Source of the DNA: Octopus vulgaris
Taxonomy: Eukaryota
NCBI GenBank assembly: GCA_951406725.2
Contig: OX597832.1
Span: forward strand, 10,664,001-10,728,000
Direction of reading: 5' to 3'
Length of the DNA: 64,000 nt
Shown: one piece after another, positions 1 to 64,000 of the stretch
How positions within the stretch are numbered: position 1 is the first letter of the stretch
Layout of the letters: each line of letters starts with the position of its first letter
Notes under the pieces: model-generated
Told to the model about the DNA's origin: nothing
Database searches by the model: none
The model's input: the letters and a program-made list of their open reading frames with translations, nothing else
Position numbers and translations under genes: made by a program

Positions 1-3000
1 CGACCTGCCAGGAACCAAACTTGAGCGAGATGCTGGCACGAATGATGGAAATACATCAAGCATAATTCGTTCACAATTCCTGCTTTACCAGTCTGTGAGT
101 TCAGTTCAAAATGCTGATATAACCAGCGATACCGATTCAGTTAGTAATGAATATGCGTTAAGCAACATCTCTCGAACCGTGAACATTTTTGTTACATGCA
201 AAAATATATTTTGGTGTGCGTTTGTTGAATATCTTTAATCTCCTTTATTCACAATATTACTATTGTTTCCTGTGAATAAAACCGCTAATCATGCTATTTC
301 TCTTTATATATCTAATTGCGATTAAGGCAAAGAAGCCAGACAATTCCATTAGCAATTTAGTTACAGCCGTCACTTAAGAATTAAGTTTTATTACGAATCT
401 TTAGCGATTCTAATCGAAAAGTTTGGTATTCTCCCTCGATAAAAGATCATTTCAATCCCCGACTCATCATTGTCTTTATTTATCTCTTGGGAATTCTTTA
501 TCTGTTTTCACTTTTCTCAATTTTGCAAATAAAACCGATGTATACGGTAATTTTGTTAGCATTTAGCGTGATACTTCGTAATATCGTATTACAATTCCCG
601 TTTAGTTTTACAATATAACATATTATCAATTATATTTCACAGTTGTTTGTTAAGTGTCGATCAGATTTATGAGTGGAAGTGTGAGAAGCTTGCAAGCGTT
701 AAATCCACATGTTTTCCATGCCAAAATACACAAAAAAAAATAATAATTACACATAAATAATTATTGTTTGGTGACAAATTTCTTGTTGCACCAACTACAT
801 CCTGGTTGCTGACGTTCTTCTATTCAAATTTTTGCCCAGTTATAAAAAAATATATATTAATTCCTCGGGATTCTGTCATATAAATTTGTATTATCACTTG
901 AGATAGGTTAGGAGACGTTTAATATTGCAGAAGAGATCTATCTACCAATATATCCATTAAACATATGTGTGACGACGTTATTTTACATGTTGGCAATACT
1001 CTCCTTGCCTGGCTTTTTATTTCCCTCTACAATTAACCGAAGGAACCTACATTGGAAACAACAACAGTATTTCAACTTACTTGTTTTACCATGTAGGCTA
1101 TGAGAGTTATTATATCCTTTCTGTATTCATTTAAAGTTTCACTAAGAACGTGAAGTGTTTTTAATATATTTTCAAAATGTAACTTTTATTAATTTTTGTC
1201 GTACTACATTCTGCATTCAATTTATAAGTCAGTTTCAGTTCAAGGCTTTGGGTTTTTTTCTTCAGATGATAAGGCAATTATATTTAATCGTTTTCTCCTC
1301 CATAAGGTCATTTTAGTGCATATTTCAAGAGATTATCTCTCAAATGAATCCTTTCGTTTTGCGGAATAATACTTCTTACTATTTAACTTCTGAATAAATA
1401 AATATAGAGTTTATCGTTCTCATATGGAAACGATGGTTCCTTTTTATGCCATAGCACTTGATTTTATCATTCAGTAACTTTCGAAGGAGTGTTGAATGTC
1501 TAATCACCAAATGAAGGTGTTCTCTTAATTGGAATTAGTAACTAAAGCACTTTTTCATTTACCTATATTATTTGGATCGGCATATATCTATTTTCTCTAG
1601 GCTGCCTTGGAATATTTTACAATTACTACAACTCCTTGTGGATAACTTTGTCTCGTTTTCTATTCTTATGTGTGACTAAATAATTGATCAGAACAAAATA
1701 TTTCTCCTTAAAGTAATATGTCACATATATTCCTATATATCTATATTAATGTTTTTAAACCATCAAAAAAGCATTTAAAATGTACTGCAATTTCAATACA
1801 CATAGCACGAGAATTCTGAATGATTTTTTTTTTTCTTAAAACAACAAAGATATTCCAAAAAATTGTTTAAACGGTTGTTTTGAAAGCCTTTGGAATTTCA
1901 TTGATAGTATTATGTGTGTGTCGTTTATGCCTTGTATGTTAAGGCTTCGAAAATTAGGGGTAGACGTGACAAAATGCATTTATTTGGACTATTATTTGTT
2001 TTAATAGAGCATGTTTAAACATTGACCAAACACAGTTTATTCTATGCTCTTATAAGAGGTGACATGTATACCTATCAGTCTGTCTCTCTGTCTTTCTCTC
2101 TCTCTCTTCCCCCCTCTCTCTCGCTATATATATATATATATATATATTATACACACACACACACGTAGATACATAAATATATTAGAAACTATATACAGTG
2201 ATTGATTGATTGATTGATATAACAACAATGATAAAACTATCCGTATATGTATGTGTGTAACATTCTTTTTCCTTTCGTCTAAATATTTATCCCCAATTAA
2301 ATTGTAATGTTTTACCACACACACACGTTCATACTGACACACTTGTGTGCTTATATACATACACAGAGACTAAGGCATAGTACGCATAAGTCTTTTTATA
2401 TGTGTGTGAACGTGTATTGCCATACATACGCAACACTCACATACATGTACTTGCATAAATATACAGTGCGTCTGCACCTCAAAATATATGTATGCGAGAG
2501 TGTGATGATGTGAGCGTGTGCATGTGTTTGTGTATGTAAAAGCAGATTGAATCCGTTTCTATACGCATCTTTCAGTAAAGCTATTATCACCTGCAAGACA
2601 TACATTCTCTCTAATATTTTTCACTTTTATCTCACTAGCGCTAAACCAGATCTCTTTGTATATAAACATAGAATAGACTACTCAAGGAAACCTACAGCAA
2701 TCTGAAACAATTTTCTCACAAATATAACACAAACTCTGCGTTACATTTGGATTTCGTTTACGATTAATAATAGTGTTTCGGTTGAAGTGAAACACGTGCA
2801 ACGCGATAAAGAAAAAAAAAAGAATCAGTAAATGGAAATATTTTGCTATTTTTCTTTCGCTTTTGTCTTGGCTAAGGAAACATATTTTGTTGTTTTGTTT
2901 TTAATATTTAAAACAATTATATACCCTAGTGAAGGATTATGGGTGTTTAGAATTATGTATCCCATTACTAAGTTCTCTATGTCGGGAAATTGTATCTGTA

Positions 3001-3691
3001 TATGTAAGAAGATGTACTCACTGCCTTATAATTTACATAGCATTTGAGGGTTGTGTCTATGATAGAGACAGGATAGATATACTAGGAGGGTGGAATAAAT
3101 AGAGGGAAAGTAATTCAGGGGAAAAGACTGTGAATGAGAAAGAAACATTGAGAAATAATAGAAGAAGAGAAATTTGCTATGATAGAGAGTAAATATAAAA
3201 CAGAGATGGCTGACGCATTAGAAAATGTATGCAAAGTTAGTTTTGTGGTTTATAGAGTACAATTTTAAACCTTATTTAACTCTGTGTTGGCTGCAATTCA
3301 TAGCGTTATTATGTTCTACATTATAGCAATAAGTGTAGACTACCACAGCAATATATTATCTTAAATCACCTAGTTTTTGCAAATTCTATAACACTTGATC
3401 TAGAGTAAGTTACTTTCTTTTCAAACAATAAAAATGAATGAATTATAATTTTCAAACCGGTCAAAAGACAGTCATTTTATCAGACAGCACACTTGTAAAG
3501 TGTTAAGTGAGAGAAAGAGTATGTATATGTCCAAATATAACCGGGTTAATAGTATATCATCCTCATGATGGAAATATCTTAACATTTTAACGTAAATGTT
3601 CTATCTATAATAACTACTTTGCAATGAGAACTATAGCACATATTTTCGTTGTAAATTTAATAGATAATATTGTTAAAATATTTTATGTTAT

Positions 3692-3911
3692 ATTCTTCAC
3701 CTATTTCAGTCTTAGATTGCGGCCATGCTAGGGCACTGCTTCGAACAATTGTTAGTCAAACATAATTACCCAGTACATTTTTACAACCTCTAGCGTATTT
3801 TATAGGTATCTTCTGGTGATCTGCCAGTTTAGGGGGGCGTAAACAAACAAACAAACAACGGTTGTCAAGCACTGATGAGAAACAAACACACAAAGACACA
3901 CACACACACAC
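3692..3911 (-). mobile_element. SINE family B, degenerate 3' half
   Basis: Reverse complement resembles the family B 3' half (TTTCAGTC..TGCGGCCATGCTAGGGCAC, GTAAACA..CGGTTGTCAAGC..AAACAAACACAC); ends in the internal (CA)n tract. Confidence 0.7.
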
Positions 3912-4267
3912 GAATACACTGCCTTCGAAACGCGCCTGAGTTAACTAGCGACAGCTGATGACGGTGGATTTTTCCTTGTGTAGCATGTCCTGTACTTGTT
4001 TTTCTCGTAAAAAATTTGGATTTTTCCTTGTGTAGCCTGTCCTGTACTTGTAAAATTTTTGTTTTTCCCGTTTCTACGTCTTGTTGTGGCGTCCTGTACT
4101 TACGTATATTTATTTAAATATGCATGTATATATACATGTAGATGTAGATACGTACATATATGTTTGTATGTATGCATATATTTTTATTTATCACATTATT
4201 GTCTGACAGCGCCTCGCGTCAGGTTCGTTTCGATTTGTCGGTTCGTTCCACTTCTTGTCTCCATTTA

Positions 4268-4270
<3 letters not shown>
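3912..4270. repeat. Unclassified insertion splitting a family B SINE; contains a 34-bp direct repeat
   Basis: Lies between the two halves of one minus-strand family B copy. GGATTTTTCCTTGTGTAGCmTGTCCTGTACTTGT occurs at 3966-3999 and 4018-4051. Followed by (TA)n at 4271-4329. Confidence 0.5.
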
Positions 4271-4329
<59 letters not shown>

Positions 4330-4333
<4 letters not shown>

Positions 4334-4473
4334 CCTTCTGTCAACTTCCATCAGCCGTCCCTTGTAGGCCCGTGGCTGTAGTTAATGACACTTTCTCTAG
4401 GAACCACGAAATGCGGCTAAGCTCGGAACTATTTGTTTAGGAAGCTAACTTCTTACTATACAGCCACGCTTGT
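4330..4473 (-). mobile_element. SINE family B, degenerate 5' half
   Basis: Ends ...GGAAGCTAACTTCTTACTATACAGCCACGCTTGTG, the reverse complement of the family B tRNA-like head. Confidence 0.65.
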
Positions 4474-4904
4474 GATTTTTGCTACTATATTTAATATTTT
4501 TATTCGACACAATCTTTCCTACAGTGTAATCTGTAACAAAGTACACTTTTCTGACATTACTTTGTACCTATTGATATATCTCACTTCCTCATAAATTAAT
4601 GCCTTACATGAATTATGTATTCGTCGTGGTAGTATTTTTATAGTTTCCCCCCATGCCACCAATATTGTACGTAAAACAAAAAACAATAATGAATTTCTTC
4701 AGACATTTCGAATGTTGCTTACACAGCGCGTCATTTCAGAATTCATGGTAATTTGGGTTAGAGTTACTTACGGTAGCATTCAGTCAACGCCTGTTTCATG
4801 AGTGAAACTGATGCAAAAGCATTCCGGAAGCCATTAGATTGATTGTAACACCAATGTGAAAATGCAACTAGGTCGCAGCTTTGTCAGGTTAATATCGACA
4901 GTGA

Positions 4905-5297
4905 GGTGGAGGCGCAATGGCCCAGTGGTTAGGGCAGCGGACTCGCGGTCATAGGATTGCGGTTTCGATTCCCAGACCGGGCGTTGTGAGTGTTTATTGA
5001 GCGAAAACACCTAAAGCTCCACGAGGCTCCGGCAGGGGATAGTGGTGATCCCTGCTGTACTCTTTCACCACAAATTTCTCTCACTCTTACTTCCTGTTTC
5101 TGTTGTACCTGTATTTCAAAGGGCCGGCATTGTCACTCTTTGTGTCACGCTGAATATCCCCGAGAACTACGTTAAGGGTACGCGTGTCTGTGGAGTGCTC
5201 AGCCACTTACACGTTAATTTCACGAGCAGGCTGTTCCGTTGATTCGGATCAACGGGAACCCTCGTCGTCGTAACCGACGGAGTGCTTCCATCCATCC
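4905..5297 (+). mobile_element. tRNA-derived SINE family A, full length, with TSD
   Basis: A box TGGCCCAGTGG, B box GTTTCGATTCC, (TCCA)n tail; 11-bp TSD ATCGACAGTGA at 4894-4904 and 5298-5308; about 96% identical to 41732-42118. Confidence 0.95.
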
Positions 5298-5526
5298 ATC
5301 GACAGTGAATTGCATTAAAGGTGTGCTTGATGGGGGATTCTGTAGTCACTCAATGAGTAGCTAGATTAGTTCATTAAACAAATGAATACTCAGAGATTAT
5401 GCAGTATGAAGTCTAAATGGAATTCTAGGGTAGAGTTGTTTAAATCATGCTCCTAGTCTTCTGAAAGATAAAATATGATGAAAAGTGTGACAGAAATATT
5501 TCAGGCATGATATAGAAACTACTTAA

Positions 5527-5692
5527 CCTAGTACAGGAGCGGCTGTGTGGTAAGTATCTTGCTTACCAACCACATGGTTCCGGGTTCAGTCCCACTGCGT
5601 GGCACCTTGGGCAAGTGTCTTCTACTATAGCCTCGGGCCGACCAAAGCCTTGTGAGTGGATTTGTTAGACGGAAACTGAAAGAAGCCCGTCG

Positions 5693-5763
<71 letters not shown>

Positions 5764-5956
5764 CCCTAGCATTGCTTGACAACCGATGGTGGTATGTTTA
5801 TGTCCCCGTCAATTAGCGGTTCGGCAAACAGAGACCGATAGAATAAGCACTGGGTTTACAAAGAATAAGTCCCGGGGTCGAGTTGCTCGATTAAAGGCGG
5901 TGCTCCAGCATTGCCGCACTCAAATGACTGAAAGAAGTAAAAGAGAGAGTAGATAT
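5527..5956 (+). mobile_element. tRNA-derived SINE family B (internal TA/TG microsatellite), full length
   Basis: GGCTGTGTGGTAAG A box, GGTTCAGTCCC B box, CCTTGGGCAAGTG CORE-like motif, internal (TATG)/(TA)/(TG), AG-rich tail; candidate TSD ACTACTTAA at 5518-5526 and 5957-5965. Confidence 0.92.
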
Positions 5957-6734
5957 ACTACTTAAAATTTTGCTATCAATTTCACATCATGACCTAAGAA
6001 TGTGCTGTGATATGCCTCGTAAACACGTTTATTCATACCTTGGCAGAACAATGTCAGCGCCTATTTACCGTTTCGCCAACATATTCCCAGGGGATAGACA
6101 AGCTGCCAAAATATTTCAATTAATTTTCAATATAATCATGATTACAGAGTGGTTTAGTAAATTAACCCTGAGTTTATATATTCGTATATTACATTAGGTT
6201 TGACCAACTGTAATCACGGATTATTAAGCATGCTGTAATTAGAATGTAATGGAGGCTTTCTTTTAAATATGATTACTTGAGTATCGGTGACCTGAGGCAG
6301 GTTGCTATCATTACAAAGGGTTATTACAATATTTTGCAGCTATTTTCTAATATTTACTGATATAATGTGGAAAGGCAATAATGTTAAAATTTCGAGGCTT
6401 CCTCTAAATCATTAAGATGATTAGGCCGTTTCAAGATACCTCTAATTACTAAATATTATGCAATTGAATTTATGAATTCCATTCAGTAAGAGGAGTGTTA
6501 AAAGGTCAGCTCAATTAATGACTCGCTGTATTTAATTATATTCGTCCTTACATTTATATTGTGAAATCTAGTAGAGTCAAGGGTCCATAAAATAAATAAT
6601 TGTCATGTCAAACATTAGATCTGAGGACCCCGTAACAGTGATGTATTTTGGTTTTATCTTACCAGCTATCATTTCTTCCAAAAACTTGTTGTCATTGTGG
6701 CTATGTAGAGTATCATTATATTCTACATTATTTT

Positions 6735-7008
6735 ATTCTTTATCCTTTACTTTTTTCATCATTTGACTATTGCCGTCATGTTTGTGCACCAGATTGAAGG
6801 GATTCAGTCGAGCAAATCGACCACAAGACTAATCTTTTGAAGCCTGGTAAGTTATCGGAACGTAATCACGCCAATATAGGTTGCGAAGGTTTTGGTCGGC
6901 CCGAGGCTATAGTAGAAGACCCTTGCCCAAGGTGCCACACAGTGGGAATGAACCCAGAACCATGTGATTCGTAAGCAAACTACCTACCACACAGCCACTC
7001 CTGCGCCT
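6735..7008 (-). mobile_element. SINE family B, internally deleted
   Basis: 3' part (CATTTGACT..AGTCGAGCAAATCGACC) joined to the 5' head (..CCACACAGCCACTCCTGCGCC); microsatellite region missing. Confidence 0.85.
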
Positions 7009-9013
7009 ATCTAATGCTGCTATGCATGTTGCGCATTCATCCAGATTTGATCTAAAAAACTGTGGTAATGTTGTCATTTATTCAGATACAGTGGTTATAC
7101 GACCACCTTGTGTACATTTAAAAGTAGTGTGGCAACATAAGAGTAAGACTTCGTTTTTATTTTTAAATATAGGTGGTGGGGGAATCACACACACATACAC
7201 ACACATATATACGACGAGCGTTTTTCAGATTCCCTCTGCCAAGTTCACTCACAGGGCTTTAGTTGGCTTCAGATTATAGTGGAAGACCCTCGAGTTGCCA
7301 CGCAGTGGGACTGAACACAGAACCACGTAGTTAGGAGGCAAGCTTCTTACCATACGGTTACACCTGGACCTTATGCAAGTTTTCGAAATGCAAAATGGTG
7401 TTATCAGTTATTATTCGTATACCTTTCACTACCTTAGCTTTGTTTACGCTCCAGCAAAGGATTCGTATTACACCTTCTTAATATTGTATTTGATTTATAT
7501 CAAAAATATCTTAGATGAAAACATATAAAGAGAATTTTCAGAAGTTTCAACATTCATATGACACTTGAAATGCTTAAAGAAATGTCATAGAGACTGGAAT
7601 ATTCTGTAGCTTTTTGATTGATTGTATAATCTTCCGCCAAATGAATATATGTCACGGTTTGATATCTTAGATGATTAGACACAGATAAACTCATGATTTA
7701 TTCAAGAAAATAATACAATGTACTACAGTGAAAACATATAGTGCTACGTGTAATGGAAACTTTATCGAAGTGAGAATAAAACAGATTAGAGTTTATGCTT
7801 CTTTTGTCCAAATTTAAATTTGATTCCCATTGAAATTCAGCACATTCAGTGGATAAGAAATTCTTTGAGATTATCTCCTATTATTCTTTGTACACTTGTT
7901 GCGTAACCCGTCAAATGGAACAAACACTAAATCGACTTGAACACAACGCAGTTGAATTACCGAACTAGTTACATTAATTCATTTAGTACAGCTTTATAAA
8001 TCTCCTTCCCAACTCAACCAAATTCTTGAATTTCTTTTTTTTCTTTTGCAAGTCTTAAAATAACTTGTATATCAATTACACCGTATGTTGCCAAGGAACT
8101 CTTCTTAACTGACTACGAACATGAAAATATAAAACAACAAAAATAATAAATAATAAATGACTGCTATAAAAATTGATTATACACCGAAAAATTAATGTTT
8201 TTAGTAAATTTCAGAGGAAACATTTGTAAAAGTAATTACCTGACCTAATTTTCCATTTAAAAGCCGGTGTATGAAATATCAAAATGAAAAAATGCCTAAT
8301 GTTAACAATAACATTAATAATACCACAGTAAAAAAAAAAATCTTTGATCTTTATCAGAAAATATTTAAATTATTAAGCTTTGTAAAGTTCCTTAAATATC
8401 GATCTATTTACAAAGATGTAGGTTCCTTTTAATGGCACACTATATAGGCAATCGATTCGTTACTAATATATTACTAGTGTTTATTTTATTGAGAAGAAGG
8501 ATTAAAAGCTAATACATTGCCAGCGTTATTAAACACTAGCCTACAACCCACACCACGTATTAATTCTCCTTCTCTATCCTCTTCGGTAAATCAATTATAC
8601 TCTGGACTCATATATTGATTTGAGTTTACTTAAATAACTGCTATGTCTCTTAGTAGAATACAGGATGGACCATAAAAGAATATTGTCAACTTCTACTTCA
8701 ATTTCTCTTTAAAGGCTCAACATTAATAATCTGCTAAAAATAAAAACGAAGTCTTACTCTTATATTGCCACACTACTTTTAAATGTATACAAGGTGGTCG
8801 TATAACCACTGAATCAGAATAAATGACAGCATTACCACAGTTTTTTAGATCAAATCTGGATGCATGCGTAACATGCATAGCAGCATTAGATAGGCGCAGG
8901 AGTGGCTTTGTGGTAGGTAGTTTGCTTACGAATCACATAGTTCTGGGTTCATTTCCACTGCGTGGCACCTTGGGCAGGTGTCTTCTACTATAGCCTCCGG
9001 CTGACCAAACCTT
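6886..9013. repeat. Local inverted duplication; arms 6886-7165 and 8735-9013
   Basis: About 157 bp of non-SINE flank (7 differences) plus the adjacent SINE B head recur in inverted orientation, separated by about 1.57 kb. Confidence 0.9.
7180..7372 (-). mobile_element. SINE family B, degenerate 5' part
   Basis: CACTCACAGGGCTTTAGTTGGC..TGCCACGCAGTGGGACTGAAC..AAGCTTCTTACCATAC. Confidence 0.75.
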
Positions 9014-9204
9014 GTGAGTGGATTTGTTAAACGGAAAGAAGCCCGTCGCATGTATATATATATATATATATATATTGGCCTGCTCGCTTAGCTAGCGGGG
9101 TGGCGTCATTTGAAGGGTAAACAATACGAAGCGTATTGTGACCAGCGATATGTAGCAACATATGATAGCCTGGTCGGTCACGTGATATATATGTGTATAT
9201 ATAT

Positions 9205-9236
<32 letters not shown>

Positions 9237-9475
9237 ATGTGTGTCTGTATGTCTGTGTGTCTGTGTTTGTTCCCCCAACATCGCTTGACAACCGATGGTG
9301 GTGTGTGTACGTTCCTGTAACTTAGCTGTTCTGCAAAAGAGACCGATAGAATAAGTACTAGGCTAACGAAGAATAAGGCCTTGGGTCTTTTCGCTCGACT
9401 AAAGGCAGAGCTCTAGCATGACCGCAGTCAAATGACTGAAACAAAAGTAAAAAAGAAAAGAGGATAAAAGAGAGA
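8893..9475 (+). mobile_element. SINE family B, full length, with ~110-bp insert (9076-9187) in its (TA)n
   Basis: GGCGCAGGAGTGGC head through CAGTCAAATGACTGAAAC tail; extra GC-richer segment with (TA)n on both sides. Confidence 0.9.
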
Positions 9476-9676
9476 CCAAATTAATACACACAAATGGCCA
9501 CTCGGTCTGCGAGAAATAAAGTCATTCTACCTCAAAACAAACAGCAACGATTTTCATGAGGAAATAGACTCTGTAATATATAATCTTCTATGGAAGAAAA
9601 TAACAACATATGCGTTATGGATGCAACGTCTTCGATAAGTGTTTTTTTAAGATCTGTATTGAGCTTGGACTAAATT

Positions 9677-11334
9677 ACCACAGCAACCCAAATCCTGTGT
9701 GAATGATAACACAATAACACAATGAAATTAAAAAAAAAAAAAGAAACCGAAACGGAAATAACCTTTTCTAGGGGTATTTTGAGTGTAGTTCTTGAATATA
9801 ACATCCGTTTCTTTCTGTGACCCTCTAGCTTCCCGTACATTACCATCTTACTTATGTTAGATACACTGATGGCTCTGTAGGAATTGAGTGAAAACAAGAT
9901 TAGGTCGAAACTGAAAGCTCTGAAAGTAATGAACATATTTTGATATAATATCAATGAAGTGTTTCTAAGGTATTTCTCCATATAACTTCGGAAAATTATA
10001 AAAATACACTAATGTTTTAGTTATATGGATCCAAATCCGTGGTAAATCTGACAAGAAAAAACACCTCATAACCCAAGCTAAACTCAATTATCTAGTTCGT
10101 GATTTAACACTAAGCAACATAGTGAAGTCCCGGCTTCACGTCTGCAACAATGGAACCTGGTTGAATAAAGATGCTCGAATTAGAGTATTCTGGGAGCGTT
10201 CTGCAGATTTACAGCAATTCTTCACTTATAGTAATGATATAAGATACTTATTTAATGCCCTTGAGCTGATCTATGAATCAAATGAGTAGAGGTTATTCAT
10301 TGATGCTTCCCTTTACAACATAAAAGCGATTCTATTGCATATTGGGAACACCATGCCTTCAGTTCCAGTTTCTCATTCAGTCGTTTTAAGAGAGTCATAT
10401 GAGACCCTCGCTTTTATTCTAGACGACATAACTTACAAGGAACATTAATGGCTAATTTCTTTCTGCCGACTTGAAATTAGCAGATATACTTAATGGGTTG
10501 CATACTAGATACACCAGTTTTATGTGGTTCCTTTGCAAATAGGACATCATAAGGGCCAGATCAGAATATTATGTACGCTCAGAAGGCCACCTCGGGAAAT
10601 TATGACATCCGGATGCAATGCGAACACTGCATATAAAACTAGGCCTCATGAAGCAATTTACCAAATCACTACAACATAATAAGCCATGTTTCCAGTACCT
10701 CAAGGCCAAAATTAGAGAGGGCATATCCGTGGGCAATCAGATTCGTCAACTTAAATCTGATTAGGACTTCGAGGCAACAAAAGATGAAACTGAAATAACG
10801 GCCTGGTATGCATCCAAAGATGTACGCAAAGGACTACTGGGAAAAGCACGAAGTGGCGCAGCGAGAGACACTTTCTTCATTCTCATCTGTTCTTCTTCCG
10901 AGAGAATGCAGGATACGTGAATAATGAACATAGAGCAAGGTTCCATCAAGATATAACGTCAATAGCAAACAGGTATAAGAGAAAATGGAGCCCGGCTATG
11001 CTGCCTGACTTTTCCTGGAACTGAAGCATGGCATACCTGAGATGTGTTATATACGAAGATGTAAATATTAAAATGTATGTTAATACATTATATAATGCTA
11101 GCAATCATGCCGATTCATTATATATTTATGAATTAATCTGACTTTGGGAGCAAAATAAATTTATGGTATCGTGGAAATTGGTATAAATTACATAATTAAT
11201 AAGTCGGTAATTTACAAGAAAACGTGTGGTGAGGGGAAATTTTGATGTAACATTCAAATTTAGCAATCAACTTCATAATAAAATGTACACGAGAAATATG
11301 TTTTTCACTTGGCCCTGAAATTCGTTGTACAATG
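9677..11334 (+). mobile_element. Chapaev-3-type (CMC superfamily) DNA transposon, internally deleted, degenerate TIRs
   Basis: Encloses the transposase remnant. Reverse complement of 9778-9845 (GGTAATGTACGGGAAGC..GATGTTATATTCAAG) resembles 11205-11270 (GGTAATTTACAAGAAAAC..GATGTAACATTCAAA). Right end GTTGTACAATG followed by TAA resembles CAGTG plus a TWA target. Left boundary approximate. Confidence 0.65.
10040..11022 (+). pseudogene. Transposase pseudogene, Chapaev-3-like
   Basis: Manual translation across stops and frameshifts: HLITQAKLNYLVRDL, ASRLQQWNL, RLFIDASLYNIKAILLHIGNTMPSVPVSHSVVLRESYE, LHIKLGLMKQF, AKIREGISVGNQIRQL, HFLHSHLFFFRENAGYVNNEHRARFHQDI..RYKRKWSPAML. Confidence 0.88.
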
Positions 11335-11593
11335 TAATTTAAATATCATAATGTTTATACCTGATAATATCAGACGGTGAATCGTGTGATTTCTGTCATT
11401 TTCTTCAGGTTCTAAGTGATGTGAGCTAAAAATCCAAACGGGATCATTATTTGTTGTTCGCCACTCCGGGATCGAAAATTTAGTACCGGTTCAGTTCTTG
11501 GATTGATAGAATTGATTTTAAACATTGCTTCAAATTTGCATCTTGATATGCTTCTTTAAGAAGTCATTATCTTTATTATTGCAGCACCTGATA

Positions 11594-11660
11594 AGGTGGC
11601 GAGCTGGTAAAATTAATTAGCGGCCTTCAATGAGAGAAGTTTTCAGGCATTTTGCCATCA
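11594..11660 (+). mobile_element. SINE family C, 5' fragment
   Basis: GGTGGCGAGCTGGTAAAATTAATTAGC resembles the family C head; a degenerate 3' fragment lies just upstream (about 11400-11575). Confidence 0.5.
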
Positions 11661-11680
11661 TGAGAAAGAATTATTCTTGT

Positions 11681-11723
<43 letters not shown>

Positions 11724-11778
11724 GCTGCTGCTGCTACTGTTGCTGCTGCTACTACTACTACTACTACTACTACTACTA
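11681..11778. repeat. (TAC)n/(TGC)n compound microsatellite
   Basis: Direct reading. Confidence 0.97.
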
Positions 11779-14362
11779 TGTTTTCAATGATTTTATGCAT
11801 ATTTCTACCTCTATGTGTGCAGTACCGTCATTCGGTGGTGTAAAACATGTTTGTAAACTGCAACAATTTTCTTCTAGGGGATTGGTATTATTGCATCTGC
11901 TGTTGTATTTTTATTTCATCCTGCTTCAGAATAGATCATCTGTTATAATATCCTTGTTATTCTGTTGTGCCTTTATTGAATTTCGCCATATCAATCTGTA
12001 AGATCTTTCTATATGGCTTATAATGTTGTTCTGATAAATTCACTAAATGAAGGTTCTAATTATGTCGGGGTTGCAAATATATACTCTCTCTGCTGAAATA
12101 TAGCAGCCAGAGACAATGCTTTTTGTTCGCTTCGTTTAGCATCAAGAAATTCAGTGACTTCCTAATGTATTCTACATATTTCATTTTGTATTTCTTGGGG
12201 AAAGGCATTGATTGTGTGTCGTATACAACAATTTTTCATATTCAGTGTTTCTCGGGTGTCGGCCATGCTGTGGTTTTTCATTCGTCGTCTTTCAGAAATT
12301 TTCATTCAAATGTATTGATGAACCTGAATATATGTTAAAAGACATTAGATTGGTCTGGGCGTGGTTATGGAGCGATCTCCTTAGATACATGAATATGCAC
12401 GTATTAAAATGTCATGAGAATATGTAGGAAAAATCAAGTGTTTATTGATAGCATTGTAAAAATAACGAGATGATCAATGTTACATAGACTTGACCTAAAG
12501 AGATCAAATCTATTCATAGATAAATCCTGGACGAAATTGAATTATTATGCCAGAAGTTAGATACATCTTAACAGTAAACGCCGTTACAAAATCGATATAA
12601 ACTACTTCACCACTTCTCACCTAGTTGGCACGACAACTCTCAGATGAAAATGAAATACACATTTATTTATGTTGAATAGTTACGTTCAAATTAGACGCAA
12701 TAAAGTGTTGGATATATCGCAGAACCTACTAAATGTCATCTAGTAAACTTACCCTGCATAAATACTATGGTTGAAATATGGACAAGCGCCATATTTGCTA
12801 ATTTAAATCTAGAAGATACGAAATATAATATAGGCTATTCAAAAGCGAAAATTTTCAGTATACATAGAATAATGTGTTAAACTAACCTTAATATATTTGA
12901 CTTTAATAACTCTAGTTCTGCTTAGCGAGAGCAGACATATGTCCAGAAATGCTCTGACAAAGAATATATAATCATTGTCATTTTCATTTATGAACTTAGT
13001 TTGGAAGTTTAGGGAGATATGACAGTTGTCGGAGAAAGCAAAGCAACGCTATAGACGATCCATGATTTGCATCAACAGAAATAAGATGGTTTCATTGGTA
13101 AATAGAAAGAGCTTTCACATTTTATTTTATGCGAGTCTCATAGTTGTAACATCTCGCCTACAGGAGAGAATTTTAGTGATATCTTGACACGCTAGAATTA
13201 AAAAGACCGATCTTAAAACTATCGGATAAAAAGGAAAGTACGATATATACAGTAGCTGCACATCTGACAGAATAGACAGGACGTCGACGGGTTGCGTGCT
13301 TTGATTTCAAATCAGTTCGATTAAGTCAGAGCTGTGAATAAACAGCTATACAATCAACATCAAAGGAATGAAGAAAGTTCAGAATTGCGTTTCAACAAGC
13401 TAGAAATAACAGCCAAATTTCCACTCATAGACACCTCACCCATTATTTCCCATTGCATAATATTGCCCAGGGCTACCCTATTCCACAAGAAAATTCAGTA
13501 TGGACATTGCTGACATAACCGCTGATTATAGGTCTATCTGCTCTATCAGCGATAACCTGGGGCGAAGGAACATCATTATTTTCAGTAACAACAACAATCG
13601 TTATTTTAAACATTCTTAAAGGTTGTACATTTTTTTTACGTTATCTTTATTTTGATTGTATGTCGCTGTGATAAGCGTTAAGACCTTAGAGAAGAGGTAT
13701 TATATTCCACTACTGATAATATGATAAAGGAATGACATGTTTACGCCACTGGAAATAAATGTATATTGCTGATCTGAGCAACCTCCATTTAATAGCTTAC
13801 AATTCAATTTATTTGCCGTTCCGAACGGAGTAAAAGTTTCGAATACCGAAAAGCAAAAAAGGAATACAAAATACAAAAAATCAAATGTCTAGATTAAATT
13901 GACTGACCATAGCCTTGATGTTTGATTTTCTACTACACACCACACAGACCAGTTGACATGCTTCCAACAAAGTCAGCACGGTCTCTTATTGAGAGTTACT
14001 TTGTTTGCCAAACACAGCCTGAAAGTGGTAGGCATTGATCACACGTAACATAAATAAATATATATATATTCTTAGCATATAGAAACGTATAATAAATGGA
14101 ATAAAAGGAAAATAAGATAACCATTCCCTACGGTAATCGTAAAATCTAACAGATTAGAAATAATGTCAAATTAAATAGTGTCACATAAGTGTTTTCTCCA
14201 CACTCAACTGATTTATGTAAACAAAAAATCGCACTTGCACGCACGTGCACACATATATACACATTAATATAAACGTATGCATATACACATTTAAAAGTGT
14301 ATGTGTGTACGAATGACAGTATGTGTTTAAATATCTGTGCATATGCATTAAATATATGTTTG

Positions 14363-14363
<1 letters not shown>

Positions 14364-14405
<42 letters not shown>

Positions 14406-14430
14406 GTATATATATATATATGTATATATG

Positions 14431-14461
<31 letters not shown>

Positions 14462-14492
14462 GTATATATATATGTATATATATATGTATATA

Positions 14493-14588
<96 letters not shown>
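14364..14588. repeat. (TA)n with periodic TG interruptions, followed by (GA)n
   Basis: Direct reading. Confidence 0.97.
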
Positions 14589-14590
<2 letters not shown>

Positions 14591-14670
14591 CTTCACTATC
14601 TCTCTCTCATATGTATATATGGCTTCAGACTTAATTGAGTATGACTACATAACACTAGCACTGACAGAGT

Positions 14671-14712
<42 letters not shown>

Positions 14713-14847
14713 ATTGAAAGCAGTAAGATAAACAGCATTGTGTTTTCACCATTTGTTTCTACACATATTTCGTCAGAGGAACACAATTATTGCATTACTT
14801 ACATTATTTATATTTGACGGATATTTAACCTAATCTTGTTTGTTGTT

Positions 14848-14893
14848 AACACAACGTTTCGGCTGATATACTCTCCAGTCTTCATCAGTTGTC
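14848..14893 (-). ncRNA. Minimal type I hammerhead ribozyme motif (left arm)
   Basis: Minus strand reads GACAA CTGATGA A GACTG GAGAGTATAT CAGCC GAAA CGT T GTGTT: both core boxes intact, stem II and stem I each with one mismatch, palindromic AACGTT stem III. Confidence 0.65.
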
Positions 14894-15089
14894 TTGGGGA
14901 AATTTTGAACCTGGTTTCTCATTTCTAAGGTATTTTTTTTATGTTGTTAGGATTATTATTATCAATGTCAAAATTCCGAGTTCGATTCCAGGCAGTGACA
15001 ATAATAATAATAGCAACAATAATGATATTGATAATAACATCATCAAAAAATACCTTAGGAATAAGAACCCAGGTTCAATATTTCCCCAA

Positions 15090-15135
15090 GACACCCGATG
15101 AAGGCTGGAGAGTATATCAGCCGAAACTTTGTGTT
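15090..15135 (+). ncRNA. Minimal hammerhead motif (right arm), core mutated
   Basis: GACAC CCGATGA A GGCTG GAGAGTATAT CAGCC GAAA CTT T GTGTT: stems I and II pair fully, but CTGATGA is CCGATGA and GAAACGTT is GAAACTTT. Confidence 0.55.
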
Positions 15136-15922
15136 AACAACAAACAAGATGAGGACAAATATCTGTCAATTGTAAATAATGTAAATAATATAAATAATGT
15201 ACGTAATTCCTCATCTCTTAAATATAGAACTGCATTCCCAATATTTGTTTTAAAAAAACAGATGAGATCAAAGACCTGGTTTGCTTCTATGGATGTATAT
15301 CAATTTGGAAATTTATTTAGCTGTGAATGGAATCTTGCTTCAAGTATGTTCACTTGGTTTTCTAATAAATCCCTATTAAACCGAAAGTTTCCCAACATGC
15401 AGCCTGAATTTCAATGGAAAGTAGACACAAAAATTTGTACGCATCATGTTAAATACATCCAAGTACTATAGCGAGTTGGATGTCGATGTTTTCTATAACT
15501 CACCAGTGAACCAAATTCGTGCAAAACATTATACAAAAGTGTTTCAGTTAGAATCGCTTAGTTATTTTACGGATATATTTATTCATATTTTGGTGTTTAA
15601 ATATATGCTTACTCACTTTTCACGACAAGGGTTTATTGACAATATTACGTAGACTATTCATTTCACAAAAACGGAAAAAAGTTATTTCCTTCAAATAAAG
15701 AGGAAGCTTTGTGCACAACAGAAGCGTTTTTCCGATCATACATATAATCATACACACACACACATTCACAGACATTCACACACACATTGAGAGAAAGATG
15801 GATAGAGGGGGAAGAGATACGCATATGAATGTATGTGTAAATATATTTATGTATGTATGAATATTTATATATTATATATTCTATACTTATAAATACATAT
15901 ATGTATGCCTATATATAAGTAA

Positions 15923-15975
<53 letters not shown>

Positions 15976-16875
15976 GAGTGTTTAGAAATATATCGGATGA
16001 AAGAAAATAAGGAACAATGGAAGCTATAACTGAGGACAAGTAAATCTATTATGTAACACTCTTTCCAAGCATGACCTTCCTGATATTTAATTTTCCAAGA
16101 ACATCATTCTCCAATTACCCTATATTTTCCGACAATGTTCGTTATCATTTGATGAGTAATTGTCTGATATTTTAAGTAGCTTTATTGTTTTCTTCATAAG
16201 TGAAACATCCAACATTGTGAATCTCTTCCAAAAAGCCTAACTTATTGCGTTTTCTCGAATTTATTTTACTGAGTTCTGGTGATGTTGAACATCATTTTCT
16301 CTCTCCCTTCCGTCCCCTTCCTCTCTCATGAAATCGGTATCGTGGCTTTCAACTGATACCCTGATATATGAATTCACCTTACCTATATTTTTTGTCAAAA
16401 TTGGACATGAATCGAAAATTTGAAATAGTGTTGCTTAGCTTAATGTTATCCACGGTAAAATGCGACCATACATGAATATATATATAAACTACAAATTGTT
16501 TAACGTTACTGTGCAGTTTACTGTATTTCTTTTGATTACAGCGAAATGGTAATTAATTTCATTGAAATGTTTCACCTCTTTATAAATTTCAATCGAGATT
16601 GGTTGTGGTTGATAACAGGTTCTGCACTACCAGGATGATTAAGAGAATGATATTTTTTTTAAAGGTACCCAATGGTATGTTCATTCATTGGCTTCCGTGT
16701 AGATGGGTAGAAATTCTATAGATATACGTGTAGTAAATCGCTGAAACAACAAAGTATGTGGCAACTTTTGATATTTCATGTGGGAAACTTCACTGGCGAC
16801 TTTTGGTGCGACCGCCTCCAGTTGCTTTCGGAGTGGGAGTTGGAGAAAATTTCCTAAGACAGAGAAGGGTTTTAA

Positions 16876-16877
<2 letters not shown>

Positions 16878-16914
<37 letters not shown>

Positions 16915-16939
16915 CATCATTATTATTATCATTATTATT
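16878..16939. repeat. (ATT)n microsatellite
   Basis: Direct reading. Confidence 0.95.
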
Positions 16940-17140
16940 GCGAGTCGTTAGCATGCCGGGCAAAATGCGTAGCTGTATTTCGCTCGTCGCTACGTTGAGT
17001 TTAAATTCTGCCTAGATCGACTTTGCAAATATTAGGAAATTAATGTGTTTTTGTGCAAACTACTATAATTAAGTACCAGTGAAACACTGGGGCCAATGTA
17101 ATCGATTAGTTACTTTCTTTGAAATTTGAAGCCTTGAATT
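16940..17140 (+). mobile_element. SINE family C, degenerate
   Basis: CGTTAGCATGCCGGGCAAAATGCGTAGCTGTATTTCG..TAAGTACCAGTGAAACACTGGGGCCAATGTAATCGA. Confidence 0.8.
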
Positions 17141-17977
17141 AAAAGGTCTTTTTCTTATGAATGAGAGAACTTATAAAATAATATTTCCATATAAATTTTT
17201 GTTCTGATGTTGAGTATAGTAATAGCTGTAGATAACGTCAATATTGCTCTTCTTAGAACTCCTCAATATAGCATAATTTGGGGTCATAACATTTTAGTTA
17301 AACATATATTCCACCGAACATTTTTCCAAACAGTTTCCCATCGACTAAGACACAGTCATATCTTTTATGTCAAACTGAGACACTTATAGATAACAGCCGT
17401 TGAGCTACTCAGTTTGAAGGAATCCGTTATGGCATGACTTCGAAGTAAATTTCTTAAGCATCCAGCTAATAAAATACAATGACAGCTCTCAATTTCTCTC
17501 GATCTGTGTATCTCTGTCTTTCTCTTTCCATACAGATACACACGCTCACACAAATACACGCATGCATATATTCTTAGATAAACTCGTTAGAAAAAAAAAG
17601 ACATTATTTTGCTAAAAAGGATGTCGATACATGGTAGTAGAACATAATTTTACATATAGCCTTACCGAGAATAGTGTTATTGTACTACATGTATCACGAA
17701 ATACATGTGTACCGTGTAACGATGGTGTGACACAGTATGTTTTTGCGTCGTCTTTAACATGATTTTACATGTAAGTGACAGAGAGAGAGAGAGAGAGAGA
17801 GGGGGGTTGTAAATTATTCTTGCTTTTCACTAATGTTTATGAGTTCCTGATAGCTATGACTTCAAGAAAGAAATCACGTCACTTAGAAACTGACGGGAGT
17901 TTTAAAGTACGCTGAGAAATTAAACTGGGGCATGTCGACCTAATGATAAATCATTTACTGGCAGATATACAACAAAA

Positions 17978-18321
17978 ATACTACTACTACTACTACTGCT
18001 GCTGCTGCCGCCACTACTTTTACTACTACTATTGATGTTGCTACTGTTGCTGCTGCTATTATTGCTATTGCTGCTGCTGCTACTACTACTACTAATACTA
18101 ATACTATTACTACTACTACTGTTACTACTGTTACTACTACTACTAATGATGTTGCTACTATTGCTGCTACTACTACTACTACTACTACTACTAATATTAC
18201 TACTACTAACAATAATATTAATAATAATAATGATAAAAATTATTATTATTATTATTATTATTACTATTATCATTTTTATTATTATTATTATTATTATCAT
18301 TATTATTATTATTATTATTAT
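17978..18321. repeat. Compound trinucleotide tract (CTA/CTG/TAA/ATT)
   Basis: Direct reading; source of the poly-S/L/I/V ORFs. Confidence 0.95.
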
Positions 18322-18656
18322 GCGATATCTATCTCTAATATAACAGGACAAATGACTTGATGAATTTCTAAAATAATAAACTGCTTTGCAGTATACACAC
18401 TGTTCAATCAACGTGGCTGTCCGTTTGAAATTTGAATGCTGTAAGTGTTTTGTATTTTACGACTAACTTGTTCTTCAGTTATGAGAAATGGAATATTCTA
18501 AACATCAACGAAAATAATATTCTGTTAAAAGAGCATATGTGAAGTCGATGTAACTTCTTACTAAATCTCTTTGAGTTAATGTGTAAAAGAATATATATTT
18601 TATATATATGAAATATAGGAAGTGTTTTGAATATAAGGGCGATATAGATCATATAT

Positions 18657-19073
18657 ACTCTTTACTCTTTTTACTCTTTTACTTGTTTCACTTGTTTGAC
18701 TGGGACCATGCTGGAGCACCGCCTTTAGTCGAGCAAATCGACCCCGGGACTTATTCTTTGTAAGCCCAGTACTTATTCTATCGGTCTCTTTTGCCGAACC
18801 GCTAAGTGACGGGGACGTAAACATACCAGCATCGGTTGTCAAGCAATGCTAGGGGGACAAACACAGACACACAAACATATACACGCACATACATATTTAT
18901 ATATATACATATATACGACAGGCTTCTTTCGGTTTCCGTCTACCAAATCCACTCACAAGGCATTGGTCGGCCCGGGGCCATAGCAGAAGACACTTGCCCA
19001 AGATGCCACGCAGTGGGACTGAACCCGGAACAATGTGGTTGGTAAGCAAGCTACTTACCACACAGCCACTCCT
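18657..19073 (-). mobile_element. SINE family B, near full length
   Basis: Continuous reverse-complement match from the (CTTTTA)n-like tail to CCACACAGCCACTCCT. Confidence 0.92.
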
Positions 19074-20034
19074 ATATATATATATATATATATTTGTGTG
19101 TTTAGGCATTTTGCATAAGTGCATTGCAAAGCAGTTACACAAAGATGCACAGTGCTAACAACTCTTGGACATACAGTAATAGTTTGCACAAAAACACATT
19201 CATTTCCTATTATTTGCAAGTGTAAATGTAGCATAATCTCTCCCTCTCTCTCTCCCTCTCTCTCTCTTACTTTGCCTCTCACATTTTTGTCTCTATATAG
19301 ACACAAACTGAAACATAAATACAAACTCTGTTTCTCTCTCTCTTCCTTTCTCTCTCTCTCTCTCTCTTCCTCTCTCTCTCTCTCTCTCTCTCTCCCTCTC
19401 TAAATATACTTATGAATATTCAAGTACATTGAGAGAAACAATTTTTTAAAAATATAGTTTGGCAGATTTGTTTGTGGATGTGTGGTATGTTTTACTGCGT
19501 ATCACGAATCCTGTTCTCACCCAAACATTACGAGGAAATTCTGTTGAAGCTATTATTCGAAAAATCTTCAAACGTTGTCACAAATTTTAATGGGTTACAT
19601 TCGTTATTCATCGTTGGTTGTTTATGGATTCCAGTTGAAAAATGTTTTTTAAAGATATACTTTTTGTATATATCATACAGCTGAAATAAATAGATAGATA
19701 TGTATAAAATATTGTCAGTGTGAGAGCTTGCAAACAAATCTAACAAATAAAAGAGATTGTATTGTTGTACGCATAAGTGTTACACGCTAGATTTTCACTT
19801 CACTGAGCTTTCTTGTCTCTTGTATGAAACGGATTATATGTTTATGATTAAAAAGTTCACTGGAGATTTCAAGAGCCATCAATGAATGAACAAGAGAGCT
19901 ACTTGCATATGATTTCTCTACCATTAACTAGCTTTTCTCATATTCGTACAAATTGAAATTAAGTTGTCGCTAGACTAAAGCTGATACCACGTTGAATTTA
20001 TCATTCGACACGTTTCGAATCCTAATACACCAAA

Positions 20035-20087
20035 TTATTATTATTATTATTATTAATGATAATAATATTTTATTATGATTAGTATTA

Positions 20088-20118
<31 letters not shown>

Positions 20119-20146
20119 CGTTGTTATTATTATTATTATTATTATC

Positions 20147-20200
<54 letters not shown>
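20035..20200. repeat. (ATT)n microsatellite
   Basis: Direct reading. Confidence 0.95.
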
Positions 20201-20221
20201 GAGTGAAAGAGCAGTGCATTT

Positions 20222-20543
20222 CGGTCTTTCATTATAGATTAGAATAAGTAGCAGTTAAGCACTGAGACCGATGAAATAGTCTAGCTTCCACCCCAAAATT
20301 TCAGCTTATACTGTCAGTAAAAATTATTCATATTATTATTATGAAAACTGCGAGCTACCAGAACCGTTAGCTCGCCGGACAACATTCTTATAGCAGTATT
20401 TTGTCCGTCTTTACGCTTCGAGATCAAATGGCACTGTGGTCGACTTGGCTTTTTTTCATCCTTTCTGGATCGATGTAATAAGTACCTATGAAACACTTGG
20501 GTCGATGTAAATTTCACCAAAATTTCAAAAGCCTTGTGCTTTT

Positions 20544-20579
<36 letters not shown>

Positions 20580-20690
20580 TCTCCTTTCGGGGTCGATAAA
20601 ATAAGTTCAAGTGGAGAACTTGGATCGATGCAATTGACTTACTTCCCCTACAAATTCCTGGCTTCGTGCCAAAATTTGAAACCATTATTG
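20222..20690 (+). mobile_element. Three head-to-tail SINE family C copies/fragments (20222-20312, 20347-20547, 20580-20690) separated by (ATT)n
   Basis: Recurrent ATAAGTAsCAGT..CACTGrGrYCGATG module and an AAAATTTC..GCCTTGTG-type tail; the middle copy keeps the GCGAGCT..CGTTAGC head. Confidence 0.75.
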
Positions 20691-22754
20691 CTATCAATAT
20701 TATTATTATTAGTAGAAGTAGTAACAGGAGCAGCAACAATAGTAGTAGTAGTAGTAGTAGTAGTACATTCTTTGATATTTGTGGGGGTGTTCGCCTCTAA
20801 ATGTAAATTATAAGTTCTTAAGAATTACCGATATAAACCGAAATACATGTTATAGTCTAACAGCAACAGCGGAAGCAAATTTAGATCACAAAGAATCCAA
20901 TACAATCGCATTTTAAGTTTCCGTCGGTAATCAGTTCAGATCATGTGAGCATCATCTGACATAACAATTATATTAACGACATTACTTGTTATTTACGCTG
21001 AAAGTCTATTTATATAGCGTCTTAAAGTAAATTTATAGTCGTATGAAATTTTAGAATAAAGATGTTTCTATTTATAAGGTCGTAAATTATTATATGTTCA
21101 TGGTCGTTGCATATCTTCAAAAATCACTGTATTAATGGTAAAAGTTATCACATATTTGATTTAGTGACAAGTGTTCATTACACTTCATACAACAATTACT
21201 GCTACAAAATTACTTGGAAGAATTTTAGAGTTGGCAAATGGAAGTCAGACTTCAATATAATTAAATGGAAATTAATAGATCACTATTAACAAGTTTATGG
21301 CATCACGTATATCTATTAATTCTCCAAATTAATGATTGTTAGATTCATTAGAGCGTAACTAATTGCACAATAAGGTCAGTTTGAGAGGGTTACGAAATGA
21401 TATAGTCCGGTAGTCTGTTTCTTTCATAGAAAGTAGCGTAGACAGCATAATGGCATAGAAAATTGTTGATGAGAATGTACAAATTTGACCTGAACGTGTA
21501 TATGTTTCAACACAATGTGCGGGCAATACATGGATTTCCATAATGAAAGGAAATCCAGTGTTTAGTGTTAATCGGTGACGTGAGCGCACCGCCTATTAAC
21601 ACGTACCTAAGATGACAATGCGTCTGCTTCCTATAAATCTTTTGCTGTGATTAGAAATATCATATTCAGCATAATTCTCAAGACAAATATAGAAGAGAAT
21701 ATCATGGTCTTTCACACGTTTTATTTTCATCGCTCTCTTCACAAAATATTCATATATGAATTGATAATGAAGCGGTAACTGACTCGAACTAATTATATGA
21801 CACATTCTTCACTTAGGTTTCACGGAAGAGATCTCTTGTCACAATCAATATTATTATATCAGTATCTATAGTCCTTCACCCTATAATAGTTGTGTATAAC
21901 AAGCTGTTAATCTGAGAAAGGCAAGAATAATTTTCTTTATTAAGTACGTTATTAACTAAGATTGTTGTGTGAATAATTTACCGCCCATTCTCATCTTTCT
22001 GTCTTATTATAGGTGTTTAATATTTGCACTTGTGTAGCACAATTCTTTAACATCTTACTAACTATTCTTGTTTAGACAGATATAAGTGATTGGTTCAAAA
22101 GTTTAAACACGCTTAGCCACCTTAAATCAAAATTCTCTTGACTGCTGATAATATATACACAACAATACAATCTGTCTGGAATGATGGTAAAAAGCACAAT
22201 ATATTTGGACACATTTGTGAACACACAAACCTGATTTTATACGTGAAGCTTCTACAATGATCTATGTCAAATTGTTTATGTTCTGAATATTTATAGTAAT
22301 ACATCTATATCATTGACTAGCTTTTCATCAGTGACCTTTGCGAATTTAAATTCTTTGCCTGCTTCGAAGTAATGAATATACTAAAAATTTGACTTAGAAT
22401 TAATGGTTGTCGACTCAACGTGAAAGAAATATATACTTAACTCGTAATCCACATTTCTTAATTCCCCGTCGACGAATTATTCAGGCCCTTTGATAAACAA
22501 CAGAAATATTTCCATGTACACAATTAAATATGTATCAAAGAATTTAATATTATACATTTGGAAACAGATAATGGGAGCAGCTTTGAGATTGTTTATACAC
22601 TTCGTTCATGTAACACCTACATTATTATTCCTTTCCTTTCAACAATATATTTACCGATAACAAAAAGAATCTGAAATGTAAGTAAATCATATTTTCGTAC
22701 AACCATTGGCTTCTTGACCACTCCAGCTCCTATAGATTTTTACAGAGAAACATC

Positions 22755-22782
22755 ACACGCACACACAAACACACACACACAA

Positions 22783-22844
<62 letters not shown>

Positions 22845-22859
22845 GCATGTATGTATGTG

Positions 22860-22898
<39 letters not shown>

Positions 22899-22900
22899 AG

Positions 22901-22955
<55 letters not shown>
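22755..22955. repeat. (CA)n/(TA)n compound microsatellite
   Basis: Direct reading. Confidence 0.95.
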
Positions 22956-22956
<1 letters not shown>

Positions 22957-23571
22957 AAGCTGTCATTCAGAATCAAGTAAGCGTTGTAGAATATGACATG
23001 TTTTCACTAATTTTTCTATGCAGTGAGAAAATACAAAGGCGACCTACTTGCACACTTCACTCAAACCATCACATACGGTGTAACACGTCGAGTGAGGGAC
23101 TTCAATACCTACACTCTTTTGCAAACGATTGCCTTAGATCGACCTGAAATAATAGAAACTGTTGAAGGATACAATCCAGACCCCTGCCCAGGATCTTAAA
23201 AGAAGCACCGAGAAGAAGGCACCAATATATATATGAGATAAATATAAACATATATATATATACAAATAAGTATAATGCGATTAGTATGCTTAAATGTTTG
23301 TTTAGGCTATATGCTAACATCAGCAGTTTTGGTACTTTTCCGTGGGATCTACTTCAGGAATTCTGCAAGGGTAGTTATATTAATAGTATTATTGATAGTA
23401 GGAGATGGATTTTGTATTACGCTTTTATTATTTATACCACATATGTTTTGCACAACAGTCTTGGTCTCTTCAAGTACAATGATGAAGATGTCTCAATAGA
23501 GATTTTTTAGAATCAGATGGCATGTTGTTATATACCCATCAATTTAGGGAATGAATAACCAAATCTAGGGC

Positions 23572-24449
23572 TCTAACATCTCATCCAGGATTGCGAAATA
23601 ATTCTTTGCTGCACTCTCTCGTTGCTTCCCTAAAAACGGAGAGTATAGCAAAATACCCAACCATCACACTGTAAAACAGTCCGATGCTAACTCATCAAAT
23701 ATAGAGCACCACGTTCATAGCATTAATAATCGTAAAAAAAGGCAGCGAACAGACTGCGCTCAAAATAAGCCTTCAACAATTGATCGTGACTCATATAAAA
23801 CACCTAGAGACAATGCAAATACCAACCAATTAACGCAATGTGATAATGATTCAAAATATAATATCAGCCAACCGAAAAGAAAAAAAACGCTATATCTATA
23901 ATGACCAACCAAAGCATCACACCAGGAACAATTCAAACAGCAACACTAACACACTCAGGAATATTAATAATAAGAGGATAACCATGACCACGAATATACT
24001 GAATAGAAGCAATTAGTGCTCGCAGCACACCAGCAAACCAAAACAAAAGACCCTTGGTCAGTCAATGCATGACCAGAAATGTGGTGTATAGGAGCACAGC
24101 AAACACAAGAGGTGCCCTCTATGTATATGTCGGCGCATCGCCTGATACTTTCAAAAATCGATATCGCAACCACATCTTTCGAAAAACTCTTAAACGGCAT
24201 GTAAGATAACTAGCTGATTTTATCTGGAGGTTCACGGAAGAGAAGGCAAAATACGGCTTGACCTAGACCCTAATTAGACATGTGAATCCCTATAACACAT
24301 TATTCCGGAAGTGCCAGCTATTTTACGAAGAGTCACTCTCAATATTATCAACAAAGGAGCGTATTATAAACAGATTGCGGGAACAGTTACCCAGCTGCTT
24401 GCATACAGCTAAACACAAATTCACATACTACAATCTAAACCACACCTAA
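23572..24449 (+). pseudogene. Penelope-like retroelement remnant: RT-EN linker and GIY-YIG endonuclease
   Basis: SNISSRIAK*FFAALSRCFPKNGEYSKIPNHHTVK (cf. the NIG..FL..I..HFP....L.KIFN..TVK linker motif), then PLVSQCMTRNVVYRS..YVYVGASPDTFKNRYRNH..LADFIW..PYNTLFRKCQL..EE..IINRLREQLPSCLH; in-frame stops present. Confidence 0.9.
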
Positions 24450-25115
24450 CTGATGCAAACCTAACAACCACCACACGCAGTACTATACATATGTGCATAT
24501 ACATAAATAGAAACAATCTTACATCCAGATTTTCCAACCCATACAGAACGAGGAATCAAACATTGGACAAGGATGAAGATGATGATGATGATAATAAATC
24601 CAGACAATTTTTGGGAAAAATAACATTTATTAACCAACTTGTCATCTTCTATTGAAATAACCGAACAGCTGTATAGATGTAAACACAATTTTTTCTTCGT
24701 ACGTTCTTCCATCTTTCTTTTCTTCTCTTTTCCATTTACACTACTTTCAGATACACAGGCACACACACAAAAACACGCACACTTTCTCTCACTTTCTCCT
24801 CATTCCTCACCCTCATTTACTATCCTATATCTCTCTCCACCCCTACACACTTAATAATACTATAAAAAGAGACGAATCCCCTAAAAAACTTCAAATATGA
24901 AGAATCTACTAGAGCAGATGCAAGCACTATATATATATATATATATATATGATTTATAAAAACTTGTGACATATTAATAAAATCTATAAATGTACAACCA
25001 AGCAGGTTTCTGAGTACCTTATTTTTTCTAATATATAATACCTGTACATCACCAAGGTATATATATTCCCCATGATTCTTTCTGTTTCTGCCTGCTAAAT
25101 CCAATTACATGTCTT

Positions 25116-25205
25116 TGATCGACCTGAGGCTATATTCGGAGGTACTTGCCCAATTTGCCACTCAGTAACTGGGAGGCAAGCTTCTTACCTGACGGTTACA
25201 CACGC
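25116..25205 (-). mobile_element. SINE family B, 5' fragment
   Basis: TCGACCTGAGGCTATA..ACTTGCCCAA..GGGAGGCAAGCTTCTTACC. Confidence 0.6.
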
Positions 25206-26338
25206 ACATACACACACAAGGAAGAGTAATATACATATATGTATGTGTGTGTGTGTGTGTGTGTGTGTTTATTTGTATCAAGGGGTGAACAGGAATCTCA
25301 GCCAGATCACAATGATATTAGATAATTGACAATGTATGATTAAACTTGTAAAATAGGTAAGAATTCCTTTGGAACTTTCTCCGCAAAAGAGACACATACG
25401 CACACATGTACGTATACATATGTTGTGTGTGCAGTTATTAAGCTAATGTATATATATAGAATGGATATGTGTCGATTAGGAAGGGAAACCGAGTATCATT
25501 ACATTTTCCAGGATGTAGCACGCTTATGGTCAGAATATAGGAAATATTTCTTAGAACGAAGAACTCGCCCGAATGCATGTATGTAACTATATTTTGCTAG
25601 TTGTATCATTGTGCCATGTGTCTAAGCAAAAGTATATCTTTGCTGCACAGACATAGACCAGTGCGAGATCATGGTTCGTGTTTCTGGAACGGGTTGTGCA
25701 TTCTGTTATTGAGTAAAAGACTTGCGTATTCAGACAACGCCGAGAGGGAGTTGATGTAAAGCTTATACATTTAATCACTACAAAGAAATTATGGGTAGTT
25801 CAGCAAGAAAAGGCGGACACGTCTTTCTTGGACTACAAGAGAATTCCAACACACGCATACACACAACACATATACTCACGCATAAACAAACACATGCCAC
25901 GTATGATTGTGTGTGTGTCCTTGCGTGCGCGCTCGCTTGTGTATACATATTTATCGAAATGGTTCTGTAGTAAATGTTAAACTAAATTTATTTTAAGAGA
26001 AATTAAGAAAATAAATTCTAATTCCGACATTTATTTGTTGATTAATTGTAAATGTTGTGCTTAAATTATCTCATCGAAAACTGCAAACATAAATATTTAA
26101 ATAATCGTCCGTGTGTTAACACATACCTCCTTACGACAACGTAAACATCATTTAATCAAGATACACTTAGTTCTAAATGTAGCCTGCAGTATACACTACG
26201 CTAGGATATCCACTACTTCCGGGGTTCCACTCCCTACGAAACGCATGTATTTCGGATATTATCTACTCCATTCGTTAACTCTTGTATGCGCGTCTGTATG
26301 TGTTTCTATATGTGTGTGTGTGTGTGTATGTATGCATT

Positions 26339-26371
<33 letters not shown>

Positions 26372-28204
26372 ATATATACACATATGTATACACACTCACA
26401 CACACATATATATATATATAAATATATATATATATGCGTGTGTGTATGGGATATTAACGTGTTGTGTTTAGCCGTTTAAGCCTACACAAGTTGTTGGCGA
26501 ATGTATACAGAAATATGCATTCCTTGAATTTCAGTGGAAAACAAATGAACGGCTAAACAAATAAAATCCCAAAAGAAAATACTCTAAAGGATATCTCTGT
26601 ATATGTTCCAACACATTTTGGAAGAACTGCATACATGTAATGGGGAGGCTATAACATATTTTCACACTTGCACTTAATTTGGTTTGGCATTTGCCTATCG
26701 GTGGAAACGTCAAGTTTGGCAGAGTGTGAAATAAACTCAGTATAATCTAAAGTTTTAATTCGCGAGCTTTCCTTAGAATTTTTTGTTTATTTTACGTTAC
26801 ATTTGAAGCTTCATTAAAATATTGTGTTATGTGAGTGTATGTATTTGTCAGTATTATTGTGTGAGTATATGCATATATACATATATATATGTGTGCGTGT
26901 GTGTGTGTGTGTGTGCAAATATATATATATATATATATAATGTAAAAGAAGAAAATATGGGATTGGGAAGTTAATAATTGTACACATACATGTTCATATT
27001 TATAGGTATATATATATATATATATGTATAAATCCATACATGCGTATATGTCGGTATGCATATATATATATATATAAGTTTATATATATATATATATAAG
27101 TTTGTATACACGTGCGTGTGTGCGTTTATATAAGCTCATGTCTGAGTGTTTCTATACACATGACAGGCGCATGCACCTACATATGCATGCCTGTAACCTA
27201 CTAAGATTCATGCTTCTTGTTGCAGAAAACTTATTATATAATAAAAACATCATCGTGTGTGGTTTCACAAACAGTGTCTTTAAGAATACATCGTGTTAAC
27301 AGGTCACCGTTGCTTTCATAATGATAACGATGTTAACAACAACAAAATGAACATTGATAATACGAACTAATTTATTATTTTAAGCGCTTCTATAACGTAG
27401 TAGCATTAATGTTAGGTTGTAGTTAGCATTAGTGCTATTATTTTAGTGCAGAAAAGATGTGTAACTTATATTATTTTCATGATATTGTTTATGATTTTTA
27501 TCGTTGATAGCATTGTTGTTATTGATATGGATGTTCATTTTATTCAAGTTTTTTAAATCATAAAAATTGTTTCAGATTTTTACACAAGGCTAATAATTTT
27601 GATGGAATTATGCTAGTAGATTACATCAACAACTCTATTTAACTGCTACTTTGTCAATCGCGAAAGAACGCCATCAATGTTGAATTCGATATGATTTTGT
27701 CTAGTGCGTTCGCATGTGAGAGAAATTCGAAGTTACAGACCACTACTTCTAATTCTTATGAACAGTAATACAACGGATTACAAGTGGTCATTTCCAACGT
27801 TTAACAAATGACATTATATCTGGTGTTGCTTTGCCTGATATCAAGGGGGACTAAATATATTAAAACCATGACCATCGTTTTTGCTTTCGTGCGCGACAGG
27901 AGCCAGGATCGAATTATTTATTTGCATTCTTGATGAGGTGAGATATGAGAAGAATCCTAGTAATCGATCGACTATTACAATTTTACTCGAGCAGCTCAGA
28001 TTGTTCCTATTTGCGTTATATTGCGTTATATTATAAAATATAAAAATATAAGTAATAAAATAAATTAACAATATGATCGATTGTGTCAACTACAACTTCT
28101 CACTAAAAGGTCAACATGCCCGAAATAAAACAGTTTACACATGTGTATGTTCAGTTGCATACTACGCTGCATTTTCATATATGAGAGTTTATCATTGAAC
28201 TATC

Positions 28205-28408
28205 ATAGACACATATACATACATACATATACAAACATACATATACATACATATATACACATGCATACAGACACATACATACATACACATACATACATAT
28301 GCATACATATACATAAAAACATATACATACATATACATACATACATACATACATACATATACACACACACACATATATATATATATACAGAGAGAGAGAG
28401 AGAGAGAG
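28205..28408. repeat. (CATA)n/(CA)n/(GA)n compound microsatellite
   Basis: Direct reading. Confidence 0.93.
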
Positions 28409-29302
28409 AAAGCGCAGATTATTGGTATGTATGGGGAGGTGAGGTAACATTCCTTTCAACATTGCGCTCATTTATTCAATACCATTTAGTGAACCAATAC
28501 TAAAGTCTTCGAAGGAATTATGGCAGAAAGATTGAAGTGACTATGCTGAACTTAAGATGGAAAAGATACGTATTAGCCTCTGATGTATTATTCGTGAGAT
28601 TGGAAATTGGAAATCTGATGAGAATCTAGCTTTATAATTTACAACAAAACTGCATTTCATAGCCACGTGATCTGGCGGACTGTTATCTCAAAAGTGCAAT
28701 TTAGAATATAATGTATCTCAATCACAAATGGAATTTGAGCGTGACTTTCCACTTCCGTATGGATTCACCGTTGTTAAATGCAATGTCTTATCAAAAACTG
28801 TTAGTATGTTGTTTCCCTTGCTCGAAGCACTATCCTTCATTGTATGGGGCAAAGGTAGAGGAAGAGGGTGAGTGTGGATACTCATCGTATACATCTGCAC
28901 ATATATAACAGAGCCCTTTGATATTCACGTACATGGAGACTAGGAGACCACGACTCGCCTACATAGAATAGACATCAAGTGATGTGTACTGTTGGTAAAT
29001 GATTTAATGCGTTATATACATTAAGTAAATCATTTGTAAATGACTTGACATATTATTTTTATTGTTTCTAAATGGTTTAGTAAATCATGCCTTAAATACT
29101 TAATATTCTCATTCATTGCTCATTATTTATCACTTAAAAATTTCTTATATCAAACAACGTTACTAGTAATATTTTATGGTAATTTGCTTCTAAGTAAAGT
29201 GTAAGATATTTAGAAAAAAACTTAAGTAACATGGAGAAACTTGTGGAGTTTATTATCATGTCGAGGTTTTCCGGACTGCTGGGCTTACTGTAAATTATGC
29301 AA

Positions 29303-29590
29303 TGCCTCGTGAATGGGTTTGATAGAGGGAAACTGAAAGAAGCTCTTCTAATATGTATATATATATATATACACACACACATACGTTGTGTGTCTGCGTC
29401 ACTTCGTGCCTGTGTTTGTGCCACACAACTGAGTGACGAATGGTGTTTTTACGAGGCCAGTAAAGGAGACCGTTTGGAAAAAAAAACAAAAAAACTAACC
29501 TACACCGAGACCGATTGGATCGACTAAAATGTCCCGAGCAAGTGCTCCAACATAGCCGTGCTCGAATGACTAAAAGAAGTAAAAAAAAAA
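29303..29590 (+). mobile_element. SINE family B, 5'-truncated and degenerate
   Basis: GGAAACTGAAAGAAGCTC..(TA)n..TCGACTAAAA..GTGCTCCAACATAGCCG..AATGACTAAAAGAAGTAAAA. Confidence 0.75.
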
Positions 29591-30117
29591 TACATATCCA
29601 ACAGAAACTAAGTAACTTGTAATAGAATACGAATAGAATAATATGCGTGTGAGGTTTAATTGTTTCAGTATGTTCCACCTGACAAACATTAACACAAAAT
29701 ATAAGTTATACATTAACGGCTGTAGATACTATCAGACAATTAGTAAGTGTTTATGAACTATTAAATATGCGATCCGTGTGAAACATCCAATTTATCAGTA
29801 TAATTATGATGTAAAACATTGGCAAATGTCGATAACCACACAACATATAGTTTATGCATTACGGACGAAAACGAGCAGCAATTTAATAACTCATTCAACA
29901 AGTGGAATAAAGCCAAATCTCCTCCACATTATCCTCAAAACGCCGTAAATATCTAAGGACACATTGAGCTGGTCGGACATTGCCGGCGCAAAAATTTTGT
30001 AATGGGCATAGCAGGAAATACTTTCTTCGTAACCCTGTTTCTTCGGCACTCGCATGTGCATAAATAACAGCGTATACAATATTAACACCCTCTCACTTGT
30101 TTGATCTGTCTTTCTGA

Positions 30118-30522
<405 letters not shown>

Positions 30523-33500
30523 TAACTACTTGTTTGTCTCTCTGTATGTATGTATGTATGTCCATTTAGCTATGCATTTCTTTCTCTCTCTCTCTCTCTC
30601 TATCTCTACCTATCGGTTTATTTATCTATCTATCTGCCTCTCTATTTAGCTCTCTATCAACTTTTGTTTCTATCTGTCAGTGAATCTAAATTTGTACCTA
30701 ATTAAACTTCCTGCTAGAATTCATAAAATCAATACATCCTTTCATGGGGCAAACTGAAAATACATGTATCTTTTAATCTGGTGCTAATCTGCAACAAAAA
30801 GTGTCACATAATCTATTAGATTATAACTAACCAACGGCAAGGCAAGTTATTCGCCCGCCGCAATGCAGCCTAGTATGAGCTGTTACACTATGATTGCTTC
30901 TGTTGAAATAAAACATTGTTTAACGGTGATCACATCTGGCTTATACGTTTATAGTATTGTGTATTTGAAGATACTGTGCTCGACATATGCATATTACGCT
31001 ATTTGTTACTTCGCTATTTGATATTCCTTCTTAGAAAAAAACCAAGCAACAAAACAGAAATCAAGCCATGAGCAAGACCGACGTAATTTCAATTACATTT
31101 CCGATCATTGATAGCTGGACTTGGGGCTACACAACAACAAACGCGTTAACTGATATCACTGGTAACGTTTTTTTTTTTTTATATTCAAAGGGGAAGATGA
31201 AACAGATTTGATGATGGCGGAAATGAAAATTTGTATGTAAATACACTTATACTGCATTGTGACCAGTTCTGTAGCCTTATGACATTCATCTTTCTTTTTT
31301 TTTTCTTTTCGATATACGTTGCTTTGACATATACTTATTCGTTAGATGCAAGAAGTCAATAATCGGTCTAATGAAATGCTTCTATGCATAATTCCCCGTT
31401 TCTTTTTTTCTTGTCACTCATCCATATTTGATTTCTTCCCACAAAACTTTAGCCATAGTTAAGTACACACTAGTGTTAATACAATATATAAAATAAAATC
31501 TGCTTAAAGAATAAAAAATAGTAAAAAGTTTCCAATATATATTTCTGAAGACTGAAAATGATGAAATTTTTCCGGAAATATCAGAACTATTTTTTGTACT
31601 ACGAACAAGAGAATGAGAAACACGACGTCTGATGACGCATGATAAAGCGTAGATTTTTAGATGTGACTAACACACAGGAAGACCTAGAAGTTGTGCCTAT
31701 AATAATGCATAAGATTTGGTTGATATGATGCAAGTGTTACTTCAAAAGTTACAGGTTTAAGAATAAGGTGATAATTTTGTTTATAATTAGACATAATTAG
31801 ATACACACGCGCGTGCAAAAAACAAACAGGAAGGGGAACCCTAAAAATGTAATTATGGTTGTTACTGAAACATATACAATGTAACTTGGATAATTATGTT
31901 GAACCATTTGGCTTTAATTAATTGAAGGAACTATAATTGCCGCCTTACGGTGATACTTACTCTGCTGTGTGCTTTAAGCTATAATTGTAACGAGGTATTT
32001 ATAAATATGTGTGAATTTGTGTATTAAAACTTTTCTATTTACAATGATTATATCTTTCAATATATCTCATAATTACTTTGGTATTAGGTTAATTATTTAC
32101 TATACTAATATCATTCTAGGGTTTTACTTTCCGGAAACAAAAGTTCAGCTATCATCATTCAGCTGTATTTGTTGTTAAGGAAACCTTAAATATCCTGCAA
32201 GATGTTAGATGTTTATCGGGAAAATAGGAATGCATCATCTTACAGACAGGGGATTTATGTAAATATGGCTTCTATTTCTACCACATCCTTTGCCAGAATA
32301 GAGAATATTTCACTGGATAGTAAAGACAGATGTGACATTTGCTTGTAATTTATTTACACATTATTATTTATACATTTAATCTATCCGAAATTAGTTCTCC
32401 GTCATAAAACAAGGACCTATAAAGCAATTACGATACAGACCCAGTAGCGAAATGATCGATCAAAAATATTCCTTGGGAATTAATTTCGTGTTTGTGAATG
32501 AAAACCCATATCAGGCATTTTTGTCCTTTGAGAATCCACCATTACAGAAGTTTTATCGGTTGTGCGTAACAGGCAGCGCAAAATTCTTGGATTTTTGCCC
32601 TGCTATGCTACATATTTTCAAAGAGGAAAGAGATGAATTTAATTTGTTGAAAGATAAGATTTGAAATTTAACCTGTTCTTTTATAGCCCGTTGTTTGAAA
32701 TTTACCTTTATTAATGTCAATATTTACCTTCATATAATGTTATTTGATATGAAAATGCAGTATCTAAAGAGCTTAATCTTTTTGTTTAACCTGTGATAAT
32801 TCCATTGCGACATTCAACTCCACGATGAAAAGTATTAAAGCTTCAAAACAGAGGACATCAACATAATGATAAATCAATTCTATAATTTTAATAACCTTCC
32901 TGCAATTGCAATATCATACAATCTGTCGCTAACCCCGTTTGTTTTATTTCTATTTATGAGAAATTATAGCCTAATTACATCTGAAGTAGTGAAATCACAT
33001 CTGCCTCGGTTATGATATCTATAGGATTAAAATTTTATCGTGTTTCGCTAAAAATTATTCAGATTGGGAATTCATTTAGGGAAAAATATTTCATATCTGT
33101 GTTAACAGGTTGAAAGATTTAACGGGGAATTTTCGCAGTTCTGTTGATACGGCTTTTGATTATGCAAGAAAATTTCATAACGATAAGATGTTGAATTTCA
33201 ATCCATACAGTTGCCAGTATATTTTATTTATTCATTTTTATTCAAAAAATTCTCTTTTTTTACAATTCCTATAGCACTGACGTCTGTGCATTCATTAGAT
33301 TTTGAGATGTCAAACCATTACAATATGAGAGAATATTTGAAGGATTAAGTGCATTTACCAGGAATTCTTTTTATGAATGTTACATAATTAACTTAGAAAC
33401 TAGGAGAAAACATTCAGAGATAATAGAATGACAGATTAAATGATCCGTGTATAGTCCGTTATGGGCAGGTCAGCTCTGACATAGGAAAATCTATAATCAA

Positions 33501-33848
33501 AACTATTACATTTGACTGGTATTTTGCTGCTTCTTGAGCAAGTCGATTGAACAGGAAAAAAGTTTTCGCAATAGTAATTTGTTATGTTTCTTCAATGGAT
33601 GAACTGAGATTACATAAAATAATTATTAGCAATATATGTTTTGCGAACAAATATTATTCAATACATACACACAAAGACAGACACAAACACACACACGCGC
33701 ACGCACACGAATATATGTAGAGACATCATGGAGGAATGGTTAAGATACTTTCCACAGCATTGCATCTTCAGTAATATCTTGTGAATAAAATATTTTGGAA
33801 TACTCATCCACATACATTTTTTTTATTCAGGAATAGGTTTAGTTGACC

Positions 33849-34258
33849 AGTGGCTGTGTGGTAAGTTGCTTGTTTACCAACCACATGCTTCCGGGTTCAG
33901 TCCCACTGCGTGGCACCTTGGGCAACTGTCTTCTGCTATAGCCTTGGGCCGGCCAAAGCCTTGTGAGTGGATTTGGTAGACGGAAACTGAAAGAAGCCCG
34001 TCGTATATTTGTGTGTATATATATATATATATGTGTGTGTGTATTTGTGTGTCTGTGTTTGTTCCCCCAACATTGCTTGACAACCGATGCTGGTGTGTTT
34101 ACGTCCCCGTCACCTAGCGGTTCGGCAAAAGAGACCGATAGAATAAGTACTGGTCTTACAAACAATAACTCCTGGGGTCGATTTGCTCGACTAAAGGCAG
34201 TGCTCCAGCATGGCCACAGTCAAAGGACTGAAACAAGTAAAAGAGAAAAGAAAGAGAA
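33849..34258 (+). mobile_element. SINE family B, near full length
   Basis: GTGGCTGTGTGGTAAG..CCGGGTTCAGTCCCACTGCGTGGCACCTTGGGCAA..(TA)n(TG)n..GGGGTCGATTTGCTCGACTAAAGG..GAAACAAGTAAAAGAG. Confidence 0.93.
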
Positions 34259-36253
34259 TATATATATACAATCCAATTAAGAAGACAAAGAGAGATTCTT
34301 TAACGAATCTTCAATGATCATTTACAATTGTGTCTGAACCAGCTCTACATTCAACGCTAGTTCATGCAATCCATGCATACATATAGGTATACATAGACAG
34401 ACACACACACGCGCACAGACATGTATGTGTATGTAAACATAGAGGGATGGATGGATGTGTATATACACGAATTGTCGTAGAGATTTTTGAAACGGTTGAT
34501 TCCATTCAGTCGGGCCTTATTTGACTGCCGATATTTTGTGTGAGGAGTAACAACGCGTTTCGGATTGACTCTTTGTTATTCCCATTTTTATAAACATACA
34601 TATTTGTCATACATCAGTAAATATTTTCAACATTTTCCTGCAGCAAAACAAAGTAATATAAATAACAGAAATAATAAAGCTGCTAGTTAGGAATAATTTA
34701 CGCAGCCTATAGCTGTTTCACTAATAATTTATTTTATTGTATTCCCAATGCTGAATACACAAATATACATAGTAGACTGGGTAACATATTATTTCAAATC
34801 TGATCAGTCCCTACAGAAAAGTAAATTCATAGAAATTCTGAAAGTCAGGCAGGAGCTAATTTTATACAATTCTATTCACAACAGCTTGAATTAACGGCAA
34901 ATCTCCCCACAAATCACATGCTACTTTTTATAAACAGAAAATCAATGACTTATCAATGTTTTCCTTTACAATTCTGGATACACTTTATTCCAATAAAATG
35001 AAGATTTTGACGTCTTCAAAACCTTTGTTTCTGCCTCGGCTTTATATAGTTTAAAACGAAGAATTCCTACGTGTCAGTAAGTTTGGTTGTCTTGAACCGT
35101 CTAATATCAAAGATACATACCATTCGATGGACAAGTAAAATATATTTTTACATAACAACAAAATGCTAATCGTTTTCATTTCTTTTAAAACCAACGAATA
35201 TGTTTAATTATTGTTGAGGTTACAGTTACTTCAATATATTTCTCTGATTTAGGACAGTATCTGCAATGAGTAACAAGACAAATAGGTAACAATGATAGTA
35301 ACTCAAATGAACTCTGTGCACATATACAAGGGGAAGGAAACATGTTATGCTGTGGTACAAATGTCGATCTTTTATTCCATGATTGCTCCCGTTCATGTAG
35401 TCATCTTCAAGAAATATTTTATTTTTCTTATCTTTGTACACACGCGCGTGTGTGTGTGTGTGTGTGTTTGTGTGTGTATTTGTACGCGGGCGAATGGATT
35501 ACGACCCCATCATCGAGGCTAAAGCTTGGAGCCTCTAACATAGCTTTGTCATTGCATACATTTGTAGGTGAGTCTCCGTTCACCGACGTGCTTTTTTAAA
35601 GACGCCTCCGTCTCAGGTTTGAATCCACAGAAAACACAGATAAATATCTTCAAGAACTGCGAATCTTGCATATAATTTTCTTTTCCATATCAAATCTCAA
35701 TCCAGCCTTTCTTTAGTTATTTTTGTGCTACTAATGTCCTTACTGGAAATGTATGTGAAAATTACTAAAAAAAGCCTAGTATTTATAAATGAACATTATT
35801 CTGGACATTGGCATATCATCAGTTATGTTCTTTAATTACTTTATTACTAAGTCTGTTTATGCGTCGCATATAAATTCATGATCCCTATAAACAACCATAT
35901 ACCACATAAATCAGCCTTGATATTTCATGCGAGCTTTTGATCATATATACCCGCAATCACGAACGGCTGTTAATGCTACAAATCATAGTATTACAGGTAT
36001 GGTGTTTTCTCTGAGGTTTCATATGCTTCCAAAATACTACAAAAAAAAATAATAAATCCCCATAAACTGCGTGCCATTATTCACATGTCTCTGCAGTCGA
36101 GTCTGCCAAAATTTAAACAGCCACAATGAATACATCAACCCCGTAATATTTCGCGATGAAGTTAAGGCTATACTTCTAAAATTTGGTTATGTTTCATGCG
36201 CAGCAGAAATTAGAAGTAGGTGATGTCAGCAGAAGATATTTTACAAGTGATTT

Positions 36254-36485
36254 AAGGCGGCGAGCTGGCATAAACGTTAGCACGCCGGGTGAAATGCGTA
36301 GCCGTATTTCGTCTGCCGTTACGTTCTGAGTTCAAATTCCGCCGAGGTCGATTTTGCCTTTCATCCTTTCGGGGTCGATAAATTAAGTACCAGTTACGCA
36401 CTAGGGTCGATGTAATCGATTTAAACCGTTTGTCTCTCCTTGTTTGGCCCTTCTGTATTTAGCCCCATGTGGGTAGTAAAGAAAT
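36254..36485 (+). mobile_element. tRNA-derived SINE family C, full length, with TSD
   Basis: GGCGGCGAGCTGGC head, GAGTTCAAATTCC B box, central GCCTTTCATCCTTTCGGGGTCGATAAATTAAGTACC block (resembles the Nin-type SINE domain as I recall it). TSD TTTACAAGTGATTT at 36240-36253 and 36491-36504, extendable to about 20 bp with one indel. Confidence 0.93.
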
Positions 36486-37076
36486 AGATATTTACAAGTG
36501 ATTTTCACATATCATTTCATATGACAAGCGATACAAATTTCTATAGTAAAATAACATAAAATTATCCAAAGTGAGAGATATTCAACCATTATTTCTAGTA
36601 GTAAGAGTCAACACACTAAAGGTCTGTTTATACGTCACACATTTTCAATCAGGATAAGTTTAATACTATTTATATACTAAAATGTTTCAATAACTAGCTA
36701 TATTCTGTTTAATTAGGGGGTTAAACATAAATGCCCACATACATACCCATTATACTGGTTCACTATCAACTTTTCTATTCGACACTTGAATATTATAAAG
36801 TATAATAAGATAGCCACTGGTATTTAAGACACTTTATTTCAGAATTCTCAAATAAAACCAAAATAGCAAGCAGTTAATGTCGCTTCTATAGATGGATTTT
36901 AAAATAACTTGAGCAAACAAAAGGAAAGTCACTTCTTAAAGAAGCTGTCGTATTATGCATCACCTAAATATAAATAGGTGACACTACATTCTCAATTTGA
37001 CTTGTTCTGCTTATCTATATTCTGTTATTCTTCCTTGCCTTTTTCATTTCACTCCGTCTCTCTATTTTCGGCATAT

Positions 37077-37094
37077 ATGTGTGTGTGTGTATAT

Positions 37095-37146
<52 letters not shown>

Positions 37147-37186
37147 GCATATACATATACTGTATGTATATATATATATATGCATA

Positions 37187-37226
<40 letters not shown>

Positions 37227-37298
37227 CATGCATATACATATACTGTATGTATATATATATATATATATATATATACATACATGCATATACATATACTG

Positions 37299-37335
<37 letters not shown>

Positions 37336-37348
37336 GCATATACATATA

Positions 37349-37382
<34 letters not shown>

Positions 37383-37398
37383 GCATATACATATACTG

Positions 37399-37439
<41 letters not shown>

Positions 37440-37560
37440 GCATAAACATATGCATACATATATATATACGCATATATATATGCATAAACATATATATATA
37501 TATATATATATATAAAGTACATACACACACGCACACACATATATATATATATATATACAC
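37077..37560. repeat. Higher-order minisatellite built on (TA)n
   Basis: Unit TACATGCATATACATATACTGTAT followed by variable (TA)n, five times (about 37142, 37225, 37277, 37331, 37378); TATGCATAAACATATA-type units also recur. Confidence 0.93.
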
Positions 37561-38004
37561 ATTTGCGCGTGAGTAGCAAGACACATATTTTTATAATATA
37601 TTTATACATTTGCGTGTGTATATATGTGCGTGTATATGTCTCTCTCTACTGTTCTCGATTTCTCTCACTCTGTATGGTTATATATTTGTGTGTGCACATG
37701 TGCATTTTGAGGCGTGATTATGTGTGACTGCAGCTTATTAAATCTACCAACATACACAACGCTATATTTTATCGCTGCACCATTATAAAGGAATCGAGAA
37801 TGTTCGATATTTTGAGAAAGCTCAAATAAAACGTGTTGAGACCAACATCGAAATAAAATATGCTAGAATAAACTAAAACACTATATTGAATGTAATAACT
37901 AGAGGCGATCCAATAATATATACAACACCTACAAATATATAAACACACAGAATGCGCTTACCGACACACACACACAGATAAATAAAGTGAAATATTTTGT
38001 AACT

Positions 38005-38330
38005 CAGTGTGGTTAAGGAGCTTTTGCAGCATCTATCTGTTTCCGGTTCAGTTCCGTTGCCTAGCGTTTTAGTTGCAGTTTCAATACTATTGTTTGAGGT
38101 ACGTCACTTCTACTATGACCTAGTTTTTGAGTGTATGTGTGTTTGTCTTCCCACCAATTGACAATCCCTCTTCTTCACCCCACATCCTTTTACCATAGCG
38201 GGTCAAACCAAGTAACCGCTAGAATAAGAGCCAGACTTAGAAAAATAAATTTCCTGGTCGATACTTTTGACAGAACCAGAGAAGTGGGAGTCGCCAACAC
38301 AGCCGCAGTGCAATGAATAAAAGAGACCAT
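38005..38330 (+). mobile_element. SINE family B, old degenerate copy
   Basis: GTGTGGTTAAGGAGCTT..CCGGTTCAGTTCCGTTGC..GTGTTTGTCTTCCC..TAGAATAAGAGCCAGACTT..CAGCCGCAGT. Confidence 0.6.
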
Positions 38331-38363
38331 AAAGACAATAATATATTATAAATCTATTCAGTG

Positions 38364-38462
<99 letters not shown>

Positions 38463-38661
38463 GGCGCAGACGTAGCAGTGTGGTAAGGAGGTTGCTTCCA
38501 AAACGCATGGTTCCTGGTTAATTCATACTGCGTAGCGCCTGGATCTGGTCGATGTATTTATAACATATTGTTGTCTTTATGGTCTTCTACTATAGCATTG
38601 GGTCGACCAAAGTCTTCTGAGTGTATTTGGTAGACGGAAACTGAAAGAATCCCGTCATATC

Positions 38662-38696
<35 letters not shown>

Positions 38697-38913
38697 GTGC
38701 ATGTGTGTGGTTTGGTGTCTGTGTTTGTCGTCCCATCACCACTTGACAACCGGTTTTGGTGTGTTTACGTTCCCGTAACTTACCAATTCGCCAAAAGATA
38801 CGCATACAATAAGTACTAGACTTTAAAAATATGTCCTCTGGTCAATTTGTTCGACTAGAAACCCCTTTAAGGCGGTGATACAGGATGGCCGTAGTCAGAT
38901 GACTGAAAGAAGT

Positions 38914-38915
<2 letters not shown>
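38463..38915 (+). mobile_element. SINE family B, full length
   Basis: GGCGCAGACGTAGCAGTGTGGTAAG..TTGGTAGACGGAAACTGAAAGAATCCCGTC..(TA)n..GTCAGATGACTGAAAGAAGTAAA. Confidence 0.88.
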
Positions 38916-38946
<31 letters not shown>

Positions 38947-38949
<3 letters not shown>

Positions 38950-39230
38950 TCATTCCACATTTCTCCTCCTTTATACGGCCACACCTCGAATATTGCTGCC
39001 GCTTCTGGTCTCCCCATAGAAAACAAAACCTCTCGAAGATTGAATCCCCTCAGAGAGCACTCACTAAACGAATTAAGGTCATGCATAAGCTCGATCACTG
39101 GGTCCGCCTTAAAGCCTTGAAACTCTATTCTCTCCAGTGTCGCCGCGAGCGATACATTATTTGCACGATGTGGTGAATATACCGCCAGTATTGCCCAAAC
39201 GACCTGGACATTATTTTCAATCTTGCAAAC
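38947..39230 (+). pseudogene. CR1-group LINE reverse transcriptase C-terminal fragment
   Basis: NIIPHFSSFIRPHLEYCCRFWSPHRKQNLSKIESPQRAFTKRIKVMHKLDHWVRLKALKLYSLQCRRERYIICTMW*; matches the RPHLEY..WSP..QR.FTK.I..W.RLK.L.LYSL.RRRERY motif; flanked by (TA)n. Confidence 0.9.
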
Positions 39231-39291
39231 CAAATCCAAAAGCGAAATGTATATATATACATACATATATATGTATATATATATATATATG

Positions 39292-39523
39292 TTCTTTCTT
39301 TACTGCCCACAAGGGGCTAAACATAGAGGGGACAAACAAGGACAGACAGACGGATTAAGTCGATTACATCGACTGCAGTGCGTAACTGGTACTTAGTTTA
39401 TCGACCACGAAAGGATGAAAGGCAAAGTCGACCAGGGCGTAATTTGAACTCAGAACGTAACGGCAGACGAAATACGGCTACGCATTTCGCCCGGCGTGCT
39501 AACGTTTCTGCCAGCTCGTCGCC

Positions 39524-39526
<3 letters not shown>
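39292..39526 (-). mobile_element. SINE family C, full length
   Basis: Reverse complement aligns along the length of 36254-36485, including the TTTAGCCCC.TGTGGG.AGTAAAGAAA tail. Confidence 0.93.
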
Positions 39527-39574
<48 letters not shown>

Positions 39575-40416
39575 ATGTGTACATATATATGTGATCAGAC
39601 TGTGTTCTTGGGTGAATGAACGTTGCGAAGATGCAAAAACAGAGAATAATATTCAGACGGCTCGAAAGTTACAAAACCAAATGATAGAGCAATATCTGAA
39701 TAAAGAGGTGTGTCATATAAATCAAATGAATATTTACTATGGCATTTATGGTTATCCTTAGAATGTAAACTCTGTTATTAACTACATCACATGGGAACTC
39801 ACACATGCGTACGTACAAATGCAAATATCCTCTAAGTTTAAACCTTGTGAATTTTCAATTATTTCTGCTCTTTTCTATTGAACATGAATTTTGTAGCAGT
39901 CATAGTGAGTTAAGATTCTGTGAAAAATGACAGATGAATAGGTTAAGGAAATCTTAGAATTTTCTATATTTACCAATAGTATCAGACTTTATCTGTCAGT
40001 CAGAAATATTCGGAAATGCAAGAATGAATAAATGAAGAACAAAAAAGAAAATCTTGTTATCTTGGGTTGTATTCTATGAAAAAAAAAAAAAAGAAAACAA
40101 GAAAATAATAAAATGAGAAAAAAAAAAAAAGAAAAATGGCTTAAAATATATAGAAATGCTCAAAAAAATTCTTGAATATAGCTAATACGTATTATCATCA
40201 TGTTCGGTATCAGCATCATTATGATCACGAAGTCTTGATATTTTCCTTATCTTTTTCATCATCATCATCATTATCATTACAACATTCATCATCGCATTTG
40301 CCATCATATTTATCAACCTCATGCTGTCTTGCTTGTCTCGCTTGTCTTCTATGTGTTACTTTTCTTACAAATGCCACCTTGACTCTCCCCATCCTTATGT
40401 ACTACAACCAAAAACA

Positions 40417-40468
<52 letters not shown>

Positions 40469-40470
40469 TT
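40417..40470. repeat. (CTA)n microsatellite
   Basis: Direct reading. Confidence 0.96.
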
Positions 40471-41731
40471 ATAATAGTTTATCCTGCCGCTATTTCAACA
40501 CCACGGCTACAATCACCATTATTGCTGTTAGTTGTTCATGATTTCCTGAATTTTCAGAGCCTTGTGGTAGTTTGACACACTTCTTTATACTCCCTGTTGA
40601 AATCTGAATTAATCTTTGATCTCCATTCCTCTTTTATTTTTCTCTAAATTTACTATATCACTCAAGTACCAGCTTCGATTCAATCGAGAATATCCTGTAC
40701 TTCATTTCCTGACGTTACTTTAACTGTATCGAAAAGATTTTACTAAAATATCTAATTAGCAGAGCAAATATATTCATACGTCCTGGTGTTTAAATGATGT
40801 ACCTCTCCACTTGTCTTTAGATAATTCCCAAACAATCTGCTACTTTAGGGATTGTTTCTGCCTACAGGCTTAACATTCTTTTCATATGTATTTTGGGATT
40901 TTAGTGCATCAAGAGTTTTGCAAATGTTTTAGAGAACATTAACTTCTATCGGAACACATTTTGAATTTATAGTTTCTAAGGTGACAGCGTATTCGTAATC
41001 AGAACTTCCAAAATGCTGCACCTTGAGGAGGTGCAACTTCACAGGGACCCAACATTTTTCAAGCTATTATCGTTCCCTATCAATGAACAACATGGATGAA
41101 CTCGACGTCATTTGAACACAGAAATCTTTATACTGCATGTGAAAACAAAATATCGTGATCATGGTCTCTATCCTTTTATTCTGACGAGGGTCAGCCTTAT
41201 GACATTTTTCTTCGCAAAGGTGCACCAAAAGTGTATGTGTATCAGCCCAAGGTTTTTACATTGCAGAAATCCAATATTATCGTAAATACGCAAAGTTTCT
41301 TTCTCCAGACCAGCACAGATTTTCAAATGTTAATAAAAAAAAATGACACAGCTTGATACTAGTGTCGTTCCAGGCGTTAGCATCAGAGCGTAAACTTCCA
41401 AGATCTATCCCGGTATTTAAGTTGTCTGATGCTTTAAAATTTTATTCATGCGCAAGTCCTGGGTTTCTGCTATATCTTTTCACCCCATACCCAAAAGGCT
41501 CTGTAGAGTTTGAATTCAGAGTGCAGATAACCAGATATAAAGCTAAAATGCATTTTATCACACTCTAACGATTTTCTCAATCTGACTTTTGAGAGGGTAA
41601 ATTCCCCATTACCATAATTTATAATATTGTTTACCTTAATATAGTATATAAGTTTCACAATGCCATGCTAAATGACTGCAGATTTTTAAAAGAAAGGAAG
41701 TTTTATATTCAAACAATGTGTATAACTGATC

Positions 41732-42118
41732 CATGTGGAGGCGCAATGGCCCAGTGGTTAGGGCAGCGGACTCGCGGTCATAGGATCGCGGTTTCGATTC
41801 CCAGACCGGGCGTTGTGAGTGTTTATTGAGCGAAAACACTTAAAACTCCACGAGGCTCCGGCAGGGGATGGTGGTGATCCCTGCTGTACTCTCTCACCAC
41901 AATTTTCTCTCACTCTTACTTCCTGTTTCTGTTGTACCTGTATTTCAAAGGGCCGGCCTTGTCACTCTCTGTGTCACGCTGAATATCCCCGAGAACTACG
42001 TTAAGGGTACACGTGTCTGTGGAGTGCTTAGCCACTTACACGTTAATTTCACGAGCAGGCTGTTCCGTTGATTCGGATCAACCGGAACCCCCATCGTCGT
42101 AACCAACGGAGTGCTTCC
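41732..42118 (+). mobile_element. tRNA-derived SINE family A, full length, with TSD
   Basis: Same A and B boxes and body as 4905-5297; 10-bp TSD ATAACTGATC at 41722-41731 and 42119-42128. Confidence 0.95.
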
Positions 42119-42518
42119 ATAACTGATCTTTATCATAAGAACTAACGATTGAAATCCTATGCTGTAGGTGGAACTCCTGATTTCATTCTTCGATGCATAT
42201 GGAAATGAAAGGGGCTTCTGCTGTCGCTGGACTGCCTATAAATAACGACAACGTTACATTCCATGCATAACCTCATAGCAGAAATCGTCGAAAGTGCAAT
42301 AAAATTACAGAAAACCTAGATGTTCACCGCTGAGACGTTTATTATAATGTTCGATCTTGTATTTTTCTGTAGCAAAACAGCGACAACAATAATAATGATC
42401 CGTCATTTAGGGGAAATAGCAGGTAATATCGACTTACCACGAACTCAAATTTCATAATGTGAATAGACTAATCTGTGGAATGTAATATAATGACAGTGAA
42501 TTGTTTTCTGTACTTCAG

Positions 42519-42605
42519 GGTGGCTATTTATTCGAATACGAAAACATACGCATTCACCTCCATGCACATACGGGAGATAAATTGCTTAAGCGTGAATTGC
42601 AACTG
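42519..42605 (+). other. Candidate 87-nt internal exon (unverified)
   Basis: Acceptor TTGTTTTCTGTACTTCAG|G, donor CTG|GTGAGG, length divisible by 3, frame 0 open (GGYLFEYENIRIHLHAHTGDKLLKRELQL); no homology recognised. Confidence 0.25.
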
Positions 42606-43023
42606 GTGAGGAACTGTGAAATGGATTAAGGTCGTGGATAGCTGCTCTAAACTTTACTATTAACGATCGATCATAAACACATATACACACTCGCTGAATG
42701 TATTCTTTTTATATGTATGTGTAAGATTGTGTAGGCATATGCATGCATATATTTATGTGTGTGCCATTTATCATGTTTCCCTTTATGTATAAATTATATT
42801 GTACAGCTGACTTTCTCTTTCTGTCATGACGTCTATCTCTTAACTGGAATTCTTCGTGAATATCTTTATAACGACTGTACATCATTGAACCATTGTGTAT
42901 ATTAATGGTATATTCTTAATACCTTTCTTTATTTCTTGCTGATATAACAGCAGAAGCGAAATTGCGATAAGAACAGAGAAGAATAGAGTTAAAAGATGAA
43001 AGACAAGTACAACACAAAAACAA

Positions 43024-43058
<35 letters not shown>

Positions 43059-43724
43059 CATACACATATATTCATATATGATCAGATAAAGTGAACAAGG
43101 AAAATATTCGACTTTGACACTATCTTTGGAAAACAATTAGGGATATCTTGACGCTTGCAAATTTTGATTCTTTTCAATCTATTATTGTAGAGGACATATA
43201 TTTCTTTCCTTGTCTTTAGTTTTAAAAAATGCAAGAAAAAATTATTTGCCTTCAGTCGCGATAACCTTTACGGTCTTATACACACAGTATTTAAATATGA
43301 CTTGAAAGCAAAAATGTTTAAATTGAGGTTAACGTCAAAAAGACAGCTTTATATCTTAATAGATATTTAGTAACAGAAACTTGCTAAAGAACGAAACGCG
43401 GAATTTTCAAACATCAGTGGATATTCTAAATGTCACATCATCAAAAACGTATTTGAAGATTTCAGTTAGACCATCTTTCAAACTTCAGTATATAATGTTT
43501 TATATATTACGATGTGTATGATACGAAAATTATTTAACCAGAAGCAAAATGATACACTGCTCCATATGAATACAATTCCGAGCGTATAACAGAAAGGAAG
43601 AACGTTTAATAAGTTTCTTTTCTTTTTCGTGAATACATAGGATGGAATATTGTTATTACCCATGATTTGTATCGGAAAGTGAAGGGTTCATGTTGTACAC
43701 GAATACCAGCGTATGTAATTATGA

Positions 43725-44430
43725 CCTCTATCATTGCTTCATTGAACACAGTGAATCTTTAGTTCAGTGAATCGTGATGCGTTATCAGAATTTCTCAGGA
43801 AAGATGATTGTCTTGATAAAGGCAGAAATATCAAGACATTTCATGAAGATATGATATCTTGTGTAACAAATGATGGAAACATTTTCAATTTTTTTCTTTT
43901 TTAATTAACGTTGGGGTAGAGCATGGTGATGTAATAAGTTCCATTCTATTTATCATATGTTTCACTATAGATACTTTCTCAATCTCTTCAGAGATTGCTT
44001 TGAAGTTATTTATATGTACTACCAAGCCACTCCTAAATGAATAATACATTTTAAAACGAACATATCTGATTTTCTGAAAAGATAATTTCTGTAGGTTGAT
44101 GATATTGAAATTGTGGCACAAATGAAAATGATCTCCATGTACTGTTGGATAAGATTTCATTGTAACATGTTCAGTCTTACAATATTCTCAGTAAAGATGC
44201 CATTCTTTATGGACCCCGTCATTGAAATCTTACTAACGATTGTCATATAACGCTGTATATGGGTACAAATTTGAGAAGATTTCTATGCTCAAATGTCATT
44301 GCAACTTGCTGGGCAGGTATGCGAAATGCATCGCAAATAAACTCAAAGATTTATTGGTCAACGTTACAAGATCCACCAAAAGAGAATTATTTCACGTTCA
44401 GGCAGAAGAATATTAAAAATGCATTTAAAA
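43725..44430 (+). pseudogene. Highly degenerate RTE-type LINE reverse transcriptase fragment
   Basis: FSSVNRDALSEFLRK..IKTFHEDMISCVTNDG (cf. FDSVNR.ALW..L.K..FH.GM), LINVGVEHGDVISSILF (cf. GVKQG..LSP.LF), FL*VDDIEIVA (cf. LLYADD), CNMFSLTI (cf. C..FGLTI). Confidence 0.72.
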
Positions 44431-44517
44431 ATATGAATATTTAAAGCATCGAATCAATCTTAATAAACACCTATTATTTGGATCGTTTTTAGGAGAGGTA
44501 TTATCAAAATCTTGTCA

Positions 44518-44884
44518 GGCGCAGGAGTGGTTGTGTGGTAAGTAACATGCTTACCAACCACATGGTTCTGGGTTCTTCCACTAAAGCCTCGGGTCGATCA
44601 AAGCCTTGTGAGTGGATTTGGTATATGGAAACTGAAAGAATCCCACCTTATATATGTGTATATGTTTGTGTGTCTGTGTTTGTCCCCCCAGCATCGCTTG
44701 ACAACCGATGCTGGTGTGTTTACGTCCCTGAAACCTAGCGGTTGTGCAAAAGAAACCTATAGAATAAGTACTAGGCTTACAAAGAATACGTTCTGGGTTC
44801 GATTTGCTCGACTAAAGGCGGTGCTGCAGCATGGCCGCAGTCAAATTACTGAAACAAGTAAAAGAGTAAAAAGGAATAAGAGTA
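44518..44884 (+). mobile_element. SINE family B with a small internal deletion
   Basis: GGCGCAGGAGTGGTTGTGTGGTAAG head to GAAACAAGTAAAAGAG tail. Confidence 0.9.
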
Positions 44885-45484
44885 TATCTTGCAGAGATAT
44901 ATGTTAAAGCGATGTTGAAGTCAGGGTAGTAAAACTATTGTAGGAATGGACGCTTCTTTCTGATTTAGAAGTAGAATGATCTAAGCTATTTAATTCATTT
45001 GGAAGACGGATGAATTCCAAAGATTCGAGTCTCTGGAAGAAAACGTCTTAGAGAAACCTCCTTATGTACCAAAGATAAGATATAAAACAGCATTGAATAG
45101 GATATAAAGGACAATATGTGTGCCTCCTTTTGATGGAGTATCATACAAAAAAGTTATTAAACGCAGCCATGAAATTTAAAGTAGTCGAATAAATACAAGA
45201 CTCTGGAAATGGTAATCGCTTTGATAATCCCTTTCAAAAGTTCAAACTGTGAACGATTTTGTCTCTAAATGTGTTACTTCCTCGCATATTAAAGAACAGC
45301 AAACTAATATATATCTGTCATTCTGAGAACATTGAACTGCGGGCACGGTGAAAGGGTTTTGTATCGAGCAGCTGAATAGGCTATTTTCATACTTCATGGC
45401 CGTATTTAAAGAGAAATATATTTTGTAACAAAGGTTTTATAGAATAGATGTTTGTGTGTTTATATGCATAATTACATATTCTTT

Positions 45485-45680
45485 CTTTTTATTTATTTAC
45501 TTGCTTCAGTCATTTGACTGCGACTGTGCTGGAGCACCGCCTGTAGTCGAATCAAATCGACCACAGGACTTATTCTATCGCTCTCTTATGCCGAATCGCT
45601 AAGTTACACGGACCTAAACACACCAGCATCGGTTGTCAAGCGATGTTGGGGGGACAAACACAGATACACAACATATACAC
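45485..45680 (-). mobile_element. SINE family B, 3' half
   Basis: CTTCAGTCATTTGACTGCG..GCTGGAGCACCGCC..CCAGCATCGGTTGTCAAGCGATGTTGGGGGGACAAACACAG. Confidence 0.88.
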
Positions 45681-46945
45681 TCATAGGTTTTTTTAAAGAC
45701 TAGGTTACAATGTAGCGTTGCTCTAATTAAGAAGTAATTATGTTTGTGTATACGTACATACACAGCTCTATTTATGCATGTATGTATGTTTAAGAGAATG
45801 GATAAATATACATTTCAAAAATAGATGTACGTATCTATGTATACATGTATGTATGAATCTCTCTCTATCTTTCTCTCTCTCTACGTTTATATATATAAAG
45901 ATAGATATGTATGTATAATTAAATACTTGTATGCCGTTATATGATCATTAATTCGTATTGCGTTGGTAAGTAAATTATAGTGGAAATTTAAGATGAATTA
46001 TGTATCAATTGATGAAATACCAAAATTGCATCGTTCTTTCGATCATAATGTTAGTTAGCATTCAGAGTGCGAGGATTTCCAGATTGTCAATCTGTTGCTA
46101 AATCCGTAGAGGTTAGCTTAATATTAAACCTAATCTACTGAGGAGCGGATCTAACGTCTGATCTTATTTAATTTAATGATTTTCAACATTTAATTAAATC
46201 TGTCTTGTTAATACAGTATATTGTGTCTGTCACTGTAGTCACCAATACAAATTCGTAATAAAATTATTCGATAGAAAATGTAGCTATGAATTACATCTAG
46301 AGGGATTTAATCGTGTTCGCTAAATTGTCTTTAATCATAATGGATATGTGTATGGTTTGGCTCCGTACCGGCGGTTATCATTATTTTCAACGAATTAAGT
46401 GATTTAATATCGTGTGAAGCACATTCATTTATTTCACTCTGATCTCCGACAAATTGAGTACACATACTCAGACATGCAAACACTCACACATACACAGATA
46501 TGTGTGTATCTATGAGTGTGTTTACTTGAGTGTGTTTGTGTAAGAGAGAGAGAGGGAGAGAGAGTTATTTAGAGAATAGGATACAGAGCATGGCTAAAAT
46601 AATTCCCGTTCTTTGTACTCTACAATACAATTCTGCTAACGTCAGTTTTGGGTTGTATTATTTTGAGGTGGATGAATAAATTATCTTCCCCTGGGGTAGA
46701 ATATTCTCTGTCCGTCTCTGATCCTTTCTGTTTGCTTGTCCTTCCTCCATTAGGGTAATAGTTGTATAGTTCAGATATGTAGAAATCTCGGTGTCCCAGA
46801 GCCTAATAATGACAAATCTGTAGTGAGACACTTAAATCTATGATTCCTTTATATTTATATGATTATATATATATTTATATATATACTTTGGGGATTTGGT
46901 TTGTAAGATCCTTTATGTGAGTGCGTATATGTTGAAGCATCTTTT

Positions 46946-47853
46946 GTTGTGTCTGGGGAGAGTCCTCCTCTTTTAGTTCGTTATTATTTAGCACACTCAC
47001 CGGTTAAGTTTCACTCAATTACTTATTTATATTTCCTAAACTTTTCGGTGCGTTTTGCAACCATTTCAATTGTCACTGAATCTGTCCGTTGTCAGAGCAG
47101 CGCATGTGTGGATCAGTGTGTGTGTATGAATATACATTTATGTATGTATATATGTATGCATGCATGTAAGTGTGTGTATGCATGTCTGTGCGTGCATGTA
47201 TGTATATATGTATGTGTGTATGTTTGCACGTATATATTCCGCATATTCATGTGTTTTTGTGCATGTGTGTGTTTCTGTGTGTACCTCCATCTCCTTGTGT
47301 GTGCATGTCTAAGTGCGTCTGTGTATGGGTTTGTGTAACTATGTACTGTGTCTGTATGTATGGATGGGTATCTCCATATCTGTCCTTGTGTGAAGTGAAT
47401 TGTGTTTATATATGTATATGTGTACTTGTCTGTTCATATTAACTATGTACCTATCTGCCTGTATGTCTATCTGTTTACATTCTTATCCATTTGCAACATA
47501 CATGTGCATATACATATACATATACACACACGCTAACACACACATACATCTACATAACACCCCACAAACTATTCTACATGTATATAAATATAAACTGTGG
47601 CTATGTGTGTATGATTACTTTATTCGTATATTTCGTATTTAGTGCTGGGGATGTTTCATTCCTAAGATCGTACTCCTGTATTTGTCTGAGGGTTGTGTCC
47701 TTTGGGTGCTTGGATAAAATGCTAAGTCAACGACAATTCAAATTGTTGCAAGACACCACAATACTTTTAGGCAAGATAAATAAGTGGAAAAATTACCAGA
47801 GAGTGTGTTAAATAATAAGGCACTAAAAGAAAATGAATCGCCCCAGACACAAC
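46946..47853. repeat. Diverged inverted repeat pair (46946-47070 and 47736-47853) around a TG/TA-rich spacer
   Basis: GTTGTGTCTGGGG..CTTTTAGT..TTATTATTTAGCACACTC..TTGCAACCATTT is mirrored by AAATTGTTGCAAG..GAGTGTGTTAAATAATAAG..ACTAAAAG..CCCCAGACACAAC. Confidence 0.8.
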
Positions 47854-47855
47854 CA

Positions 47856-47883
<28 letters not shown>

Positions 47884-47886
<3 letters not shown>

Positions 47887-48096
47887 CCATATTGATTCGC
47901 TAGCTTCTGCACGCATTTTTGTTCTCTCCTTGTTTCTCTCCGTGTTTCTTTTCTGTGTATCTTTCTGTTGAAGAACGTAGGCTCGAAACGTAAACGATTT
48001 GTTTTATTTATATTCCTGAGCGCCATACTAATACAATTGTTTGCTTGTATTCCACCTGCCTTCGTCTTTTGTTTATTTTCATAAAGCTTCCCTTTA
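47884..48096 (+). mobile_element. Penelope-type terminal-repeat fragment with a degenerate hammerhead motif (47959-47998), inside (TA)n
   Basis: TCTTT CTGTTGA A GAAC GTAG GCTC GAAA CGT A AACGA; downstream TTCCTGAGCGCCATACTAATACAA..CCTTCGTCTTTT tail is homologous to 61600-61670 and 63140-63220. Confidence 0.6.
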
Positions 48097-48300
48097 TATA
48101 TATATATATATATATATATGTGCAATGTTACCGTCCACTGAATTACATTTAACTATCGAAGGAATTGATATAGTGACTGATAACTAATAGAAATCGTAGA
48201 CGCTATATACTGATTGTTATATACTAGCCGTAACCTAGAATACAATAGAGAGCCACCACTGTATTCGCCTGGATGTTATTTTCACCAAAATCACATCTAC

Positions 48301-48347
<47 letters not shown>

Positions 48348-48594
48348 TCGCACTCACACTAAAACATACACACACAAGTGGATGTTATGATTGCGTAAAG
48401 AATTCAAAAGAACCAAAATCGACATCAAAATCAACTGAAACCTGTTTGGGATTTAGATTCTCAACTGTCTTAAACACACGCACTCACACACAGAAACACA
48501 CGATCACACACTCATACACACACATATACACGCTTACACACTCATGCACAAACACTCATACACATGCATGCACACGCAAACATATAATTAATAT

Positions 48595-48835
48595 TGATTT
48601 TAAATTTTGACACAAGGCCTGCAGTTTCGAGTGAAGGGCGAGTCGATAACTTCGACCCTAATGTTCAACTTCTACTTATTTTATCGACCCCGAAAGAACG
48701 AACTGAACTTCTAAAATTCATGGCCTTGTGCTAAAATATGAAAACAATGTAAAGCATGATATAAAGCGGCAAGCTGATAAAATCGTTAGCACATGGAGCT
48801 TTCGTCTGTCTTTAAGTCCTGAGTCGAAATTTCTT
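48595..48835. mobile_element. SINE family C fragments in both orientations
   Basis: Minus 3' part 48595-48700 (GTCGATAACTTCGACCC..TTATCGACCCCGAAAG); plus tail 48708-48750; plus head 48765-48835 (GCGGCAAGCTGATAAAATCGTTAGCAC). Confidence 0.65.
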
Positions 48836-49557
48836 TTCACACTGGCACTTAAACATTTTCTTTAATCTTGTCTTTAAAACTTGTTGGGATCCACATACAT
48901 GTTATATCATCCATATATGTAAATATGCTTAAGGACACATTCGGTGAATATAGCACAGACTTCAGTAGTTTATTTACACATCCATCGGTACGTGCTGCAC
49001 TAAATATATGACAAGAGTAGAAATCGCTCCATCCCAAGAATGTCATATACTGTGTTTTTTCCTTACCTGCTCCGCAACCCCCTAGTGTTGGAAGATATGC
49101 ATCTTTTGTAATAAAACTCTAAAGAACAACCATTCTACAAATAACTGATTTTAGCGAACATGAATACTTCCTTATAATACATTGTTTATGATTAAATAAA
49201 TTTGTTTGGGCTATTTCTCATGATTTGTGACGTTGGATTTTGATCCTGTATTTTCTCGGAGATGTATAGGTTAATAATTGGAGAGGATATAACAATGGAT
49301 TGCAAAATAAGTGGAACGAAGTCGACAGTAAATACTTCAAAGTGTTATTGTTCACTAAATCGCGTCCCTGTTGACGAAATCTGGACTTTGATATAAGATG
49401 GGGTCTGTGCCAAGCTATCACAATCCTGTGTTATACTTTATACAGAAGTAGAACTTTTATTGCACGTGAACTGTAATCATAGCGTTTGAGAAAACGATAT
49501 CGCTCCTTTGATGTGCATTCACGTATAAACGAGCTCCGTATATTAAGCATCTCCAAA

Positions 49558-49620
49558 TTCTTCTTCTTCTTCTTCTTCTTCTTCTTCTTCTTCTTCTTCT
49601 TCTTCTTCTTTTCTTCTTCT
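49558..49620. repeat. (TTC)n microsatellite
   Basis: Direct reading. Confidence 0.97.
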
Positions 49621-49676
49621 CATAATAAATATAATAATAATAAATATTATTATCATTATTATCATTATTATTATTA

Positions 49677-49895
49677 AAGCAGTGAGCTAGCAGAATCGTT
49701 TGCACGCCGGGCAAAATGCTTAGCGGCATTTCGCCCGTCGCTACGTTCTTAGTTCAAATTCCGCTGAGGTTTACTTTTGTTTTCATCCTTTTAGGGTCGT
49801 TAACGTAAATACCAGTGAAGCACTGGGGTCGATGCAATCGACTAGAAACCTCCCCACAAAATTTTAGATTTTGTGCCTTAAGTAGAAAGAAGTAT
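49677..49895 (+). mobile_element. SINE family C, (ATT)n-tailed subfamily
   Basis: GAGCTAGCAGAATCGTTTGCACGCCGGGCAAAATGC..CACTGGGGTCGATGCAATCGACT..TTGTGCCTTAAGTAGAAAG; (ATT)n on both sides. Confidence 0.88.
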
Positions 49896-49897
49896 TA

Positions 49898-49940
<43 letters not shown>

Positions 49941-50034
49941 ATTTTAAGGCTGGCAAAAACTCGCAGTAGTTCGTGTGTCATCACCTTCTAAGTTCAAACT
50001 CCACGCAGATCTCTTTTGAATATAATCCATGCAT

Positions 50035-50262
50035 GGATTCAATTCCTAAACCGAATGGTACGCTGTGTTATTGAGCAAAACCACTTTATGTCACGCTACT
50101 ATGCGATACCGTGGACGCGTGACTTCGGCGTGGTATACCGTGCACTTGTTCGGACAACGTCGCTTTGATGGAAAGAGCGAACTAATATACAGGACATAAA
50201 TTTGATCCTATAAAAAAATCATTCATACATGTCGTTTGGCAAAAAGCTGAACACTCATGTCT
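50035..50262 (+). mobile_element. Possible old SINE of a further family
   Basis: B-box-like GGATTCAATTCC followed by CORE-like GTGTTATTGAGCAAAACCACTTT; single degenerate copy. Confidence 0.35.
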
Positions 50263-50296
50263 CATCATCATTATTATCATCATAATCAATAAGCAT

Positions 50297-50591
50297 AACT
50301 TTTACAGTTTTCATACCCCAAGTCCTTGCAATTTCAAATTTTTACATATGATTTGAATCCCATCTACCTTTTTCTTTTCGAGTATCAAACGGGTATTAAT
50401 AAGCATCCTTGCTTTTTCTTCCTTATTATCCTTATATCTAATCTGTTATTTTCTAGCTTCTTACCAGTTTGAAAAAATAAATCCCACAAAAGTTTGCATT
50501 TCTCCGACTCCAACCGATAATCATAACATATGCCTCCAGCTTCAAATCCCCACTTCTGACATAGTTGCCAGTGTAAAATTTTAGCTACATA
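50297..50591 (-). pseudogene. R4/Dong-type non-LTR element, older 3' fragment (region leading into the RLE)
   Basis: Minus-strand translation NVAKILHWQLCQKWGFE..EKCKLLWDLFFQTGKKLENNRLDI..KFEIARTWGMKTVKV. Confidence 0.78.
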
Positions 50592-51028
50592 TTATTATCA
50601 TTATTATTGCCTTTGCCCAGCTTCTAACGCTGAAGATGTATTACAATGTCAGCTGTTCACTACCAGTGAACTAAGGTAACACCTCTTATTTCTCGAGCAC
50701 TTTTCGGAGTATTCGAGTGGTTCCAAGCAGTACTGTTTTCTGCGAGTACTCCATCCTTATTGCAGCCCCTATTTGTTCCACGTATTTCTCGAGATTTTTG
50801 CTCAATGTTCCCAGGGCCCCGACAATTATTGTTACTACTGCTACCTATTTAATCGACCCCGACTGCTTGACTTCCCAAGCTAACCTGTCATATCTCTCAA
50901 ATTTTCTTTCTTCCTTATCGCATACCTAGTCAGCTCAGCTGGCTATATCTATGATCAGGCATAGTTTGTTTTCTTTCTCAATTAAGACGATGTCTGGCTT
51001 CCTATTCTCTATCTCATGGTCGCACTGA
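50590..51028 (-). pseudogene. R4/Dong-type non-LTR element 3' end: restriction-like endonuclease, 3' UTR, (AAT)n tail
   Basis: QCDHEIENRKPDIVLIEKENKLCLIIDIA..KFERYDRLAWEVKQ..IIVGALGTLSKNLEKYVEQIG..QKTVLLGTTRILRKVLEK* (stop at 50686-50688); 3' UTR hairpin GTTCACT-GGT-AGTGAAC; AATAATAATGATAATAAT tail. Confidence 0.9.
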
Positions 51029-51057
51029 CAAAGCTGCCAATATAAAACTTTCGCTAC

Positions 51058-51098
<41 letters not shown>

Positions 51099-51504
51099 GA
51101 TTTTCACACAATGAAATAATGCCGTTTCATATATAGCATTAATTTGACATTATTGTCACAAAGCCCCTTAAGTTTTAATAATACAATACAAATATACAAT
51201 ATTCTCTATGGATTTATAAGCAAAGAGAGGAAAGAAATCTATAAATAACGTTGAACGAGTGGCCTCGAGTTTCATGGAAACATGAAATTTATATAAAGTA
51301 TAAATATAATTTATATACAATTAAATATAATTGAACATGTACTGAAAGCTTGCAAGAAGAGCATTAACACTGATCAAATAATAATAACCATAATTATAAT
51401 AACATGAATAATAATAATAATAATAATTAATAATAATAATCATACTAATGATTTTAATAAAAAATATAATTATTTTTCTTATAAGGATATGATTTTCATC
51501 AACG

Positions 51505-51682
51505 TGTAGTAGTAGTAGTAGTATTGGTGGTGGTAGTGGGATTAGTAGTAGTAGTATTGCTGGTGGTGGTAGTTGTAGTAGTATTGGCAGTGGTGGTGGT
51601 GGTGGTAGTATCAGTAGTAGTAGTGGTGGTGGTAGTAATATTGGCAGTGGTGGTGGTAGGAGTAGTAGTAGTAGTAGTATGG

Positions 51683-51712
<30 letters not shown>
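51505..51712. repeat. (GTA)n/(GTG)n compound trinucleotide tract
   Basis: Direct reading; source of the poly-P/T/V ORFs. Confidence 0.95.
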
Positions 51713-51713
<1 letters not shown>

Positions 51714-52343
51714 GCGAAGTGCATGATGTCTGCCTCCACAATGGATAATGTTAGTCATAGATAAGTTTTTGGAAAATGGAAATTAGAAAATTTCGTGACA
51801 TCCATGATTGTCATCTTAATTATAATCATTGTTGACGGAGGTCCTATATTGTTGAGAACTTTTCTCTCTTTTAGATATAATTTCATTCTATTATAATGCA
51901 CGCAACACAAAACGAATTTCACTTGAATAAAACTTTAACGAAAACAAAGGATAGTTAACAAAGGAATGTTAACATATATATTAAAAGAAAAATTAAAACA
52001 CGTTTAATCCTTCGTGAATCCATTTCAGTTAAAAATGTTTATGAATTTTCATGTGATGTGATGCAAGACTTTCATGTTATTTGTGGAAAATTATCACATT
52101 GTTTTGCATGGCAGAATTAATTTTCTATTTCCTGATATATCCGATTCTCTCAGATATAATTCTGACTAGTTAATTGAAACAATGAATCACTACGTGGCGA
52201 CGTGCTTCGGTATAATCCCTTAATTAACTGCACCAACATGCGTATATATATATATATATATATATATACGTGGTTGAGAAGCAAGCTTCTTACCACACAG
52301 ATGTACCTGTACCTTTATATGTGAGTATATAAATATATATACA

Positions 52344-52345
<2 letters not shown>

Positions 52346-52404
<59 letters not shown>
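52346..52404. repeat. (CT)n microsatellite
   Basis: Direct reading. Confidence 0.97.
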
Positions 52405-52408
<4 letters not shown>

Positions 52409-52937
52409 TTGTATATATATATATATATATATCATCTATGTATGTATGTATGTCCCTGAAATCTAATGGTTCACCAAAGAGACAGATTAAGTACTAAGCT
52501 TACATTTATTAACTTCGACTAAAGTTGATGCTACAGTGTGGGCGCAGTCAAATGAACACACACCCACACACATACATACACACACACATATATACGAGAG
52601 TTTCCAGAGAACTACCGGTTCTTTTCCCTCTATAATGGATGCGTGCATCATACAATTCATATTACTTACTGAGAGGAATTCACACTTAACACTCAGTTAA
52701 GTTTGTATATACAAAGAAATCCAGGATTTAAGAGTTCTCAAGAGTACATATTTGTGGCTTTATGTGTAATATACAGCCAGTGCTCAAATGGAAGATATTT
52801 TAACCACACTGAAGGGAGGAATAGTAAAGTAAGCATCGACAGAATTGTAGCTTAGAATATAAAGGCGTAGGAAATTTCTTAAGAATTTGATATGAAACGG
52901 TGCTAAAAGAAAGCAGAAATAAATGTAATTTCTTAAC

Positions 52938-53091
52938 GAGTGGCTGGGTGTTAAGTAGCTTGCTTACCAACAACATGGCTCCGGATTCAGTCCCGCTGCG
53001 TGGCACCTTGGATAAGTGTCTTCTACTATAGCCTCGGGCCGACTAACGCCTTGTGAGTGGATTTGTTAGACGGAAACTGAAAGAAGCCCGT

Positions 53092-53146
<55 letters not shown>

Positions 53147-53351
53147 TGTTTGTGTGTCTGTGTTTGTCACCCAGCATCGCTTAACAATCGATGCTGGTGT
53201 GTTTACGTCCCCCTAACTTAGCGTTTCGGCAAAAGATGCCGATAGATTAAGTACTAGACTTACAAATAATTAGTCCTGGGGTCGATTTGCTCGACTAAAG
53301 TCGGTGCTCCAGTATGGCCGCAGTCAAATGACTGAAACAAGTAAAAGAGAA
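52938..53351 (+). mobile_element. SINE family B, near full length
   Basis: GAGTGGCTGGGTGTTAAGTAGCTTGC..(TA)n(TG)n..GGGGTCGATTTGCTCGACTAAAG..GAAACAAGTAAAAGAG. Confidence 0.92.
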
Positions 53352-56077
53352 TACCCATAAGGCCACATATATGTGTGGTAATACGGTGTTGCAGATTTAT
53401 GATGTGGTAAGGGAGACGACAAGGTGCGTCAAAATGATATTTCATTTCACCTGTTAACTGTGTTTGGCGAATATTCTGCAGTATCTTCTGTATTGCGGAA
53501 CAAATTTACCAACAGTGCACGGATTTAAATCTTTGTCTTATACGTTATTGTATCGACAGCAGAGAAAGAAACATTTAAGCTGATTGGGGAAATTCAATGT
53601 TACAATGTAAGATACTAGAAAAGATATCTCAAAATAATTTCCTCCTATCTTGTTATGTTGTTAATCTCCACTAATTTCAGTTGCTATGAGAACAATAAAT
53701 ACTTGAATACAGTGCAAAAATGTATATTCGGATTCAAAATGTCGCCAATTTGTATCTTACACGATTGTTATCTTGAACCGCAGGAATATTCATAAGCCAA
53801 TGCAAAGATATAAAAATGTATTTCCAGCCGTCAAGAAATAAAGTACAACTGAAGTATGAGAAACGATCTTACCCGTTTCCTCTGTGTTTCTCTTTCTGTC
53901 CCTTTCTGATACCCACGTTGTTTTTGTTTTATTCTGTCTCGTCCATCCTCACACCAACAGCCTTACCGACATACACCCACTTAAAAAAAAACACTATGTG
54001 AGAAAACTCGGATGATGCAGGTCACAGAATCCATTGCACATGGAAAGAGGTCAAAGTTTGAACTGGGAGGCTGGCAATATCTTCTCATTTGCTTTGCTAA
54101 TATAGCAGCCGGAATAGATGAAGCACATAGCAGGCTTGAGCCGTCCAATTTGATGCGTAATAGAAGAATATACATAAATATCTAAAAATGAAATTAAAAT
54201 AGTATTATTATAATTACATTTCGCTATACGTGACAGGAAAATTAAATGAATTATTGAAAGAATGTGCAATGGTATGGGCAAATAATATGGATAAATATTT
54301 AGAATCGGAGGAAGAATAACGCGGACAATTATTGTTAATTATATCTCTGAGTCTATTATTTTTCCAATCATTTTTACGAAAACGGATGTTTTCACTTTTC
54401 AACTATTTACAGATACACGGTAAAAGAGATGTAATTTAATTTTGAGTTTTTCAGTATTATGTGAATTATTATACAACCAATTTATAAATAATTGGAAAAG
54501 GGTAATAGAAAAAAGAATTAACGGAAAAGAACGCAATAATATTTTTGTTCAACCGAATGCTGACGCTTAAATAATTACATCCACGTCTACATTAATCTGA
54601 CGAATTTACCAGAACATACAGTCTAATATATTAGAAAAAATATATTGGAAATCATCCAAGAGTTAGAAAGTATTTTAAATACTTTAGCACATTGAATAGT
54701 GTAAGCTGTTAATAAAACATTTCTTTCTTCCATGTGTAGATGTCAGATTCAATTGATTACGTTGCTTCTGAGATCGATACGTGTATTTAAATATTATAGA
54801 GGTATAATTTCCTCTTGCAGTTATGCGAGTAACGTTAAACCATTTTCCCCTCGTTTGACATAAATGTTGATAACAATTTGCAGTTATCTGGCTACACTTA
54901 ATAATGACAACTGTGTTCCTAGCGTCACTTGCATTCGCATTGCTTCTAAAATAGAAGTTATTCAATAACATTGGTATTATCAATAGGCAAACATCTTTGC
55001 TTCCTTGTTAACCAGTTCTGTCTGACACATAAATCATTTGGTTTGAAAGAATTATTAACAAGAAGCTGCAGCTCTGACAATTTCAGCAGAATCGTCACGT
55101 CTCTAGTATATGTTCTTCTGTCTGATTGTACTAACAGTTCCTTCATTTGCAAAGGAATTCATCCTTATTCGTGCAACATAGTATAAACTTAAATTTCCAA
55201 GCAGAAAAGCAACAGAACTGGGCAAAAGTGTGAATAGTTTAAACGTCTTTGATATTTCGCTCATCTGATAAATTCTCTACTGAGTGAGATTTATAATTTA
55301 AGCAATATAATAACTTGCCCCAGCACAACGCACCCATATATTATCCTATTATCTAAATCACACTATCGATACATTATTACATGGAAGCATATTATAAAAA
55401 CGGTTGCCTTCAATAGATCTGTTATAAACTGTCTATGAAGAAGAAGGATATTAACTAATGTTACCGTTTAACATTTTAGAGTATCAAGGGAATTCTGTTG
55501 TTAAAAAAAATAACATAAAACTGAACTATGTTTCTTTTTCGTGGCCAATCTCAGATAAATGTGTTGGTTATTTCCTACATGATTCAGCTTTCCATCATAT
55601 TGATTAAATTCGAAGAACGAGAAAACGTAACAATAGCTTTTTTGTATTGGAGATTTCGCACAGTATTTCTGTAAGGAATAACCAAGATTTCATTCACGAC
55701 TGCTGAATCTGAACTTTAACACGGAACTAAAGAATTATGCAGAAATGCTTTTCTTGTATATTCGCTGAATACAGACCCACACGCACCCGCACATACATAT
55801 GTACATGCACGCACACACACACATCTCCACTAACACGTACATGCACACTGACTTTCGTTAGAAAACCCACACAAGTCTATATCCACCAATACATACACAC
55901 AAACACATCATCACCCACACAGACAAAATGAATTAATGTGTTCTTATCTATTTTTCTTGATAGCTAGCCACTTACACACGCGCGCAGGCACACACGCACA
56001 CACACAACACGCGCACAGACACGTATATATGTATGTACATAAAAACACATCTAGATTAATTTGTAAGTGTATTTATA

Positions 56078-56380
56078 CATATATGCATATATATATATAT
56101 ATATATATATACACAATGTACATATAATATATGCATATATGTATCATATATATATATATATATATAATATAAATATATATCATATATATATATAATATAA
56201 ATATATATCATATATATATATAATATAAATATATATCATATATATATAATATATGCATATATATATATATATATACACAATGTACATATAATATATGCAT
56301 ATATGTATCATATATATCATATATATATATAATATAAATATATATCATATATATATAATATATATATATTATATATAATG
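56078..56380. repeat. AT-rich minisatellite with a duplicated ~70-bp block
   Basis: Unit ATATCATATATATATAATATAAAT repeated; ATGCAT(AT)nACACAATGTACATATAATATATGCATATATGTATCATAT occurs at about 56083 and 56253. Confidence 0.88.
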
Positions 56381-56736
56381 TATCTATATATTACATGTGC
56401 ATATATATTCAGAGGCATACTAATATACTCAAAAGCACACACATGCATACAAATATAATATATACAAATATATATATACATACATATATATATATATGTG
56501 TGTGTGTGTGTATGCATATATATGTATATGCATGTATATGTATGTATATATGGACGTACGTAAATATTTACAGGCTGTCTGTGAAACTCATTAACTTTAC
56601 GATCATGGTAATCATACGATTATGATATTTCAACCGTGTGTGCCTCTATATTTGATTATATATATAATGCATTCGCGCACACACACACTTATTGCTCGTA
56701 TTCATTTGAACTGAAACCTATGCAAATTTACGTTTA

Positions 56737-56799
<63 letters not shown>

Positions 56800-59794
56800 C
56801 ACATATACAACCGTGAGTGCATTTGAGTGTGTACATATTCATAAACATATTTATAGACGCACTGGTAAGTGGTCATATATATATATTTATACATATACGA
56901 ACCGATTCTATATACATGTGTGCGTGTGTTACAGTGTGCGCATTCACCCGATTACGATATTCTCAAAATATATAATGATGGAGTTCGGCCAAGATAAATG
57001 TTCCTGCCTGATTTTAAAATGAGGAAAATATTCCAGGCCGTCTAGCAACTAATCTATGAATGGCCAGAATATTTCTACAGCAACATCTGACGTGGAATGC
57101 TAATGGTAATTAAAGTGTCGATGAAAATATATTCGAAGAAAGCTACAGCTAACATTGAACCTATGATGAGGAAATAATGCAATTGATTGTAAATATACAT
57201 TATCACTTAATATCTAAATTTCAAATCAAAAACAAACAAAGATGTGTGTTCTGGATCAGGTGTTATCAGGCTTCTTCCGTGTTGGTGAAAGATTTTAATA
57301 ATTGAAACTGAGGAATATCTTTAGGTAACATAACAAGGGAAAATAGAACTAACTGATAAATTTCTCCTTCTTCAAAAAGAATGAAATGAATTATGCATAT
57401 GTTTTGGAATATGCAAGATAATCGTGATGGTCATGTTTGAAACGTGTCCAGCCTCCGTTTTGCAGGAATGGGGCTAAATGAAAGTATTCAGAAACTGCCA
57501 TAATGCATATTTTTTTTTATTATAGTCATTCTGTAACGACATCGTATCTGTGAAGTCCATTTTGTGGTATTTTGTCTGCAAATACATAAGGAAGAGTGGG
57601 ATATCTTCTATTTAGGAGACATCGCCACGATATATCTAATTCAATTCATCAGTTTTATTTTATTAAGACCGAAGCAGCATACTTGCTGCGAAGCATAATT
57701 TGTTATGTTAACCCGAGAGCTTACTTTCGTTTATCAAGTATAAATTTGACTTCCACTGAATAGAAATATCGTTACGCAGTCAATCTTGCATAGGTCACAG
57801 TAGCAAACTATTTAGATATATTTCTCCCGCTACAGTTGCTACATTGAGCCATCCTGAAAAGGGAGATGTATGATATTTTAAGCAGTGGTCAGCCTCAAAA
57901 CTACAAAACCAATTCAACAGTTTATACAAGTCACTCTTTCGATAACAACAAACCAGCGAATGGTGAAATTTGGAATACTATTACTTTTTAACATGCTCCA
58001 CCTCGGTTTAACACTCTAATATTAAACAACGTTTCCTTCTTGTCAATAAAATAACCATTGTAAGAAGTAAAGAACATAGTTAATTATTGCCCACATAAAT
58101 TGTTATTTCTTTATATTCATTGTAAACGATCTTCATTCAGTCTATTTTATACAGAACGTTAGTGTCGAATCGTCATTTGAATCATCATCGCCAAATTTAA
58201 GTGAGTTTAAAACTTATATTTCTACTGCAATGCCTAAGAATTACATATTCGTACAATCTAGCTCATATAAAACCCACATTTATGTTTAAACCTCTAAAAC
58301 TATGCAATAGAATTCGATGCTAACCAAATGCTAATCAGACGCAGATGTGTTTTTGTATTCGATTCAATTTTGTCTTCAAGTTACACACTTCTTACACCAT
58401 TACTTCATTTCTAGGATTCTTATGAAATGCCAGTGTCTCTCTTACTGTTCTTGTGATTATATTCTTAGCAATATCCGTAACGAATCTTGAAAACACGTTG
58501 GCATACAACATCAGTAAAGGCATTCGCATGGCGGCAGAACCCCTAAAATATTTCGAGAAGAAACTATAAGTTCAAATCTGAAGTAGTCGGGATATATACG
58601 TAAAGCGTAAACGTCTAAAATATTGTCAAAATAGTAATATGAATAATGTATATGACATCGAGAACAAAAGTGTTTTCCTCCTTTACATTATCATTAATTA
58701 TAAACTGTTTTGTTTCATATTTCTGTCTACGCATGTAGTGTCTTTAAAAGCAAATTGTAACTAGTAATATATAATAGTTATTCTAATTGAAAACAAATGA
58801 AGAACAAATAGTTCAAACTCACCCCTTTCTCTTTGGAAATAATATAGTAGAAAATGACGTGTGTAATAATACCGGAACTATGTTTGGTTTTCAAGCATCT
58901 ATTACAAAATCTCATTGGAAAATAAAGCAACAGACCACATCATTAGTGTACGAGATTACTAAGAAAATTCTATTTAGAACTGACTATTCGTGAATGATTT
59001 ATATATATATATATAGATATAGATAGATAGATAGATATATAGATATACATATGGATAGATACGTAATATATACTTACATACGCATACATGAATATGTATA
59101 TATATATATATATGCACATGCATATGTATGTATATATATATATGTATGTATGTATGTATAATACCACGCACATACACAGAGAAAGAAACTTGAAATGAAA
59201 AAAATAGGAACTCCATCAATAATTAAGAAAAGTTATCTGTAAGCTCATACAATAGGAGTTGAACAAGTGGTTTTTAGAAATATTGCAATATATATTATCT
59301 CCACAAATGTACTTTATATATGGCATCACGTTCTGAGAGAAAAAAAAATGTACTATTGTTCTTTTTTATTTTATTTTATTGTTTTTCGCTAACAAGGCCA
59401 AAACTGTTTTATCTGATTCAGAAAATGATGAAATATAAAGAAAACATATATATTTAATAGAATTTTGGCTATTTTTCCTCAATGCATTTAGTGTTAATGT
59501 GTGAAGCAAAGGAAATAACAAGAAATTCTTATTATTCGAATAAAATGAGTAATTTTGGGGATTCGTTGGTGGTATAAAATATAAGGTCACACAGATATTT
59601 CCGGTTTTGTTATTTAAGAGGCATCGGCTTGAAACGCAGGGGCAGCCGAAGGATTTCCTCTGTTGTAATCAATGTCATCTGAACACACGACACAGACAAT
59701 GGTTGAATTTGAAGAATAAGGTATTAGATGATGAATTATTGCTCCCAAAATATTTGTTACAAACTGGGCTCTATTGCGGGGAACTTGATAGAAA

Positions 59795-60185
59795 TCTCTC
59801 TATATATAAAGCTGAAGTTGTCTGTGTATGGCAGGTTTGGTAGCCTTCAACTAACACTATCTCCTCCGAGACCCTGCGGCGCAAGTTGACCAAAATTGAA
59901 AGTACGATAGAAGAAGACTTGTTCTTTCTTTCGTAGAAGAAAAAAATCTCATCGGACCATGTTAACACCAAAAATTATTTCCATAAAAAGGTGCTTTTAT
60001 TCTATGAAAATCCCTAATTTTTACGATTTTTTGACTGCTGTGTCGCAAATTCTCGGTGTATTTCAACCAGAAAAATATTCACTTAAAGAGAATTTCAAGC
60101 TACACAATGCAAACTTTTTACTTTTCAAAACTTTGAATTGTAAAGGGTCAAAACAAACCTGAGCAACGCCGGGTGATACTGCTAG
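59795..60185 (+). mobile_element. Non-autonomous Helitron, complete (~391 bp)
   Basis: 5' TC terminus (A|TCTCTCTATATATAAAG), subterminal GC hairpin ACCTGAGCAACGCCGGGT (60157-60174), 3' CTAG|T; sits between A and T with no TSD. Confidence 0.85.
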
Positions 60186-60604
60186 TAATTGAATAAAGTG
60201 GTGTGGTATAAGCACGCTAGCTAGTACCTGTCAAGTATCCTTGAAAAGTTCGTGACCACCAGTATGTGTATGTGTGTAGGGTCATTTTTAAACTGGATGC
60301 ATTCATCCTTGTTGAGCTACGATGTCGCAGCCGTATTTCTTCAGATTTAATATATAGGCATTATTTGAGGGAAAATATGGGTGTTTTGTCTGAGGTAAGT
60401 CCATTACATTGATTTTGTATATTTAGCGTTATACATTTCTTCGACAACTGAAAAACTATGAGTGTACTGGTGTAATTCTATGAGTTTCAGCGTTAAGGCT
60501 GTGGATAGTAACAACAACAACAATAATAATAATAATAACAATAATAACAATTACGTCAGTCATTGTTTTTCATAATCCTTCTCTTCTATCTCGGTGAATA
60601 TTTT

Positions 60605-60895
60605 CTTTATGTCCGTTTTTGTGTAATAAGAAGCTCCACACCAGTCACCTTGTCTCGACTACCCCACCACCCACAACTTCCTTGCTCATCGTAGATAAAT
60701 CCTCCATAACACAGTAGCAAAACCATATCACTTTTGGACGCAAACAACTTCAATACTATCTAAGAATTCATTCTTCCTCTTTGACGATATAACTTAACTA
60801 TTCCCGAATAACAATGTACTGTGAAAAATGCCGGATCAACGATGTCATTAGAACGAACATATTTCTTTTTATTTTTTCGAAAATGCTTAATGCTT
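60605..60895 (+). pseudogene. Probable degenerate Penelope-like GIY-YIG endonuclease C-terminal remnant
   Basis: Scattered motifs across frameshifts: CPF/CNKKL, AHRR*ILHN (cf. HRQQI), FILPL, RKCLN (cf. F.P.LN); followed by a Penelope-type tail at 61600-61670. Confidence 0.35.
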
Positions 60896-61108
60896 CAAAT
60901 TCTATATGACAATACCCTATCTTGACCTTAGTTATAATTCGATCGTCCTCTCCTTCTTCCTTGTTTTTCTCACTCTCTCGCTCACTAACAGCGTTAGATT
61001 TTGACTTTCACCATCCCTCTCATTTCTCTGAATGTTTTGTTTGTTCTCTCGGTGGTAATGCGTACGCCTTACCCACCTTTTGCTTTTATTCAATAACTAC
61101 CTTACTTC

Positions 61109-61362
61109 CGTTTAGTGTACTAGCCATCTGAATGTGGCTAGCCACTAGAGGTGGGTGTTACTGATGCTTTTAGCCCTAGGAGATCGACGTCACCAGCTGG
61201 CCTTAGACACAATTTCTGTGCCCTTATGATATTTGCAAAGATCATAAGGACACAGAAATTGTGTCTAAGGCCAGCTAGTGACGTCGATCTCCTGGGGTTA
61301 AAAGCGTCAGTAACACCCACCCCCAGTGGTTAGCCACATTCGAATGGCTAGTACACTAAACG
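61109..61362. repeat. 254-bp spacer-less palindrome (127-bp arms, 11 mismatches)
   Basis: CGTTTAGTGTACTAGCCAT...ATTTG|CAAAG...ATGGCTAGTACACTAAACG; axis between 61235 and 61236; also visible as the twin ORFs 61138-61320(-) and 61151-61333(+). Confidence 0.98.
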
Positions 61363-61599
61363 TTGTCGAGCGGTTACTGTTTACATCTCATTCGGAGATT
61401 TATTAATGCCTACCTTACTTCCGTATTTACAATTACTCCTAAGTAATCGTCTTTATTTCACGAGACATTTATCACGCGCATTATTATAAGTATCTAACGG
61501 AGCAGGGATTATACTGAACATGCTCTGTTAAATGGCTTCCTCAGAGCCCCAGGTAATCGTTCTTATTTTTTGCTTTTGTCTCGCTCCCTCCATGCATTT

Positions 61600-61670
61600 A
61601 TGTATTCCTGAGTGTTAAACTAATACAACCACGTGTTGCTCCTTCATCCGTCTTCGCCTTTCATAATTAT
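61600..61670 (+). repeat. Penelope-type terminal tail fragment
   Basis: TATTCCTGAGTGTTAAACTAATACAACC..CCTTCATCCGTCTTCG; direct copy at 63140-63220. Confidence 0.65.
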
Positions 61671-62138
61671 ATTATATTATATATATAATCCGGTATGGTA
61701 TGGTTTATATATAACCGTATTATCTTTAATAAGCATTTTCCTTATCTAATAGGAATTGGACTGAAGTGATTTCGGTGATGTCAGAGTTAGGGGAAACTTG
61801 TATCTGCCAATGCAGAGATGGTGAATGGAGTTGAGCACCTCTCACTTATAAAATTCCGCAATGACCTACGCAAGACAGTGCCCCTGACAGTCAAGCGCAA
61901 TTGCTTCGATGAATTAGCAGAATAAGAGAATAAAAAGGCGAGTGTCTGGCGTCTTCAAAGAGTCAGTGCTCCAAGTAGGCTATTCGCGTTAGTCTTGGAT
62001 GGCAAGTAGACTTGTAGAAGGACAAGTCGGAGTTCAAAATCAGTGATGCAAAGCCTCTGCCACTTTTGTGGGCTACCATGACAGAGGTGGTGTCGTGATA
62101 AAAATACCTATTGGTGGTAAGTTAAAAATTCACCTCAT

Positions 62139-63050
62139 TTGAGAGTGAAAATACCAAGCAAAATAGCTAACGATAACAATGGTGAAGATGCCTTACCCAA
62201 CAGATATCCCACTGTGCAGCACAGTGGGCCCGGTCGTAATTCAGCCACTACTAACCATGCTACGAAACATGAGTGGAGTAAGCAAGTAAATATGGTAGTT
62301 ATGGTATGTTACTACCGTAGAATCTCAGTGGGTGCAAATGACGTGCCTGTCAGAGAGGCACAGAAAACGAAGGTAGAGAGAATGGAAAGCAATGGATCTG
62401 TTTGAAATTACTGAACAGAGATTATATGACCAAGTAAGAGCAATACGAAAGAAAAGACGTTTAAAAGAATTAGAGCTGGAAACTGTTAAAAGGATATCGG
62501 TTGATGCTGGTCATATGAGAAACGAAAGTGGTATAGTGGAAGAGAATGAAAATTGTTTGCAAGAATATACAACCGTGAAGTGTGAAAGAATCGTGATGAG
62601 TCATTACTTAAATAATGAATGCCAATTAATAATTAGCAGGATTTTGGATATATTGAGTACAGAAATGACAGGACCTATGAAGCGATTTTAAGAAGGCTAA
62701 ACAATGGTGATTATTTCAAGAAGCAAATAAAGTCAATAATATATTGAAAGACATTGAAACAAAGAGCATCACACAAGCAAATTATTTCATCAAGACTGCA
62801 AGTAGGATTGTGGCAGAAAAGATAGAACTGAGACCTAGAAAGAATAGAAAATTGACAGAGAGAAGTGGAAATGCACAACGTTGGTGTAAAAGGAGAATTT
62901 CAGAAGATATAAACTCCTTGAACAGTGTTGTATCAATACTTGTCAGGAAAAGAAAGGGAGAATTGAAGAATGATCGCAAATTTGTAAAACTGAGGCGTAT
63001 ATACAAAAGGCCTGAATTTCGTAATTAACGAACTGAAACAGCGCATGCAA
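62139..63050 (+). pseudogene. R4/Dong-type non-LTR element, N-terminal ORF fragment (putative 5' UTR from about 61760)
   Basis: HEWSKQVNMVVMVCYY (cf. KW..E.N..VM.CYY), EITEQRLYDQVRAIRKKRRLKELELE (cf. TEQRL.DQ.R.I.K..WL..LELE), RWCKRRISEDI (cf. PWWKRRIE..I), INELKQRM; frameshifted and truncated before RT. Confidence 0.85.
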
Positions 63051-63139
63051 AGTTAACTTCTTAACATTTATACAAACGTGTGTGTATGGGTATATACATA
63101 CTCTCACACACATATATTTATATACATGCATTTATGTAT

Positions 63140-63220
63140 GTACTCCTAAGTGTTAAACTAATACAATCACCCGTTGTTCCTTCACCCGTCTACGTCTTTT
63201 ATTTTCTATAAATCTAAACT
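63140..63220 (+). repeat. Penelope-type terminal tail fragment
   Basis: TACTCCTAAGTGTTAAACTAATACAATC..CCTTCACCCGTCTACGTCTTTT; homologous to 61600-61670 and 48010-48096. Confidence 0.65.
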
Positions 63221-63293
63221 ATATATGTGTATATGTGTGTGTGTGTGTATGCATTGTGCGTACATATATACGTAAACGTGTGTTTTTTCCCTT

Positions 63294-63334
<41 letters not shown>

Positions 63335-64000
63335 TAACTGTTAAATTTTCACTCAGTTTATCTCATCCTTCCTCATGGTTTAATGTTAGTCACCTTTAGT
63401 GTTTTCTTCCGCGGAACGCTGTTAAGGATGTTAAACCTATACTCTTAGTTGTAGTAACACGTTAAGAGTATGTGTTTGTAGCTATAATGTATTCCGAACA
63501 CCTCTTGTGTGCTTTTGCTAACATGATTTACTTCGGTTTCATTGAGTTTGAGTAATTTTTCTAGCTAGCAATCACTGCTATACATCCCCGCTACCTCCTT
63601 TGTTATTTCCAATTTGTTTTGTTTCATTTTTCTGATAAACGCTTCTTGTAACATCAGATCAGTTATTCACACTTCACAGTACAACAACCTTCAATGCACC
63701 ACTTTTGTTTTTATCTCTATGCTCCTATAGTCAAGCAGAAATTCATATTTAGCTAATATTATCAATGCGAAAACATTATGTTAATTAAAACTTTGAGGCT
63801 TAGCTATAAAGCCAAAAGATAAAGGAGATAAAAAGATTCCTTTGTAGCGTGATAACTAAAACAATTTACCAAGTATATACACACCATTGTATTTCTTCAT
63901 TAAATCACGATTATTACAACGCAAATGAGAATGCTATAGACATTCAGATTATTACATCTTTATAACCTGATATTTGTGGTTTCAGAATTCAAATAATATT

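Follow-up and report, generated by a model that had tools for sequence, protein, structure and literature searches.

A spacer-less palindrome in the Octopus vulgaris genome is probably a truncated retrozyme copy inserted in the manner of a Penelope-like element

The window analysed here is a 64,000-nt stretch of Octopus vulgaris DNA, and a 313-bp insert within it forms a palindrome with a tail on one side. This insert is probably a 5'-truncated, head-to-head copy of a hammerhead-bearing retrozyme repeat, likely written by a Penelope-like reverse transcriptase (RT)-endonuclease acting in trans. Copies of the same family elsewhere in the genome establish a 359-bp unit, tandem arrays of that unit, two fixed 3' ends, a variable inversion point, and target-site duplications (TSDs) of 12-17 bp.

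The palindrome and its host site

In window coordinates, the parts of the insert are:

61097..61111, plus strand: left target-site duplication, sharing its final 3 nt with the beginning of the inverted arm
61109..61235, minus strand: inverted arm without the tail; it runs from position 312 down to 183 in the 359-bp unit of the retrozyme
61232..61239, no strand: axis TTTGCAAA; this self-complementary 8-mer belongs to the unit itself, at positions 179-186
61236..61362, plus strand: forward arm; unit 183-312, in the same sense as the family hammerhead, the hammerhead itself lying outside
61363..61409, plus strand: one-sided tail of 47 nt; unit 313-359, between the family's two fixed 3' ends
61410..61424, plus strand: right target-site duplication
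61112..61113, with its partner at 61358-61359, plus strand: private 2-nt change in both arms, absent from every other genome copy

The two arms are 127 nt each, abut with a spacer of 0 nt, and are 91% complementary, with 11 mismatches and no indels; on the plus strand the mismatched positions pair as 5 G-U, 5 A-C and 1 A-G, exactly as the initial annotation had counted them. The 15-bp direct repeat that it had reported around the hairpin and a 47-bp tail is also present, at 61097 and 61410 and at no third place in the 64-kb window. The duplication itself is refined to 12-15 bp, because 61109-61111, the end of the left 15-mer, double as the start of the inverted arm; this 3-nt overlap is possibly a priming microhomology. 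The hairpin had been called GC-richer than its surroundings, which holds (45-47% against 30-39% in the adjacent bins, and 46% over the whole copy) apart from an equally GC-rich stretch at 61800-62100. Folded as RNA, the hairpin is predicted to reach -223.7 kcal/mol (z -25), a value equalled by 0/100 shuffles. No second copy of the hairpin element was found in the 64-kb window. The private 2-nt change has 1 exact match in 2.8 Gb, and short-read depth over 61358-61359 is almost entirely of the family letter; its presence in both arms would fit a variant template or a later arm-to-arm conversion.

As far as can be tested, the palindrome is not an assembly artefact: its arms differ at 11 sites, and short-read contigs cross its junctions. 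The left junction is crossed by contigs of runs X15 and X16, whose flank differs by ~3.5% from the window, and the right junction by one contig of run X18, whose flank is near-identical to the window; none of the short-read contigs spans the palindrome core. Three runs show a joint that skips 61110-61452; it may come from an allele without the insertion, or from another copy of the host repeat. A diverged paralogue of the host repeat (L062) has the same flanks on either side of a single 15-mer, and reads as an empty site by paralogy. This bears out the 15-mer as a TSD, as the initial annotation had read it.

The host, at 61000-63200, is an older low-copy repeat with paralogues L062-L064, and the target of the window copy is not a microsatellite. 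Two frame fragments of the host repeat, at 62377-62691 and 62711-63028, have no Pfam match; presumably they resemble a LINE. In run X4, which is RNA only by guess, family-level contigs lie on the element and its flanks are without cover, a pattern that speaks neither for nor against transcription. Elsewhere in the window, a separate inverted repeat at 14794-15189 (399 bp, 81%) has in each arm what on visual inspection looks like a decayed minimal hammerhead core, and these cores did not pass a strict hammerhead scan; the repeat is likely an older Penelope-type stump from another family. The window also contains a 386-bp repeat pair with 96% identity, at 4906-5291 and 41735-42120.

The 359-bp repeat family and its predicted hammerhead

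The mobile unit is a 359-bp non-coding repeat whose tail continues directly into its own start; it closes on itself, tail to start, and has no LTR structure. No coding capacity was found in the unit, and two Penelope proteins matched only the flanks of its loci. Scoring 40 of the 2,654 candidates in the 2.8-Gb genome gave at least 87 family matches, and an 18-nt tail pattern has 993 exact genome matches, against 0 for the reversed control. Tandem arrays reach about 2.5-3 units (L039, L044), and the copies include 5'-truncated, tandem and circularly permuted forms. Family copies have their outer ends in common, and their flanks and duplications are each their own. A copy count, suggested by the initial annotation as a check, gives ~1,000 copies; their inversion points vary, and not every copy is palindromic. 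The window copy consists of unit 183-359 forward and 183-312 inverted, that is, the 3' half of the unit plus its inverted copy. Its axis, TTTGCAAA, is one among four palindromes of at least 8 bp in the unit, and also serves as axis in 5 other insertions, which have their own flanks and belong to different subfamilies (6 of the first 25 loci in all, these 25 having been chosen by likeness to the window copy). At L034-L037 (C1:94322042-94326496), at least 4 tandem 1.38-kb units each hold a near-full retrozyme monomer, together with a piece that by eye resembles a LINE reverse transcriptase gene.

At unit ~100-145, about 40-80 nt upstream of the axis, lies a predicted type I hammerhead motif with a 6-bp helix I, a core with U3, a short helix II, GAAA, a loop 3 of palindromic sequence, and a GUC site. 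The motif search returned 34 matches, 24 of them identical, and 33/34 have U at position 3 opposite G8, which may weaken cleavage of the predicted ribozyme. Sibling families keep the fold with changed letters: L003 (L003:2142-3146; ~78% identity), L131 with its relatives L135-L154 (L131:5077-5317; ~70%), and L114 (L114:13-280; lower). Their hammerhead cores differ (U4C, canonical, and U3-A8), and the L003 and L131 families have the same inverted layout as the 359-bp family. Over four sibling families the helices covary, with 5/14 pairs changed on both sides, and the covariation score was reached by 0/500 shuffles, a figure that is not a probability because there are only 7 distinct rows of related sequences. 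Rfam hammerhead models gave no match at E up to 10 in three family loci, and in the window region and the three loci Rfam returned merely sub-threshold generic hairpin (microRNA) matches. A scan of 61097-61424 found no hammerhead in the window copy, which begins at unit 179-183, below the motif. The window copy is a truncated member of the family that would have lost its hammerhead at birth and is likely dead.

Insertion ends, duplications and the making of the palindrome

The first sample comprised 95 loci, from which 32 were removed (repeat views, members of one tandem block and non-family loci) to leave 63 insertions, 40 inverted and 23 non-inverted. All 40 inverted insertions are head-to-head, and 35/40 follow one end rule: one end carries the tail (unit ~359) and the other lies ~45 nt upstream (unit ~314). 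The remaining 5/40 have one or two non-standard ends. Among the 15 inverted insertions that were not retrieved with the window copy as query, 10/15 obey the rule and 0 are like-ended. The second sample consisted of 40 loci on contig C1, drawn by tail pattern; 38 were taken largely in list order, skipping already-seen places and a few others, and 2 were picked for facing tails. Here, 19/28 inverted insertions obey the end rule (18 by script, 1 by eye), 7/28 combine a tail end with a non-standard end, and 0 have two standard tail ends. The other 2/28 (L178, L179) have two tail-less ends and represent one duplicated sibling-family event. In this duplicate the palindrome (L178:1525-1758, L179:1537-1771) recurs 54 kb apart, and the host flanks are mirrored too. 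Non-inverted copies have their 3' end at the tail-less site in 17/23 cases and at the tail end in 5/23; the tail-less site is therefore used without inversion as well, and behaves as a start site.

Outside microsatellites, a TSD of at least 11 bp accompanies 21/25 inverted insertions versus 3/17 non-inverted ones (Fisher p 2.7e-5; lengths 12-17 bp), and mismatched flank pairs, used as a control, score equally high in 10/300. The corresponding counts in the second sample are 9/14 and 1/9. Microsatellites flank 21/63 insertions in the first sample and 17/40 in the second, counted as raw shares. The inversion point differs among copies, and most invert away from TTTGCAAA. In 16/34 two-arm insertions the tail-less arm outreaches the tailed one on the 5' side by >10 nt, and the arms are of equal reach in 8/34. 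Overlaps of at least 2 nt occur at 9/15 unselected junctions, against a null of 16%, a figure that BLAST ends inflate. One inverted insertion with a 14-bp duplication (L004:1494-1794, C1:217013625-217013925) has arms of two subfamilies (8/20 diagnostic sites), whereas the arms of the other 34 insertions differ at 0-4 diagnostic sites; its mixed arms would point to two RNA templates in one event, or to whole-arm conversion. A 'nearest arm' test (15/35) is weak for young copies, since copies almost identical to one another score above an own arm that has mutated.

We propose a pair of nicks, made by the enzyme 12-15 nt apart with one on each target strand; each of them would prime reverse transcription on retrozyme RNA, one from the tail end (unit 359) and the other from unit 312-314. 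Both cDNAs would stop early and then join through short complementarity. In the window copy, both would have reached TTTGCAAA, which is likely the site at which the two cDNAs were joined, leaving a palindrome that has no spacer and carries the tail at just one end; the 11 arm differences would have accumulated after insertion. In mammalian L1 twin priming, both target nicks likewise prime, microhomology joins the products, and the TSD is kept. The inverted and forward pieces of L1 are without overlap, whereas the arms of the octopus family cover the same sequence and therefore form a true palindrome. A broader model of asymmetric twin priming, whose chances we put at about half, would assign the two nicks to different RNA start sites, allow the use of two RNAs, and leave a TSD mainly when both nicks prime. 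Against the proposed origin stand the lack of a homologous-ended partner among the elements searched (see below), the U3-G8 core, the non-standard ends in 7/28, the two tail-less ends of L178 and L179, a tail above the published length, the choice of the first 25 loci by likeness to the window copy, the presence of junction overlaps in no more than 9/15, and the equally good fit of snap-back to the window copy taken by itself.

The mirror arm could instead have been made by snap-back, in which the cDNA of the same element would fold at TTTGCAAA, copy itself, and stop 47 nt short. For the window copy alone this possible route fits equally well, given its equal arms, its palindromic axis and the private 2-nt change found in both arms; in the wider family, the native palindrome is the axis in 6 of the first 25 loci, the arms are of equal reach in 8/34 insertions, and they are almost always of one haplotype. 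However, 16/34 tail-less arms contain sequence that is missing from the tailed arm, the supposed 'stop' coincides with the usual 3' end of non-inverted copies (17/23), and the arms of L004 come from two subfamilies. Because fold-back of a tailed cDNA cannot make those 16/34 two-arm insertions, snap-back is not supported as the general mechanism. The initial annotation, which had offered it, may still be right for the window copy; as the explanation of the palindrome we consider snap-back improbable. Across the family, the counts favour priming from both nicks. The initial annotation had also suggested that the 254-nt hairpin and its tail are a mobile rod-like RNA, retrotransposing as one unit. 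Such an RNA would explain why six loci have the axis and tail in common, and its predicted fold is very stable, but the six loci fall in different subfamilies. In 5/6 of them the arms are 1-4% apart, versus 3-17% from the short arms of the other five, and the window copy, the most decayed of the six, shows 8.7% within the locus and at least 9.7% between loci. Arm differences shared between loci have opposite polarity at 11 sites versus the same polarity at 12, most copies have another axis, and the hairpin is without a hammerhead. The unit that moves is the 359-bp repeat, with an axis that varies between copies, and the rod-like RNA is so unlikely that we regard it as largely refuted.

The remaining readings give the hairpin a use in the host or a different class of element. 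A hairpin used by the host would be transcribed and then either edited by ADAR or diced to endo-siRNAs that silence the family. A read-through transcript would indeed form a 127-bp duplex, the insertion is common to haplotypes with a ~3.5% flank difference, and small RNAs from Penelope copies have been reported in a rotifer. An endo-siRNA hairpin locus is one with transcription and 21-22-nt siRNAs; for this hairpin Rfam gives nothing above threshold, and the arm differences look like decay. When the arm differences are polarised by the family and read on the RNA-sense strand, C>T and G>A together account for 70/132, A>G for 7 and T>C for 12. In the window copy, 8/11 differences are GC-to-AT (one by the nearest haplotype), 1 is T>G, and 2 make up an AG-to-GA swap. 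The arm mismatches are GC-to-AT decay and give no sign of an edited template, a result that bears on template and DNA alike. An origin of the mismatches in A-to-G editing is not supported by these numbers. With 11 differences in 125 positions, the window copy is among the older ones sampled, and it has the most arm differences (in a tie with L028), so pairing has not been preserved. We regard a host-used hairpin as highly unlikely, and a role in endo-siRNA production as at most a side effect. The AG-to-GA swap, at 61342-61343 in the forward arm, creates a local 10-bp palindrome that is absent from the other sampled copies, and looks as a hairpin-templated mutation would. Finally, the insert is short, non-coding and folds back, and the family has ~1,000 copies, often in (TA)n, all of which would suit an ordinary MITE of a DNA transposon. 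A MITE is bounded on both sides by terminal inverted repeats and has a TSD of fixed length, 2-9 bp. Here, the ends are not mutual inverted repeats (the tail is one-sided), the TSD varies over 12-17 bp, the axis varies, and copies are 5'-truncated, tandem or circularly permuted and carry a hammerhead motif, leaving a MITE with virtually no chance of being correct. The preference of the initial annotation for retrotransposition over a MITE is borne out by the one-sided tail, the variable TSD and the 5' truncation, and its link to Penelope-like elements by the combination of inverted copy, one-sided tail and TSD.

Relation to known elements and implications

The animal non-LTR retrozymes described by Cervera and de la Pena (2020, PMC7229834) are tandem repeats of 150-450-bp monomers that carry type I hammerheads, are low in GC and have TSDs of >4 bp. 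Like them, the octopus family has a short non-coding monomer that repeats in brief tandem arrays, a type I hammerhead motif whose helix I is 6 bp, helix II short and loop 3 palindromic, GC of <50%, TSDs of >4 bp, a self-paired predicted circle, and Penelope-like elements in the same genome. Its core differs, with U3 opposite G8. [quoted passage not shown] On the features testable in sequence, the family reads as a retrozyme family and the window copy as a truncated member of it. The words 'inverted', 'octopus' and 'cephalopod' are absent from the main text of PMC7229834. A literature search, judged by its listings, found no description of an octopus retrozyme; supplements may list cephalopod families. 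Retrozymes have been argued to be non-autonomous Penelope derivatives (Li, Clavereau and Pollet 2026, bioRxiv 10.64898/2026.07.22.740005).

Penelope-like insertions have been described with an inverted truncated copy, a one-sided 30-40-bp tail, junction palindromes and TSDs (PMC3846280; Craig et al. 2021, PMC8557442), and self-priming was proposed for the palindromic junctions (Arkhipova et al. 2013, PMC3846280). The octopus family agrees with the endonuclease-bearing elements of these reports in its head-to-head inversion, its junction palindrome, and a tail at one end only (PMC3846280; PMC8557442), in having a TSD with inverted copies and none with plain partial tandem ones, and in its microsatellite bias. 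It differs in the length of the tail (45-47 versus 30-40 nt), in that of the TSD (12-17 versus 8-10 bp in rotifer), and in that an RT-GIY-YIG frame is missing from the unit. The window copy is inserted like a Penelope-like element and is not an autonomous one. Work in vitro with the purified enzyme of Poseidon from Anolis shows that both strands are cut and extended (Frangieh et al. 2024, PMC11167929), and two reverse-transcription start sites downstream of the hammerhead bound the tail (PMC11167929). Two start sites bounding the tail and AT-rich targets are common to Poseidon and the family; the Poseidon sites, as reported, lie in the ORF start and are used without strand preference, whereas the family's genomic copies use one site per end.

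No RT or GIY-YIG frame was found in the unit or attached to it. A search for an autonomous partner covered 39 stretches around GIY-YIG matches (30 of 150 scored among 6,136 GIY-YIG candidates, plus 9 longer stretches), and none had an end homologous to the unit. A 70% match in L131 was rejected as a partner end, being a separate sibling retrozyme insertion with a closed non-coding unit. The end of the L131 Penelope element, which by eye resembled the two start sites, was dropped as well; its own two ends lie elsewhere. That element (L131:1321-4483) is a 5'-truncated Penelope-like element whose 766-bp inverted copy is 100% identical; both its ends contain a hammerhead motif, and an extension of ~30 nt is present on one side. 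A young Penelope-like family (L126:1745-4087 and many other places) has many intact 781-aa RT + GIY-YIG frames, preceded by a second open frame of 330-380 aa. Neither this family nor the other GIY-YIG elements examined have an end homologous to the unit.

The layout of inverted copy, one-sided tail and TSD is the one published for Penelope-like elements, carried here by an animal non-LTR retrozyme, and insertions of this kind are known from animals. Three points are possibly novel: the end rule in quantified form, the association of duplication with inversion, and the insertion with arms of two subfamilies; within limited library coverage, a literature search turned up no treatment of twin priming for Penelope-like elements. 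The locus itself is of little weight, as one likely dead stump among ~1,000 copies. For annotation, a spacer-less palindrome with a one-sided tail and a 12-17-bp TSD in such genomes should be read as a Penelope-type insertion, and labels such as MITE, microRNA precursor or editing target should be avoided for it. The family bears on how Penelope-like elements make their inverted repeats and tail, a question testable with the purified enzyme already described. If asymmetric twin priming is true, Penelope palindromes would owe their origin to it and not to self-priming, and the 359-nt RNA would serve for testing it.
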